From assembly GCA_001821765.1 (NCBI GenBank), contig MHOA01000008.1:167-64166 (forward strand): 64,000 bases of DNA, in the 5' to 3' direction. Below the pieces are notes generated by a model. The model was not told the DNA's origin. It did not search any database and saw nothing but the letters and a program-made list of their open reading frames with translations. A program made the translations under genes and the position numbers. The stretch is from Candidatus Ryanbacteria bacterium RIFCSPLOWO2_12_FULL_44_26 (lineage in GTDB: Bacteria; Patescibacteriota; Minisyncoccia; Ryanbacterales; HO2-45-13). This document shows positions 1 to 64,000 of the stretch, piece after piece; within the stretch, counting starts at the first letter, position 1; every line of letters starts with the position of its first letter.

Positions 1-2
1 AT

Positions 3-3000
3 GTGGGGTCCGCGACTCGCAAACAACTCAACGATCTGATTGCGGATCGTGACAGTCTCTCGCCATCTCCGCAACCGCCGTCACCCACTCCTACTCCCAC
101 TCCACAGCCCACGCCCCCGCTTTCCACTGCTACTCGCATCATACACACATGGACCTTTAGCGATGGCAAGGCCCAGATCTCACATATCTTCAACCGCACC
201 GACCAGGAATATCTGAACTACATTGCAAGTGTTGAGGCGCGGTGTCGCGCGATTCCAATCACTCAATTCCGCTGGAGCGCTCGCGTGGCAGACAGCAATT
301 CCTTAAACTGGCAAAACTACGGCATCCCGGATTGCACGGGCACGCCGCTGTTGCCCACACCACAGCCAACGCCGACCAGCGTCTGCGGCAATGCAATCTG
401 CGAAACGGGAGAAACCCAAAACAGCTGCCCGAGTGATTGTGGCCAAGTCTCAACCTCCACATGGATACTCCACACCTGGACTTTCAGCGATGGAGCAATC
501 GTCCAATCAAAGATTTTCAACCGCACCGACCAGGAATATCTCAACTATGTTGCAAGTATTGAGGCGCAGTGCCGCGCCATCCCACGGTCGCGGTTCGTCT
601 GGAAACCCAATGCCGCTAACAGTGATCCCTCAAACTGGCAAAACTACGGTATCCCAAATTGTTCTTCCTTTCTATCAGCGCCTATCTGCGGCAATGCAAT
701 CTGCGAAACGGGAGAGACCAGCGCCGTCTGCGCGCAGGATTGTCCGCTGACCTGTACGACGACTCCCTCCAAATGCACCACTGCATTCTCCTGCGCTGCT
801 GCCGGTTATGCCTGGTGCAGTAACGCCTGCTATGCCTCCAACGCCTCCTGTCCCGTCCTCTCATGCGGTGATAACATCATCACTGCTCCGGAAGAATGTG
901 AGATCGGCGTGCAGCGTATTGCCCCCACCTGTATCCAAAAGGGGTTTGATAGCGGAGGGCCGATTACCTGCAGCACGAACTGCCGATGGAATACTGACTC
1001 TTGTGTGAACTATGTCTGCGGCAATAACGTCCGGGAAGGAACAGAAGCGTGCGATGGGAATACTGAAATACTCTCCTGCACGACGCTTGATGGGTACAAA
1101 GGCACGAAGACCCGAGCCTGTAATCCGCCTGCCGGCACCAATGCCTGCCAGTGGGGCAGTTTCGGCAACTGCATTCCAAACGAATTCTGCGGCGATGGAA
1201 CAATCCAGACTTCGGCAAGAGAAACGTGCGAGGGCTCCAACCTTGGAGGAAACACTTGTCGTAGTCTTGGGTACGATAAAGGCACGGTGTCGTGTAATAC
1301 AAACTGCACGCTCAATACTGCACAATGCAGCAACATTGATTCTGATGAACCCGTGTTACCCGGTACAGGTTCAGTGGATATAGGAATCGTTTTCCCAGGA
1401 GCCAGCTGGGCAGCGCGTAATCCTGAAGACGTGGGACTTAAACAATCGGGAGTCGACCAATTTGTTTCTGCTGTTAGGAATTTCAGTAGCAATGGCATGG
1501 TTATCAAAGATGGTTATCAGGTCGCTTCTTGGGGAAGCCTGAGCGATAAAAACGACTGGGCATCCGCTGCAAAGCCGGTACATTCCACACTGCTTTTCTT
1601 TGCGGTCAAAGAAGGAAAACTTTCAGGCATTGGCGATCGCATTGCATCTTACGTTAACAAGGTTTTGGGTAAGAGTTTAAGATCGGCTGACCTCCCTATG
1701 ACCTTTCGTCATCTCTCCAACATGACGAGCGGATACACCCTTCCTGAAGGGCCGGGGGAAGCTTGGGCATATAATGACTATGCTATCAAACTTTATGTCC
1801 GCATGCTCTATGATGGCGTTTATGGCACTTCAAATGCCAACCAAGTCGCCATCAATACAAATCGTCTGGGTGCCTTGGGCTTTCAAGATGGTTCGATTTT
1901 TTCCAGCAGGGATGGCTATGGATTGAGCACCTCTGTGAGAGATTTTGCCCGAATTGGATGGCTTTGGGCAAACAAAGGTTATTGGAACGGACGACAACTG
2001 TTCCCCAAAGAATATTTTGACCTGTACGTGAATGTCCAGGTGCCATCCAATCTTCCTAGGACAACAGGAAGCTCTGTGGATGACTACCTAGGTGTTGGCA
2101 CAATAGGAGGAGGCAATGATCTATCAAGTCTGGGACCTGGTGTATATGGAGCTAACTTCTGGTTCAATGCAAATAAAAAATTATTTCCAGACTTACCTGC
2201 TGATACTTATCAAGCCGTTGGTCACTGGGGCACGAAAGTGCTTACTGTATTTCCATCTCAAAGAATGGTTGTTGTTCATTGGCAAAGCGGAACTCGCGAC
2301 CAAAGTGGCTATAATCGGGACTTCAACAGCGTGGCACGATCTCTTATCAATGCCGTAGTTGCTCAACCTGAGCCCACCCCCACCCCAACAAGTAAAGGTA
2401 AAATAATCGTTGATCCCACTAATCCTGAGTGGCTTATCTATGAAAATGGAAAACCTTTCTTTATGTGTGGCCCGGGAGATCCGGAAGACTTTTTATATCG
2501 CGGAACACTCCTGAACGATGGAACCCGAAGTGGTGACCAACTCAATCTTATTAACAAACTTAAAGGAACCGGGGCTAACAGCATTTACCTCCAGGCCATT
2601 CGTTCTCATGGTGGAGATGGTAATAACACACACAATCCGTTTATTAATCATGATCCTACAAAAGGATTAAATGCCAAGGTTTTAGATCAGTGGGAGAGTT
2701 GGTTTAGCGAGATGGACAGAAATTCTATCGTGATCTACTTTTTCTTTTATGATGATAGCGCAAATATTTGGAATACGGGTGATATCGTTGGATCTGCTGA
2801 AAAAGCCTTTATTGAAGGTATTGTTAATCGATTTGAACACCACAAAAATTTGATTTGGGTTGTTGCTGAAGAATATGGAGAAAAGTTCTCGGCTACTCGC
2901 GTATCCAATATTGCACAAGTGATTCGTTCAGCAGACAACAATCAACATGTCATTGGGGTCCATAAAAATGAAAGTATTTCATTTTCAGAATTTGCAAACG

Positions 3001-3557
3001 ATCCAAATATCGGACAGTTTGCTATGCAAATCAATAGTCCTTCAACCCCTACAGAAATGCATGTTGAGGTATTGAAGGCTTGGAATAATGCTTCTGGAAG
3101 ATACAACTTAAACATGTCGGAAGCGGCTAACCAGCCGATTGATTCATCGGCACGAAAAATGAATTGGGCTGCTGCGATGGCAGGTGCTTACGTCACGGCC
3201 CTTGGATGGACAATAGATAACACCCCGAAAGAAACCCTGGTTGACTGTGGCCGACTTGTAAACTTTATGGAGAGCACAACCTTAAACAAAATGTCCCCCA
3301 GAGATGATTTGGCAAGCGCTGGAACCCAATACCTACTGGCAAATCCAGGTCAAAGTTATATTGCCTATTCCGCATCTCTATCTGGAGATATCGGGATCAA
3401 AAACATGAGTGCCGGTACATATTCCTTCAAATGGCTTGACATTCTGACAGGTTATTCTTTAACCCAAACAAGAGTACAAGTCTTGTCAGGAACTCAAAAT
3501 TTTAAATTACCTCCGGGAATCGGCAAAGAGGTCGCTGTTTTTATTCTGAAAGAATGA
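3..3557 (+). CDS. Large modular secreted protein, 5'-truncated by the window edge. It has two copies of a ~105-aa domain, Cys-rich (CGNAICETGET / CGDGT..ETCEG type) repeats, a beta-lactamase-fold serine hydrolase domain and a C-terminal glycoside-hydrolase-like (DUF4038/GH5-like) domain.
   Basis: The ORF is 1184 aa with no start codon in the window. The motif block IIHTWTFSDG...NWQNYGIP(D/N)C occurs twice, at nt ~131-340 and ~463-665. Pro/Thr-rich linkers are present. SAAK (SxxK), FAVKEGKLSGIGD and MTFRHLSNMTSGY match the beta-lactamase/PBP family pattern. The C-terminal region resembles the GKPFF...GDP...G.N.IY family. Family assignments are from memory, not a search. Confidence 0.6.
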   Translation: MGSATRKQLNDLIADRDSLSPSPQPPSPTPTPTPQPTPPLSTATRIIHTWTFSDGKAQISHIFNRTDQEYLNYIASVEARCRAIPITQFRWSARVADSNSLNWQNYGIPDCTGTPLLPTPQPTPTSVCGNAICETGETQNSCPSDCGQVSTSTWILHTWTFSDGAIVQSKIFNRTDQEYLNYVASIEAQCRAIPRSRFVWKPNAANSDPSNWQNYGIPNCSSFLSAPICGNAICETGETSAVCAQDCPLTCTTTPSKCTTAFSCAAAGYAWCSNACYASNASCPVLSCGDNIITAPEECEIGVQRIAPTCIQKGFDSGGPITCSTNCRWNTDSCVNYVCGNNVREGTEACDGNTEILSCTTLDGYKGTKTRACNPPAGTNACQWGSFGNCIPNEFCGDGTIQTSARETCEGSNLGGNTCRSLGYDKGTVSCNTNCTLNTAQCSNIDSDEPVLPGTGSVDIGIVFPGASWAARNPEDVGLKQSGVDQFVSAVRNFSSNGMVIKDGYQVASWGSLSDKNDWASAAKPVHSTLLFFAVKEGKLSGIGDRIASYVNKVLGKSLRSADLPMTFRHLSNMTSGYTLPEGPGEAWAYNDYAIKLYVRMLYDGVYGTSNANQVAINTNRLGALGFQDGSIFSSRDGYGLSTSVRDFARIGWLWANKGYWNGRQLFPKEYFDLYVNVQVPSNLPRTTGSSVDDYLGVGTIGGGNDLSSLGPGVYGANFWFNANKKLFPDLPADTYQAVGHWGTKVLTVFPSQRMVVVHWQSGTRDQSGYNRDFNSVARSLINAVVAQPEPTPTPTSKGKIIVDPTNPEWLIYENGKPFFMCGPGDPEDFLYRGTLLNDGTRSGDQLNLINKLKGTGANSIYLQAIRSHGGDGNNTHNPFINHDPTKGLNAKVLDQWESWFSEMDRNSIVIYFFFYDDSANIWNTGDIVGSAEKAFIEGIVNRFEHHKNLIWVVAEEYGEKFSATRVSNIAQVIRSADNNQHVIGVHKNESISFSEFANDPNIGQFAMQINSPSTPTEMHVEVLKAWNNASGRYNLNMSEAANQPIDSSARKMNWAAAMAGAYVTALGWTIDNTPKETLVDCGRLVNFMESTTLNKMSPRDDLASAGTQYLLANPGQSYIAYSASLSGDIGIKNMSAGTYSFKWLDILTGYSLTQTRVQVLSGTQNFKLPPGIGKEVAVFILKE

Positions 3558-3931
3558 ACTTTATAGGAAGCGCCAGAGCTCGGAAAAGAAGGATTGAGAT
3601 ACATGATATGATGAAACAAGTATGATGAAATAATTAAAGAATTTTGCACATTGATTCGCAATTTTTTCCCATGCATCCCATTTCTTGAGATGCTACCCAA
3701 AACAGGAATAATTTCCTGACAAAACCCAGGTCATATACAACAACGGTGAGCGGGAGAAATTTTCCTTAAAAAAACTTCTTTGACCTCCCATAGTATAATT
3801 AACATTATGCTTTTTATCTGTATGTTTGTCGAGAAAAGCGTTTTACCTTAAAAGATTCATTTCTTTTCAGCATGATTCCCGACACCATGCTAAAATAAAA
3901 ATACAGCCTCATATCAGTTCTTTATTTTATA

Positions 3932-4936
3932 ATGACAAAAAAGAACTTATACGTCGTTACAATCCTGATGGCACTTACAATCATGCCGATCTTCTATGCT
4001 CACGGGGAAACCCAAACGCTCACGAATGTCGGCTTTATACAGGGCAACATTTGGTATTCCGAAGAACCTTTTTTTGACGGTGATCATATAAGAATTTATA
4101 CCGTCCTTCATAATAATAGCGGACAGGATATTACCGGAACAATCGTATTCTATGACAATGAGACTCCAATAAACAGCAATAATTTCTCCATCGCGAACGA
4201 GAGAGTTCAAGACCAATGGACTGATTGGCAAGCAGTGTATGGCTCTCATAAAATCTCCGCATCCATTACGAATGCGAAGATGATATTGCCCGGCGGCGAG
4301 GAAGTTACTATTGTTTTACAAAACAGTCAGACCGGAGTCAGCGACCGTTTTGTTGACATTGATACCGATGAAGACGTTATTGGAAATAGCGCGGATGCCG
4401 ATGATGATAACGACGGCATGCCGGATACGAAAGAAGTCAGCATTGGAACAAATCCTCTCAAACAAGACACCGACGAAGATGGGATAAACGATGCCAAAGA
4501 CACAGATCCCCTTATTCCAGAAAAACCAGCCGCTTCCCAAACACCCCAAACAACGGAAACCTCTCCCGAGCAGGCAAACAGCATCCTTCCTTTTGCAACA
4601 CATGCAATAGCATTAATAGCCAACAAGATAGAAACAGCAAGGAAGGCGTTACTTGCGCAGATTGAAAGAAGGATCGAACACTTAAAAGCGGAGATGAAGG
4701 AGCAGAACATAAAAAAAGAATCCGTTCAGCCGACAACGAAAAAGAACGGAGCGGAGGCACGACTAGGGACAAAAGCGATGCTGAAAGATTCCGGTATTTT
4801 CCAATATCTCAATCTCTATATACATTATGCGCTGCTTTTCATTTTAAAATATAAAATACTTTTTTACTTCGTTTTAGCGCTTCTGTTTTACTATCTTACT
4901 CGGTTGTTTTACAGAAAAGTGTTCCGTTCATATTAA
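3932..4936 (+). CDS. Secreted Asp-rich Ca-binding (thrombospondin type-3-like repeat) protein with a C-terminal membrane anchor.
   Basis: N-terminal signal peptide MTKKNLYVVTILMALTIMPIFYAHG. Repeats DIDTDEDVIG, DADDDNDGMPD, DTDEDGINDAKDTD are present. The C-terminal stretch is hydrophobic. Confidence 0.55.
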   Translation: MTKKNLYVVTILMALTIMPIFYAHGETQTLTNVGFIQGNIWYSEEPFFDGDHIRIYTVLHNNSGQDITGTIVFYDNETPINSNNFSIANERVQDQWTDWQAVYGSHKISASITNAKMILPGGEEVTIVLQNSQTGVSDRFVDIDTDEDVIGNSADADDDNDGMPDTKEVSIGTNPLKQDTDEDGINDAKDTDPLIPEKPAASQTPQTTETSPEQANSILPFATHAIALIANKIETARKALLAQIERRIEHLKAEMKEQNIKKESVQPTTKKNGAEARLGTKAMLKDSGIFQYLNLYIHYALLFILKYKILFYFVLALLFYYLTRLFYRKVFRSY

Positions 4937-5000
4937 CGGCGGAAATTTATATGACAATCATAATATGTATGATTGAAAACTACTCTTATACATAAGATAT

Positions 5001-5471
5001 ATGCGACATGTAAAAGCAGGGAATAAAGCGCCGGATTTTTCCGGAAAAGACCAAAACGGCAACATCCATAGGATTTCCGACCATAAAGGAACATGGGTGC
5101 TGCTGTATTTTTATCCCAAAGACGACACACCCGGATGCACAAAAGAGGCATGCTCCATTCGGGATACACATAAAACCTTTAAAGAAAAAAATGTCGTGGT
5201 ACTTAGAGTAAGTAAAGACTCCGTTGAGAGCCATAAAAAGTTTGCAGACAAATACACGCTCCCCTTCACCTTGATTGCTGATCCGGAGAAAATTATTGTG
5301 AAACGCTACGGCGTTTGGAAAAAGAAAAAATTTCTTGGAAGAGCATATATGGGAACGGCGCGGGAGTCTTTTTTAATAAATCCGAAAGGCGTCATTGCAA
5401 AAGTATATGAAAAAGTCAAACCGGCCGAGCACGCCGACGAAGTACTTGTTGATGTAAATACACTTGCGTAA
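5001..5471 (+). CDS. bcp: Thiol peroxidase, Bcp-type peroxiredoxin.
   Basis: APDF...LYFYPKDDTPGCTKEAC is the peroxiredoxin/AhpC-TSA active-site context. Size is 156 aa. Confidence 0.9.
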   Translation: MRHVKAGNKAPDFSGKDQNGNIHRISDHKGTWVLLYFYPKDDTPGCTKEACSIRDTHKTFKEKNVVVLRVSKDSVESHKKFADKYTLPFTLIADPEKIIVKRYGVWKKKKFLGRAYMGTARESFLINPKGVIAKVYEKVKPAEHADEVLVDVNTLA

Positions 5472-5591
5472 GCAAAAAAAATCTTTCTACTATGCCGATC
5501 TGTACGTTGTCGTGTTTATTGTACAACTCCTACTGAAAAATCATTTACTATTCTTAAAATCAAAAAGCTTTAAGCAAAAACACTGGCAAAC

Positions 5592-5617
5592 AAACGCCCC
5601 GCTTCAGCGGGGCGTTT
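5592..5617. terminator. Bidirectional intrinsic terminator hairpin between bcp (+) and a small membrane-protein gene (-).
   Basis: AAACGCCCCGC-TTCA-GCGGGGCGTTT forms an 11-bp GC-rich stem flanked by A/T runs. Confidence 0.7.
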
Positions 5618-5629
5618 GTGTTATGCTGT

Positions 5630-5872
5630 TTATGCCTCTTCCTGCGGAGGTGATGCCTGCGCGGAGGACTCTTGAGACTTTCCTGATATACACTCCCTGC
5701 AACGATGCGTATGTGTAACTATTTCGTAAATAGCTGCGGCACCGATCAAAATTCCCAAACCCCGCCAGAATGTACTGGGCAGAAACGCAAAATAAATATT
5801 GAGGGCGTTGAGAAGAGCCAACAGTCCTCCCAATATCAGCAAACCAAATGCTATCTTGTGAAGATTTTTCAT
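5630..5872 (-). CDS. Small membrane protein (two TM helices, Cys-rich tail); hypothetical.
   Basis: 80-aa ORF with hydrophobic segments IAFGLLILGGLLALL and GLGILIGAAAIYEIV, then HRCRECISGK. It overlaps an antisense 70-aa ORF that I judged less plausible. Confidence 0.35.
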   Translation of the reverse strand: MKNLHKIAFGLLILGGLLALLNALNIYFAFLPSTFWRGLGILIGAAAIYEIVTHTHRCRECISGKSQESSAQASPPQEEA

Positions 5873-6181
5873 ATGATAAAGTTTTTTGCGCCGGCGACCT
5901 TTAAAGTAACTGGTTGATATTATTTTACCAAATATTGATATTATTGTAACCGTAAATCATATAGTTCCCATATAATACTGGCGCGCAATCACTCAAACGG
6001 AACTTCAATGCTCTGCTGGCTGTCTTTTATGAAACTGCGAACGAGTATATAGGATATTTATACAACACAACCTTTTTCACCGACAAGTAGGCTTGCATTG
6101 AGACGGAAATGAAGATTTAGAGACTATATAAAAATTGACACTGGCATACTCTCCGGTAAGATACGTCTATAAGAAAACCTC

Positions 6182-6340
6182 ATGGAAAAAGAACCTGAAA
6201 AACCAAAAAGACGGCCCTGCATGCAATTAGGCCACTGTGATTTTATAAGAGATGGTGATGAATTCAGATGCACGAAATGCAGGATAAGAGTTAAAATTCA
6301 CCAAGAAAATAATCCGCCCCTACAAAAACCTGAGCAATAA
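6182..6340 (+). CDS. Tiny Cys-pair (zinc-ribbon-like) protein, 52 aa, hypothetical.
   Basis: ATG at 6182. The protein MEKEPEKPKRRPCMQLGHCDFIRDGDEFRCTKCRIRVKIHQENNPPLQKPEQ has C-x5-C...C-x2-C. It is below the 60-aa cut-off of the ORF track. A TTGACA-N17-TAAGAT promoter-like sequence lies at 6135-6163. Confidence 0.25.
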   Translation: MEKEPEKPKRRPCMQLGHCDFIRDGDEFRCTKCRIRVKIHQENNPPLQKPEQ

Positions 6341-6476
6341 CTACTGGAGCTTTATACCACAAACAAGGTTCTTTACTGCGAAGTGCCGATCCGCTCTTAC
6401 GGATAATTATTAAAAAATGAAAAGTAATTTCATAAATACAGCTTACTATTTTTGAACTTGCATATAAAAAACAGTT

Positions 6477-6504
6477 TTGACAAAAAGGATGGTTTGGGTA
6501 TAAT
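6477..6504 (+). promoter_or_regulatory. Near-consensus sigma-70-type promoter (TTGACA-N16-TATAAT) driving the small zinc-ribbon gene.
   Basis: TTGACA at 6477-6482 and TATAAT at 6499-6504 with a 16-nt spacer. The ~95-nt leader contains a hairpin (AGGCAA...GGGTTTATATATACCC...TTGCCT). Confidence 0.6.
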
Positions 6505-6605
6505 AGGTAGGTTAGATGAGACTAGGCAAAGGCGGGTTTATATATACCCATTGCCTAAACAAATCGCAAAGGTCTCTTTTTTATTAGAATAATTACACAG
6601 GCAAA

Positions 6606-6788
6606 GTGGCATACAACGAAAATCAAGGCGGTGGAGAACGGAAGATGTATCAGGGAGATTGGAAATGTTCCAAATGCGGAGCTGATATAAAGGAACTTCC
6701 ATTTAATCCTGATCCAAGCCGGGCGGACACCCTGCAGTGTCGGGATTGTTATCGGCAGAACCGACCGCCCCGCCGCAACAACTTCTAG
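6606..6788 (+). CDS. Small CxxC-x20-CxxC zinc-ribbon protein. The likely true start is ATG 6645, giving MYQGDWKCSKCG..., 47 aa.
   Basis: GGAGAA lies 7 nt upstream of ATG 6645. The motif is WKCSKCGADIKELPFNPDPSRADTLQCRDCY. An intrinsic terminator follows. Confidence 0.5.
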   Translation: MAYNENQGGGERKMYQGDWKCSKCGADIKELPFNPDPSRADTLQCRDCYRQNRPPRRNNF

Positions 6789-6805
6789 TGATAAAGCTAG
6801 TCAAA

Positions 6806-6839
6806 AACCCTCGCGTTGGACGCGAGGGTTTTTGATTTT
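6806..6839 (+). terminator. Intrinsic terminator.
   Basis: CCCTCGCG-TTGGA-CGCGAGGG followed by TTTTTGATTTT. Confidence 0.8.
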
Positions 6840-7004
6840 GTGTCAAATCTTCATATTTTTACCTGCTAAGCGTAAAAACACTTGATAGACAGGGGTTTTT
6901 ATACTTTATTATTTCGTCTTACTGCTGCATTACAATATCCACTTTTATGTCTTTTTAGAAAAAATTCCAAGAAGGAGTACAATATATGTTAGAGTCATTT
7001 TAAA

Positions 7005-7436
7005 ATGGGAGTGCCCACGATGAGGTACTACTCGCTTTTGCAAGATATGTGGAACCGAGTAAGTAATTATGCGTGTAAGCAATGCGGCAGTCTCGCCATT
7101 GTCTCCCATGAAGACGGTTTCCCAGATGTATGGGGCTGCAGGATATGCAACTACACTACCTATGCGCGAGATGTATTCTTCGGCGAAGTGATTGACGTCA
7201 TAGTGCTCGGCGTGATACTGCGATGTGTCATCGTCGCACAAAGCAAGCAGTTTGTACGTTTAATGATTAGCCGTGAAGAAATGCTTGAAATACAGGCGGA
7301 GTCAGGCGATCTTGCTGAAAACGCGACCGTTGAAGTGTATCACTTTATTCCGCGGAAGTATGCCCAAAGCAAGAGATTCGTAACAGCCGGTGAGTTCCAC
7401 ATGCCAAAAGACAAGCTCGTTGAAATTCTTTCCTGA
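7005..7436 (+). CDS. Hypothetical protein with an N-terminal CxxC...CxxC zinc ribbon. The start is possibly ATG 7020.
   Basis: CKQCGS...GCRICNY. GGGAG lies 8 nt before ATG 7020. A strong terminator sits immediately downstream. Confidence 0.45.
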   Translation: MGVPTMRYYSLLQDMWNRVSNYACKQCGSLAIVSHEDGFPDVWGCRICNYTTYARDVFFGEVIDVIVLGVILRCVIVAQSKQFVRLMISREEMLEIQAESGDLAENATVEVYHFIPRKYAQSKRFVTAGEFHMPKDKLVEILS

Positions 7437-7437
7437 A

Positions 7438-7467
7438 GACTCTCCGGTCGTTGGAGAGTCTTTTTTT
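7438..7467 (+). terminator. Intrinsic terminator.
   Basis: GACTCTCC-GGTCGTT-GGAGAGTC followed by TTTTTTT. Confidence 0.8.
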
Positions 7468-7548
7468 GTTGGAAAAAACGCTTCTTCCTGCACAGTAATA
7501 CTTGAACAGATGCGGGAATGAGCTGGAGCTACACCCTTCTAACGGGAT

Positions 7549-8367
7549 TTACTTATCCATGCGTCTGTTGTACGACCTCCCCAAAAGGGTCGCGATAAAA
7601 ATAAAAATGCTAAATAAGACAATGGTCGCGCCGGAGGCCGTATTGAAATAAAAAGAGCCCATCAGCCCCATGAATACGCTTAATACCCCTATGAGCAATG
7701 CGTATACCATCATCTGGCGGAATGTTCGGCTGATGTTTTTGGCTGCCGCGGCGGGGATGACCAGAAGCGCCGGGACAAGAATAATGCCGACCACCTTGAT
7801 GCTCATAGCGGTTACAACGGCGAGGAGTCCCAGAAACAGATATTCATAGAAACGAACTCTTACTCCAGAAACTTGAGCGATTTCCCGATTAAAGGTGATT
7901 TTGAAAAGAGGCTTCCAAGTAAGAAAAAATATAATGCCAACGAGAACGGAAATGAAAAGGGCAGTTATTACATCCTGAAAGGAAATGGCAATGATATCGC
8001 CAAAGAGGAATTGAAAAAGGTCAACACGGTATCCTTCAAGAAGCCCGATAATAAAGATGCCAAGAGCTGCCGCTCCAGAGAAAAAAATTCCGATAATGGT
8101 ATCAAGCGACTGCGTTGGCGCATGGTTTTGGAGATATCCCATGCCGAGTGCCAAGAAAAGCGATACAAACACCGCCGCCACTATGGGATTCATCGCAAAT
8201 AAAAAGCCGAGAGCGATTCCCGCAAAAGCAAAGTGAGCCACCGCGTCGCCGAAAAACGCGGAACGCCTCAGCACCACAAAAACGCCGAGAAGCGAGAGCG
8301 TCGCCCCCATGAGAACGCCGGCAACGAGCGCCCTTTGCATAAATTGAAGCTGAAAAATCTCAAACAT
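7549..8367 (-). CDS. Metal (Zn/Mn) ABC transporter permease, ABC-3 / ZnuB-like.
   Basis: 272 aa and polytopic. GDAVAHFAFAGIALG and the overall pattern are typical of ZnuB/MntB-family permeases. Its 8-nt overlap with the upstream ATPase gene indicates an operon. Confidence 0.85.
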   Translation of the reverse strand: MFEIFQLQFMQRALVAGVLMGATLSLLGVFVVLRRSAFFGDAVAHFAFAGIALGFLFAMNPIVAAVFVSLFLALGMGYLQNHAPTQSLDTIIGIFFSGAAALGIFIIGLLEGYRVDLFQFLFGDIIAISFQDVITALFISVLVGIIFFLTWKPLFKITFNREIAQVSGVRVRFYEYLFLGLLAVVTAMSIKVVGIILVPALLVIPAAAAKNISRTFRQMMVYALLIGVLSVFMGLMGSFYFNTASGATIVLFSIFIFIATLLGRSYNRRMDK

Positions 8368-9079
8368 TTCTTTTTTCTTTATGCGCGTATACGGCTTGAT
8401 TGCCGCCGTAAAGTTTTTCTATGACTTCTTTAGTAAGAGCTTTTTCCGGAATGCCTTTACAGAGAAGCTTGTGATTTACGCAAAGTACGGAGTTCGCGTA
8501 CCGATACACCACATCTACATCGTGAGAAACGAGAACTGTGGTTATCGCTTTTTCTTTTCTTAAAGTTTCCATCAGTTTATACACCTCAGCCGCGCCTTCA
8601 ATATCTATACTCGCAGCTGGTTCATCAAGAAACAAAATCTCCGGCTCATTGAGCATAGCCAATCCCAAAAGCACGCGCTGGAATTCTCCGCCTGAAAGCG
8701 AACCAAGGCTTTGGGAAAGAAGCGCCTTCACCCCTATCAATGCGAGCGTATCTTTCGGCAAAGAATTTTTAGCTGAAAGATGCGCCTTTAGAAGTTCTTC
8801 AACAATTACCGGCATGGTGCGGTCAAACTCAAGCCGCTGTGGGACATACCCTATCTTTGAGGCGATTTCTGCCAGTTCCCATGGCGCCCTTCCTAATATC
8901 TGAATCTCGCCCTGATATGGCACAAGACCAAGCATCGCTTTCAAAAGCGTTGTCTTGCCAGAACCGTTAGGGCCTATAATTGCGGCGATGTCGCCTTTTT
9001 CAATATTAAAAGATAAACCATCAAGGATATGGTGGCTATTGAGGGTGACATGAAGATTACGAACAGAGATTGTTGCCAT
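8360..9079 (-). CDS. Metal ABC transporter ATP-binding protein (ZnuC-like).
   Basis: Walker A GPNGSGKTT, signature LSGGEFQRV, Walker B ILFLDEP. Confidence 0.9.
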   Translation of the reverse strand: MATISVRNLHVTLNSHHILDGLSFNIEKGDIAAIIGPNGSGKTTLLKAMLGLVPYQGEIQILGRAPWELAEIASKIGYVPQRLEFDRTMPVIVEELLKAHLSAKNSLPKDTLALIGVKALLSQSLGSLSGGEFQRVLLGLAMLNEPEILFLDEPAASIDIEGAAEVYKLMETLRKEKAITTVLVSHDVDVVYRYANSVLCVNHKLLCKGIPEKALTKEVIEKLYGGNQAVYAHKEKRNV

Positions 9080-9081
9080 AG

Positions 9082-10062
9082 TTACTGTAGTGCTTCTTTT
9101 AGAAGCTCTAAATTCTTCTGCATAATGAAGATGTAAGAATCTTTCGCGAGATTGCCGGTTTCTACGGGATCGAGCGCATACACTTTAAGATTCAAATCGC
9201 GCGCAATCACCTCAACGACTTTTGGAGAAAACTGCGGTTCTGAAAAAATCGCGGTGATTCCAAGCTCCCGGATAAGTTTTATTACTTCGGAAAGATAGCG
9301 CGGAGACGGTTCTTTGCCGGGAAATTCTTCAATAGTTGCCGCTTCATTAAGCCCGTAGCGCTTAGCAAAATATTGGAACGCGGAATGAAACGCGATGAAA
9401 TCTTTCTTGGAAAGTTTGGCAATCGCTTCTCGAATCTCTTGATCAAGCGCGCGGAGTTCCTCAATATACCGTTCCGCGTTCTTATGATACAAATCGGCAT
9501 TTTCTGGATCGTTGGCGATGAATGCGTCGCGGATATTTCCAACCTGAATAATCGCATTATTGGGGTCAAGCCAGATGTGCGGATCAACAGGGCCGTGTTC
9601 ATCTTCCTTATGCCATTCACCTTCTTTAAGTTCTATGCCTTTAGTGGGGGTAATGGTGGTAATGCCTTTGCTGGTATCGATTACTTCAATATCAGTGTGA
9701 TCGCTTGAGGCAATCAGGTCATCGAGCACCGGTTCAAGACCGGCCCCGTTTTTAATCACCATATCGGCATTGTTGATTTTCTGAATATCGGCCGGGAGGA
9801 AGGAAGAAACTTCGGGGGTTTGGCTAAAAAGCATATCAAGCCCGATTCGACTCCCGCCCACTTGTTTTGCGAAATCGTACATTGGGAAAAATGTCGTAAG
9901 CACCCGCAATCCTGATTCCGATTGCGAAACAGGCGTTTCTTTCGGGGCGAAAATCCCGCTTCCCCAAAAGAAACTTAAAAGTCCGATAAAGATGAAACCA
10001 GCGATCACCAGAAGCTCTATAATTCTTTTTTGTTTCACCCGGTTAAAAATTTGTGTACTCAT
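9082..10062 (-). CDS. Metal-binding periplasmic/solute-binding protein, ZnuA/TroA family.
   Basis: N-terminal TM/signal peptide. DPHIWLDP and FHSAFQYFAKRYGL motifs are typical of cluster-9 SBPs. It is adjacent to the ATPase and permease. Confidence 0.8.
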   Translation of the reverse strand: MSTQIFNRVKQKRIIELLVIAGFIFIGLLSFFWGSGIFAPKETPVSQSESGLRVLTTFFPMYDFAKQVGGSRIGLDMLFSQTPEVSSFLPADIQKINNADMVIKNGAGLEPVLDDLIASSDHTDIEVIDTSKGITTITPTKGIELKEGEWHKEDEHGPVDPHIWLDPNNAIIQVGNIRDAFIANDPENADLYHKNAERYIEELRALDQEIREAIAKLSKKDFIAFHSAFQYFAKRYGLNEAATIEEFPGKEPSPRYLSEVIKLIRELGITAIFSEPQFSPKVVEVIARDLNLKVYALDPVETGNLAKDSYIFIMQKNLELLKEALQ

Positions 10063-10308
10063 ATCAGTTTATGATATTACTCCCCTTTAGATCAATATGT
10101 TCAATTTCTAACAGGGTTCCATAATAATTTATCTTTTAGTTATTAATTTGTTGTCGCATGATTTGCAAACCCCGAAAAGATCTAGCGCGCGAGCCTTTAC
10201 GGCATTGAATTGTGATGGCTTTCGAAAGTTTGATTGGGCGGAAGAATATAAGTATCCCACCGTTATCTTGGAACAAATGAACCAACTGCTCACCGAATGC
10301 CGAGAGGA

Positions 10309-10575
10309 TCAACCCGTTTCTGCCCCGTAATTGTTTACCCCGTAAGAAGCCGTAGGCTTACAATCCTTCTGAGGAGTACCCAAGGTTAAAAACAATTCTA
10401 CAATCTCGTAGTCATGAAAACCACCTAGTCCTGATTGCAGAAATCTTTCCCGAAGGCGCTTTCTATGCCCTTCGCTTTTGTGTTTTTCACTCGTTTTATC
10501 AACTTTTGGCGCTTCGACTTTGTTTACAGTGAGCATAGTCGAACCGCTCAGCATAAATAAATCCTTGATTTTCAT
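10309..10575 (-). pseudogene. RadC-like (UPF0758) N-terminal fragment lacking the JAB/MPN domain; likely a truncated remnant.
   Basis: MKIKDL...HRKRLRERFLQSGLGGFHDYEIVELFLTLGTPQKD matches the RadC N-terminal pattern (MxIKDLP..ERPRERL..G...LSD.ELLAILL.TG). The ORF stops after 88 aa. No HNHPSG-type motif is present in any downstream frame. Confidence 0.4.
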
Positions 10576-10576
10576 T

Positions 10577-10933
10577 TTATAAATCAGCGATGTAAGTTTT
10601 GATAAACTTTTCAGTTGCTCGAACTGTTTCTTCTTTTAACTTTGGGTTTGACTCCGCTACCCATTTTGCAAAATTATATAGTTCTTGGTTATCAACCCGT
10701 AGCCACTTCTTATTTCTGTATAAAAAATAAAGCATAGTGGTCATTGCGATTCGTTTGTTGCCGTTCTGAAAAGGATGATTCTTAACCATTAAATAAAAAA
10801 GAGTGGCGGTTTTATTCAGCAAACCCCTATATGCATGTTTTCTCTGAAAAGTCTGGAATGGTACAGCTAAACAGCTTTCTAGAATATTCGGAAATCTAGT
10901 TTCAAAGGACGGAATCGGTTCATTCCATTTCAT
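10577..10933 (-). CDS. doc: Doc (death-on-curing) family toxin with a Fic fold.
   Basis: The HPFQNGNKR motif fits the Doc signature HxFx(D/N)(A/G)NKR. Size is 118 aa. It lies immediately downstream of a small HTH gene. Confidence 0.75.
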   Translation of the reverse strand: MKWNEPIPSFETRFPNILESCLAVPFQTFQRKHAYRGLLNKTATLFYLMVKNHPFQNGNKRIAMTTMLYFLYRNKKWLRVDNQELYNFAKWVAESNPKLKEETVRATEKFIKTYIADL

Positions 10934-10989
10934 GGTTTCTTTCGCCAGACGAAAAGCAACATATTCTACCTCTCCTATAGTCAGCGATT

Positions 10990-11244
10990 TTATTCTTGTC
11001 CTAAGAGCCGCAATGTTTTTCCATATTCCTTAACAGCTTTCTTTACAGCAGCTTCAATGGCGTTCTTTTTTTCTTCTGTGAGAGTTTTCCCTAGGATATC
11101 GGGTAAATCGTTTTTATGAATGGCAAAATTACGGCCAATTTTTCGGGCCTTTATGGCGCCGGATTTAATTTTCTTAAAAACCGCTATTCGGCTTATACCC
11201 AATAACTTCGCCACCTCGCTTGTGGAAAGAAATTCTTTGTCCAT
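10990..11244 (-). CDS. Small excisionase-family HTH DNA-binding protein. It is a putative antitoxin to Doc, or alternatively the Xis-like factor of the decayed element.
   Basis: LSTSEVAKLLGISRIAVFKKIKSGAIKARKIGRNFAIHKNDL is a typical HTH_17/Xis-type domain. Size is 84 aa. It sits 56 nt upstream of doc on the same strand. Confidence 0.55.
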   Translation of the reverse strand: MDKEFLSTSEVAKLLGISRIAVFKKIKSGAIKARKIGRNFAIHKNDLPDILGKTLTEEKKNAIEAAVKKAVKEYGKTLRLLGQE

Positions 11245-11302
11245 ATTATTGAATAATAGTCCATGTTAACTGCTGTGTCAATGGTTAACGTATGTTAATT
11301 TA

Positions 11303-11790
11303 AACCGTCTCACTCGTGTCCGGAGAAATAATCGCGAAGGTTCGAACCCCGAAGGAAAGCTCGACCTGCTTTTAGACGCTCATTTGGACGGCACGATTTC
11401 ACGCGAGGAATACACTGCCAAGAAAGAGAAACTTATTACCGAAAAGGCCGAGCTTTCCGAAAAATCAAAGGATTTTGAACGAAACGGCAATCATTGGCTC
11501 GAACCCGGCCCGGCAATTCGTTTTAGCGGCTCAACAAGCCAAAATTATCGCTTTGCAAGAAAATCCCGTCGCGAGACGGGATTTTCTCAAAAGAATTGGC
11601 TCGAACCACGCCCGGCAATTCGTTTTAGCGGCTCAACAAGCCAAAATTATCGCTTTGCAAGAAAATCCCGTCGCGAGACGGGATTTTCTCAAAAGAATTG
11701 GCTCGAACCACGTTTTGCGCTCCCAAGCGATTTGCTTTGAACCCAAAAAGTCGTGGAAAATTCTCGCCGATTTGCCCGCCGACCCCGCCG
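11303..11790 (+). pseudogene. Decayed C-terminal remnant of a large serine recombinase (coiled-coil/tail region only), carrying a frameshift and a tandem duplication.
   Basis: Frame A reads ...LDLLLDAHLDGTISREEYTAKKEKLITEKAELSEKSKDFERNGNHWLEP, the recombinase C-terminal coiled-coil pattern. The tail continues in another frame (EPARQFVLAAQQAKIIALQENPVARRDFLKRIGSNHVLRSQ...). No catalytic N-terminal domain lies upstream; a stop occurs at 11300. Confidence 0.5.
11494..11712 (+). repeat. 102-bp tandem direct repeat (2 full copies plus a 15-nt partial third) inside the recombinase remnant.
   Basis: Copies are at 11494-11595 and 11596-11697 and differ by a 2-nt substitution. The unit is bounded by the 13-nt microhomology ATTGGCTCGAACC. 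Each copy contains the hairpin CCCGTCGCGAGACGGG. Confidence 0.9.
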
Positions 11791-11822
11791 TGGCGGGGGA
11801 GGTGAACTCGTATCATCCTATT

Positions 11823-11897
11823 TGGCTCCGCGGGCAGGACTCGAACCTGCAACCAACGCGTTAACAGCGCGCTGCTCTACCATTGAGCTACCGCGGA
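11823..11897 (-). tRNA. tRNA-Asn (anticodon GTT), CCA encoded.
   Basis: Reverse complement is TCCGCGG-TA-GCTCAATGGTAGAGC-A-GCGCG-CTGTTAA-CGCGT-TGGTT-GCAGGTTCGAGTCCTGC-CCGCGGA-G-CCA. Cloverleaf folded by eye. Confidence 0.85.
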
Positions 11898-12102
11898 CTA
11901 GATGCACTAAAAGTGCAACGAATAACTCATTACAAATAACGAATAACAAACGGCCACTCAACAGTATACGATTATTCCGGCGATTTATCAAATACCGGGA
12001 TTGTTTACCAGTATTAAAACAAAACTTGCGCGCATTCCTATATACCTATAACCCTTGAAAACGAAACACCGTTATTCGTTACCAGTACAGACGAACAGGA
12101 CA

Positions 12103-13338
12103 TTAATATCCTGTTAGTCTGTCCGACTTTCTGTGCTGACGGATTTTTTCAATTGCTTTCGCTTCAATCTGACGGATGCGTTCACGCGTCACTCCAAACT
12201 CTCTCCCCACCTCCTCAAGCGTATGTGTAATGCTGTCATCAAGACCAAACCGCATGCGCAAAATTTTCTGCTCTCGCGGAAGAAGATCTTCAATGATCGC
12301 CCGTATCTGGTCTTTAAGCAATTCTCGCGACGTCTGGTCAGCCGGCGAGAGTACTTTTTCATCTTCAATAAATTCACTTAAGGTGGAATCTTCTTCATCT
12401 TCTCCGACCGGCATTTCAAGAGAAATGGTTTCTTGAGAAATCTTCATAATATGATGTATCTTCTCCGGCTCCATTCCCATCTCCGCTGCAATCTCTTCCG
12501 GGAGCGGCTCGCGTCCCAAGTCTTGTGTGAGGCGTCGCCGCATCTGATGGAATTTTGAAATAGTTTCCACCATATGCACCGGTATTCGGATAGTGCGCGC
12601 CTGATCCGCAATCGCTCTGGTAATTGCCTGCCGGATCCACCACGTCGCATACGTTGAAAATTTAAATCCGCGCCTCCAGTCGAATTTCTCAACCGCGCGA
12701 AAAAGCCCGATATTTCCTTCTTGAACAAGATCAAGCAGTGAAAGATTATGACTTCTCCCCACATATTTTTTCGCGATTGAAACAACAAGCCGCAAGTTTG
12801 CCTGTGCTAAGCGTTTTCTGGACTCAATGTCTCCTTTTTCTATCCGCTTTGCAAGCTCCCGCTCTCCTTCGGCAGTAAGAAGCGGGATGCGTCCTATCTC
12901 CTTTAAGTACATCTGCACCGAGTCATAATGTTCCGTGCCGGTGAGCATCTCTTCAAATTTTTTCTTCATTATTCCTTCCCTCTTTGACGGGCTTTTTTCC
13001 TTTTTTTCCTTCTCCAACTCAATAAGGTTTTTTACTTCCAGCACATCAATATGGAGATCCGAAAGACGCGCATACAACTCCTCTAACCGGAAAATGTCGT
13101 CCTCAATATGGGGAAAGAGATTTAAAATTTCAGCATAGGTAACAGCACCACGCTCTTTACCTTTTTTTTCCAAGATTGCGAACTTTTTCTCAAATTCCTC
13201 CTGTTTTCGGCTGTTTCTTTTTTTCTTCTGCTCTTTTTTCTTATCGACACGACCCGTGGGCATATCCTCCTGTCTTGTTTTCTTTTTTGGAGCACCTGTT
13301 TTCTTTCTTGTTTTTATCGCGCTTTTTCCTTTTCTCAT
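12103..13338 (-). CDS. rpoD: RNA polymerase sigma-70 factor RpoD (primary sigma) with a Lys-rich basic N-terminal extension.
   Basis: Region 2/3/4 motifs are present: [54 protein letters not shown] and a C-terminal HTH. It sits downstream of dnaG. Confidence 0.95.
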
Positions 13339-13400
13339 TTTTCTAATGTTATAAACAACTTAAAAAGCATAAAATAAATCCGCACAAACGCACTACGGCA

Positions 13401-15317
13401 TCACCTTATACGCGCCGTGAGAGAATAAATCTCTCCAAGGATGCGAATACAGTCATCGCTGTTTTGCTTCTCCTCCGCGTCCCGTAATTTTATCTGAAGA
13501 TCGGCCATCTGTGCTCTTATATGCTCCATCTCCCACTCTTTAACGCAAATACGAAGCTCCTCGGCGACATCTTTAATAAACTCGGCTGTTTTCTCAATCT
13601 CAAAAATAAGTTCATGCACAAATATCTTTTCATCATCGTCCAACAGATTTACCACATCAGCATGGTTTTCGGACAGGTTTTCTTGCATCCCAATAAATTG
13701 AAATAACTTTCCTGCCTTTTCGCTTGTGCAGTGTTCTTTTTTGGGAAGTGTCTTTATGGAAGACATGAGATGTGGGTAAAGAAGCAACAACCCTAAGATA
13801 CGCCTCTCGAGCAATACTTTGCGGTTTGAAGTTCCAGCAACTCCTTCAGACCCGGCAAATTCCTGAACTCTTTTTTGCTCTTCATTCATGTCGAGCTTTG
13901 CGTAATAACGAAGCTCCTTCCAACATGCTTCCTCACTTAAAGAAAGCCGGCGGGCAATTGCACCAATCCAATGCGCTCGTTCTATTTCACTGAAAAGCCG
14001 CGCTACAAGCGGCAACACTTCAGCGCCAATTTTTCGTTTGGAAACAGCGTCTTTCAAAGAATATTTTTCAATAGCGCGGGAGAGAAAAAATCCTATACTT
14101 TCAACCGCATTTTTTACTTGTTCCTTCCAGCGCTCGGGAGACGCACATGCTACATCAGCTGGATCGGTACCGCTTTCAAGCTCAATAAGCGCCGTTTGCA
14201 TGTTTTCCCGGACGGCCAGTTCAACAGCCCGCCTTGCCGCCTTCACTCCCGCCTCATCCATGTCAAAAGCAAACAACACCGCATCTGTAAAACGCTTTAT
14301 GAGCCGCAGGTGCTGCGCGGTAAGAGCGGTTCCGGACACCGCAACAACGTTTTTTACCCCTGATTGATATGAAAGCAGAACATCCATATATCCCTCTACT
14401 ATCACAGCTTTCTCCTCTAATCGTATTGCATGGCGCGCCTTATCAAAACCATAAAGAAATCCCGATTTATCATAAAACATCGTGGCAGGCGTATTAATAT
14501 ATTTTCCACCAGAGACAGACTTACCTTTGGTTGGTCCGCCTAAGACGCTTCGGCCGCCAACCGATGGAAACCAGCTTTGAGTTGGCGCTTCACCAGATTC
14601 AAATATCCTGCCGCCGAAACCAATGACGCGATTGCCTGTGTCAATAAGCGGGAATATAATGCGAGAACGAAAGCGGTCGTAATGCCCCGACTCAGACTCA
14701 CCAAAACTCGTCCGCTGACTTGCACCAGCATACCTCTTAGTTACCTCACGTTGCACCACAAGTCCTGCTTTTTTCATTTCCGTCAATGTGTATCCACGCT
14801 CTTTCAAAAAAACAATAAGATTTCTCCATCCATGCGGCGCAAACCCCAGACGAAATAATTTCATCGTCTGGGGCTGAATGCCTCTTTTAATCAAATACTG
14901 CTTTGGCGGCTCCGACGCTTCAAGCGCTCTTTCAAAAAATAATGCTGCGTTATCAAGTAAATCAAGGAGGCGCAAACGTTCGCTTTTTTCTTTTGTGTCT
15001 TGTGTGCCCAGCTGTACTCCGGCACGTTCAGCAAGAATGCGCAGAGCTTCACGAAACTCAATATTCTCAATTTCCATTAAAAATTGAAATATGTCGCCTC
15101 CTTTGCCGCACCCGAAACAGTGCCAGATCTCTCTCGAGGGAGAAACGTTAAACGATGGGGTTTTTTCCGCATGAAACGGACATCGCGCCTTAAAGTTTGA
15201 ACCGCTTTTTTGAAGCCTCACATATCCCTGAATAAAGGAAACGATATCTAAACGGGATTTAATTTCTTCCACTGGTGAACTCATAACATTCTTCTTAACC
15301 TTTATGTTATACATCAA
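13401..15317 (-). CDS. dnaG: DNA primase DnaG.
   Basis: Zinc-finger CPFHAEKTPSFNVSPSREIWHCFGCGKGGD. Toprim motifs EGYMDV and DMDEAG are present. Size is 638 aa. Confidence 0.95.
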   Translation of the reverse strand: MMYNIKVKKNVMSSPVEEIKSRLDIVSFIQGYVRLQKSGSNFKARCPFHAEKTPSFNVSPSREIWHCFGCGKGGDIFQFLMEIENIEFREALRILAERAGVQLGTQDTKEKSERLRLLDLLDNAALFFERALEASEPPKQYLIKRGIQPQTMKLFRLGFAPHGWRNLIVFLKERGYTLTEMKKAGLVVQREVTKRYAGASQRTSFGESESGHYDRFRSRIIFPLIDTGNRVIGFGGRIFESGEAPTQSWFPSVGGRSVLGGPTKGKSVSGGKYINTPATMFYDKSGFLYGFDKARHAIRLEEKAVIVEGYMDVLLSYQSGVKNVVAVSGTALTAQHLRLIKRFTDAVLFAFDMDEAGVKAARRAVELAVRENMQTALIELESGTDPADVACASPERWKEQVKNAVESIGFFLSRAIEKYSLKDAVSKRKIGAEVLPLVARLFSEIERAHWIGAIARRLSLSEEACWKELRYYAKLDMNEEQKRVQEFAGSEGVAGTSNRKVLLERRILGLLLLYPHLMSSIKTLPKKEHCTSEKAGKLFQFIGMQENLSENHADVVNLLDDDEKIFVHELIFEIEKTAEFIKDVAEELRICVKEWEMEHIRAQMADLQIKLRDAEEKQNSDDCIRILGEIYSLTARIR

Positions 15318-15530
15318 TTAAAACGCAGATTCAATGAGGATATTATTATATGACACAGTTTGGGGAATCCCCGCATGTCATATACAGATAACAGGCAAAA
15401 AGGAACGGCCATCGCTTTATAACATAAGCGCCATGAATATATTGTAAACCGGCACTGCACATGTTGATTGCCCTATAAGTAAGTGTATTTTATAATAAAA
15501 ACAGCTCAGCATAACGTATATAAAATTGCA

Positions 15531-16661
15531 ATGACACACCAAAACAACCTACGGACAAGGGATGGGTTTACTCTTATAGAGTTGCTGGTCGCGGTATTTA
15601 TTTTCACCATAGTGATGCTGGTAGCTGTTGGGGCAATCATCGCGGTTAATGACGCCTCGAAAAAGGTGCGATCCCAAAAAACAGTAATAAATAACCTCGA
15701 TTCAGCTTTAGAACAGATGTACAGAAACATCCGTGAAGGATATAACTACCATTGCGGAAATGAATCACTCATTCGTTTCGACAAATCGCAGGGATGTCCA
15801 AGCGGGGAAAGCATATTCGCATTTGAACCAAGAGAAGGAAATCCAAAAAACCGTAACGATCAGGTGGTATATAAACTACAAAATAAAAGAATTATGCAGT
15901 CACTTGACGGTGGTACAAGTTTTTCTCCAATCACCGGCTCCGACGTTATAGTGGAAGAACTCACATTTAAAACTGTGGAAATCTCATCTGCTGGAGATCC
16001 TCAGCCAAGAGTGCTTATTACGCTCAAAGGAAAAGCAGGCACGAGCGGAAAAACGGCATCAGGATTTAACATTCAAACAACAGTATCTCAACGATTAAAA
16101 CCAACACATGCAGAAAGTCTCATTCCGCCCGGCTCACCTTGGCCGCAAAATGCCTATTGCCCGTTTAACGAAACGGTGCCCGGAAGAATCATCGTCAATT
16201 TCAGCGATATAAAAAAAAGCGGCACAACGCTCGGGGCCATCAGCTGTAATAAAGCAACTATAAAACAAGTCATAAACTATGAGCTTCCGATCGCAACACA
16301 AATACCACCCGGGACATATGATATTACGCTTGCAAATTGGGACGATCATTGCGACGCAAATGGGAAGAACTGTGCTTCTCATTATCAACCATATGAAAAA
16401 ATAAAAATTGAGCTCTTGGCCGCTAATGGAACTTCACTATATACATCAGGCATTACAGAAGACGTCAAGGCCGACAAAAATGTTGTTTTTCCTCCTACTG
16501 TTGTTGGAACCAATGTGAAAGTAAGAGCGCTGGTCACAGAAATTAACGCACGGATAGGGGATGTCAGTTGGCCCTACTGTAATAGCGTCGTTGCCGCATG
16601 CGTCGCTTTTGATTTGTCGGGAGCTGAAGGCGGCGAAGAAATAGATATCCATGAGTTCTAG
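15531..16661 (+). CDS. Large type IV pilin-like protein (prepilin-type N-terminal cleavage/methylation domain) with a ~190-aa C-terminal extension domain.
   Basis: G|FTLIELLVAVFIFTIV is a class III signal. The protein is ~377 aa from ATG 15531 (the ORF-track start at 15483 is probably upstream of the true start). Its tandem paralog lies downstream. Confidence 0.75.
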   Translation: MTHQNNLRTRDGFTLIELLVAVFIFTIVMLVAVGAIIAVNDASKKVRSQKTVINNLDSALEQMYRNIREGYNYHCGNESLIRFDKSQGCPSGESIFAFEPREGNPKNRNDQVVYKLQNKRIMQSLDGGTSFSPITGSDVIVEELTFKTVEISSAGDPQPRVLITLKGKAGTSGKTASGFNIQTTVSQRLKPTHAESLIPPGSPWPQNAYCPFNETVPGRIIVNFSDIKKSGTTLGAISCNKATIKQVINYELPIATQIPPGTYDITLANWDDHCDANGKNCASHYQPYEKIKIELLAANGTSLYTSGITEDVKADKNVVFPPTVVGTNVKVRALVTEINARIGDVSWPYCNSVVAACVAFDLSGAEGGEEIDIHEF

Positions 16662-16703
16662 TTACACGAGACGACATTACTTCTAAAGTAATAACTTTTC
16701 ATA

Positions 16704-17858
16704 ATGCCCCGCCTACTCTTTCAAAACAACCGAAGAAAAAAACATATAAACCCTTGCGCCGTTTTCTTCCCTAAAAATGGCTTCGGATTTACTCTCATTG
16801 AAATCTTGGTAGCTGTCTTTATTTTTACCATTGTAATCATGGTCGCTGTTGGGGCAATCATCGCGGTGAATGACGCTTCAAAAAAAGCGCGATCGCAGAA
16901 AGCAGTAATAAATAACCTGGATTCAGCTTTAGAACAGGTGTACAGAAGCATACGAGAAGGACATACCTATCACTGCGGAACTGCTCCCTTTAACACTGAA
17001 CTTGCATGCCCGAACGGGGAAAGCGTCTTTGCATTTGAGGCGAGGGGCGGCGATCTGAACAATCCAAACGACCAGATTGTATATCGGCTCCAAAATAACC
17101 GCATAGAAAGGTCAATTGACGGGGGGAATACCTATCTCCCTCTTACCGCCCCCGATGTCGTGGTAAATGAGCTAACCTTTAAAAATGTTACCATATCATC
17201 TGCAACCGATCCGCAACCAAAAGTGCTCATTACCGTCAAAGGCAAAGCTGGTATTGACCAAAAGTCTGCTTCTGAATTTAACATTCAAACGACCGTTTCC
17301 CAAAGATTACGACCTACAAGCGATATCGGACTATTGCAGCCCGGCTCTTCGTGGCCACAAAACGCATACTGCCCGTTTAACGAGACGCTGCCCGGAAGAA
17401 TTATTGTCAACTTCAGCGACATAAAAATAACCGACACAACACTTGGGTCTACGTGCAATAACCAAGTCGTAAACTATGAGCTTCTTCCGCTCGCAACGCA
17501 AATACCGCCGGGAACATACGATATCATACTGGCAAGCTGGGACGATCATTGCGATGCAGATGGGAATGACTGTCGTGCTCAAGATCAGCTGTATGAAAGA
17601 ATAAAAATTGAGCTCTTGGATGCGGGTGGAACTTCACTATATACATCGGGCATAACGGAAGACATCGAGTTCGACAAAAATGTTGTTTTTCCTCCAACCG
17701 TCGTCGGAACTAATGTGGTGATAAGCGCGTTGGTCACAGAAATTAACGCACGGATAGGGGATGTCAGCTGGCCCGGCTGTAATAGCGTTGTTGCGGCATG
17801 CGTCGCATTTGATTTATTATCATCAGCCGGCGGCGGCGCCGATATATACGAATTTTAA
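16704..17858 (+). CDS. Large type IV pilin-like protein, tandem paralog of the previous gene.
   Basis: GFGFTLIEILVAVFIFTIV. It aligns with the upstream gene over its full length at roughly 75-80% aa identity, with near-identical N-terminal (AVNDASKK.RSQK.VINNLDSALEQ) and C-terminal (VFPPTVVGTNV...ALVTEINARIGDVSWP.CNSVVAACVAFDL) blocks. Confidence 0.75.
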   Translation: MPRLLFQNNRRKKHINPCAVFFPKNGFGFTLIEILVAVFIFTIVIMVAVGAIIAVNDASKKARSQKAVINNLDSALEQVYRSIREGHTYHCGTAPFNTELACPNGESVFAFEARGGDLNNPNDQIVYRLQNNRIERSIDGGNTYLPLTAPDVVVNELTFKNVTISSATDPQPKVLITVKGKAGIDQKSASEFNIQTTVSQRLRPTSDIGLLQPGSSWPQNAYCPFNETLPGRIIVNFSDIKITDTTLGSTCNNQVVNYELLPLATQIPPGTYDIILASWDDHCDADGNDCRAQDQLYERIKIELLDAGGTSLYTSGITEDIEFDKNVVFPPTVVGTNVVISALVTEINARIGDVSWPGCNSVVAACVAFDLLSSAGGGADIYEF

Positions 17859-17878
17859 TTTACACTGGACGTATTTCT

Positions 17879-18415
17879 ATGATAAAAAATACATATACAA
17901 CCATGAAAGGATTCACACTTATTGAAACACTCGCTGCAATAGCGGTTATTCTTATTGTAACAGTCGGCGCTCTTACACTTGCACAGCGGAGTTTGTCTGC
18001 CGCAACCTTTGCAAAAGACCAGACAACCGCTTTCTATCTGGCGCAGGACGCAACGGAATCCATAAAAAACATACGAGATACGAACATACGGGATAATAAT
18101 CCGGGCGGCTGGCTGAACGGTCTTAGCGGAACCTGCACCGGCGGGAATAAATGCACCATCGATACGTCAAAAACCGACACTATATCAAACATTGTTAAAA
18201 CATGCACCGGTTCGTGCGCGCCACTGCGCTATAATCCTACAACAAATCAGTATGGCCATACCTCAAGCTGGCAAGAATCAAAATTTACAAGGGAAGTGGC
18301 AATCAACGTATTAAATCCGGCAAGGGAAATTGCGGTTTCGGTCACCATACGCTGGAAAAGCGGCGTACTGGGAAGGGAATTCACTATAAGACAAAATCTG
18401 TACGACATTTTTTAA
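17879..18415 (+). CDS. Type IV pilin-like / pseudopilin protein. The start is possibly ATG 17903 (MKGFTLIE).
   Basis: KGFTLIETLAAIAVILIV is a prepilin cleavage motif with Glu at +5. Confidence 0.7.
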   Translation: MIKNTYTTMKGFTLIETLAAIAVILIVTVGALTLAQRSLSAATFAKDQTTAFYLAQDATESIKNIRDTNIRDNNPGGWLNGLSGTCTGGNKCTIDTSKTDTISNIVKTCTGSCAPLRYNPTTNQYGHTSSWQESKFTREVAINVLNPAREIAVSVTIRWKSGVLGREFTIRQNLYDIF

Positions 18416-18434
18416 ACAATCATTGCCGTAAAAT

Positions 18435-18899
18435 ATGTTTCTGACAAAAAAACGAAAAAAAAGAAAAGGACAAAAAGCTGGGTTTACGCTTTTATACTCC
18501 CTTATTATTACAAGTATTATACTCGTCATTAATGCCGGAATTTTCAGTATTATTATAAAAGAAACACAATTTGCCGGTCTTGGAAGAGAGTCCCAATTTG
18601 CGTACTACGCAGCTGAATCTGGTGCAGAGTGCGCCTTTTACTGGGATGCCAAACAATCCTCCTTTGACTCACCCCATACCATCACCTGCAATCAAGACAG
18701 CAATAACCCCTCCAATTCCTTTGCGGTCGGCAACTCATCCATAAGCACCTTTACTATTACATTTCTGCCCAAGTCCTACTGCACCGAAGTGAAAGTAAAT
18801 AAATCGAATCCGGTCAAGACAGTCATTGAATCACGCGGATATAATACTTGCGATACGTCAGCAAACAGGATAGAAAGAGGGGTGCGGATAGAATATTAA
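18435..18899 (+). CDS. Pilin-like protein (minor pilin/pseudopilin candidate).
   Basis: Basic leader MFLTKKRKKRKGQKAG|FTLLYSLIITSIILV. Size is 154 aa. Cys residues sit near the C-terminus. Confidence 0.5.
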   Translation: MFLTKKRKKRKGQKAGFTLLYSLIITSIILVINAGIFSIIIKETQFAGLGRESQFAYYAAESGAECAFYWDAKQSSFDSPHTITCNQDSNNPSNSFAVGNSSISTFTITFLPKSYCTEVKVNKSNPVKTVIESRGYNTCDTSANRIERGVRIEY

Positions 18900-18925
18900 T
18901 ACTGCTTTACCGTACAGCAAAAACA

Positions 18926-19624
18926 TCAAACGACATCAGCAAGCACAAGAGTTTCTTTGACATGCTTGGCGATTTTTGACGGGCACTTTTCTATTGGAAC
19001 ATTCTCATCCCGAAACCGATCAAAAGCGCTTTTCTTTTCTTTTCCGAAAAAAAGAAATATCCCCCGTTCTGACCTGCCCAAAAGCTTCCCCGAGGCACTC
19101 ATTCTTTTAGGAGGCGGCTTTGGCGAATTCTCCACAGTAATAAAATATTCGGAGTCATCGCTCACAGATGCATGATTTGGGAAAAGCGACGCAACATGCC
19201 CATCTTCCCCTACGCCCAACAAAACAATGTCAAAGCTGTTGCCGTAGCGCAAAAACAGTTCCGTATAAGCGCGTACTCCGCCGTCAGCCGCTAAACTGTT
19301 ATATATAAATGGGTGTATATTTTTCTCCGAAAGTTTTCTTTTCTCCGTCAAAACATCAAGAAACCCTTCCTTCGCGTTTTTATAGTTACTTTCATCGTCT
19401 TTAGGCGATACAAATCGTTCGTCCACCCAAAAAATGTGCACGGTATTCCATGGAATGCGGGATTGTTGCAGCAGTTTTAAAACACCTTGAACAGATCGCC
19501 CACCGGAAATTCCGAGCACAGCATTTTCTTTTCTTTTTAAAACATCTCGAACGCCTGTTTCTATAAACCTGACGGCCTGTGTTTCAAGATCTGATCTTTT
19601 AGCTTCGATTATTTGTATACTCAT
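18926..19624 (-). CDS. pgl: 6-phosphogluconolactonase / glucosamine-6-phosphate isomerase family protein.
   Basis: GISGGRS...W..VHIFWVDERFV is the Pgl/NagB family pattern. Size is 232 aa. Confidence 0.65.
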   Translation of the reverse strand: MSIQIIEAKRSDLETQAVRFIETGVRDVLKRKENAVLGISGGRSVQGVLKLLQQSRIPWNTVHIFWVDERFVSPKDDESNYKNAKEGFLDVLTEKRKLSEKNIHPFIYNSLAADGGVRAYTELFLRYGNSFDIVLLGVGEDGHVASLFPNHASVSDDSEYFITVENSPKPPPKRMSASGKLLGRSERGIFLFFGKEKKSAFDRFRDENVPIEKCPSKIAKHVKETLVLADVV

Positions 19625-19764
19625 GCTTTTTTACTTGCGCAAGCCATAGACCAAGCGCTTAAAAGTGCAGATATTATAGGTTATTTGCTGTATGATTTAT
19701 AACTTGATGAAAAACAAAAGCAAAATTGGCGGTAATTTTTTTATTCTTCTCAACTTAAAAAAAT

Positions 19765-19792
19765 GGGTCGGACCACTGCCCGTAGCCGACCC
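19765..19792 (-). terminator. Intrinsic terminator for the lipoprotein gene.
   Basis: On the minus strand, GGGTCGG-N13-CCGACCC is followed by TTTTTTT. Confidence 0.7.
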
Positions 19793-19827
19793 ATAACGAA
19801 CCTCTGCTATCCTTTACAGCATGATCT

Positions 19828-20199
19828 TTACGAGAAGTCGTGCAACTCAAATTTGCCATCTTTTATGATTGTGACTCGCAGGAAGTCAGGTAAGAAATGC
19901 TGCACGACTATGATCTCGCGCGGTACGACTTTGATAGTTTTCCTGAAGTTCTGCGGGATCTTGTCTTGATCATAACCTCCATTGCCGGGAGTGATCGAGA
20001 ACGAGATCTCGTAGGATCCTTTCTCGTAGAACCGAAAGATCAAGCGGTCATTGATGCCCCGTACATAATTCTGCCTGTACTCAATGACAACGGCACCGTC
20101 GAAATACGAACTCTTGGTGAAGTATTCCGCTGGACCGCTGTATCCTACTAGAAACGTGATTCCAATGCATCCCGCAAACAGCGACAGATTCCGAAGCAT
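19828..20199 (-). CDS. Putative lipoprotein, hypothetical.
   Basis: The start MLRNLSLFAGCIG carries a lipobox-like LFAGC. A strong SD (AAGGAGG) lies 6 nt upstream of ATG 20199. The ORF-track N-terminal extension is not supported. Confidence 0.55.
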   Translation of the reverse strand: MLRNLSLFAGCIGITFLVGYSGPAEYFTKSSYFDGAVVIEYRQNYVRGINDRLIFRFYEKGSYEISFSITPGNGGYDQDKIPQNFRKTIKVVPREIIVVQHFLPDFLRVTIIKDGKFELHDFS

Positions 20200-20592
20200 T
20201 GTTGCCTCCTTTCGAGGTTCAATTTTTGCTGTCACACTTTGCAACAGCTGTTATCGGATGTGATACCGATAATGAGTAATACTAGCATAGCCACATCAGC
20301 ATATCAAGGATCAGCATCGAGCCGCTTCTTAAAAAAATCTTATAAAAAACCTCTTTTGCCACTATTGACCCTTCGATTTTGATCAGGGTCAATCCTAGGC
20401 CCGTCGAATGGATTGATAGATCCATTTCCTTTTCGACAAAAAAGCTCTTTCAAATCCTAGCCGAGCGGCGGCTTTACCGCTACGAGACTTCCTTTGTCCA
20501 CTTGCGAAATCCTGACTGGCGGTGTCTGTTTGAAAATATCCGAACGGAACTGGTGTGTATCCGCGCAATGTATTATAGTGCTTGATTTGCTG

Positions 20593-21273
20593 CTATTCCT
20601 TAACGATTTTGAAATTAAACAAAGGTGTTTTGAGCGCACCCCACAGTCGCAACCAAATCGGCAGGAGCATTTCGGTGCCGCGCGCGGTGGTGATATCGCC
20701 GAGATCAATAATATTCTTCCACCCGTAGCTTTTCGCAATCTCGGCAACCTTGGCTTTTGCGTCAGCATCATTACCGCATATAAAAAGATCGTGGTCTGCC
20801 TTTGCTAGTTGCGCTGGATTCACTTGCAAATACGCGTTCAGTGTATTGAATGTCTTAACAACTTTGGTATCCGGCAGGGCTTTTTGGATTTGCTCGCCTA
20901 AAGAATCAGTGTTGCAAACTGAAAGAAACGGCGGCATACCTTGAGAGAAATCTAATGGATTGGCAATATCAACAAGAATTTTACTGGCAAGCTCGGATTT
21001 GAGCATAGAAAGCACAGATACCGCCACCTCGCCTTTGAGCGCATCAAACACTATATCGGCGTCTTTTGCCACGTCTCTAAAAGTAGCAAGTGTTATGTCT
21101 TGGTGATCTTTGTGCCACTCGGCAAACGGTGGATTGCCCATGGCATCTTTTTTAATGTTGGCACGCGTCTTTTCAATATCCTGTGTGCCGAGCATGACTG
21201 TGTGACCAAGCTCCGCGAGGCGCGTGGCATGAATCCTACCTACCATCCCTGTTCCTAAAATTCCGATTTTCAC
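20593..21273 (-). CDS. NAD(P)-binding Rossmann-fold oxidoreductase (NADPH-dependent F420 reductase / ProC-like family).
   Basis: MKIGILGTGMVGRIHATRLAELGH is the dinucleotide-binding motif. Its length and overall similarity fit the F420_oxidored family. Confidence 0.55.
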   Translation of the reverse strand: MKIGILGTGMVGRIHATRLAELGHTVMLGTQDIEKTRANIKKDAMGNPPFAEWHKDHQDITLATFRDVAKDADIVFDALKGEVAVSVLSMLKSELASKILVDIANPLDFSQGMPPFLSVCNTDSLGEQIQKALPDTKVVKTFNTLNAYLQVNPAQLAKADHDLFICGNDADAKAKVAEIAKSYGWKNIIDLGDITTARGTEMLLPIWLRLWGALKTPLFNFKIVKE

Positions 21274-21286
21274 AAGATTATTTTAT

Positions 21287-21679
21287 TTACTGCTCCGTTG
21301 TTTGTCCATTAAAATGCTCTTCTTTTTCTTCGGCTTTGGTTGTATGAATCGTACCGTCTTTATGTTCAGGCGGAGAATACACCGTATATAGTTTCAATTC
21401 CTTATTGCCGGTATTTATGATGTTGTGCCATGTTCCTGCTGGGATAATGATGGCGTAATCATCATGAAGCTCGTACTCTTCAGAATTGTTCAAAATAGCT
21501 TTTGCATCGCCCCGCTCTATGCGAATGAATTGATCAAGCTTATGCATCTCGTTACCTATTTCATCGCCAGGCCGAATATTCATCAAGACTAGTTGTGAAT
21601 TTTTCGCGGTATAAAGTACGCGACGATAGTCTGTGTTTTTAAGGGTTTTTTCTTCAATGTTTGTTATATATCCCTTCAT
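21287..21679 (-). CDS. Cupin-domain protein.
   Basis: 130 aa. GDEIGNEMHKLDQFIRIERG...AIIIPAGTWHNIINTG is a cupin-type metal-binding pattern. Confidence 0.6.
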   Translation of the reverse strand: MKGYITNIEEKTLKNTDYRRVLYTAKNSQLVLMNIRPGDEIGNEMHKLDQFIRIERGDAKAILNNSEEYELHDDYAIIIPAGTWHNIINTGNKELKLYTVYSPPEHKDGTIHTTKAEEKEEHFNGQTTEQ

Positions 21680-21840
21680 GGTGTTATGAATTTAATTTAA
21701 CTATATGGACTCGACTTTTCCATAATTATACAAATCTTCTCATTATTTTATTAAATCTTTCATTGAACATCAAGTTTTTCTTTGGCGGAATACAGATTCG
21801 AGCGTGCGGAGCACGCACAGTAGTTCTTTGTAAAAAAAGA

Positions 21841-21863
21841 GTGGCGAGGATTTTCCTCGCCAC
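21841..21863 (-). terminator. Intrinsic terminator for the HD-like gene.
   Basis: GTGGCGAGG-ATTTT-CCTCGCCAC, with a T-run after the hairpin on the minus strand. Confidence 0.75.
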
Positions 21864-21875
21864 CGTGAAGCGACT

Positions 21876-22459
21876 TCAGTCGCGGACTCGTCTGGCGCCG
21901 AGCCAAGGATCGTTCTCCTGCAAAGGATGGTCAAACCAAAGACGGCCACTAGCCACATCGCACATATGGGCGGCGCAAGCGAGCGGACCCATAACACGAT
22001 GACGATTCGAATAGTCGTTCAATTCGCCCTCGATATACTTCATGCCGTTCTCCTGTTCGGGAGTAAATACGACACCGTATTCGGTGAGCTTCGCCATTCG
22101 GAAACGCTGATGGTCTTTCTTGTTCTGCATAGTTGCCTTGTAATGAAACTGACCATCATCGCGAAACTCGTATTTCCACGGCTTCTCGACATCGTGCAAA
22201 TACACCACGAGAAGCAAATCCGAAAGGGAAAACGGCAGAGGACGAATAAAGCCCAACCGCTCATAAAGAACAACTGCAATGTTCATAATTTCCTGAACAT
22301 GATCGAAGTAGCCGCCGGGCCAATCCTGGTGATTGTTAGTAGAACCCTGTACCGTCTGGAACAGTCTTCGATTGTCCGTGAGGATTCGAGTGCAGGCAGA
22401 ACGGTTGGGCTCGTCAATCATTTCGAGCATTTGTTCTATTGTGTAGTAATTCGGCTTCA
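21876..22459 (-). CDS. Hypothetical protein, possible HD-domain phosphohydrolase.
   Basis: The start MKPNYY has a strong SD (AAGGAGGT). H...YLHDVEKP...AAHMCD suggests an HD fold, but this assignment is weak. Confidence 0.45.
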
Positions 22460-22579
22460 TGAGACCTCCTTTTGATGACAATGAGCTTATTGTGATGTTA
22501 TAAAAAAATGTTCTAAAAATCAAATGAAAACAGAACCCCCTTCAAGTTTCTATTTTTAAGAAATCATTCTGAAAAATTG

Positions 22580-22631
22580 CCCCTACAAAATATGCTTCGA
22601 GCCGATTTGTTTCAGGTTCTTTGGCGGTTTG
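22580..22631. repeat. Copy 1 of a ~52-bp intergenic direct repeat (47/52 identical to 23950-24001).
   Basis: CCCCTACAAAATATGCTTCGAGCCGATTTGTTTCAGGTTCTTTGGCGGTTTG. It lies just downstream of the Hint gene stop and ~120 nt upstream of the HD-like gene start. Confidence 0.85.
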
Positions 22632-22643
22632 TCTTTGAGGCTT

Positions 22644-23927
22644 TTAATGAAGCGTACTATCGAAAAGAATACCATTGGCCCAATAGAATCCGGTTTCGCC
22701 AGACGGCAGTATATCGTGTGTTGCGTCTTTACCGTAAGGAACGCGCTCGGCGCTTACAACAGAAACGCCATCGTACAGGTCGCCGGGCGCAAGATTGCCA
22801 ACAGTGCGTCCATCGATGAGAGGATGTCCGGGAGAAACGAACAACTCCCGGCCATCATCAAGAACCAAGTGAACCATTTGATGATTTAATGCAACCGGCA
22901 CCCTGCTGGTTTTAACGACAATTCCGGCGACACGCTCACCAGACTTGTTGATTGTCCAAACTGATGTTCCTTTCTGTAATTGTTGTACCGGAACCGCACC
23001 AAAAGGTGTATCAATCAATGTATTTAGAGTAAGACATATAGGACAAGGCCGAATATATCCTTTAAGTTGGCAGAAATAAGGGGGAGGGGGCTCGCCTGGA
23101 TACCCAACTGGCGAACCACAACCTTGTACACATTCATAATCTGATGGACAACTTGTATCGCTTGGGCCATTACACTGCCTTCCAACCGGACTAGCACAAA
23201 TATTTTTATGACATAAATTTCCTGCAACACAATCCAAATCTACACTGCACCGATTGCCTTCTTTCAATTTGCACTCTCCTTTTATTACAGTATGAGTGGG
23301 TACGCATGACGGGTCATTCTCTGGGCAAGCGGTTCCAATGCTCTGTGTTTCCTCGCAAATATATTGCTGGGAAGGACAATCAGAATCCTTTTTGCATTCA
23401 GTAACTGGTTGTGGATTTATTGCTGGGCATTTTGCAAATTCACAGTTTTCACCGGTACGGCTCACGTATGATCCATCAGGGCATTGCTTAACTTCTTGGG
23501 TACAGACAAGACCAGTTACTTCCGTCTCTACTTTAAACCCGTGAGATTCCGAAGGAATTTTATTTTTAAGATTCGGCAGATTTCCCAATTCTTTTTCGAG
23601 CATTACTTTAATACAAGGTTCTCCACCACATGCTCCAACTCCAACGCCGACAACGCCCGATTTATCAAGAAACGACTGCGACAAAAGCTCTTTTGCCTGC
23701 TCGATTGTTAATTTTTCAACAAAATGCCTCCCGTCCGGAGTCCAACATTGCCGAGGATAGCTTTCTGCTACAGGATATTCTGCTTTCACACATTCCTCAA
23801 AAGAGTTGATTTCTTTCGCGGGTTTTTGGAAGAAAGTTTGCCGAGTACCAATAAAGTAACCCGCTATGACAGCAAATATCACTATCCCAATAATTATTAT
23901 GATATTTATAAATCCTTTTTGATTCAT
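22644..23927 (-). CDS. Membrane-anchored Cys-rich protein with a C-terminal Hint (Hedgehog/intein-like, BIL-type) domain.
   Basis: N-terminal TM (INIIIIIGIVIFAVIAGYFIG). Multiple C..C..C repeats are present. The C-terminal ~140 aa begins CLTLNTLIDTPFGAVPVQQLQKGTSVWT...VHLVLDDGRELFVSPGHPL and ends ...ANGILFDSTLH, which is the Hint-domain pattern. Confidence 0.6.
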   Translation of the reverse strand: MNQKGFINIIIIIGIVIFAVIAGYFIGTRQTFFQKPAKEINSFEECVKAEYPVAESYPRQCWTPDGRHFVEKLTIEQAKELLSQSFLDKSGVVGVGVGACGGEPCIKVMLEKELGNLPNLKNKIPSESHGFKVETEVTGLVCTQEVKQCPDGSYVSRTGENCEFAKCPAINPQPVTECKKDSDCPSQQYICEETQSIGTACPENDPSCVPTHTVIKGECKLKEGNRCSVDLDCVAGNLCHKNICASPVGRQCNGPSDTSCPSDYECVQGCGSPVGYPGEPPPPYFCQLKGYIRPCPICLTLNTLIDTPFGAVPVQQLQKGTSVWTINKSGERVAGIVVKTSRVPVALNHQMVHLVLDDGRELFVSPGHPLIDGRTVGNLAPGDLYDGVSVVSAERVPYGKDATHDILPSGETGFYWANGILFDSTLH

Positions 23928-23949
23928 AAACTATAAAAAACTTCTTTTA

Positions 23950-24001
23950 CCCCTCTAAAATATGGTTCGAGCCGATTTGTTTCAGGTTCTTTAGCAGTTT
24001 G
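23950..24001. repeat. Copy 2 of the ~52-bp direct repeat, 23 nt upstream of the Hint gene start.
   Basis: CCCCTCTAAAATATGGTTCGAGCCGATTTGTTTCAGGTTCTTTAGCAGTTTG. Confidence 0.85.
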
Positions 24002-24055
24002 GGATGTTCTCGGCTCCGACTTTCATTTTGTCCGCTCACCGAGAAAGTGATAGCG

Positions 24056-24855
24056 TTAGGAATTATCCGTGTATTTCTTTCGCAGGAATTCAGTAAAATT
24101 TCTCATTTCCTGTTGTGTGGTTTTCAAAATTTCTGGAATATGATCTCGTTCCTCCTTTGTTAGTTTATCCCGAAATTGATCTTTCCGATTATTCGGAATA
24201 TAAAATTTCCCGCCTCCGTGAACACGAAAACCCCCAACACTTCTATCTGCAATAATACGCATTTCATCTGTCGCATCTCGCCCATGATAAAACTCCTGTA
24301 GTAAAGTCTCCACTTTTACTAGAAGTTTTTCGTTTTCTTCCTCCCATTTTTTGTACTCTGTAGTTTCCTCTTGTTTTATGATCAATCGGGTTGCCTCCTT
24401 CCAGGCCTCATCATTTTCCGCGTGTAATACCTGATCTACGGTTATTCCGTATTTTTTTGCAACCTGTTCGTATATTTCTTCTTCGTGTTCAAAGCGCCAT
24501 TTCGGTTTGTCAGGAGCCTCCACTTCAACCCACGGAACTGGATATCCGTGTTCTGACTCGCTTTCAAAATGACCCTCACAAGAAGCAGAGGTGGGGATTC
24601 CCATAACATTATACATCGCTACGGTTTCCTTAATGCCTTCATCAACCCCCTTACCCAAGCGATCGCGCCAACTATTAACTTCTTTTATCATCGCTTGTAG
24701 TTTATTCAATTTTTCTGATTCTTGTGAGGGAATTTTTTTGTCTGTTTGCTCTGGTTCCTTGTTCTCAAATTGTGGTGGTCCTTCAGGTTTCATAAAATTA
24801 TTCGCCAATACGCCGCGCGCGAGGAGCATTTCGAGACCTACGCCATCGTTCATTT
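24056..24855 (-). CDS. Hypothetical acidic protein, probable start MNDGVGLEMLL...
   Basis: The ORF-track ORF 24056..25012 reads through tRNA-Ser, so I trimmed it to the first ATG downstream of the tRNA. I recognised no domains. Confidence 0.45.
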
Positions 24856-24928
24856 TCTTCTTCTTCTTCTGCCATTTCCTAACTAGCGGTGTGTACTTAA
24901 AAAAATCCGAATTCTGAATTTTAAAAAT

Positions 24929-25018
24929 TGGCGGAGAGGGTGGGATTTGAACCCACGAGAGACTTGCATCTCTGCTCGCTCTCCAAGCGAGTGCCTTAGA
25001 CCACTCAGCCACCTCTCC
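24929..25018 (-). tRNA. tRNA-Ser (anticodon GGA), type II with a long variable arm, CCA encoded.
   Basis: Reverse complement is GGAGAGG-TG-GCTGAGTGGTCTAAGGC-ACTCGC-TTGGAGA-GCGAG-CAGAGATGCAAGTCTCTC-GTGGGTTCAAATCCCAC-CCTCTCC-G-CCA. Confidence 0.85.
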
Positions 25019-25366
25019 ACTCTAAAGAAAATTAAATTTTCGAGGATCCTCGATTTTGCTATCAAATGCTTTTGAATAAAATCGGGACAAGCGTGTGCAC
25101 GAGACCACTATGCGACCATTCCGGTTTTCATCTCTTTTTAGCACGTTTCTGTATTGTTGTCGAAAGGGTTGACGTGCTTCAGTAGTTTTTAGAAAGTTTT
25201 CTCAACACCGTGCGCGTCGCTTGCGAGTAAGTAGTCCTCATAGCCAAGTATTGTGGCGGGCCGGTAATTCTTGTTGCCTTGATCTTCCCGACCATATGTT
25301 CACGCATCCTATGCTGTAAATCACCCGTTCATTCTTTATAGATAGCGCCATTAGCAAGGAAAAGCG

Positions 25367-26098
25367 CTAAACCACTGGAACTCTTGCCATATCCTTTTTA
25401 TAGAATACACCTCTCATGATAACAAGAAGACCAGCGAGCACCAAAAATGTGGCAACCACCACCATCCAGAAACTTCCGCTCGGCGCGGCGATAAAAGCAA
25501 AAATAGACGCAAACATAAGAATAGCGATACCCGAACCAAGCCAAAACGAACGGCGCACCACAAAAACATCTTCTCTATTTTGAATGCCGTGTCCGATAAA
25601 AAGAAAAGAGGCCAGCCCGGCGGCAAGAACAGCATATACGCCCGTAACCACTCTCATCCATTCTGGGAACACCGGCCTCCAGTATGCATATTGGTCGAAT
25701 AACTCCCGCACCGAAGGTTCAAAAGAAACAATGCGTCCGGCCAGAAACGCAATATTAAATAAAAGCACAAAAAATAAGATTTTCCTCGCAGTGCGTTCCT
25801 TGTTTGAAAGTAAAAAGGGAAAACCCATCATATATCCGATGCTTAAATAAAGGAAAAAATAAGATACAACGTGAAAAATTCCTACCGGAATAGCTCCCGA
25901 TGCATCAATAAACAATAACTGGGATGTCGCGAAAGCAAGATAAAAAATCCCAAAATGAAGATAAAACTTCATAAAGTACTCCTGTGCAGCGCTTTTAAGT
26001 TTTTGGTAGGAAATATAAATCCGCCATGCGATAGCAAGACTTACAATAGCGTTTATCGTGCCAGTAACTGCAACGAGCTGAATTCCTCCGTCAAGCAT
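25367..26098 (-). CDS. Polytopic integral membrane protein, hypothetical.
   Basis: 243 aa with ~7 hydrophobic helices. Confidence 0.55.
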   Translation of the reverse strand: MLDGGIQLVAVTGTINAIVSLAIAWRIYISYQKLKSAAQEYFMKFYLHFGIFYLAFATSQLLFIDASGAIPVGIFHVVSYFFLYLSIGYMMGFPFLLSNKERTARKILFFVLLFNIAFLAGRIVSFEPSVRELFDQYAYWRPVFPEWMRVVTGVYAVLAAGLASFLFIGHGIQNREDVFVVRRSFWLGSGIAILMFASIFAFIAAPSGSFWMVVVATFLVLAGLLVIMRGVFYKKDMARVPVV

Positions 26099-26118
26099 AC
26101 TGCTTTAAAGCGCAATAT

Positions 26119-27018
26119 TTATACCTCAACATTCCGCAACCTCGCCACCCGCTCTTCCATTGGGGGATGCGTCATAAACAATTTGGCAAACCAGTGTGTT
26201 TTTTTCTCACCTTTTGTCGGGTCCGAAAACCACAGATGATTGGTGGCATTATTTACGGCACGAAGAGGAATAGAAACCCGTAAAATTTTTTCAAGTGCGG
26301 CCGCAAGCCCTTCAGGATAACGCGTCAGAAGCGCTCCCGACGCATCTGCCAGAAATTCGCGCTTCCGAGAGATCGCAAGCTGCATAAGCGAGGCAATAAG
26401 CGGGGAAAGAATAGCTAATGCAATTCCTAAGAGAATTACTATCCCGCCGGCGTTATTGCGATTACGGCCTCCAAAACCTCCCCAAAACAATGACCGCAAG
26501 AACATATCAGATAAAAGCGCAATAAACCCCACAAGAATCACAGCCACCGTTGAGACAAGCATGTCGCGATTGCCGATATGACTCATTTCATGGGCAAGAA
26601 CACCTTCTAATTCACTCCTGTCAAGGATGCCCAAAAGCCCTGACGTTACGGCAACAACCGAGTGCTCGGGGTTTCTGCCGGTGGCAAAGGCATTCGGCGA
26701 AGGATCTTCAACAAGAAAAAGCTTCGGCATCGGGAGCCCGGCAGTGATGGAAAGATTCTCAACAATATTGTAAAGCTCCGGCACTGTTTTTTTATCAACC
26801 GGCTTTGCCTTTGCCATCTTGATCACAATCTTATCCGAATACCAATAAGAAGTAATGCTCATGAGAACGCTGAAAAGAACAGCGATATACAAAATGGCCG
26901 GGGATCTATACACATAGGAAAAACCAAAGCCAATGCCAATAACCACGGTAAAAAAAACAAAAAACAACAGCCACGTCTTGCGAATGTTTCTGTCTTTGTG
27001 CGTATATAAAGAAGGCAT
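26119..27018 (-). CDS. htpX: Zinc metalloprotease HtpX (M48 family).
   Basis: HEMSH...E zinc-binding motif, N-terminal TM helices, size 299 aa. It is adjacent to lemA. Confidence 0.9.
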   Translation of the reverse strand: MPSLYTHKDRNIRKTWLLFFVFFTVVIGIGFGFSYVYRSPAILYIAVLFSVLMSITSYWYSDKIVIKMAKAKPVDKKTVPELYNIVENLSITAGLPMPKLFLVEDPSPNAFATGRNPEHSVVAVTSGLLGILDRSELEGVLAHEMSHIGNRDMLVSTVAVILVGFIALLSDMFLRSLFWGGFGGRNRNNAGGIVILLGIALAILSPLIASLMQLAISRKREFLADASGALLTRYPEGLAAALEKILRVSIPLRAVNNATNHLWFSDPTKGEKKTHWFAKLFMTHPPMEERVARLRNVEV

Positions 27019-27140
27019 CGCTGTAATTTTTAATTATTCCAATTCATCTAATAAACTCCCCATCCTCAACATCAGATGACCTAAGACATAAGAACAATTG
27101 AACATGAGGTCCGTTGGGTTAATTCGGTAAAGTCTTGCAT

Positions 27141-27695
27141 TCAAAACTCTACCTTTACCGGTTCTCGTTCAATTTCTTCTTCCGTTTGGAAAAATTCGGC
27201 TCTGTGAAACTTAAACAAGCGGGCAACGATATTGGAAGGGAAAAACCCAACCTTATTATTTAATTCCTTGACTACGGTATTGTAAAAACGACGGGCTGAC
27301 TGGATTTTATTTTCGGTATCGGCAAGCTCCCGCTGGAGATCTAAAAAATTGGCATTGGCCTTTAAATCCGGATAATTTTCAGCAACCGCAAACAAAGTTT
27401 TTAGCGTATTGGAAAGCATATTCTCGGCTTCAGCGCGATCAGTGCCTGTTTTCGCAGCGGCTGTCTGGGCGCGTGCCGCTGTTACCTTTTCAAAAACTTC
27501 CCTTTCATGAGTCATGTATCCCTTTACTGTTTCAACAAGGTTTGGAATAAGGTTAAATCTGCGCTTCAGCTGTACCTCAATATCAGACCAGCCCTCCTCC
27601 ACGCGGTTGCGAAGACGGATAAAAGTGTTATAGGAAAGCACAACCCATAAAATTAACACTACTACTACGGCAATTGCAATATAAAACACCGTCAT
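27141..27695 (-). CDS. lemA: LemA family protein.
   Basis: N-terminal TM followed by [39 protein letters not shown], which is the LemA signature. Confidence 0.85.
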
Positions 27696-27751
27696 AACAT
27701 TATTTTAAGATTAAGCAATAATTGCTTTTCCATTATAACACTCCATTCGGC

Positions 27752-27795
27752 ATCAAACAAACATCCGCGTCTACAGACGCGGATGTTTGTTTGAT
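27752..27795 (-). terminator. Long perfect hairpin (20-bp stem) between groEL and lemA; probable groESL terminator.
   Basis: ATCAAACAAACATCCGCGTC-TACA-GACGCGGATGTTTGTTTGAT. No clean U-tract follows, so its function is uncertain. Confidence 0.5.
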
Positions 27796-27835
27796 GTGTA
27801 TAAGCCATAAACGGACAATCGCATCCGAGACTATC

Positions 27836-29506
<1,671 letters not shown>

Positions 29507-29555
29507 TCACTACTATACGAATTCGCACGGAATCTTAGATTGCGTATATTCGCGA

Positions 29556-29855
29556 CTACTCAATAATTGCGAGTATGTCCTCCTCTTTAGCAATTAAGTA
29601 TTCCTTGCCATCGACCTTGATTTCATTCGGGCCGTACTTTGTAAAAAGAACTCTCTGGCCCGACTTTAGTGACATAGGGACAATTCTACCGTTTTCGGTT
29701 TTCTTGCCCTCTCCAACCGCAATAATTTTGCCCTCTTCGGGACGCTCTTTTTCGGCAGTGTCAGGAATGATGATGCCGGATTTCGTTTTTCCTTCGCGAT
29801 CTTCTTTGGAAACCGGCTCAATTAACACACGATCACCTAATGGTTTGATTTTCAT
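29556..29855 (-). CDS. groES: Co-chaperonin GroES.
   Basis: 99 aa. [14 protein letters not shown]...[12 protein letters not shown]-like. Confidence 0.95.
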
Positions 29856-29941
29856 AATGATGCAACGCTAATCTGCTAATGCATGTAATAATACGAATGA
29901 AATGCCATCATGAGTATTTATTCGTATATGGGTATCATTAT

Positions 29942-29968
29942 TTAGCAGTCTCGACCTAAGAGTGCTAA
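29942..29968. promoter_or_regulatory. CIRCE element (HrcA operator) upstream of groES.
   Basis: TTAGCAGTC-N9-GAGTGCTAA differs from the consensus TTAGCACTC-N9-GAGTGCTAA by 1 mismatch. Confidence 0.85.
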
Positions 29969-29976
29969 TTTGCTTT

Positions 29977-30004
29977 ATTATATGGATTTGAGGAAAGTTG
30001 TCAA
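29977..30004 (-). promoter_or_regulatory. Consensus sigma-70-type promoter for groESL (TTGACA-N16-TATAAT on the minus strand), immediately upstream of CIRCE.
   Basis: The minus-strand read is cTTGACAactttcctcaaatccaTATAATaaagcaaaTTAGCACTC... Confidence 0.75.
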
Positions 30005-30068
30005 GATCCTTGAACAAGCTTTAGATTGGGGTATGCCACAACACTAACGTGGATAAGCCACTTTTTCT

Positions 30069-32924
30069 TTAAAGCACTTTCTTTAACCACCGGCCGGTAT
30101 AGGAGGTTTTAACGCCCGCTAACTGCTGGGGCGTTCCCTCGCCGACAATCTTTCCGCCGCCCTGTCCTCCTTCCGGGCCAAGGTCAACAATCCAATCGGC
30201 ATTTTTTAACACCTCCATATTGTGTTCAATCACCAGCACAGTATTTCCCCTGTCACGAAGCGAAGCAAGCACGGTAAGCAATTTTTGAATGTCATCAAAG
30301 TGAAGTCCGGTTGTCGGCTCATCTAAAATATAGAGCGTCCTGCCGGTGGCTTTTTTGGCAAGTTCCGTTGCCAGTTTGACACGCTGTGCTTCTCCTCCAG
30401 AAAGCGTTGTTGCCGGCTGGCCTAATTTCATATAACCAAGTCCAACATTTATCAGTGTTTCCAACTTGCTTGCAACCGGCGCAATATCTTTAAAAAATTT
30501 ACAAGACTGTTCGCAGGAAAGATGAAGCACATCAGCAATAGTAAGACCATTATATTCAATATCCAGCGCTTCTTTGTTATACCGCTTCCCGTGACATTCC
30601 TCGCATTCCACATAAATATCCGGCAAAAAATACATTTCAATTTTTTTTACGCCCTGCCCCTCGCAAACTTCACAACGCCCTCCCTTGACGTTAAAGCTGA
30701 AGCGGCCCGGCCCATATCCGCGGGATCGCGCGTCTCGGGTTGAAGCAAAAAGCTCCCGGATGGGACCGAAGATTCCTGTATAAGTCGCTGGATTGGAACG
30801 CGGGGTTCTCCCGATAGGCGATTGGTCAACAACAACAGCTTTATCCACCAACGCAAGGCCTTTTATGGTTCGGTATGCGCCGGGAATTTCTTTTGATCCG
30901 TAATAATGTTTCATCAACACCCGTGCAAGCGTATCGTTTATCAGCGTACTTTTCCCGGAACCGGACACACCGGATACACAGATAAGTTTTCCAAGCGGGA
31001 TTTTTATTGTCACATCTTTTAAGTTGTGTTCTCTGGCTCCCTCCAAAATAAGATATTGCTGTTTGGGTTTGTTGTCTTTTATCAGTGGGCTTCTCTCAAG
31101 CGAGACTTGTTTCTTCCCTGATATATATTCTCCGGTGAGTGTGTTTGCTTTCCGCATCTCGCCGGGAGTTCCCTCAAATATCACTTTTCCTCCTTTAAGA
31201 CCAGCGCCGGGACCCAGATCCACAATCCAATCGCTCTCCTCTATGGTTTCACGGTCATGCTCCACAATCAATACGGAGTTTCCGAGATCCCGCAAATGTT
31301 TAAGAGTAGTAAGCAACATGGAATGATCTCTGGCATGCAAACCAACAGACGGTTCGTCAAGCACATAGATAACACCGGTCAGTTGTGATCCTATCTGCGT
31401 TGCGAGACGCACACGCTGGGCTTCTCCTCCGGAAAGCGTTACGCTTGAGCGAAAAAGGGTAATATACCCAAGCCCAACGTTCATGAGAAACTGAAGGCGT
31501 TTTACAATTTCACCGATCAGGGGACGCATTTCACTCTTGGATTTTTTCAGAAGCGCAGTAAAAAAAGAAAGAGACAGTTCAACTGCCATTTGAGACACCC
31601 CCGCAATATTCTTACCTTCAATCGTGACTGCAAGCGCCTCCCGACATACACGATTACCCTTACAACTTTCACAGGTGCGCACGATCATATATTTTTCAAT
31701 TTCGGCCCTCGTCCATTCAGAATCGGTTTCCTTCCACCTTCGCTTTAGGTTTGGAATAACCCCCTCAAATGCGCCACTATTTGTTGTGCGTACATCCGTT
31801 TTCTCTTCATTATTATTTTTATTTTTCCCGTTTTCTCCATATAACAGGATTTGGAGAATGTGCTTGGGCAGTTTTTTGACGGGCACATGGAGCGAAAAAT
31901 GAAAACGCTCTGAAAGGTCTTCAAGCATCCACCAATACCACGATTGTCGTCCTACGCGGTGAGACGCGCGAGCCCACGGCTGTATCGCACCCTCGCCAAG
32001 AGAAAGTTCCTGGTTGGGAATGACCAGCTTAGGATCCACTTCAAGAACAGATCCAAGTCCGGTACAAACAGGACAGGTTCCATGAGGACTGTTAAAGGAA
32101 AACAATCGCGGTTCGAGCTCCGGAAATGAAACCCCGCACGAGGGACAGGCCAAATGTTCCGAGAATAACGTGTCTTTATCGCCATCATAGACTATAACAG
32201 TCCCCTTCCCTATGCTTAAAGCGGTTTCTAAAGAATCCCGTAAACGCATTCGCTCAATTTCCTCGTCTATGATCAAACGATCAACCACTACTTCAATGGA
32301 GTGTTTTTTCTTAGGATCAACATGCAAATCGTGCGCCTCTTCAAGCGTCATGATTTCTCCATCAGCCCGCACTCTTAAAAATCCCCGCTGTTCAATCTCC
32401 TGCAGCACCTTTTTATGCTCCCCTTTTTTATCGCGTATGACGGGACCCAAAAGCACCGCCTTCGTGCCGGGCGAAAATGAAAGTATTTTTCTTAAAATCT
32501 CGTCCGGCGTTTGACGCTTGACCGATAAATTGCAAAACGGACAATGCGGCTCGCCGACTCTGGAAAAAAGAATCCTTAAGTAATCGTAAATCTCTGTAAT
32601 AGTGCCGACAGTACTTCTCGGATTTTTGGAAACGCTTTTTTGGTCTATGGCAATGGCCGGCGAGAGACCCTCAATCGACTCTACATCCGGTTTTTCTTTT
32701 ACTCCAAGAAACTGACGGGCATAACTGGAAAGCGATTCCACAAATCGCCTCTCTGCCTCCGCGTATATGGTATCAAATGCGAGTGAGGATTTTCCCGATC
32801 CGGAAAGACCGGTTATAACTACAAACTTGTTGCGGGGAATATCGAGGTTGATGTTTTTTAAATTGTGCATCCGCGCTCCGCGAACTCTGATATAGCTGGT
32901 GGTGTTCTGTTTGCGCGGCTTCAT
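30069..32924 (-). CDS. uvrA: Excinuclease ABC subunit A (UvrA).
   Basis: 951 aa. Two ABC ATPase modules ([12 protein letters not shown]..., [13 protein letters not shown]...) and zinc-finger Cys clusters. Confidence 0.97.
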
Positions 32925-33072
32925 AAAAATACACTATTGAAATAATGATTATAGTGCATTTTTTCCCAAATTTCAAGCGAGGAGCAAAAAGAAAAAGGGG
33001 ATAAAAACAACTGCATCATAAAAAACCGACTGTGCATTTGTCACGCCAGCTTGTTTTGCTTACTATACAAAC

Positions 33073-34401
33073 GTGCTCAATCTTAAAACCATTAAAAACA
33101 TCCCGCCAAGCTCCGGCGTCTATATGTTTAAAAGAAAGAACGGGAATATTCTTTATATAGGAAAGGCCAATAACCTTAGAAACCGGCTTGCTTCATACCG
33201 GAACATTGGCTCCCTTTCGGCTGCAAAACAGCGCATGTTACAAACATCCCATGGAGTCGACATAAAAATAACCACATCGGAAGTTGAGGCGCTGATTTTA
33301 GAAGCGTCCCTTATTAAAAAACACCAGCCAACATATAACATTTTAATGCGGGACGACAAAAACTACGCTTTTGTCGTCTTCACAAAGGAACGCTTTCCAA
33401 AAATACTGGTCACACATCAACCCTTGCAAAGTCAACGGTCAACGGTCAACGGTCAACAATACGCCGGTGTTATCGGGCCGTTCACCGATGTCGGGGCGCT
33501 TAAGAACGCGTTGAGAGTTTTGCGCAAAGAATTCCCTTATTGCGACTGCGCGAGAGGAAAACGCGGGCACAAACGAATGTGTGTAAACGGTTTAATAAAA
33601 AAATGTCCGGGGATTTGTTGCGTAGAAGACAAGGTGAGAAGCGCCGTGCTGCAGAAACGAGGCATAGAAGAAAAAAATGCGGGGGCGGAGTATAAAAAAA
33701 ATATAAGAGCAATAAAAGACGTTCTTATGGGAAAACAAACTTCATTGCTTAGAAAACTGCAACGAGAAATGAAAACGCTTTCCGACCGAAGATTGTATGA
33801 ACAAGCAACGACAATGCGCGATCAGATACAAAGCCTCGAAAAAATATTCCGTCATAGTCCATACATTAAAAAAGATGAGATTTCAGACCGTGCAAAGGCT
33901 CTCCGGCTGTTAAAAGAAATAGCTCAACTTCCCACCATACCAGAACGCATAGAGGGTTACGATGTTTCCGACATCGGGGGTAAATTCCCGGTGGGCAGTA
34001 TGGTAGTATTTAAAGACGGGGTTCCGGAAAAACAATCATACAGACGCTTTACAATTAAACAGGTGGCTGAAGCAAACGATCCCGCTATGATTGAAGAAAT
34101 GCTGAACAGACGATTTGCACATACAGAGTGGCCTTTGCCGGATTTTATACTTATTGATGGAGGCAAACCGCAATTATCGGCGGCGCGAAAAGCGCTTATG
34201 GCCAGGTACATACACATCATATTCGGCGCAATCGCAAAAAAAGAGGAAGAATTATATCTGGAAAAACGTAAAAAACCAGCGAAGCTGAAAGACTTATCGC
34301 CGCAATTATTGCATCTCTTACAGCATATTCGAAATGAAGCCCATCGCTTTGCTGTTTCGTTCCATCGTGTAAAGAGAAAAAAATCATTACTGAATATATA
34401 A
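33073..34401 (+). CDS. uvrC: Excinuclease ABC subunit C (UvrC), short form (442 aa) lacking the C-terminal (HhH)2 region.
   Basis: N-terminal GIY-YIG (GVYMFKRKNGNILYIGKANNLRNRLASY), the UvrC central region, and the RNase-H-like endonuclease motif RNEAHRFAVSFHR. Confidence 0.85.
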   Translation: MLNLKTIKNIPPSSGVYMFKRKNGNILYIGKANNLRNRLASYRNIGSLSAAKQRMLQTSHGVDIKITTSEVEALILEASLIKKHQPTYNILMRDDKNYAFVVFTKERFPKILVTHQPLQSQRSTVNGQQYAGVIGPFTDVGALKNALRVLRKEFPYCDCARGKRGHKRMCVNGLIKKCPGICCVEDKVRSAVLQKRGIEEKNAGAEYKKNIRAIKDVLMGKQTSLLRKLQREMKTLSDRRLYEQATTMRDQIQSLEKIFRHSPYIKKDEISDRAKALRLLKEIAQLPTIPERIEGYDVSDIGGKFPVGSMVVFKDGVPEKQSYRRFTIKQVAEANDPAMIEEMLNRRFAHTEWPLPDFILIDGGKPQLSAARKALMARYIHIIFGAIAKKEEELYLEKRKKPAKLKDLSPQLLHLLQHIRNEAHRFAVSFHRVKRKKSLLNI

Positions 34402-34487
34402 TATATAACCTGCAATCGTCGCGAGCAAACAGAAAAACGAATGCGATACTATAGCGCAATAGGCAATGATATGATATATTCATTGGT

Positions 34488-34703
34488 ATGCAATTATTGA
34501 TTTCTTATCTGCAGATAGCTGTTTCGGTTCTGCTTGTTGCTGCTATCCTGCTTCAGCAGGGCGGCGAGGGGCTTGGAAGCGCATTTGGAGGCGGAGACAG
34601 CATGCACCATACAAAACGAGGCACCGAGAAAACACTTTTTATCGCGACAATTACACTGGCAGTGCTGTTCATTCTTCTAGCACTCGCGAACATACTTATA
34701 TAG
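34488..34703 (+). CDS. secG: Preprotein translocase subunit SecG.
   Basis: 71 aa. LLQQGGEGLGSAFGGG...RGTEKTL... plus two TM segments match the SecG pattern. Confidence 0.75.
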   Translation: MQLLISYLQIAVSVLLVAAILLQQGGEGLGSAFGGGDSMHHTKRGTEKTLFIATITLAVLFILLALANILI

Positions 34704-34728
34704 ACAAGCGAATTTTTAAATTGCCCAC

Positions 34729-36459
34729 ATGAGCAGTAAGCGGCGTTTTCCTTCAAAACAACAATTTAAACTGTTGCCGCGCCTTATGAACCGAAAGGAA
34801 AGAATCCTGCTTTTTACGGCATCCGCGCTGTTTATACTGTCCGGTATCGGCACGCTGATTATTGCTGACAGAAATTATTCAACTCCCATCCCTGCTGAAG
34901 GCGGCTCCATAAAAGAAGGCCTGATAGGAACACCGCATAGAATAAACCCGCTCCTTGCGGTTTCCAGCGTGGATCGCGATCTCGTTGAACTCATCTATGC
35001 AGGTCTTATGCGGGCAGACGGGAAAGGCGGCCTCGAAGTCGAGCTTGCCGAGTCATATGAAGTTTCTGAAGATGGTCTTGTGTACACGTTCTGGCTGAAA
35101 AAAGATCTTTATTGGCATGATAACGATGTTCACGAAAACGAACGGGTTGATGCTGACGACGTTATTTTTACCATCATGGCCACAAAAAACCCTTTAATAG
35201 ACAGCCCCAAAAGGGCAAACTGGGAAGGGGTCAGCGTCGAAAAAGTCGATGAATATACTGTGAGATTTATTTTAAAGCGCCCCTATACGCCGTTTCTTGA
35301 AAATACTACGCTTGGCATCATACCACAACATATATGGGGGAAGTTGACGCCAGAAAAGTTTAACTTAACGGACCTTAATATAACGCCGATAGGCGCCGGG
35401 CCTTACAAAGTTGAATCATTTAAGAAAAAGCCGGACGGCGAAATTGTAGACTATAACCTTGTCGCACACAAAAAATATAAACCAAGATCGCCATACATCA
35501 ATGAATTATCGTTCTTTTTCTTCCCCAGCGAGGAAAGAATGATTCAGGCGTACAAAAATGGAGATATTGACACTTTCAGCATTTCATCGGACAACGCCTC
35601 CCAGATAACCAACGATAACACATACAAGTTGCTTAGAATTACACTGCCGAGAATTTTTACAATATTTTTGAATCAGTCAAAGTCGAAACTCTTTGAAGAC
35701 GAGATGGTACGATTAGCGCTTGAATCGGCTTTAGACAGAAACGATATTATAAATACTGCGGTAAACGGCTACGCATATCCGCAAGACGCTCCGATTTTTT
35801 ATACAACCAGCAATAAAACATCCATCAACTCAAACGCCATACCGAAGAGCGAGGTAAAAAGTAGGCTTCTTGAGAATGGTTGGGAAGAAAATGAGAATGG
35901 CATACTGCAAAAAGAAACGAAAAAAGAAGTAATTAGCCTGTCGTTCACATTAAGCACATCAGACGATCCGGAACTCATCCGTATCGCGGAGGCACTGAAA
36001 CGTCAATGGAAAAAAGCGGGTATAACAGCAAACGTAGAAATTTTTGAAAGAAACGACCTAGAGCAAAATAAAATAAGGCCGCGCGAATACGAAGCCATTT
36101 TGTTTGGGCAGGTTGTCGGATTCCGCCCAGACCCTTTCGCATTCTGGCATTCATCACAGCGTAATGATCCCGGTTTGAATATCGCGTTATACACAAACCC
36201 AAAGGTAGACTCACTGTTGGAGGAGATACGAGTGAACACAGACAGAGAAATATTAAACGAAAAGTACGGCGCATTTGTAAATATAATAAACGAAGAAAAA
36301 CCGGCTATTTTTCTCTATAGCCCAGTGTATTTATACTTTGTAAAAAAAGACATCCAAGGAATTGCGCTTGAGCGCATTACATTAACTGCTGAGCGCTTTA
36401 CAAAAGTAGAACAATGGTATAAAAATGTAAGTAACGTATGGAATATACTGCTGAAATGA
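34729..36459 (+). CDS. Extracellular solute-binding protein, family 5 (peptide/Ni-type ABC substrate-binding fold).
   Basis: N-terminal TM/signal. DRDLVELIYAGLMR...YTFWLKKDLYWHD is the SBP_bac_5-like pattern. No cognate permease is nearby. Confidence 0.6.
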   Translation: MSSKRRFPSKQQFKLLPRLMNRKERILLFTASALFILSGIGTLIIADRNYSTPIPAEGGSIKEGLIGTPHRINPLLAVSSVDRDLVELIYAGLMRADGKGGLEVELAESYEVSEDGLVYTFWLKKDLYWHDNDVHENERVDADDVIFTIMATKNPLIDSPKRANWEGVSVEKVDEYTVRFILKRPYTPFLENTTLGIIPQHIWGKLTPEKFNLTDLNITPIGAGPYKVESFKKKPDGEIVDYNLVAHKKYKPRSPYINELSFFFFPSEERMIQAYKNGDIDTFSISSDNASQITNDNTYKLLRITLPRIFTIFLNQSKSKLFEDEMVRLALESALDRNDIINTAVNGYAYPQDAPIFYTTSNKTSINSNAIPKSEVKSRLLENGWEENENGILQKETKKEVISLSFTLSTSDDPELIRIAEALKRQWKKAGITANVEIFERNDLEQNKIRPREYEAILFGQVVGFRPDPFAFWHSSQRNDPGLNIALYTNPKVDSLLEEIRVNTDREILNEKYGAFVNIINEEKPAIFLYSPVYLYFVKKDIQGIALERITLTAERFTKVEQWYKNVSNVWNILLK

Positions 36460-36891
36460 TAGAAGGCGACGCTTTTTTTATGAGATGATCCAAGCTGTTA
36501 GGGTTGACAATAGGATAAAAATGACATACAATTGGGATATCTTTACTTAAAAAACGATCCGACCCATACAAACCTGTTTTGGTATTTGGCGACGGATGTT
36601 ATAATAGCGTTATACACTACCACTGCCTTATAATGGCTATATAACTTCAACCTTTTTGCTTACATAAGAACCACTCGTAAGTTTCCGGACCAAATCATAT
36701 TAAAGATCAAAGAACGAACAATTGCGCTGTATGAAGCCGTTGCGTACTATCCTTAAGCATGCGATATTTATGAATTGATGAAACCCCGCGCCACTACACC
36801 GTGCTTCGGCGGTAACATGAGCAAATGTGCGGTGTTTATTGCATGAGATGAACATAGTATTATTTATAAAGTACACCAATAAAGAAGCCGA

Positions 36892-36973
36892 GGGTGCGTG
36901 GCGGAACTGGCATACGCGTACGGTTCAGGACCGTATGGAGCAATCCATGAGGGTTCGACTCCCTCCGCACCCA
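36892..36973 (+). tRNA. tRNA-Leu (anticodon CAG), type II; CCA not encoded.
   Basis: GGGTGCG-TG-GCG-GAACTGGCATA-CGC-G-TACGG-TTCAGGA-CCGTA-TGGAGCAATCCAT-GAGGGTTCGACTCCCTC-CGCACCC-A. Folded by eye. The ORF-track ORF 36898..37155 is its translation artifact. Confidence 0.8.
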
Positions 36974-37222
36974 TAAGATCGTGTACTATCGCGTTTTGTC
37001 ATCTATTCAAGGAGCATATAAGACTGACGGGATCGGTGTCCTTAGAAATTCAAAAAGGATATGCATTTGAAAAAGCGCGCACTCGCAACAACCGAAGCCG
37101 CAACATGCTTACACAAGAAAAGAAAGTAAAATATTGCCAATACGGCTTACTATGAAATTGTTTTTAGCAAAAATGTTTCAGCAACATGTATCTTATAGCA
37201 GTGCAACTGCAACAAAAAAAGC

Positions 37223-39025
37223 ATGATCACAACATATAAAAAGAGGATAAGAAAACCCGTGATGAGGGGGAAGGTTTTGCTCGCCCCTAAAACGATTACG
37301 GAAAGACGACATCCGGTAAAGCCGCATACTGTAAAACCGCATGTGCGCATTGTTCCACTCGGCGGTCTTGAAGAGGTTGGGCGAAATATGATGTACATAG
37401 AATATGTGGACAACACGTCTGCTCATCATGGCGACATCATTATCATTGATATGGGACTTCAATTCCCGGAAGAAAATATGCCGGGTATTGACTATATTGT
37501 TCCCCAAGTTGCTTCGCTTATACCAAAACGAAAAAACATCAAAGGGGTCATTATCACACACGCCCACTACGACCATATAGGAGCAATACCGCATCTGATG
37601 CCGGAGCTTGGAGCAAAGATACCGATGTACGGTACAGACATCACCATCGCTATAATAAAAAAACGTCAGGATGACTTTAAAAACGGGAGACACGAACTGA
37701 ACTTAAAAGAAATCAACAACAACACAAAACTGCAGTTGGGAGCGTTTCATGTTGAATTTTACGGCGTCTCACACAACGTTCCCGGGTCCGTTGGCGTTAT
37801 CATTAATTCCCCTGTCGGGACATTGATACACACGGGGGATTTTAAACTGGACCTTAAATCCGACATTGCCGGCCATACCGAGATTGAAAAAATAAAAAGT
37901 CTGGGGGAAAAGAATGTATTGCTCCTTATGTCGGACAGCACCAATGCGCCGCAGACTGGACATCAGTTTTCGGAAGTTGAGATCCAAACTGAAATTGAAA
38001 AAATCATGCAAAACGCCAAAGGGAAGCTGTACTTTGCGACATTTGCTTCGCTATTGGGACGCATTAACGAAATCATTCAGCTTGCACAAAAATACAAAAA
38101 GAAGGTTGCAATTGACGGGAGAAGCATGAAAACAAATATCGCAATAGCAACGGAGCTTGGTTACATGAAATATGACCCGAAGATTATCATTCCAGTAGAA
38201 AAGGTGAAAGAGTATCCTGATAATAAAGTGATCATTCTTGTAACCGGAGCTCAGGGGGAAGGTCAGGCAGTCCTTATGCGAGTGGTAAATAAAAGACACA
38301 AGTGCCTCAGAATCGAGCCCGGGGACACAGTGGTATTTTCCTCTTCAGTCATTCCCGGAAATGAACGTTCCGTACAGGCGCTTACAGATAAACTGTACCG
38401 TGACGGGGCGGAAGTGGTGAATTACAGAATGCTCGACATTCATGCCGGAGGACATGCAAAACAGGAAGATTTAAAATTGATGATACAATTGATAAAACCG
38501 CATTATTTTATGCCGATTGAAGGGAATCATTCATTTCTTAAAATTCATGCGCGGCTCGCCAGCGAGCTGAACTTAAAAAAAGAACAAATACTGGTCGCTG
38601 ACAACGGACAAGTGGTTGTTGCCACCAAAGATTTGGTGACATTAACGGATGAACGTGTTCCTGCAAACTATGTGATGGTTGACGGCCTCGGGGTCGGCGA
38701 TGTTCAGGAAGTAGTACTAAGGGACAGACAAGCCATGGCGGAAGATGGAATTTTTGTCATCATCACGGTTGTTGACGCACAAACCGGAAAGGTGCGCGGA
38801 TCACCGGATATCATATCGCGCGGGTTTGTATATCTTAGAGAATCAAAGGAGTTAATATTTGAAACCAGAAAACGCATAAGAAAAACAGTGGAAGACATCA
38901 CCCAAGAAATGCATCCCATTAATTTCCAATACATAAAAGAAAGCCTCCGCGATAAAATCGGGCAGTTTCTGTTCCAAAAAACAGAACGCCGCCCGATGGT
39001 GCTGCCGGTTATCATTGAAGTCTAG
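37223..39025 (+). CDS. rnj: Ribonuclease J (metallo-beta-lactamase / beta-CASP RNase).
   Basis: VRIVPLGGLEEVGRNMMYIEY...HAHYDHIGAIPHL (HxHxDH). ~600 aa with a beta-CASP core. Confidence 0.9.
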   Translation: MITTYKKRIRKPVMRGKVLLAPKTITERRHPVKPHTVKPHVRIVPLGGLEEVGRNMMYIEYVDNTSAHHGDIIIIDMGLQFPEENMPGIDYIVPQVASLIPKRKNIKGVIITHAHYDHIGAIPHLMPELGAKIPMYGTDITIAIIKKRQDDFKNGRHELNLKEINNNTKLQLGAFHVEFYGVSHNVPGSVGVIINSPVGTLIHTGDFKLDLKSDIAGHTEIEKIKSLGEKNVLLLMSDSTNAPQTGHQFSEVEIQTEIEKIMQNAKGKLYFATFASLLGRINEIIQLAQKYKKKVAIDGRSMKTNIAIATELGYMKYDPKIIIPVEKVKEYPDNKVIILVTGAQGEGQAVLMRVVNKRHKCLRIEPGDTVVFSSSVIPGNERSVQALTDKLYRDGAEVVNYRMLDIHAGGHAKQEDLKLMIQLIKPHYFMPIEGNHSFLKIHARLASELNLKKEQILVADNGQVVVATKDLVTLTDERVPANYVMVDGLGVGDVQEVVLRDRQAMAEDGIFVIITVVDAQTGKVRGSPDIISRGFVYLRESKELIFETRKRIRKTVEDITQEMHPINFQYIKESLRDKIGQFLFQKTERRPMVLPVIIEV

Positions 39026-39066
39026 TTTGCCTAGCTTGATGAGCCGCTTCAGCAAATGAAGAAAGC

Positions 39067-40050
39067 ATGTCAAAGCAAGTATTATTAACGGGAATGCGAC
39101 CAACTTCGCATCTGCATGTGGGGAATTATTTTGGCGCTCTTAAAAATGTTGTTGAACTCCAGAAACAATACAAAACTTTTTTGATGATTGCTGATCTCCA
39201 CGCACTCACAACGTTAGAAAACACGAAAAATATTGCAGAAGATACTCTAAACATTGCCGCATTGTATATCGCAGGGGGTATTAATCCTAAAAAAGTTACG
39301 CTTTTTATACAATCCGCTGTCCCCGAGCAAGCTGAACTGGCAACGCTTTTTAATATGATAACACCGGTCTCTATGCTGGAGCTGAACCCCGTATATAAAG
39401 AAATGCTTTTAGAACACCCAAAAGCCACAAATCTTGGACTGCTCGCCTATCCGGTATTACAGGCCGCCGACATACTTGCGTATAAAGCAACAGTGGTTCC
39501 TGTTGGAAAAGATCAATCGCCTCATATTGAACTGGCCCGGGAAATTGCGCGGAGATTTAATTACCACTATGGAAAACTGTTTTTGGAACCAAAGACATTG
39601 CTGCAAAAAGAGCTTAAAATTCTATCTCTGAAAGATCCTAATAAAAAAATGTCCAAATCGCACGAAGCACAAACACATATCGGGCTTCTTGATTCACCAA
39701 AAACAATCCATAAAAAAATCAAATCCGCCGTTACCGATTCCGGAAAGGAAATCGTTTACGACCCTTTCAAAAAACCGGCAATTTCAAACCTTATGATGCT
39801 TATGCGCCTCGCATCGGGTACGAGCATCCGGTTGATTGAGAAGAAATTTCAAGAGAAGGGGTACGCAGTATTTAAAGAAAGCGTTGCGGATGCGCTCATA
39901 AAACTCCTTGCCCCCATGCAGGAGCGTTACAACACGCTCGCAGAAAACAAAAAAGCGGTACAAAAACTTTTGGAAACCGGCTCTAAAAAAGCCCGTATTG
40001 TTGCCGCTGAAACGCTCAAAGAGGCCAAACAAAAAATTGGTCTTCTTTAA
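39067..40050 (+). CDS. trpS: Tryptophan--tRNA ligase.
   Basis: GMRPTSHLHVGNYFG is the HIGH-like motif; KKMSKS is present. Size is 327 aa. Confidence 0.9.
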   Translation: MSKQVLLTGMRPTSHLHVGNYFGALKNVVELQKQYKTFLMIADLHALTTLENTKNIAEDTLNIAALYIAGGINPKKVTLFIQSAVPEQAELATLFNMITPVSMLELNPVYKEMLLEHPKATNLGLLAYPVLQAADILAYKATVVPVGKDQSPHIELAREIARRFNYHYGKLFLEPKTLLQKELKILSLKDPNKKMSKSHEAQTHIGLLDSPKTIHKKIKSAVTDSGKEIVYDPFKKPAISNLMMLMRLASGTSIRLIEKKFQEKGYAVFKESVADALIKLLAPMQERYNTLAENKKAVQKLLETGSKKARIVAAETLKEAKQKIGLL

Positions 40051-40098
40051 AAAAGATACGGATATCCCGTCGCCCAATCGTACTGCGCCATACCATGC

Positions 40099-41475
40099 CT
40101 ACGACTTTTCAATCAGTCTTTTTAAGTTTTCTAAATTTTCTTTTAAAAGCCATTCATTATCCGCTTCAACATTTAAGCGCGCAACTGGCTCGGTATTGGA
40201 CATACGCAAGTTAAACCACCAATCATCATATGTTACCGTAAGGCCGTCAAGCCAGTACAACTTCTTTGCGTCTTTAAAATGAAGGGCGATTCCTTCAAGA
40301 AACGTTTCTTGACTGCCAACCTGAAAATTGATCTCTCCAGAAGAAACATACGCTCTGTAAGGAGCAACAACTGAACTGAAGGGCATTTTTTGTAAAGACA
40401 ATATCTCTAAAAAATATAAAAACGCAAAGAGTGCGGAATCAGCAAAGAAAAAATCCTTGAAATAATAATGGCCAGACAGCTCTCCTCCAAAAACAGCGTT
40501 CTCCTTTCGCATCAGCGATTTTATAAATGCATGCCCAACTTTTGACTCAAGCGCCGCTCCCCCATTTGAGGCAATCGTTTCCGGGACAATGCGGCTTGAC
40601 CGCAAATCATATACTATCTTCCCGCCTTTGTGTTTCTTTAACATAGAATCAGCCAAAAAAGCAGTGATAAGATCATTTTGAACAATCCTGCCGTTTTCAT
40701 CCACAAATCCGATCCGATCGCCATCTCCGTCAAACGCAATTCCAAAGTCGGCCTGCACTTCAAGCACCTTTGCAATCAAATCTTTCAGCGTTGACGTATC
40801 GAGAGGGTTTGCTGTGTGATAGGGGAAACGCATATCAATATCAAAATAAAGAGGAAACACCTCAATAGGCAGTCTTTTGAGAAGCAATGGGAGCACATGC
40901 CCAACCATGCCGTTTCCAGTATCAATCACAACGCGAAACGGCTTAACGGACGAAACGCTGATATGTTCTAACAGAAAATCTATATATGGCTTTTTAAAAT
41001 CTTGTTTGTGTGAGAGGTTTTTTTCGCTTCCTTTTTTATCTTCTTTATCAAAGATGCCGCGGAGCGCAATTTGCTTTATTTCCTCCATCCCGGAATCCTT
41101 GCCAATCGGCACTGCCCCTCTACGAGTCAATTTAAAGCCGTTATATGATGCCGGATTATGAGAAGCGGTTACCATAATGCCTCCGTCTGCTCCAGCATGA
41201 TTGACAGAAAAATAATGCATGGGAGTAGTGGCAAGTCCACCGTCAATAATATTGATATGCTCTGCAATAAGACCCTCTATCAAACCGTTTTTAAGCCGCG
41301 GGGAATGTTCCCGGGCATCGGCCTGCACCACAACAGCAAAAAGCTTTTTGGACGGATGAGTATCCTTCATAAATACGCCGTACGCACGCCCGATAATATA
41401 GGCGCCTTGCTCGTCCAATTCTTGTCCGACAATCCCGCGAATATCATATGCCTTAAATATATTCGCCTTTATCAT
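40099..41475 (-). CDS. Phosphomannomutase/phosphoglucomutase family protein (alpha-D-phosphohexomutase).
   Basis: Phosphoserine loop TASHNPASYNGFK and Mg loop FDGDGDR are present. Size is 458 aa. Confidence 0.85.
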   Translation of the reverse strand: MIKANIFKAYDIRGIVGQELDEQGAYIIGRAYGVFMKDTHPSKKLFAVVVQADAREHSPRLKNGLIEGLIAEHINIIDGGLATTPMHYFSVNHAGADGGIMVTASHNPASYNGFKLTRRGAVPIGKDSGMEEIKQIALRGIFDKEDKKGSEKNLSHKQDFKKPYIDFLLEHISVSSVKPFRVVIDTGNGMVGHVLPLLLKRLPIEVFPLYFDIDMRFPYHTANPLDTSTLKDLIAKVLEVQADFGIAFDGDGDRIGFVDENGRIVQNDLITAFLADSMLKKHKGGKIVYDLRSSRIVPETIASNGGAALESKVGHAFIKSLMRKENAVFGGELSGHYYFKDFFFADSALFAFLYFLEILSLQKMPFSSVVAPYRAYVSSGEINFQVGSQETFLEGIALHFKDAKKLYWLDGLTVTYDDWWFNLRMSNTEPVARLNVEADNEWLLKENLENLKRLIEKS

Positions 41476-41595
41476 ATTACTGCATCATATCATAGCTCAT
41501 CTGAAACCTCACACGCATTTCATGTATAAAACACGGCATAGCGCCCTCAATATGTTGCCATTGACCATGCAGTATTTTTCTGATACCATCATAAA

Positions 41596-42015
41596 ATGGC
41601 ACAAGAAACCCAATACTACGAATTGAGCTATCTGCTTAAACCCACGCTCGGAGAAGAAGAGATAAAAGAGTTTAAAAATGAACTGAAAACCGCAATTGAG
41701 GAACGAAATGGGATTGTTGAATCTTCGGATAACGCCCAGAAAAGAAAGCTTGCATACGAAATGAACAATTTTCATGAAGCACATTTCGGTGTAATGCGGT
41801 TTACGATTTTTCCCCACACCGTTGAAGGACTCCAAGAACTACTTTTAAGTAAAGAACACCTGATAAGACATATGGTTGTGAAATGGCAAAGGCATGAACT
41901 TAAAAAACCGCCAGCCCCAAAGCCAACATACACACCAAAAAAGGAAGAAAAAGAAAAAACGACCATAGAAACAATCGACAAGAAGTTAGACGAGATTTTA
42001 CAGGATGAAATCTAA
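41596..42015 (+). CDS. rpsF: 30S ribosomal protein S6 (with a C-terminal extension).
   Basis: YELSYLLKP...RKLAYEMNNFHEAHFGVMRF is the S6 pattern. It is the first gene of the rpsF-ssb-rpsR cluster. Confidence 0.75.
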   Translation: MAQETQYYELSYLLKPTLGEEEIKEFKNELKTAIEERNGIVESSDNAQKRKLAYEMNNFHEAHFGVMRFTIFPHTVEGLQELLLSKEHLIRHMVVKWQRHELKKPPAPKPTYTPKKEEKEKTTIETIDKKLDEILQDEI

Positions 42016-42177
42016 ATGGTTTCCAACCGATGTAAATATATCAATGTCCCAACATACTATTGAAAACAACGATAATGAAGTTTGGGATTCTCAATCCTTG
42101 TGTGGATTGGGAAATGCTCATGAGACAAATATATTTGTATCAATGGCATTGATGAGCAAATAAGTATTATATCAATC

Positions 42178-42609
42178 ATGAATGTAAACAAAGCATTTAT
42201 CATCGGAAATCTCACACGTGATCCGGAGTTGCGGTCACTGCCTTCCGGACAAGCGGTCGCAACCTTTGGAGTCGCAACAAATCGTTTTTGGAAAAATCAA
42301 AGCGGTGAACGCCAACAACAGGTAGAATATCATAACATCGTTGCCTTTGGCCGCCTTGCTGAAATTGCTGGTCAATATTTAAATAAAGGGAAAATGGTGT
42401 TTATCGAGGGAAGAATGCAAACCAGGTCATGGGACGCACAAGACGGAACAAAAAAAACGCGAACTGAAATAATCGCGGAGCGAATGCAACTCGGGCCGCG
42501 TTCCTCTGGCGACGCCGCACGACCACAAGGCACAGAACAACCCGCGGAAGATATACAAACCGTGCAATATCCCGATGAGGTAATTAATCCTGACGAGATA
42601 CCGTTCTAG
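42178..42609 (+). CDS. ssb: Single-stranded DNA-binding protein.
   Basis: MNVNKAFIIGNLTRDPELR...VAFGRLAEIA, an OB-fold with an acidic C-terminal tail DEIPF. Confidence 0.9.
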   Translation: MNVNKAFIIGNLTRDPELRSLPSGQAVATFGVATNRFWKNQSGERQQQVEYHNIVAFGRLAEIAGQYLNKGKMVFIEGRMQTRSWDAQDGTKKTRTEIIAERMQLGPRSSGDAARPQGTEQPAEDIQTVQYPDEVINPDEIPF

Positions 42610-42710
42610 TCCCTGTCTTCCTTATATGCTTTCAAAATTCCAAATAATAATGAAACCATCAAACCAGTAACAAGATGAGACAGTTGACAGAATAAATCAG
42701 CTAAAAAACC

Positions 42711-42923
42711 ATGAGCGAAGCTCAAAAACAATGTCATTTCTGCACCAACAACGCAAAAATCATTAACTACAAAGACAGCGAGTTGCTGCGAAAATATATG
42801 ACGCCGCAAGCCCGAATTATGCCCAAACGCCGTTCAGGAGTTTGCGCAAAGCATCAGCGAATACTTGCCCGGGCCATCAAACGCGCACGAACCATGGGAC
42901 TTGTTCCATTTACGATACGATAA
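42711..42923 (+). CDS. rpsR: 30S ribosomal protein S18.
   Basis: CHFCTNNAKIINYKDSELLRKYMTPQARIMPKRRSGVCAKHQRILARAIKRARTMGLVPF. Confidence 0.9.
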   Translation: MSEAQKQCHFCTNNAKIINYKDSELLRKYMTPQARIMPKRRSGVCAKHQRILARAIKRARTMGLVPFTIR

Positions 42924-43000
42924 GACGAGTCCGAAGTTTAAAATTCGAAACTATATAAATCAAGCGCTGAACGATTGAGCTAAAAGTGTATCTGGCTCTA

Positions 43001-43996
43001 CTAACTTTTCTCTTTCATTGCCTCTTTGAGCGCCTTTTCAAGTTCACCGCGCACTTTCTTGTTCTCTTTTAAAAACTTGCGTGCGGCATCATACCCCTGA
43101 CCGAGTTTTGTCTCCCCAAACGAATAGGAAGCCCCCGAACGTTTTATAAGCTCCCACTTAAGGCACAAGTTAATCAAATCTCCTTCAAACGATATCCCCT
43201 CGTTATAAAGCAAGTCAAACTCGGCTGTTCTAAAAGGAGGGGCGACTTTGTTTTTCACTACTTTTGCGCGCACACGGTTTCCAATGATTTCGTCGCCTTT
43301 TTTAATCTGCGCCGAGCGGCGGACTTCAATCCTGACGGATGAATAAAACTTTAATGCCTTTCCTCCCGGCGTCGTTTCCGGATTTCCAAACATAATACCG
43401 ATCTGCATGCGTATCTGGTTTATAAATATAATAGCGGTATTTGTCTTTGAAACCACTGATGTTAATTTCCGAAGCGCGTGGGACATAAGCCGTGCTTGAA
43501 GACCAATATGCTGCTGCCCCATTTCACCTTCAATCTCCGCTCTCGGTGTTAAAGCCGCCACAGAATCCACCACAATAACTGAAACTTCACCGGATCGCAC
43601 CAAACTCTCAACAATCTCAAGCGCCTGCTCTCCCGTGTCTGGTTGAGATATGAGAAGCTCGTTGGTGTGAACGCCGATTTTTTTCGCATAATCGGGATCT
43701 AAAGCGTGCTCTGCGTCAATAAAAGCACACAAACCACCGCTCCGCTGGGCTTCACGGATAATGTGAAGCGCAAGGGTTGTTTTACCGGACGACTCCGGGC
43801 CGAAAATCTCAACAACTCTTCCTTGCGGAATGCCGCCGACCCCAAGCGCAAGGTTTAATGAATAGCTTCCAGTTGAAATTGATGGGAGGTCACGAACTAA
43901 AATGCTGTCAAGTTTCATAATAGAACCCTCCCCGTACTTCGCCTCAATTTCCTTAAGTGTTTTTTCTATCTCGTGTTTTTTGGTTTCTTTTGCCAT
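43001..43996 (-). CDS. recA: Recombinase RecA.
   Basis: [29 protein letters not shown], the L1/L2 loops, size 331 aa. Confidence 0.97.
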
Positions 43997-44112
43997 ATGT
44001 TCCTCATTTCCCTAACTTGTTAGTTTCACAAGTTTCTGTAACTTTTTCACTGTACCGGTTTTCTGGCGTTTATTCCCAACAAACTTATGAAGCTAACAGA
44101 TAAGAAGCTATC

Positions 44113-44424
44113 CTATTTTACCACAATTGCGCGCGTGACGCGAGCCTCTTTTTGAAACCGATTCCTCACCTCAACAATAATATCATGATAACCCTTGGTG
44201 AGCGGAAGGTTTTCAGAAAAAAATCCATCATCATCGCTATACGCCTCAAACCCGTTGATAGTTAACCGTGTATTGGGGTCAGTTTTTCCGCTGATAAACA
44301 CATTCCCAACAACTGTTTCACCGTTGATTGGATACTCAACAAATAACTGAGGTCCAAATAGAAAATCACTTGCCTGAAAAACAAAATAACCAATTAAAAG
44401 CAGAATAAAGAAGTTCACTATCAT
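44113..44424 (-). CDS. Small membrane-anchored protein with an Ig-like domain, hypothetical. The ORF-track N-terminus overlaps the end of ftsK; the start is probably MIVNFFILL.
   Basis: TM helix followed by a beta-rich ~80-aa domain. Confidence 0.4.
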   Translation of the reverse strand: MIVNFFILLLIGYFVFQASDFLFGPQLFVEYPINGETVVGNVFISGKTDPNTRLTINGFEAYSDDDGFFSENLPLTKGYHDIIVEVRNRFQKEARVTRAIVVK

Positions 44425-44482
44425 AAAAAACGGCACCCGCCTTCTCGGCGTAACTGCAGTTTCTTTCATAATATGAAAATCT

Positions 44483-46777
44483 TCAAACTTGCCCATGTAA
44501 GTCGGCAGGTTCATCGTTTGTAATCAATACCTCTCGAGGTTTTGCCCCGTCTCCAGGCCCGATAACACCGTTTTCCTCCAGCAGGTCAAGCAAGCGTGCG
44601 GCGCGCGCATAGCCAACCCTAAGTCTCCGCTGAAGATATGACGCAGACGCCTTTTGGGTTTTCACAACCATGTCATACGCAGTTTGATATAACTCGTCAT
44701 CCATCTCATCTTCCTGTATGAAGCCGGGATGAGACTCCACGTCATTAAAACTTTCGGCATATTCCGCTTTTCCCTGCCGGCGCACAAAATCGGTCACGCG
44801 GCGCACTTCTTTCTCTGTAATAAAAGCGCCTTGTATTCGGCGCGGCTTTGAGGCGTCTCCCGACTGGTATAACATATCGCCATTGCCAAGCAGTTTATCA
44901 GCTCCCGCGCCATCTAAAATGGTACGAGAATCCACTTGTGATGCAACCTGAAACGCGATGCGGGAAGTAATATTCGCTTTAATAAGCCCCGTAATAACCT
45001 CCACTGAAGGACGCTGGGTAGAAACCACCAAGTGAATACCCACAGCTCTTGCCATCTGCGCGAGACGTACAATGGATCCTTCTATATCGCGAGCGTTGGA
45101 TGCCATAATATCCGCAAGCTCATCAATAATAACAACAATAAATGGAATGGGCTCATCAGTTTTCTCATTATACGAACGGATGTCCCGAGCGCGCATCTCA
45201 GCAAACATTTCATACCGCCGTTCCATTTCCAAAACCATCCAGCGAAGCGCTTTTATGGCTCCTTTAGCCGTTGTCACGACTGGAGAAAGCAGGTGAGGAA
45301 TGTCATGGTAATGCATCAGTTCCACCCGCTTTGGATCAATTAAAAGCAATTTTAAAACACTTGGAGCGTTTTTGTATAAAAGGCTCATAATCATAATATG
45401 AATGGAAATCGACTTTCCGCTTCCGGTACTCCCCGCGATCAGCAGATGCGGCATGGTCGTTATACTCGCAAATACGCTTTCACCGCGCACATCTCTGCCG
45501 AGGGGAAACAGTAAAGGTCCTCCATTTTTAAAAACATCCTTTTCCAATAAACTTCTAAGTCTTACAAGCGCAATGGAACGGTTTGGAATTTCAATTCCGA
45601 CAAGCGACCTTCCCGGAATCGGCGCTTCTAAGCGCAATGGATGCGCAGCAAGAGCAAGGGCAAGGTCATTTTGCAAAGCTGAAATTTTCGAAAGTTTTAC
45701 TCCTTGTGCGGGTTTTAGCGTATATTGTGTGACTGACGGACCAACACTGACTTCACCCATTTCAACAGGAATGCCGAATTGCTCAAGTGTCCGCTGGATA
45801 ATATTGGCATTCGCCTTGATATCGCCGGATGAAGGCGTCCCTTTATCATCTTCCAACAGCGCAAATGGAGGATGAACGTACTTTGGATGCGCAGATAAAC
45901 CGCTGGATAGCTTTTGCCCCATAACATAAGCTTCCTCACCCGGCACACCTCTTGCATCGCGATAAGACGCCGGCGATACATCGTCGACGACGCTGTCTGG
46001 AAGAGTTTTTGACGCTTGCTCTTTTCCTGACACCTCTTCGTTCTTATCATCTTGGGTTTTTGCATCCGTATCCAACACCTCCCCGGAGGTTATTACCCCT
46101 GTATCTACAGCAACAGCTTTGTTCACTTTCCCGTCAGACATTGCTGTATCCTTTTTGCGGACAAGCGGGACGTTAAATGCAACTAAAAACCCGACAACAA
46201 GCACGACAGCCAACAAAACACCCGAAGCCCAAACATCCAAAAAACTGATCAGTGCTGAGGATACAATGTTGCCAATAAAACCAGCCGGGCGCTCGGCAAC
46301 ATCCGTCCCTAAAATATCAACAAACCCAAGGGTGCTTATAAGTATTAAAAATCCACCGAAGAAAACCGAAGGGAAAAAACGGCGTTCAATGGAAAATAGA
46401 AATGAGAAGGCGAGTAAAAACAGTACAAGCGGAAAGAGCAAAAACGCATGCCCAAAAAGAAGAAACGCCGATGCATAAAGAATATTCCCCCCCCATCCTG
46501 CTTTCCCAAACCAAGCAAGAACGGAAAGCGCTGCAAACAAAAACATAAGAAGCCCAATGATACTCTCCTTTGTTTCCTGATTTAGGCTGCGATACCAGTG
46601 GACAGGGAAACTCCCAAAAAACGAGAATGCCCACCATCTCCTTTTTCTTCTACTTTTTCGTGCCACATTCCTTATTATAAAGCAGACCTTATAAAGATTG
46701 AAACAAGGAAGCGATAACGCTGCCAAAACGTACCCAAAAAATAATACACGCGCCGAAGCACAGATAACAAGATGCAA
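44483..46777 (-). CDS. ftsK: DNA translocase FtsK/SpoIIIE.
   Basis: N-terminal TM domain. Walker A GSTGSGKS, Walker B VVIIDELAD, and a gamma-domain wHTH (SYLQRRLRVGYARAARLLDLLEENGVIGP). Confidence 0.95.
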   Translation of the reverse strand: MHLVICASARVLFFGYVLAALSLPCFNLYKVCFIIRNVARKSRRKRRWWAFSFFGSFPVHWYRSLNQETKESIIGLLMFLFAALSVLAWFGKAGWGGNILYASAFLLFGHAFLLFPLVLFLLAFSFLFSIERRFFPSVFFGGFLILISTLGFVDILGTDVAERPAGFIGNIVSSALISFLDVWASGVLLAVVLVVGFLVAFNVPLVRKKDTAMSDGKVNKAVAVDTGVITSGEVLDTDAKTQDDKNEEVSGKEQASKTLPDSVVDDVSPASYRDARGVPGEEAYVMGQKLSSGLSAHPKYVHPPFALLEDDKGTPSSGDIKANANIIQRTLEQFGIPVEMGEVSVGPSVTQYTLKPAQGVKLSKISALQNDLALALAAHPLRLEAPIPGRSLVGIEIPNRSIALVRLRSLLEKDVFKNGGPLLFPLGRDVRGESVFASITTMPHLLIAGSTGSGKSISIHIMIMSLLYKNAPSVLKLLLIDPKRVELMHYHDIPHLLSPVVTTAKGAIKALRWMVLEMERRYEMFAEMRARDIRSYNEKTDEPIPFIVVIIDELADIMASNARDIEGSIVRLAQMARAVGIHLVVSTQRPSVEVITGLIKANITSRIAFQVASQVDSRTILDGAGADKLLGNGDMLYQSGDASKPRRIQGAFITEKEVRRVTDFVRRQGKAEYAESFNDVESHPGFIQEDEMDDELYQTAYDMVVKTQKASASYLQRRLRVGYARAARLLDLLEENGVIGPGDGAKPREVLITNDEPADLHGQV

Positions 46778-46804
46778 ACAGAAGAAACAATATCCCTTAC
46801 TGTT

Positions 46805-49800
46805 TTATTTTTTTCGATGAAAACCTGTGCCGGCGGGGATTAAACGCCCGATAATGACATTTTCTTTAAGTCCTAACAACGTGTCTTCTCTTCCTTCAAG
46901 CGCTGCACGTATGAGTACTTTGGACGTTTCCTGAAACGACGCGGCTGAAAGGAAACTTGTTGTGGTTAAAGCAACTTTTGTGATACCCATAAGGATTTCC
47001 TCAGCGGTAGACGGTTGGCCTCCAGCAGCTATGATCTTGTCATTTTCCTCCATCCACGTGCTTCTCTCAAGAATTTCCCCTTCGGCATATGCGGTATCGT
47101 TTGGTTTTATAACACGCACGCGAGAAAACATCTGCCGCACAATAATTTCAATATGTTTCTGATTAATCGCGGCTCCCTGCAGGGTATACATTTTTAATAC
47201 CTCATTTAAAATGTATCGCACTACAGCCGACTTCCCCGCGGTTTCATATAAGATCTTTAATTCCAGCGGGCCGTCAGATAAAGCGTTTCCTACTTTGACG
47301 GTATCTCCTTTTTTTACAGCCACCATTCTTCCAAAAGGAACGGCATATTCTATAACATCATCCTTCGCAGCCGTTCCGCTTTTCTTTGAACCTCCGCCCG
47401 TTTTCATCACTGACACAACCTTTTCTCTGTTCTTTTTCACTGTAATGTCTAATACCTGTCCATCAATTTCGGTAATGACAGCACTGTTTTTAGGGATTCT
47501 TGTTTCAAATATCTCCTGTACACGCGGCAGACCGAGCGTAATATCAGTGCCACCCGCACCAACAGCGCCACCGGTATGAAATGTGCGCATGGTAAGCTGG
47601 GTTCCAGGCTCCCCAATAGCTTGTGCAGCAACGACCCCTACGGCCTCTCCAAGGTTCACAAACTCATTATGTCCAAGGTCATAACCATAACACTTCCTGC
47701 AAACACCTCTTTTGGTTTGACACGTGACCGGAGAACGCAGAAAAACTGATCGCACCCCCATGTTATCAATACGCTCAGCATCTTCAGGAGATATAAGATG
47801 CCCTTTTTTAAAAATGATAGAGTTCTCATGTTGGTCCCTCACCGCTTCCAAGAGCGTCCTTCCAAATATACGCTGTCGAAACAGCACACCTTCCCTTTCA
47901 AGATCTTCACGACATACCTCAACTCCTTCCTTTACCTTACAATCTTCTTCAATTACCACAACATCATGGGAAACGTCAACCAACCGGCGTGTCAAATATC
48001 CTGCGACTGCAGTTTTAAGAGCGGTATCTGCAGTTCCTTTTCTTGCTCCATGAGTAGATATAAAATACTCAAACACCGAGAGTCCTTCCTTGTAACTGGA
48101 AAGAATAGGAAGTTCAATAATTCTGCCAGCTGGGTTCCTCATAAGCCCCCTTAAGGCCGACATTTGTGTAATAGAGCCCCAGGAACCGCGCGCTGAAGAG
48201 TTGACCATATAGTAGACGGGCCCATCCTTATCAAGGGTTTTCGGAACGTCGTCTGAAATCTCTTTGGTTACGTTACTCCACACCTCAACCACCTTTATAT
48301 ATCGTTCATCCTCAGTCAGGAATCCGTTGTTATACTGCTCCTGAATAGTATGCACTTCCTTTTGGCCTTTTTGTATCAGATCGTCCTTCCGTACAGGTAT
48401 GGTAAGGTCCTCCATACCCCAACTAATACCAGATCTGGTGGCGTACTCAAAGCCAATTTCTTTAATACGGTCCAAAACGTGGCACACCTCACTAGACTCG
48501 TATTTTCGGAGAAGTATATCAATAAGACTAGTCAACTTTCGTTTATTCAACACTTCATTAATGAAATCATAACCATCCGGTAAAACAGCATTAAAAAGAA
48601 TCCTCCCCACCGAAGTCTCCAACAAAAATGTAGATCCGCTGGATTTTCTGTCAACGATCTGCACCCGCGCTCTCAGCGCAACATCACCTACGTCGTGAGC
48701 AAGTACTGCTTCATTTTTTGAAGAAAAAATTCTTCCCTCTCCCTTTGCTCCACCTTCAAAATGTGTGAGCCAGTAACAACCAAGCACCACATCCTGTGTG
48801 GGAACCGCAATGCTTTCTCCGGTGCCAGGTTTTAACAAATTACGGGTTGCGGTCATAATGTCACGAGCTTCTTTCTGCGCCTCATCAGTAAGTGGAACAT
48901 GTACAGCCATTTGATCACCGTCAAAATCCGCGTTGAATGCCTGACAAACAAGCGGATGCAACTCAATGGCATTGCCTTCAACCAATAGCGGTTTGAACGC
49001 TTGAATACCTAAACGATGAAGCGTCGGAGCCCTGTTTAAGAGCACGAATTTATCCTCAATCACCTCTTCCAATATTGCCCACACTTCCGAAGTAGCCTCA
49101 TCAATGAGTTTCCCAGCACCCCGAATATTATAAGCAAGCTCTCTGGCAACAATTTTCTGAATCACAAATGGCCTAAAAAGCTCCAGCGCCATATGCTTGG
49201 GAAGCCCGCATTGATGCAGTTTGAGATCTGCTCCAACAACGATAACCGAACGTCCTGAATAATCCACGCGCTTCCCTAATAAATTCTGCCTAAAACGCCC
49301 CTGCTTACCCTTTAACATATCCGCGAGTGACCGAAGAGGTCTTCGCTGCTCATGTGCATTGACCGGCGAACCTCCGCGACGCATTGAATTATCTAAAAGA
49401 GCATCAACAGCCTCTTGAAGCATCCTTTTTTCATTCCTTGTAATCACTTCGGGGGCACCCAATTCAAAAAGTCTTTTTAAGCGGTTGTTACGGTTGATAA
49501 CACGGCGGTAAAGATCATTCACATCCGAAGAAGCGTGTCTGCCGCCATCAAGTGGAACCATTGGACGAAGATCCGGGGGTATCACGGGGAGCGCTGTGAG
49601 AAACATCCATTCAGGCTTTGACCTCGCTTTCAGCAACGACTTTATAAGACGGAGACGCTGGAGTATCTTTTTCCGAATGGCCGGCGAAACATTCTTGGCT
49701 TTTTCTTCAAGTTCATTCCCCAACGAGAGCAGATCGAGACGTTCTATAATCTTTTTAAGCGCTTCGGCGCCTGTTTCTGCTTCAAAAACGTTGCCATATT

Positions 49801-50395
49801 TGAGAGACAATTTGTGATACTCAACTTCGGAAAGAACAGTATGGGGTTTTAGGATTTTGATTTCATTTCTGGCTCTCTCCGTTGCTTCTCTTAAGGCGCT
49901 CTTAGTAGTTTCCTTTGCTTTCAACTTACTCTCGTGCTGAACGGCTTTGAGAGCAGCAGCGCGTTCTTTTTCATTAACAACTGTCACAATATAACCGGCA
50001 AAGTAAATAATCTTTTCCAAATCAGCGATTGAAAGATCAAGCAAAAGTCCAATTCTACTGGGAATGCTCCTTACAAACCAGATATGTGCGACGGGGGAAG
50101 CAAGGTCAATATGAGCCATGCGCTCACGTCTGACTATTGAACGAGTAACTTCTACCCCGCATTTATCACAAACCACGCCTTTATACCGAATACGCCGGTA
50201 TTTCCCGCAATAGCATTCAAAATCTTTCGTCGGGCCAAAGATGCGCTCACAAAATAGGCCGTCTCTTTCAGGGCGCTGTGTTCGATAATTTATCGTTTCC
50301 GGTTTCAAAACCTCTCCACTGGACCACGAGCGAATAGTTTCAGGAGAAGCAAGACGGAGTATTATTGATTGAAGATCATCTGCGCGTCTTTCCAT
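46805..50395 (-). CDS. rpoC: DNA-directed RNA polymerase subunit beta'.
   Basis: 1196 aa. Zinc-finger CxxC...CxxC, NADFDGD catalytic motif, trigger-loop region. Confidence 0.98.
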   Translation of the reverse strand: MERRADDLQSIILRLASPETIRSWSSGEVLKPETINYRTQRPERDGLFCERIFGPTKDFECYCGKYRRIRYKGVVCDKCGVEVTRSIVRRERMAHIDLASPVAHIWFVRSIPSRIGLLLDLSIADLEKIIYFAGYIVTVVNEKERAAALKAVQHESKLKAKETTKSALREATERARNEIKILKPHTVLSEVEYHKLSLKYGNVFEAETGAEALKKIIERLDLLSLGNELEEKAKNVSPAIRKKILQRLRLIKSLLKARSKPEWMFLTALPVIPPDLRPMVPLDGGRHASSDVNDLYRRVINRNNRLKRLFELGAPEVITRNEKRMLQEAVDALLDNSMRRGGSPVNAHEQRRPLRSLADMLKGKQGRFRQNLLGKRVDYSGRSVIVVGADLKLHQCGLPKHMALELFRPFVIQKIVARELAYNIRGAGKLIDEATSEVWAILEEVIEDKFVLLNRAPTLHRLGIQAFKPLLVEGNAIELHPLVCQAFNADFDGDQMAVHVPLTDEAQKEARDIMTATRNLLKPGTGESIAVPTQDVVLGCYWLTHFEGGAKGEGRIFSSKNEAVLAHDVGDVALRARVQIVDRKSSGSTFLLETSVGRILFNAVLPDGYDFINEVLNKRKLTSLIDILLRKYESSEVCHVLDRIKEIGFEYATRSGISWGMEDLTIPVRKDDLIQKGQKEVHTIQEQYNNGFLTEDERYIKVVEVWSNVTKEISDDVPKTLDKDGPVYYMVNSSARGSWGSITQMSALRGLMRNPAGRIIELPILSSYKEGLSVFEYFISTHGARKGTADTALKTAVAGYLTRRLVDVSHDVVVIEEDCKVKEGVEVCREDLEREGVLFRQRIFGRTLLEAVRDQHENSIIFKKGHLISPEDAERIDNMGVRSVFLRSPVTCQTKRGVCRKCYGYDLGHNEFVNLGEAVGVVAAQAIGEPGTQLTMRTFHTGGAVGAGGTDITLGLPRVQEIFETRIPKNSAVITEIDGQVLDITVKKNREKVVSVMKTGGGSKKSGTAAKDDVIEYAVPFGRMVAVKKGDTVKVGNALSDGPLELKILYETAGKSAVVRYILNEVLKMYTLQGAAINQKHIEIIVRQMFSRVRVIKPNDTAYAEGEILERSTWMEENDKIIAAGGQPSTAEEILMGITKVALTTTSFLSAASFQETSKVLIRAALEGREDTLLGLKENVIIGRLIPAGTGFHRKK

Positions 50396-50403
50396 AAGCG
50401 TAA

Positions 50404-53400
50404 TTATGCTGCACGTTGTTTTTCTAAAACTTTTCCTGACGCCTTAGTTGTCTCCTTTTCACCCGTTTCTTCCTCTTCTTCACGAGACTGTTCGGAGTAA
50501 TTTATAACAACGTCAAGCGCAAGACCTTTTAACTCGTTCACTAATACATGAAATGATGTTGGAATATGAGGACTTTTCCTTCGCTCACCGCGCACTATTG
50601 AATCATAGATAGATGCGCGTCCGCTTACATCGTCAGACTTGATAGTGATCATTTCCTGAAGTGTGCTGGCCGCTCCATATCCCTCCAGCGCCCACACTTC
50701 CATCTCGCCAAAACGCTGTCCCCCTCCCTGTGCTTTCCCTCCAAGCGGCTGCTGGGTGATTAAAGAATACGAACCAATAGAACGCATATGGATTTTATCT
50801 TCCACCATGTGATTTAATTTCATCATATAAATATATCCAACCGTAACTTTCTGACTAAATACCTCACCTGTTCTGCCGTCATACAACCGAACCTTTCCGT
50901 CTTTCGAAAAACCGGCGTGTTCCAGTTCATCCCGAATTTCCTGCTCGCTTGGACTTGTCAGCGCCGGACACACCGCACGATACTTAAGTGTATGCGCGGC
51001 CAACCCCAAGTGTGTTTCCAAAATCTGTCCGAGATTCATACGAGACGCGACTCCCAAAGGATTCAATATCATGTCAACTGGCGTTCCGTCCTCAAGATAC
51101 GGCATATCCTCCTCTGGTAAAATTTTAGAGATAACACCTTTATTTCCATGTCTTCCCGCAAGCTTATCCCCAACAGATATTCGCCTTAATTGCGCTACTT
51201 CCACCTGCACCTGTTTAATCACTCCCGATTCCAAGCGATCACCCTCTTCTCTCGAAAACACCTTTACACCGACAACCCTGCCGTGCTTGCCGTTTGGAAG
51301 CTTCAGCGACGTATCTTTCACATCACGCGCTTTTTCTCCAAAAATAGCATGCAACAGGCGTTCCTCCGGCGTAAGATCAATCTCACCTTTTGGAGAAATC
51401 TTCCCCACGAGAATATCCCCTTCCCGCACTTCCGCACCGATACGCACAATACCATCTTCATCAAGGTCTTTAAGCTTTTCTTCTCCCACGTTTGGAATGT
51501 CTGGAGTGGTTATTTCTTCTCCTAATTTGGTGTCGCGCACATTCACAGTGAATTCTTCAATATGGATAGAGGTAAAACGATCGTCTTTTACAAGGCGCTC
51601 TGAAACAATAATTGCGTCCTCAAAGTTTGCGCCTCTCCAAGAGAGAAAGGCGACAAGCAAATTCTGTCCCAAGGCCAAGTCTCCATCCTTGGTTGATGAG
51701 TTGTCTGCCAAAAGATCTCCGGCACGCACTTTCATTCCCTTCGCCACACGTGGTGTGTGGTGAAGAACTGTTACCTGATTGGAACGCATAAAATTAATCA
51801 GAGGATACTCTCTGCTTCTTCCTCCAGACCGAACAACAATGTTCTGTGCATCCGCATGCACCACTTTGCCGTCCTGTTCGGCGATAATGATTTGTCCGGA
51901 GTCCCTCGCTGCCCTGGACTCCATACCGGTGCCAACGAGGGGAGGGTCGGCTTTAATACATGGAACTGCCTGCCGCTGCATATTTGAACCCATAAGCGCT
52001 CGATTTGCATCATCATGGCCAAGAAATGGAATAAGACAGGTCGCGATACTAAACGCCTGTTGCGAAGAAACATCAATATATTCAATCGCTTCACGGGGCA
52101 CAAAACCAAAACTGCCTTTTATCCTCGCCTCCACTTCCTTATCAAGAATCCTGCTATCATCGTATTGGACACTCCCATGGGCAATGATATGCTGCATCTC
52201 TTCAAATGCAGTCATAAGACGTATCTCATCTGTAATGACGCCGTCAACAACCTTCCTATATGGAGTTTCCAAGAGCCCAAATTCATTAATTGACGCGTAT
52301 ATGGAAAGGTGGCCAACGAGACCGATATTAGGACCTTCTGGGGTTTGGATAGGACAAATCCTTCCATAGTGAGATGGGTGAACGTCACGCACTTCAAATC
52401 CAGCCCGCTCTCGCGTCAACCCTCCCGGTCCAAGCGCAGAAAGTCTTCGTTTATGCTCCAATTCAGCCAGAACATTGACCTGATCCATAAACTGCGAGAG
52501 CTGGTTTGTCATAAAAAAATCTCTCAACACCGTCATAAAGGGGCGGGAATTAATAACCTGCAGAGGTGTTAAGGTTTCGGCGTCTAAAACAGACATGCGG
52601 TCTCTTATATGCCGCTCCATGCGTGCAAGACCGACCCGAAGACGGTTCTGCAACATTTCTCCCATTCCGCGAATTCTTCGATGCCCAAGATGATCAATAT
52701 CATCAGGAAGTTCATCGGGAGTATTGTTTTTCCTGATAATCTCGGAAATAGTACAAACGATGTCATCAAGCGTTAACACACGAACATCCGGTTTGGGCAC
52801 TTTAAAGTGAGCGAAGCGAATATTTGTTTTATACCGTCCAACCGGAGAAATATCATACCGGGCACTGGAAAAGGTATTTTCAATAAGATGCCGGGCATTA
52901 TCAGGAGTTGCGAGATCGCCAGGCCTTATGCGTTTGTATACCTCCACATACGCATCGTCCGCTGTCTTCGCGAGATCCTTGGAAAGCGTCTTTTCCATAA
53001 ATGATATTTCTCCATTATCAATATCACGGAACCGCTCCTTTATGGCACTTTCCTTTTCAAGGCCGAATATGCGGAGCAATGTCGTTGCGGAAATTTTTCT
53101 TTTTCTGTCAATCTTCACCCAAATTACTCCTTCAGCGTCTGTCTCAAACTCAAGCCATACACCACGACCCGGGATAATCTTTGCGCCAAATAACTTCTTT
53201 CCGCGATGATAATGAAGAGTAAAATATACTCCGAACGAACGGACCAGTTGTGAAACGATAACACGTTCTATGCCGTTAATAATAAATGTCCCCCTCTTTG
53301 TCATTAACGGAAAATCGGCAAAGAAAATGTCCTGGGTTTTTATTTCTCCAGTATTTTTATTGGTCAATCGTGCTGTCACTCTCAACGGCGCTTCATAAGA

Positions 53401-53631
53401 AAGATTATGCGCTTTGGCGTGATATTCATCACGACTCACATCATCGAGAGAAAAATTAACAAAGTCCAATGCAAACTCCTTCCCAGTAACATCTTCAATG
53501 GGGCTAAACTCATCAAAGACCTCCTTTAATCCTTTTTTTAAAAGCCATGCATACGAGTCGAGCTGGACTTTTGCCAGATACGGCAGTTCAGTAAGAGGTT
53601 CCTTATACTTAGAAAAATATTTTTTTTGCAT
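50404..53631 (-). CDS. rpoB: DNA-directed RNA polymerase subunit beta.
   Basis: 1075 aa with conserved Rpb2-type blocks (GEMEVWALEGYGA, NADFDGDQM partner region). It is adjacent to rpoC. Confidence 0.98.
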   Translation of the reverse strand: MQKKYFSKYKEPLTELPYLAKVQLDSYAWLLKKGLKEVFDEFSPIEDVTGKEFALDFVNFSLDDVSRDEYHAKAHNLSYEAPLRVTARLTNKNTGEIKTQDIFFADFPLMTKRGTFIINGIERVIVSQLVRSFGVYFTLHYHRGKKLFGAKIIPGRGVWLEFETDAEGVIWVKIDRKRKISATTLLRIFGLEKESAIKERFRDIDNGEISFMEKTLSKDLAKTADDAYVEVYKRIRPGDLATPDNARHLIENTFSSARYDISPVGRYKTNIRFAHFKVPKPDVRVLTLDDIVCTISEIIRKNNTPDELPDDIDHLGHRRIRGMGEMLQNRLRVGLARMERHIRDRMSVLDAETLTPLQVINSRPFMTVLRDFFMTNQLSQFMDQVNVLAELEHKRRLSALGPGGLTRERAGFEVRDVHPSHYGRICPIQTPEGPNIGLVGHLSIYASINEFGLLETPYRKVVDGVITDEIRLMTAFEEMQHIIAHGSVQYDDSRILDKEVEARIKGSFGFVPREAIEYIDVSSQQAFSIATCLIPFLGHDDANRALMGSNMQRQAVPCIKADPPLVGTGMESRAARDSGQIIIAEQDGKVVHADAQNIVVRSGGRSREYPLINFMRSNQVTVLHHTPRVAKGMKVRAGDLLADNSSTKDGDLALGQNLLVAFLSWRGANFEDAIIVSERLVKDDRFTSIHIEEFTVNVRDTKLGEEITTPDIPNVGEEKLKDLDEDGIVRIGAEVREGDILVGKISPKGEIDLTPEERLLHAIFGEKARDVKDTSLKLPNGKHGRVVGVKVFSREEGDRLESGVIKQVQVEVAQLRRISVGDKLAGRHGNKGVISKILPEEDMPYLEDGTPVDMILNPLGVASRMNLGQILETHLGLAAHTLKYRAVCPALTSPSEQEIRDELEHAGFSKDGKVRLYDGRTGEVFSQKVTVGYIYMMKLNHMVEDKIHMRSIGSYSLITQQPLGGKAQGGGQRFGEMEVWALEGYGAASTLQEMITIKSDDVSGRASIYDSIVRGERRKSPHIPTSFHVLVNELKGLALDVVINYSEQSREEEEETGEKETTKASGKVLEKQRAA

Positions 53632-54068
53632 GCTTCAACGCTATACATGAGCGCATACTGCCTGCCTGCTTGGCTTTAAAGCAATAGCGACTCAAAAAAA
53701 TATTAGTTTGCTAAAAGTTGTTCACTTGTAAGAAGAGAACACTATTGGAATAACTCCTCGTTCTCAAACCACAACCGAAAAGGAATAAAGACAACATCAA
53801 ACAAAAAACCCGTTTGTCTTTGGGTCTTTTTTAGTTTTTACCGATTTTAGAATACAAAACCTTTCAGGTCAATTAAACCATTTATAGATACTCATGGTAT
53901 ACTTTTCCGTGTTTTTCGTCAAGAAATTGTTTGATGTCGCTGTGGATATTCCAATCATAACACAGATTAATGATATTGTCCAGTCCAAAAGTCCTTACCA
54001 TACGTCTAAAGAGCTGTTTACAATAACACAAAGTGAATGGGAACAACACCTGATAAAAATCACCGACT

Positions 54069-54980
54069 TCACTTCAACACTCGTGTGTTCTTTTTAAACC
54101 CCTCTAATGTCACCAGCAACGGGCTTGCAATAAAAATAGATGAGTAGGTGCCGAAAAAAATACCCAACACAAGAGCGAGCGCAAAATAGTGTACAGAATC
54201 TCCGCCAAAGAAAAACACCGCGAGCAAGACAAGCAGCGTGGTAAGGGATGTATTCACTGAACGCACGATTGTTTCGCTAATACTGCGAGCGGTCACATCA
54301 GAAAATGAGAAATGCTCGAACTTTTTTAGATTTTCTCTCACTCTATCAAAAACAACGATGGTATCATGGATAGAAAAGCCTAGTATGGTAAGAAGCGCCG
54401 TCACAAACAACGCATCAATCTCAACTATGCCCCATTGCCCAAGAAATGCAAATATACCAGTAGGAATAATAATATCATGGAAAAGCGCAACAAGCGCCAC
54501 CATTCCATATTTCCAGGAAGAAAACCTGTGTGAAACTTTTCTAAAAGCCCACGCGATGTATAAAAGTATAAACACCAACGCAAGGGCAAGCGCAATCAAC
54601 GCCTTTCTGCCAAGTTCCTTTCCGATCACAGGACCTATGGACTCAAAACGCCTCTCTTCAAAATCACTTCCTTCGAGTCTACTGTTCTGAAGCGCGGCTA
54701 TCATTACTTGATGCTCTTGTTCTGAAAGATGCCTTGTGCGTATCAGTAGCCCTTTGTCGCCGATAAATTGTACCCGCGCATTATGAATACCTGATGTAAC
54801 AAGTGCATTGTTGACAACAGCAACCGACGGCCTTTGTTCCGTATATGTAACTTCGAGCAGCGAACCTCCCCGAAAATCTATACCAAGCGGAAGACCCCAA
54901 ACGATAACTGCAGCAAAACTTGCTGTCACTAACAAAAGCGAAACCGCGTAAAAAATATTTCTGTACTTTATAATAAACAT
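54069..54980 (-). CDS. secF: Protein translocase subunit SecF.
   Basis: 303 aa. N-terminal TM plus IDFRGGS, and 5 C-terminal TM helices. It sits downstream of secD. Confidence 0.85.
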   Translation of the reverse strand: MFIIKYRNIFYAVSLLLVTASFAAVIVWGLPLGIDFRGGSLLEVTYTEQRPSVAVVNNALVTSGIHNARVQFIGDKGLLIRTRHLSEQEHQVMIAALQNSRLEGSDFEERRFESIGPVIGKELGRKALIALALALVFILLYIAWAFRKVSHRFSSWKYGMVALVALFHDIIIPTGIFAFLGQWGIVEIDALFVTALLTILGFSIHDTIVVFDRVRENLKKFEHFSFSDVTARSISETIVRSVNTSLTTLLVLLAVFFFGGDSVHYFALALVLGIFFGTYSSIFIASPLLVTLEGFKKNTRVLK

Positions 54981-54984
54981 ACCT

Positions 54985-56289
54985 TCAACGGTGTAACCCA
55001 GAAAGCATAAGTGAACGCATGGCCGAAGTTTCCTTTACGCCAAGCGCTTTTAAGAACGTTCTGGTAACTACTATTGCAGAAAACATGCTTATTGCCACCC
55101 CAAGTCCGAGAGTCAGGGCAAATCCCTTCACCAGACTTGTGCCGAACCACCAAAGAATAAATGCGGTCATAAGACTTGAAACATTTGAATCACGAATGGA
55201 AGTCCATGCGCGCATAAAACCATCTTCAACAGAACCGCGAATGCTTTTCCCCTCTTTCAGTTCTTCTTTCATCCGCTCAAAAATAAGAATGTTTGCATCC
55301 ACTGCCATACCAACCGAAAGAATAAACCCCGTAATCGCCGCAGCGCTCAAGGTAACCGGAATGAGCTTAAAAAGAGCCAACATAATAAAGATGTAAATGC
55401 TTAGCGCAATAACAGCAAGGATTCCCGGCAGGCGATACCAAAGCACCATAAAAACAACGACGGCAATCGTGCCAACAATGGCAGCCGAGAATGTTCGCCG
55501 CAATGCTTCAGCGCCCAGCGATGCTTCAACAGACTGCTGAGTGATCAGTGTAATCGGAACAGGCAAGGCACCGGAATTAAGACGACGTACAAGTGTTCTC
55601 GCCTCCTGAGGAGTAAAGTCACCGGTTATTTGCGCCCTCCCGCCGGTGATCTTTTCTCGTACTACAGGGATACTGATGGGAGTTCCGTCTAAATATATTG
55701 CAATGCTTTTCCCAATGTTTTTTTCTGTAAGTTCAGCAAATAATTCAGACCCCTTATCATCAAACACCAGCGCGACCACCGGCGAACCGAATTGGTCAAA
55801 TTGTAACTCCGATCGCTTGAGAAACTGCCCCGTTAATTCAGTCGGCTCAAAGGAAATCTCGGCTGCAGCCAATGCTTCGCTTGTAGCTGTTGATTGCTCA
55901 ATGCCTTCGCGTTCCTGCTGAAACTCTAAATAGGGTGTATCCCCAATTATTCGTATGGCCTCACTTATATTAAACACCCCTGCAAGCTCAACGATGAGGC
56001 GTTCGTTGCCTCTGCTCCCAGCAATTTGCACAACAGGTTCGGAAACTCCAAAAAGATTCACTCGCCTTTCAATAACATCTCTAAGCCCTTCAAGTGCCTC
56101 GATGCGATTTTGCGAAAGCGCATCGGATTCTTCAAGTTTATAAACAAGGTGTGCTCCGCCGGCAAGGTCAAGTCCCAGCCGATACTGCACATCAAGAAAT
56201 TTGAGTATTCCACCAAATGGGTACGCAAAATATCCAAGCGCTATTCCAGTAATGAGCAAAGAAAATGCCAGAAAGCGAACTTTTAACAT
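54985..56289 (-). CDS. secD: Protein translocase subunit SecD. I trimmed the start to ATG at 56289 (MLKVRFLAFSLL...).
   Basis: RLGLDLAGGAHLVYK... plus a 6-TM C-terminal domain. The longer ORF-track start overlaps tmk and is unlikely. Confidence 0.85.
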   Translation of the reverse strand: MLKVRFLAFSLLITGIALGYFAYPFGGILKFLDVQYRLGLDLAGGAHLVYKLEESDALSQNRIEALEGLRDVIERRVNLFGVSEPVVQIAGSRGNERLIVELAGVFNISEAIRIIGDTPYLEFQQEREGIEQSTATSEALAAAEISFEPTELTGQFLKRSELQFDQFGSPVVALVFDDKGSELFAELTEKNIGKSIAIYLDGTPISIPVVREKITGGRAQITGDFTPQEARTLVRRLNSGALPVPITLITQQSVEASLGAEALRRTFSAAIVGTIAVVVFMVLWYRLPGILAVIALSIYIFIMLALFKLIPVTLSAAAITGFILSVGMAVDANILIFERMKEELKEGKSIRGSVEDGFMRAWTSIRDSNVSSLMTAFILWWFGTSLVKGFALTLGLGVAISMFSAIVVTRTFLKALGVKETSAMRSLMLSGLHR

Positions 56290-56320
56290 ACAGGGATAGT
56301 GTAACGGGGTTCTAAACAGT

Positions 56321-56950
56321 TTACAAGATAAATTTTTCCTCCACCGTTTCCCAAATGGATCTTGCCACTGCCGCTCTTGACTGATGAGCATTAATAATTA
56401 CATGATTTTCTGGATGTGTCTGCGCAATTTGCAAAAAACCTTCTCTGACACGATGATGAAAGAATATGTTTTCTCGCTCAAAAATTGACAGCGCTTCCTC
56501 CCCACGCAACTGCGCGCGTTTAAATGCCTCTTGAGGAGACATATCCAATATCAAAACAAGATGAGGTGTTACCGTTATTCCTCCCACCAAATGCTGTTCG
56601 TGCTCAATGAACTCCAAAGACAAACCTCGTCCGTAATGCTGATAAGCGAGCGTGGAGTCAGAAAAACGGTCCGAGAGCACTATAGCTCCATCAGAAAGCG
56701 CGGGAACAATCACGTTCTCAATATGAACCCTGCGGTCTTGAAGGAAAAGTTTCAGTTCCTCTTTTGGGGAAAGAGTCCCGCTTAATATTTGTTCTTTGAA
56801 TTTTTCTCCTTGGGGAGTTCCACCAGGTTCTTTTGTGACAACAACCTCTCTGCCGACTGCCCGCAGTTTTTCGGCAAGGAGTTTTATTTGTGTTGTTTTA
56901 CCGGTAAATTCACCGCCTTCAAACACAATAAATACCTTGCTCCCTTTCAT
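56321..56950 (-). CDS. tmk: Thymidylate kinase.
   Basis: FIVFEGGEFTGKTTQ is the P-loop; a DRF-type motif is present. Size is 209 aa. Confidence 0.9.
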   Translation of the reverse strand: MKGSKVFIVFEGGEFTGKTTQIKLLAEKLRAVGREVVVTKEPGGTPQGEKFKEQILSGTLSPKEELKLFLQDRRVHIENVIVPALSDGAIVLSDRFSDSTLAYQHYGRGLSLEFIEHEQHLVGGITVTPHLVLILDMSPQEAFKRAQLRGEEALSIFERENIFFHHRVREGFLQIAQTHPENHVIINAHQSRAAVARSIWETVEEKFIL

Positions 56951-57063
56951 ATCTTTTATATTGTCAAATCGTTACAATCGCGATGAATTGACAAACAGTT
57001 ACCTTTGGGCAATGCAGTATCAAACATCAATGCCTTTAGGTTAAGCAGTGCTATCAATGATTT

Positions 57064-57489
57064 TTAAGGCACGATGTCGATGCCCATTGAGCGAGCCGTC
57101 CCTTTAATGGTTTTCATTGCTGCATTTATATTTGATGTATTAAGATCCACAGCTTTTTTTTCAGCAATTTCTTTTACTTTGCCTTCAGAAATCTTTGCCA
57201 CTTTATTCTTAAGCGGATTTCCAGAACCCTTTTCAACCCCCGCGGCTTTTTTAAGAAGACTAGAAGCAGGAGGGGTTTTTAACACGAAATCAAAAGTTCG
57301 ATCCTCATAAACCGTAATCTCAGCCGGCACAATATCATCGCCCATTTCTTTGGTGGCTTCGTTAAACTTATTCACAAAATCTCCAATATTTATTCCGTGC
57401 TGACCAAGCGCAGGTCCGACCGGCGGAGCAGGATTGGCTTTCCCGGCAGGAATTTGTAATTTTAATATTGTTTTTATTTTTTTAGCCAT
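57064..57489 (-). CDS. rplK: 50S ribosomal protein L11.
   Basis: [26 protein letters not shown]. Confidence 0.97.
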
Positions 57490-57717
57490 ACCAATTTCAT
57501 ACGAGCGTTAGCGAGTTCATAAAATTGAGCGCCCCCACACGCAAAATCATGATATGTTCCGTGTAACCCGCATTTCCACCAACCAATAAACAAAGGGAGG
57601 TCTTCGATTTGCCAGGCGTGGGTCTTGAAAAAATGTTGCACATCATAATTTTGAGTGTGGTGATTGTGATTTGGTACCGAAAATGCTACACCTTCGGCTT
57701 GAACGTTTCAGCTCAAT

Positions 57718-58263
57718 CTACAACTTCTTTGCCTGCAACGGGTCAAGTTCAACAGGGGTTTCCCTTCCAAATATCGAAACGAGAACCTTAATTTTTCCGC
57801 GCTCCTCGTCAACAGCGTCAACCCTTCCCTCCATATCCTTAAACGGCCCGTCAACAATTCTTACCATACTTCCATTCGAAACATCAATCTTATGCTTGGG
57901 TTCCTCCTCTCCCATCCGTCTCATAAGCTCATTGACCTCTTCCCTTGAAAGGGGTATGGGAGTGGTTCCAGACCCAACAAATCCCGTCACCCTCGGCGTA
58001 TTTCTTACAACATACCAGGAATCATCTGTAACAATCATGTCAACCAATACATAGCCGGGATAAATTTTTTCCTCGACTATCTTGCGCTTTCCTCCCTTAA
58101 TGCGGATTTTCTTCTCAACAGGAACCAACACCCCAAAAATTTTATCCTCCATTCCCATTGATTCAATACGCTGACGCATGTTGCGCGCGACAGCGTCTTC
58201 ATACCCTGAATAGGTGTGGACAGCATACCAATTCCTCCCAAATTCCGATGTTTGCTTAGGCAT
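57718..58263 (-). CDS. nusG: Transcription termination/antitermination factor NusG.
   Basis: NWYAVHTYSGYE NGN domain and a C-terminal KOW (GSMVRIVDGPFKDMEGRV). Confidence 0.95.
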   Translation of the reverse strand: MPKQTSEFGRNWYAVHTYSGYEDAVARNMRQRIESMGMEDKIFGVLVPVEKKIRIKGGKRKIVEEKIYPGYVLVDMIVTDDSWYVVRNTPRVTGFVGSGTTPIPLSREEVNELMRRMGEEEPKHKIDVSNGSMVRIVDGPFKDMEGRVDAVDEERGKIKVLVSIFGRETPVELDPLQAKKL

Positions 58264-58403
58264 GCCACATTAGCATAAACTTGTAAAAATGTGCGGTGCA
58301 CTCATATATCAAAAAGTAAAACGAAAAATTGCGAAATGGTCAAAATATCTAAGAAAAATTTTAACATCTCTATGTTGATATTTGATTTTTACATTTTGCA
58401 TTT

Positions 58404-58589
58404 TTACAGCACAAACGTCCGCAACAAAAACTGGAAAAACACGTCAAGCGCCCCGAGAAAAGCAGCTACCCCCAACGAAATACCAATGACAATCGCGGTC
58501 GAGATGAACGTTTCGCGCCTGGTGGGCCAATTCACCTTCACCATTTCGCGTTTTGACTCCTTAATGTATGCAATCAATCTGGACAGCAT
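58404..58589 (-). CDS. secE: Preprotein translocase subunit SecE.
   Basis: 61 aa. ESKREMVKVNWPTRRE plus a single TM. It sits immediately upstream of nusG. Confidence 0.8.
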   Translation of the reverse strand: MLSRLIAYIKESKREMVKVNWPTRRETFISTAIVIGISLGVAAFLGALDVFFQFLLRTFVL

Positions 58590-58668
58590 AAATAAGCAAC
58601 ATAAAAATTTATACCATTTTTAAAAGGCCTTTCGGCCCATTGATGGTTTCAACTTATCACAAAGCCAC

Positions 58669-60684
58669 TTAAATGTCAAGATTTTTCACGCCCTTTGCAT
58701 GGGTTTGTATAAAGTGTTTCCTTGGAGCCACATCCGCGCCCATCAGAACATCAAATACGACATCGGCCTCTTTCGCATCCCTTATGCTTACCTGCCGCAT
58801 ATGGCGCGTTTGCGGATCCATAGTTGTTTCCCAAAGCTGATCCGGGTTCATTTCTCCGAGCCCCTTATACCGCTGGATCGTTATACCTTTTATGCTTTCT
58901 TCCTCTGCGGTCTCTTGAGATATTTCCTCGGAAGGCAACTTCGTCTTTATTTTGCTTAACTCCTTGATAATGATGTCTTTCTGCTTTTCAGTGAACGCAT
59001 ACTGCACTGATTTCCCTTTTTGGACTCTATAAAGAGGCGGTTCCGCAATATAAAGATACCCACCCTCAATAACTGGCAGGAAATAGCGATAAAAGAATGT
59101 TAGCAGAAGCGTCCGGATATGCGCACCGTCAATATCAGCATCGGTCATGATGATAATTTTATGATACCGCAGCTTTGCCAAGTCAAATTCATTTTCTATC
59201 CCTGCTCCGAGCGCGATAATAAGCGCCCTTATCTCCTTGAAAGCAAGCATCTTATCAAGCCGGGCGCGCTCCACGTTCAGGATTTTCCCTTTAATAGGAA
59301 GAATGGCTTGAAATTCCCGCGACCGTGCCTGCTTCGCTGAACCGCCAGCTGAATCTCCTTCTACAATGAAAAGCTCCGTAGCTGAAGCATCACGGGATTG
59401 GCAATCAGCAAGTTTTCCGGGAAGAGTCATTCCTCCAAAGGCACCTTTGCGTAAAATAGTTTCCTTAGCGGCTTTCGCCGCCCGGCGGGCTTTCGCCGCT
59501 AAAATGACCTTCTCGATGATGGCTCGTGCATCTTTGGGATGTTCTTCAAGATATGCGTTAAAAGCTGACGAAAAGACAGATTCCACCGCGCTCCGTGCTT
59601 CCACATTTCCCAACTTTGCCTTTGTTTGTCCTTCAAATTGCGGTTCTCTGATCTTTAAAGCAATAATGGCAGAAAGGCCTTCCCTGACATCCTCGCCAGT
59701 AAGGTTCTCGTCGTCCTTCTTTAAAAATTCATTTTTCCTCACATAATCATTCAACACTCTTGTAAGTCCGGTTCTAAAACCGGTCAAATGCATCCCTCCC
59801 TCGGGCGTGTAAATGTTGTTCGCAAACGCCATTTCGTGGACCTGTAAATCATCCACATACTGCAGTGCAACCTCAACCGATATACCCTCATATTCTTTGA
59901 CAACGTAAAACGGGGTTGGATGTAATGGAGTAAAATGGCGAGTAAGAGACGCAATATATGAGAGAATACCACCCTTAAAGTAGAAGGAGTATGAGTTTTC
60001 TTCCCCTTTTTTTCTCCGGTCCTCTATGTGTATGGTAGTCCCGGCAGTCAAATATGCCTGCTGCCGTAAGTGTGAAATAATGGTGTCCCAATCAAACTCC
60101 GGCATTGCTTTTAAGTCTTTTTTGCCAAAAATATCCTGGTCCGGCTCAAAAGTAACAGTCGTTCCATTATGGGAACATTTGCCGCTTTTTTTTACTTTTG
60201 TTGTCGGGGTTCCCCGCTCGTATTCCTGCTCGTATAGACTCCCGTCTTTGCAAACTTCCGCCTTCAGATAACTGGAAAGCGCATTGACCACGGAAACACC
60301 AACACCATGCAGCCCTCCGGCTACCTTATAAGATTCGCCGCCGAACTTTGCTCCGGCGTGCAGTGTGGTCATCACGGTTTCAAGAGCGGATTTTTTTGTT
60401 TGTTTGTGCAGATCAATCGGGATGCCCCGACCATCATCAGCCACTGAAACTCGCCGACCCGGCAAAAGCCTTATCACCACCCTCTTCGCGTATCCCGCCA
60501 TCGCTTCGTCGATTGCATTATCAACCACTTCCCAAATAAGATGGTGCAAACCACTGCTGCCTGTTGAGCCAATATACATGCCTGGACGCTTTCGAACTGG
60601 TTCCAAACCCTCCAGCACGTAAATATCGCTCGCTGTATAGCGCGGTTCTTTCACGATGTTTTGTTTTTTTAAAGACTTCTTCAT
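58669..60684 (-). CDS. gyrB: DNA gyrase subunit B (type IIA topoisomerase B subunit).
   Basis: GLEPVRKRPGMYIGST, EVVDNAIDEA, the Toprim region, and C-terminal QLWETTMDP. Confidence 0.85.
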   Translation of the reverse strand: MKKSLKKQNIVKEPRYTASDIYVLEGLEPVRKRPGMYIGSTGSSGLHHLIWEVVDNAIDEAMAGYAKRVVIRLLPGRRVSVADDGRGIPIDLHKQTKKSALETVMTTLHAGAKFGGESYKVAGGLHGVGVSVVNALSSYLKAEVCKDGSLYEQEYERGTPTTKVKKSGKCSHNGTTVTFEPDQDIFGKKDLKAMPEFDWDTIISHLRQQAYLTAGTTIHIEDRRKKGEENSYSFYFKGGILSYIASLTRHFTPLHPTPFYVVKEYEGISVEVALQYVDDLQVHEMAFANNIYTPEGGMHLTGFRTGLTRVLNDYVRKNEFLKKDDENLTGEDVREGLSAIIALKIREPQFEGQTKAKLGNVEARSAVESVFSSAFNAYLEEHPKDARAIIEKVILAAKARRAAKAAKETILRKGAFGGMTLPGKLADCQSRDASATELFIVEGDSAGGSAKQARSREFQAILPIKGKILNVERARLDKMLAFKEIRALIIALGAGIENEFDLAKLRYHKIIIMTDADIDGAHIRTLLLTFFYRYFLPVIEGGYLYIAEPPLYRVQKGKSVQYAFTEKQKDIIIKELSKIKTKLPSEEISQETAEEESIKGITIQRYKGLGEMNPDQLWETTMDPQTRHMRQVSIRDAKEADVVFDVLMGADVAPRKHFIQTHAKGVKNLDI

Positions 60685-60760
60685 TGAAGATTTTTTTTAT
60701 GCCAGTGTAGTATAATGCCAATCAATTGCAAAGAATATCATGAATGATGCACGATATTAT

Positions 60761-62833
60761 TTACCTCACCTCCCATTCATTGTTCTTCTCAAGATTTTTG
60801 ATAATCCTTTTCATAATGTTATCAACCTCGCCGTCCGTGAGCGTGCGATTAGGCGACTGGAACATAAGATGGAAAGCAAGGCTTTTTCTTCCTTCCTCTA
60901 TCTGTTCTCCCTCATAATAATCAAAAAGGTCAGAATCTATAAGCAAAGAACCTCCAGCGCTTTCTATAATATTTACCACCTCATATACCCGCGTCTTGCT
61001 CGAAACCAAAACGGCAATATCCCTCACAATGGAAGGATATTTTGAAATAGGACGGTATTCCTTTTCTGCCTCGACAACTTTCAGGATGTTACCCATGCAA
61101 AACTCAAAAGCTACAACACGGCCATGAATCCGCAACTTTCTTAATACTTCCGGATGCACTTCGAAAATCGTCCCGACCGTTTCTCTCCCGACATACACAT
61201 ATGCATTTCTGAATGGATGATAAAACTCAAAAGGCGTCAGCGGCCATTCAATGGAATCCGTCGGGTGCAAATCACCAAACCAATAATCTGCTATGCCAAA
61301 CCGCTCAAAAATGGCGCTCACAAATCCTTTCGCCTCTAAAAAAAGGTTTCCCTTTTCCCCTTCAATGCCTGCCCCACCGCTCATCACCGCTGTACAATGC
61401 GTGGTTTCATCAATCTTCCCCTGCAACATGCGGAATACATGACCAATCTCGAAAAGCAGCACGTCTTTCGTATGCTCAATATTCCTTGCGACATTTTCAA
61501 GTAACGGAACTAAAAGACCGTTTCTTAAAAACTGTGCGTCTTCACTTATCGGATTTTGAAGAACTACCAGCGTGTTCGTATTTATTTTTAAATCCCGCAC
61601 AAGTCTTCCGCTTTCAAAAACATAATTAATCTGTTCTATAAAACCGAGATGGGAAAACGTATCGCGCAATTCTTCCGTAAAAAAAAGATCATCGTCGCGC
61701 CCCGCTCCCGCTAACATCCCGTGCGGAGGAGCTGTTTGTATATTGTCATATCCCCATATCCTTCCTATTTCTTCAATAACATCTTCCTTATTGAGAATAT
61801 CAAGCCGAAAAGGCGGCGGAGAAACAACCACAATCTCTCCGTTGTTTCTCTTTTTCAGTATTTCAAACTCAAGACGCTTTAATATGTCTGTTGCGGTTTT
61901 TTGTTTTATCGCCGTGCCAAGAAGATTATTGACGTCGTTTATGGAGAACATGATTTTTGATGATTTTGCGGGTTTTTTCGCCATATCTATGATTCCGGAA
62001 GATATCTCTCCGCCAGCCACTCGTCTGATAAGCACAGCAAGACGGTCAATCCCAAAAGACACGAGATCCGTATCAAGCCCGGAAGAGAATCGCACCGAAG
62101 CATCTGTTATCAAGCCAATGGCCCGACTTGTGCGGCGAATCGATGTTCTCGAAAAATTCGCCGACTCCAATATGATGCGCCTTGTGTTTCCCGTAACCCC
62201 CGTTCTTTTGCCTCCCTTAACGCCGGCAATGGCAATAACGCCCTCTTCGTCCGCGATGACAAGAGTCTTGTTATCCAACACATAGCTTTCTCCATCAAGT
62301 GAAACCATTTTTTCGCCTTCCTTGGCGCGCCTCACAATAATGTGAGCGCCTTTCACTTTATCGGCATCAAAAATATGAAGCGGCTGGCCTGTTTCAAGCA
62401 TGATATAATTTGCGGCATCTACGATATTATTAATGGGTTTGATGCCGCAAGACACAAGACGCTCCCGCATCCACAAAGGCGACTTCTTCACTGTAACATT
62501 ACTCATATAACGGGCAGCATAGCGCGGACAGTCCCTGACGTGTTCTACAGTCACGCGAAGAACATCGGCGGTCCGTTTTTTTCCTTCCAGAACGTGCGGC
62601 TTTTTGAGATATGCGGTTTTTTTTATCACCGCAGCAATCTCACGGGCAAGACCAATGTGCCCGTTGCAATCAGGCATTCGGTTTGGCAACACATCAATAT
62701 GTAATACCGTATCTTTGCCGACCTTGTTTATGCTTTCAACCTCAAATGAATGGAACGTGATAAGCTCCGCAAGCTTATCAGCCGGCGGTATCCCTTTCAC
62801 GATACTCTTTAGCCACCTGTAAGAATATTTCAT
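60761..62833 (-). CDS. pheT: Phenylalanine--tRNA ligase beta subunit (short form, no N-terminal tRNA-binding domain). The start is trimmed to MKYSYRWL.
   Basis: The start is typical of PheT (MKxSYxWL). B3/4 and B5 domain-like regions are present. It sits downstream of pheS. Confidence 0.85.
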   Translation of the reverse strand: MKYSYRWLKSIVKGIPPADKLAELITFHSFEVESINKVGKDTVLHIDVLPNRMPDCNGHIGLAREIAAVIKKTAYLKKPHVLEGKKRTADVLRVTVEHVRDCPRYAARYMSNVTVKKSPLWMRERLVSCGIKPINNIVDAANYIMLETGQPLHIFDADKVKGAHIIVRRAKEGEKMVSLDGESYVLDNKTLVIADEEGVIAIAGVKGGKRTGVTGNTRRIILESANFSRTSIRRTSRAIGLITDASVRFSSGLDTDLVSFGIDRLAVLIRRVAGGEISSGIIDMAKKPAKSSKIMFSINDVNNLLGTAIKQKTATDILKRLEFEILKKRNNGEIVVVSPPPFRLDILNKEDVIEEIGRIWGYDNIQTAPPHGMLAGAGRDDDLFFTEELRDTFSHLGFIEQINYVFESGRLVRDLKINTNTLVVLQNPISEDAQFLRNGLLVPLLENVARNIEHTKDVLLFEIGHVFRMLQGKIDETTHCTAVMSGGAGIEGEKGNLFLEAKGFVSAIFERFGIADYWFGDLHPTDSIEWPLTPFEFYHPFRNAYVYVGRETVGTIFEVHPEVLRKLRIHGRVVAFEFCMGNILKVVEAEKEYRPISKYPSIVRDIAVLVSSKTRVYEVVNIIESAGGSLLIDSDLFDYYEGEQIEEGRKSLAFHLMFQSPNRTLTDGEVDNIMKRIIKNLEKNNEWEVR

Positions 62834-62969
62834 GCGAATGTGACGTATCGCCAATCAGTCGCGAATGACGCCGCGAATGATTACAAATAATGAATTAGCA
62901 GTTAACACGGACTGATGCATATGATTTATAAGTATTCAAGTGGCATATTCGAAATTCATTCGTAATACA

Positions 62970-64000
62970 TTAAAACTGTCTCAAAAAACGCACATCGCCG
63001 CAGCGAAAAAGTCGGACATCCGGTATTTTATATTTCATCATTGCAATGCGATCCAAACCAACACCGAATGCAAAACCTTTCCAGTGCCCGGGAATGTATC
63101 CCGCATTCTTCAACACCTGCTGATGCACCATACCGGCTCCGAGCATCTCAAGCCATTCGCCTTCCGCAGTTCTCATATCAACCTCAAAACCGGGCTCCAC
63201 AAAAGGGAAATAGCTTGGACGCAATCTGATAGCAACCTTTGGAGAAAACATTTTTTGAAAAAACGCCGAGAGCGTGTGTTTGAGATGCGCCACTGAAACA
63301 TTTTTATCAACAAACAGACACTCCAGCTGGATAAATTCGGTATCATGTTTCGCATCCGTGGCCTCATACCGAAAAGTTTTTCCGGACGCAATAATGCGAA
63401 TAGGCGGCTGATGTGATTCCATGTGCCTGACCTGCACCGAACTGGTGTGGGTTCTCAGTAGTACTTTTGAAGTTGGAACTCGAAACGCAGAGCGACCTCG
63501 CGCTTTCCTTTTTTGGTCTATCACTTTTGAGCTTCGGCTGCTAATCCAAAACGTATCCCATAAATCTCTCGCCGGGTGGTCAGACGGGATATTTAAAGCA
63601 TCAAAGTTATAGTATTCAGTTTCCACTTCCGGACCACCCGGGATAACTGAAAAACCCATTGAAGAAAAAATCTCTTCTGCCTCAAGGCGAATGTGTGTAA
63701 GCGGATGAAGATGCCCGCGAGGTCTCTTGGGCGGAGGAAAGGTAATATCAACTGCTTCTTTGCTAAGTATTTCCTGCATTGCATGTTCAGCAAAAATATT
63801 TTTCTTTTTATTGATCTCTTCCAAAAGTTCCAGCCGCAGTGTATTTGCCTCCTGCCCGATACTCATACGCTCTCTGTGAGGCAGCGACCCAAGTCTCCGT
63901 AAAACGGCTGTGAGTTTTCCTTTCTTTCGCCCAAGAAACTCAACCTCGAAAGAACGAAGTTCCTCCTTATGTTTAATACTCCTAAGGCGCCGCAAAGCTG
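62970..64000 (-). CDS. pheS: Phenylalanine--tRNA ligase alpha subunit; the N-terminus runs off the window end.
   Basis: Class II motifs FRVPTSKVLLRTHTSSVQ...FPFVEPGFEVD...GAGMVHQQVL. No start codon lies inside the window. Confidence 0.9.
   Translation of the reverse strand, partial: ALRRLRSIKHKEELRSFEVEFLGRKKGKLTAVLRRLGSLPHRERMSIGQEANTLRLELLEEINKKKNIFAEHAMQEILSKEAVDITFPPPKRPRGHLHPLTHIRLEAEEIFSSMGFSVIPGGPEVETEYYNFDALNIPSDHPARDLWDTFWISSRSSKVIDQKRKARGRSAFRVPTSKVLLRTHTSSVQVRHMESHQPPIRIIASGKTFRYEATDAKHDTEFIQLECLFVDKNVSVAHLKHTLSAFFQKMFSPKVAIRLRPSYFPFVEPGFEVDMRTAEGEWLEMLGAGMVHQQVLKNAGYIPGHWKGFAFGVGLDRIAMMKYKIPDVRLFRCGDVRFLRQF

What the first reader, a model, noticed from the sequence alone, without database searches (positions are those of the whole stretch)
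22580..24001. Two 52-bp, 90%-identical direct repeats bracket the Hint-domain gene.
The copies lie 23 nt upstream of the Hint gene start and just past its stop, ~120 nt upstream of the next gene on the same strand. Neither copy is coding in any consistent frame. They could be a shared 5'-leader or operator, such as the binding site of one regulator for both genes or a cis-regulatory RNA. Alternatively they could be the duplicated junctions left by insertion of the Hint gene as a cassette. I found no third copy elsewhere in the window.
Basis: seen in the sequence. Interest (0 to 1): 0.55.

Follow-up and report, generated by a model that had tools for sequence, protein, structure and literature searches.

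The report
Recombinase-derived junction repeats flank Hint gene
The two repeats around the Hint gene are real, and they are copies of a junction sequence built from pieces of a large serine recombinase gene, which marks gene-cassette boundaries next to such recombinases in several Patescibacteria genomes, rather than a shared RNA leader or operator.

Summary
There are two 55-nt direct repeats (49/55 identical, with a 27-nt invariant core) at 23947-24001 and 22577-22631. Both lie on the gene (minus) strand and bracket the Hint gene.

They are not an RNA element and probably not a promoter or operator. Each repeat fuses two pieces of a large serine recombinase (LSR) gene. About 18 nt match codons ~47-53 and about 30 nt match codons ~445-458. 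Each repeat ends at the same point, usually TG, where it joins a half-palindrome ("arm").

The same block occurs in seven other loci representing six other Patescibacteria assemblies. In five of them it is the cargo-side end of a ~250-nt module. That module sits divergently upstream of an intact LSR gene, whose own reading frame carries the unsplit site.

In the window, copy A and a piece at 20340-20567 are the two halves of one such module, separated by a ~3.5-kb inversion. Copy B is a second solo junction. LSR gene remnants lie beside tRNA-Asn and tRNA-Ser. The region sits in a variable island between htpX and dnaG.

My best reading is that these are attR-like recombination junctions that delimit cassettes. 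No rearrangement was seen in this population. Whether the sites are still used is not known.

The parts
23947..24001 (-). Repeat copy A (55 nt): recombinase-derived 'c' piece plus 'core' piece plus the first bases of the arm
   Evidence: 17/18 nt match LSR gene nt 140-157, and 26/29 match LSR nt 1333-1361.
23934..24043 (-). Extended copy A: 3' half of the module linker, c, core, the junction (TA here, TG elsewhere) and the arm GAGGGGTAAAAGAAGTTTTTTATAG. It ends 3 nt before the Hint ATG.
   Evidence: Aligns to L023 206-323 and L090. nhmmer E 1.8e-26.
22577..22631 (-). Repeat copy B (55 nt): c plus core plus the start of a degenerate arm. Junction TG at 22587-22586.
22562..22645 (-). Extended copy B. 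It includes a short upstream stretch (GCCTCAAAGA) that resembles the 'a' piece (LSR codons ~27-36) seen before the solo copy in L023.
   Evidence: nhmmer E 1.4e-20. Compared with L023 1162-1199. The 'a'-like assignment is weak.
22644..23927 (-). Hint-domain gene (427 aa; N-terminal membrane helix, Cys-rich middle, Hint_2 at residues 297-371). It is the cargo between junctions A and B.
20340..20567 (+). attL-like half of the same module. It consists of arm' (20340-20364), X (homologous to the LSR 3' coding end, with a 48-nt palindromic insertion flanked by ATTGA at 20364-20416) and the 5' half of the linker hairpin.
   Evidence: blastn 81% over 141 nt to L023. nhmmer E 4.5e-28. Alignments.
20593..22460 (-). 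Second cargo block: 194-aa HD-like gene (21876-22460), cupin (21287-21679) and F420/NADP oxidoreductase-like gene (20593-21273). It lies between junction B and the inverted X piece.
24873..24911 (+). A further X-3'-like relic, 18 nt from tRNA-Ser (24929-25018, minus strand). This is the position that LSR 3' ends occupy next to tRNAs in relatives.
   Evidence: nhmmer E 7e-05; the last ~40 nt are 74% identical to 20511-20548. tRNA.
11312..11861 (+). Remnant of an LSR gene 3' part (about the last 140 codons) with a 102-nt tandem duplication (11493-11712). It runs into tRNA-Asn (11823-11897, minus strand).
   Evidence: tblastn E 1e-13 to 6e-15. TRF. Sequence. tRNA.

Best explanation
The two repeats are solo copies of one end of a recombinase-associated DNA module.

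**The module in relatives.** In related Patescibacteria, a ~500-aa large serine recombinase (LSR) gene is preceded, divergently, by a ~250-nt module with this layout: arm' | X - linker - c - core | arm -> cargo gene.
- X is the continuation of the LSR reading frame that follows the core in the intact gene.
- c and core are LSR codons ~47-53 and ~445-458.
- arm' and arm are 22-27-nt inverted repeats that would together form a palindrome.

**What this layout resembles.** It is what an LSR-type integration would leave. A site inside the recombinase ORF (core-TG-X, attP-like) recombines with a palindromic target (arm'-TG-arm, attB-like). The products are an attL-like junction (arm'|X) and an attR-like junction (core|arm).

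**The window.** Repeats A and B are both attR-like junctions. A and the piece at 20340-20567 are the two halves of one module, split at the apex of the linker hairpin by a ~3.5-kb inversion. Undoing that inversion gives module -> Hint -> B -> 194aa-cupin-oxidoreductase. L023 has the same layout (module, cargo 1, solo junction, cargo 2).

**What the repeats are.** They are therefore cassette boundaries made by site-specific recombination, not expression signals.

**Shown versus inferred.** Shown: the homology, the shared breakpoints, and the recurrence of the architecture. Inferred: that the LSR cuts at these junctions, the inversion history, and whether the sites are still used. In this clonal population they are fixed, and only LSR gene remnants lie within 64 kb.
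For: **Repeat matches recombinase-associated sequence.**
- An nhmmer profile of the repeat hits full copies 220-240 nt upstream of LSR genes in L081 (E 6e-18) and L083 (E 3e-13), and also in L062. It also hits the LSR genes' own 3' coding region (L081, E 2e-07).
- The same pattern appears in L094 and in L095/L096.
- Piecewise matches to the LSR genes are 17/18 nt for the 5' part and 26/29-30 for the 3' part.

**Shared breakpoints.**
- Nine copies from seven assemblies align with the same breakpoints.
- X begins exactly where the core ends in the LSR ORF. In each genome X is near-identical to that genome's own LSR 3' end, while the sequence to the left of the junction differs.

**Flanking arms.**
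- The arms are 22-27-nt inverted repeats, 96-100% complementary, flanking 234-256 nt.
- In the loci scanned, every arm occurrence lies next to either core or X.

**The recombinase family.**
- The proteins carry Resolvase, Recombinase and Zn_ribbon_recom domains (precomputed Pfam; the zinc ribbon is listed for most but not all hits). 7681 relatives score E<=1e-20.
- They are distant from SprA, A118 integrase, CcrB and XisF.

**Evidence in the window.**
- Copy A and the X-site align to complementary, non-overlapping parts of the L023 and L090 modules.
- LSR remnants lie beside tRNA-Asn and tRNA-Ser.
- The region is a lineage-specific 10.8-kb insert between htpX and dnaG. The same gap is 2.8-3.6 kb in relatives, which lack the element.
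Against: - No intact LSR lies in the window, and the rest of the source genome could not be searched.
- No empty palindromic target, excised circle or alternative arrangement was observed. All Rifle aquifer contigs read are at least 99.98% identical across the 4.8 kb and colinear.
- Two attR-type sites in direct orientation are not a canonical LSR substrate pair (established LSR behaviour, from my own knowledge). The origin of copy B is therefore unexplained.
- The core and X arms flanking the junction show little dyad symmetry beyond about 5 nt (by eye).
- Several junctions depart from TG: TA in copy A and in L083, and small deletions in the attL of L062 and L081.
- The extra 89-104-nt perfect inverted repeats (U/rcU) and the 'a' piece around the cargo in relatives do not follow from a simple integration model.
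- L090 has a 1-nt insertion inside the 27-nt core.
Confidence: 0.68

Rival explanations
1. The repeats are a shared promoter, or an operator bound by one regulator, that co-regulates the Hint gene and the next gene.
For: All nine copies lie upstream of a gene and point the same way as it. The copies are not independent, however.

A 27-nt run is invariant in A, B and L023. The probability of such a run is about 0.09 for A versus B and about 0.02 for four sequences.

A weak sigma-70-like match, TTTAGA-18-TATAGT, overlaps the arm of copy A.
Against: - Distances to the start codon range from 19 to about 230 nt.
- Canonical promoters lie downstream of the arm in L081 and L062, with promoter-like TTGACA motifs in L090 and L094.
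- The CTGAAA hexamer is replaced in L081 and L094.
- The -10-like hexamer of copy A lies only 2 nt from the ATG.
- The sequence is a mosaic of recombinase ORF pieces.
Confidence: 0.12
2. The repeats encode a structured cis-regulatory RNA (a leader or riboswitch) present on both transcripts.
For: The only support is their position in 5' untranslated or intergenic regions on the gene strand.
Against: - Fold energies are no better than those of shuffled sequence on either strand, with or without flanks.
- There is no Rfam hit at the gathering threshold or at E<=5.
- The differences between A and B do not fall in any shared predicted helix, because the two copies fold differently.
Confidence: 0.03
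3. The repeats are a simple duplication created when the Hint gene inserted as one cassette (a target-site duplication or an attL/attR pair of a single event). Precise loss of the Hint gene would then leave one copy.
For: Direct repeats bracket a single gene. L023 shows the same pattern around a different gene.
Against: - A versus B is 49/55, no closer than either copy is to L023 or L090.
- Both copies are the same junction type (core|arm).
- The left flank of A continues into module linker, which B lacks.
- No Hint-less contig appeared among the contigs read for the Hint protein or the 194-aa protein. The index lists them in 58 and 52 blocks respectively.
Confidence: 0.1
4. The repeats are inert debris of decayed recombinase pseudogenes, with no site function now or in the past.
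For: The window holds other LSR fragments. A and B are not homogenised with each other. The population shows no variation.
Against: - The same c|core fusion and the same core|arm breakpoint recur in seven assemblies. Independent decay would not produce this.
- In relatives, the inverted copies within one genome are 98-100% identical over 89-125 nt, although the genomes differ strongly from one another.
- The 55-mer is 89-93% identical between loci whose Hint proteins (window versus L090) are about 77% identical over two thirds of their length.
Confidence: 0.15

Closest known systems
attL/attR junctions of large serine integrase elements (phiC31, Bxb1, A118, SPbeta SprA, SCCmec Ccr, Anabaena XisF)
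   Same: - The recombinase has the Resolvase, Recombinase and zinc-ribbon architecture.
- The junctions are hybrids that join an element arm to a target arm at a short common centre, mostly TG.
- The target arms are palindromic.
   Different: - The undivided site lies inside the recombinase's own reading frame, about 50 codons before the stop. An integration would therefore split the gene.
- The integrated object next to the gene is a ~250-nt miniature made only of recombinase-gene pieces.
- Long stretches are shared between copies.
- The proteins are below 32% identical to annotated phage integrases and score far below the CcrB and XisF cut-offs.
Invertible promoters (invertons) and multiple-inversion systems (Hin/Gin, the R64 shufflon, the Mycoplasma vsa locus)
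   Same: - Short inverted repeats flank a 230-260-bp segment right next to a recombinase gene.
- Further inverted repeats interleave with cargo genes.
- The cargo includes putative surface proteins.
   Different: - Only one orientation was seen in six LSR-adjacent loci.
- No promoter was identified inside the segment.
- The recombinase is a large serine recombinase, not a small invertase or a tyrosine recombinase (the last comparison is from my own knowledge).
Integron cassette arrays
   Same: Arrays of promoter-proximal cargo genes are each preceded by the same recombination-site-like repeat, next to a divergently transcribed recombinase gene. L023 and the reconstructed window layout both show this.
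   Different: - There is no IntI tyrosine recombinase.
- The repeat is not an attC-type folded hairpin.
- The cargo genes appear to carry their own promoters.
Phage systems in which attP lies inside a gene, so that integration truncates its product (integration-dependent immunity of mycobacteriophages; from my own knowledge, not checked here)
   Same: The crossover site lies within a coding region, so the product changes between the integrated and excised states.
   Different: In those systems the gene is a repressor and the integrase is a tyrosine recombinase. Here the site is in the serine recombinase gene itself, and no phage context was found.

Membership tests
Serine-integrase attachment-site junction (attR-like) | A large serine recombinase gene is associated with the site | tested here: inconclusive
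   Met in five other assemblies: L062, L081, L083, L094 and L095/L096. For L023 only 13 nt of a putative LSR start codon region are visible. In the window there are only LSR remnants at 11312-11861 and 24873-24911. The rest of the genome was not searchable.
Serine-integrase attachment-site junction (attR-like) | The site is a hybrid: an element arm joined to a target arm at a short centre shared by all four sites | tested here: met
   core|arm, arm'|X and core|X (in the ORF) share the breakpoint. The centre is TG in most junctions, with exceptions in copy A, L083 attR, and the attL of L062 and L081.
Serine-integrase attachment-site junction (attR-like) | Each att site has imperfect dyad symmetry | tested here: inconclusive
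   The target arms are 96-100% complementary. The core and X arms are symmetric only for about 5 nt around the centre (by eye).
Serine-integrase attachment-site junction (attR-like) | The reciprocal states exist (an empty target site, or an excised circle) | tested here: not met
   No arm'-arm palindrome without an insert was found in any fetched locus. No variant contigs were found. The sample is small.
Miniature non-autonomous mobile element (MITE-like) | Terminal inverted repeats, no coding capacity, derived from an autonomous relative, and present in several copies | tested here: inconclusive
   The arms act as 22-27-nt terminal inverted repeats, and the content derives from the LSR gene. 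Only 1-2 copies were seen per locus, and no target-site duplication was seen.
Inverton / shufflon | Both orientations of the segment are found in a population | tested here: not met
   The orientation relative to the LSR gene is the same in L062, L081, L083, L094, L095 and L096. Reads were not available.
Integron attC site | A tyrosine integrase IntI and a folded imperfect-palindrome site | tested here: not met
   The recombinase is of the serine type. The repeat has no significant fold.
cis-regulatory RNA (riboswitch or leader) | A conserved secondary structure, or membership of a curated RNA family | tested here: not met
Sigma-70 promoter / operator | Conserved -35 and -10 hexamers at a fixed distance from the gene | tested here: not met
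   The hexamers are not conserved. The distance to the start codon varies from 19 to about 230 nt. Better promoters lie downstream.

The most novel reading that the evidence does not exclude
The repeats may belong to an undescribed recombination system of Patescibacteria.

In this reading, a conserved chromosomal large serine recombinase carries one recombination site inside its own reading frame. It uses that site, together with palindromic partner sites and 90-125-nt perfect inverted repeats, to capture, invert or exchange small gene cassettes. These cassettes include surface proteins such as the Hint-domain protein.

Functionally this would be a counterpart of integrons or shufflons, built on a serine integrase. 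The window would hold a detached, inverted two-cassette array of this system.
Probability: 0.2. Interest if true: 0.8.

Novelty: new variant of a known kind. Interest (0 to 1): 0.55.

Why it matters
Little is known about how the small genomes of Patescibacteria (CPR bacteria) gain and rearrange genes. Four full-text searches turned up no description of this recombinase family or its module, only three unrelated papers.

The family is very large, with 7681 relatives at E<=1e-20. The locus architecture recurs in at least six assemblies. Its pieces are kept identical within a genome, which points to ongoing recombination.

If the sites are active, they would give a handle on cassette exchange or phase variation of surface proteins in episymbiotic bacteria. 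They would also provide a new class of serine-integrase sites with defined partner sequences.

For this window the practical result is more modest. The repeats should be annotated as recombination-junction relics that bound an acquired island, not as regulatory elements.

Tried and rejected
- **RNA element.** I folded both copies on both strands, with and without flanks, and searched Rfam at the gathering threshold and at permissive thresholds. Nothing was found.
- **tRNA fragment as att core.** The GGTTCGAGCC motif looks like a T-arm, but no matching stems exist (by eye), and ARAGORN finds no tRNA there.
- **Third copy in the window.** None was found.
- **Genome-wide copy number in the source genome.** This could not be done. 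The source assembly did not appear among the hits of the genome scan or the metagenome scan. Those scans returned about 30 and about 39 chance 18-mer hits, plus two true relatives (L023, L062).
- **Viral origin.** The 18-mer is absent from viral contigs. An LSR search of viral contigs gave only two contigs, each holding a disrupted 117-codon LSR start.
- **Hint-less allele.** Not found.
- **Orthologous loci in relatives.** htpX anchors L084-L087 show conserved flanks but different filling and no element, so no pre-insertion state was recovered.
- **Test of constraint on the 27-nt core.** Fisher tests are circular because the core was defined from the data. The unbiased run-length simulation gives only p about 0.09 and about 0.02.
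- **In-frame deletion.** I considered that c|core is an in-frame deletion of the recombinase, and rejected it. The two pieces are read in different frames.
Full report
**Observation**

The window carries two 55-nt direct repeats, at 22577-22631 (copy B) and 23947-24001 (copy A). They are 49/55 identical and 1370 nt apart. Their shared 27-mer occurs exactly twice in 64 kb even with three mismatches allowed, and it never occurs in shuffled sequence. Low-stringency blastn and two nhmmer profiles find no third full copy.

All the genes concerned are on the minus strand:
- Copy A ends 19 nt before the ATG of the Hint-domain gene (22644-23927; 427 aa; weak Hint_2 match).
- Copy B starts 12 nt after the Hint stop codon.
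- Copy B ends 116 nt before the ATG (22460) of a 194-aa gene.

**Not an RNA element, and probably not a promoter**

Neither strand of either copy, with or without flanks, folds better than shuffled sequence (z-scores +1.03 to -0.20). Rfam gives only the three tRNAs in the window and nothing near the repeats, even at E<=5.

The best promoter-like match overlapping copy A (TTTAGA-18-TATAGT) puts its -10 hexamer 2 nt from the ATG. Other evidence against a promoter role is given below.

**Source organism and population**

The Hint protein is encoded on Rifle aquifer contigs, including GCA_001819835.1 (MHNP01000013.1). Every contig read for the Hint protein or the 194-aa protein has the same gene order. 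Across the 4.8 kb around the repeats these contigs are at least 99.98% identical. No allele lacking the Hint gene was seen.

**Relatives of the repeat**

- A scan of one genome per species with an 18-mer from the core gave about 30 chance hits and one true relative. This is L023 (DAIDBF010000053.1). It has two identical copies 928 nt apart, each about 110 nt upstream of a different gene on the same strand.
- The metagenome scan gave one more true relative, L062.
- In L062 the repeat lies about 250 nt from the start of a divergently transcribed large serine recombinase (LSR) gene.
- That protein belongs to a very large Patescibacteria family. There are 7681 proteins at E<=1e-20, many of them 70-87% identical. 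Precomputed Pfam lists Resolvase and Recombinase domains for all listed hits, and Zn_ribbon_recom for most.
- The family is only distantly related to SprA, A118 integrase, CcrB, XisF and annotated phage integrases.

**The repeat is made of recombinase-gene pieces**

An nhmmer profile of the repeat finds two kinds of match:
- A full copy 220-240 nt upstream of the LSR gene in L081 (E 6e-18), L083 (E 3e-13), L094 and L095/L096.
- A weaker match inside the 3' coding region of the LSR genes themselves (L081, E 2e-07).

At the DNA level:
- The first 18 nt of each window copy match LSR gene nt 140-157 (codons 47-53, KTAKEPG) at 17/18.
- The next 29-30 nt match LSR nt ~1333-1362 (codons ~445-454, LKQIGSNCIL) at 26/29-30.
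- The two pieces lie about 1.19 kb apart in the gene. In the repeat they are joined at a shared CTG.

Nine copies from seven assemblies align with the same internal fusion and the same 3' breakpoint. After that breakpoint all of them continue into a conserved "arm", GGG-AAAAGAAA-TTTTT.

**The module**

Next to the LSR genes the repeat is the cargo-side end of a ~250-nt module with this layout: arm' | X - linker - c - core | arm.

- **X** starts exactly at the base that follows the core in the intact LSR reading frame (..IL|QN..). In each genome it is near-identical to that genome's own LSR 3' end (91-100% over 101-125 nt). The sequence to the left of the junction differs: it is arm' in the module and core in the gene.
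- **arm' and arm** are 22-27-nt inverted repeats, 96-100% complementary, enclosing 234-256 nt. In L062 they would join into a perfect 48-bp palindrome.
- **The junction dinucleotide** is TG in most cases.

This is the pattern expected if a site inside the recombinase gene (core-TG-X, attP-like) had recombined with a palindromic target (arm'-TG-arm, attB-like). The products would be arm'|X (attL-like) and core|arm (attR-like). The module would then be a miniature integrated element built only from recombinase-gene pieces. That the LSR actually catalyses this reaction is inferred, not shown.

In the loci scanned, every arm found lies beside core or X. No empty palindrome was found.

**Further structure in relatives**

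In L062, L081, L083, L094 and L095 the cargo gene is followed by a short piece of LSR codons ~27-40 ("a"). After that comes a perfect inverted copy (89-104 nt, 98-100% identical) of the distal X plus linker ("U").

These inverted copies are almost identical within a genome but strongly diverged between genomes. That pattern indicates ongoing exchange between them. I cannot derive this part of the structure from a simple integration model.

The cargo genes differ between loci: 87, 181, 260, 223 and 204 aa, and 237 plus 140 aa in L023. Several have canonical promoters between the arm and the start codon. Examples are TTGACA-18-TATAAT in L081 and TTGTAA-17-TATAAG in L062. L090 has a TTGACA motif downstream of its module. 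The -35-like hexamer within the repeat is not conserved either. Together this argues against the repeat being the promoter.

**The window reconstructed**

- Copy A extends to 24043. It aligns to the part of the L023 and L090 modules running from the 3' half of the linker hairpin to the arm.
- A conserved non-coding piece at 20340-20567, on the opposite strand, aligns to the other part of the module: arm', X and the 5' half of the same hairpin. The two alignments leave a gap of about 20 nt at the hairpin apex.
- A and this piece are therefore the two halves of one module.
- Inverting 20568-24043 restores the layout module -> Hint -> copy B -> 194-aa gene, cupin, F420/NADP oxidoreductase. L023 shows the same layout: module, cargo 1, solo junction, cargo 2. 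This inversion is an inference.
- Copy B is a solo junction preceded by a weak "a"-like stretch. How it arose is not explained.
- A and B are not a recent duplication. They share 49/55 positions, compared with 49-52 of 55-56 shared with L023 and L090.

**Context**

- The window contains no intact LSR.
- It does hold an LSR 3' remnant with a 102-nt tandem duplication, which runs into tRNA-Asn (11312-11861).
- It also holds an X-like relic 18 nt from tRNA-Ser (24873-24911). In L082 and L083 the LSR genes end next to tRNA-Ala.
- The whole region lies between htpX and dnaG, which flank a variable gap in relatives. The gap is 2.8-3.6 kb there, with different genes and no element, against 10.8 kb here.
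- The closest Hint homolog on a long contig (P0244, 77% identity over 67% of the query) has a module 3.2 kb away. With a sample of one this is only suggestive.

**Are the sites still used?**

Evidence that they may be:
- The 55-mer is 89-93% identical between the window, L023 and L090. The Hint proteins of the window and L090 are only about 77% identical over two thirds of their length.
- The 27-nt core is invariant in A, B and L023. The probability of such a run is about 0.09 for A versus B and about 0.02 for four sequences, which is weak support.

Evidence that they may not be:
- A and B are not homogenised with each other.
- There is no structural variation in the population.
- Only LSR remnants lie nearby.
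- Two junctions of the same type are not a canonical substrate pair for a serine integrase (from my own knowledge).

**Verdict**

The origin of the repeats as recombinase-derived junction sequences is well supported. I put about 0.9 on the origin and 0.68 on the full statement, which includes the att-like mechanism. Their present activity is open.

Four literature searches found no description of this recombinase family or its module in Patescibacteria; the only hits were three unrelated papers.

Noticed in passing
window 11312-11861 (+), 11493-11712, 11823-11897 (-): A truncated large serine recombinase gene (about the last 140 codons). It contains a 102-nt tandem duplication (2.2 copies, 98% identical) bounded by ATTGGCTCGAACC, and it runs into the 3' end of tRNA-Asn on the opposite strand.
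   Followed up: partly
window 24873-24911 (+), next to tRNA-Ser 24929-25018 (-): A third X-like fragment, 74% identical to 20511-20548. It lies 18 nt from tRNA-Ser, which suggests that a recombinase gene once sat between copy A and this tRNA. The 265-aa ORF (24056-24853), which has no known family, now occupies that space.
   Followed up: partly
window 20364-20416 (+): A 48-nt insertion with an internal palindrome (TTGACCCT..AGGGTCAA), flanked by the direct repeat ATTGA. It lies exactly at the arm'|X junction of the window's attL-like piece and is absent from L023 and L090.
   Followed up: no
L062 150-249/796-895; L081 2701-2802/3778-3879; L083 4738-4826/5782-5870; L094 8528-8631/9743-9846; L095 8625-8713/9782-9870: Perfect or near-perfect 89-104-nt inverted repeats enclose the junction repeat plus the cargo gene. 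Beside the outer copy lies a 22-37-nt piece of recombinase codons ~27-40. The simple integration model does not explain this. The arrangement looks like a second invertible segment.
   Followed up: partly
LSR genes: L081 ~4148-4167, L083 ~6120-6138, L082, L095 10118-10137: Codons ~40-45 of the recombinase genes form a small DNA hairpin (for example GCCTCG-TTTTG-CGAGGC). The stem stays complementary through changes on both sides in different genomes (GCCTCT..AGAGGC in L083), even though the encoded amino acids change. In relatives the 'a' and 'c' pieces break on either side of this hairpin.
   Followed up: no
L088 4-354 and L089 60-410 (IMG/VR contigs): Two predicted viral contigs begin with the first 117 codons of a recombinase of this family. 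The reading frame then breaks off after ..FPTFWFESTPQG into unrelated sequence. Either the recombinase gene was interrupted by an insertion or these are provirus boundary artefacts.
   Followed up: no
L083 6001-7518 (+) and 11256-12812 (-): Two recombinase genes of this family converge on a 3.7-kb segment bounded by two tRNA-Ala genes in opposite orientation (7527-7600 on the minus strand, 11202-11277 on the plus strand). Only the first gene has the module upstream.
   Followed up: no
L090 9979-10023 / 10310-10354: In L090 the inverted repeat around the module extends 45 nt beyond the conserved arms (93% complementary). This suggests that the module sits inside a long pre-existing palindrome, which has the shape of a bidirectional terminator.
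   Followed up: no
one search hit list; L082 start; L062; L088/L089: Many recombinase clusters are known only from 1.5-5-kb contigs, and several contigs end at or just upstream of the recombinase start. This fits assembly breaks at a repeated or heterogeneous module.
   Followed up: no
window 12103-32924 versus L084-L087: The gene order UvrA - GroES - GroEL - LemA - HtpX - [variable gap] - DnaG - RpoD is conserved in relatives whose HtpX is 70-74% identical. The gap is a lineage-specific island of 10.8 kb here. Besides the features reported above, it holds two pilin-like (N_methyl) genes and a glucosamine-6-phosphate isomerase-like gene.
   Followed up: partly
one search hit list: The C-terminal two thirds of the Hint protein (Cys-rich region plus Hint domain) are 60-79% identical in hundreds of Patescibacteria proteins that carry different N-terminal domains, such as Gmad2 Ig-like or TIG. 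This indicates domain shuffling in the family.
   Followed up: no
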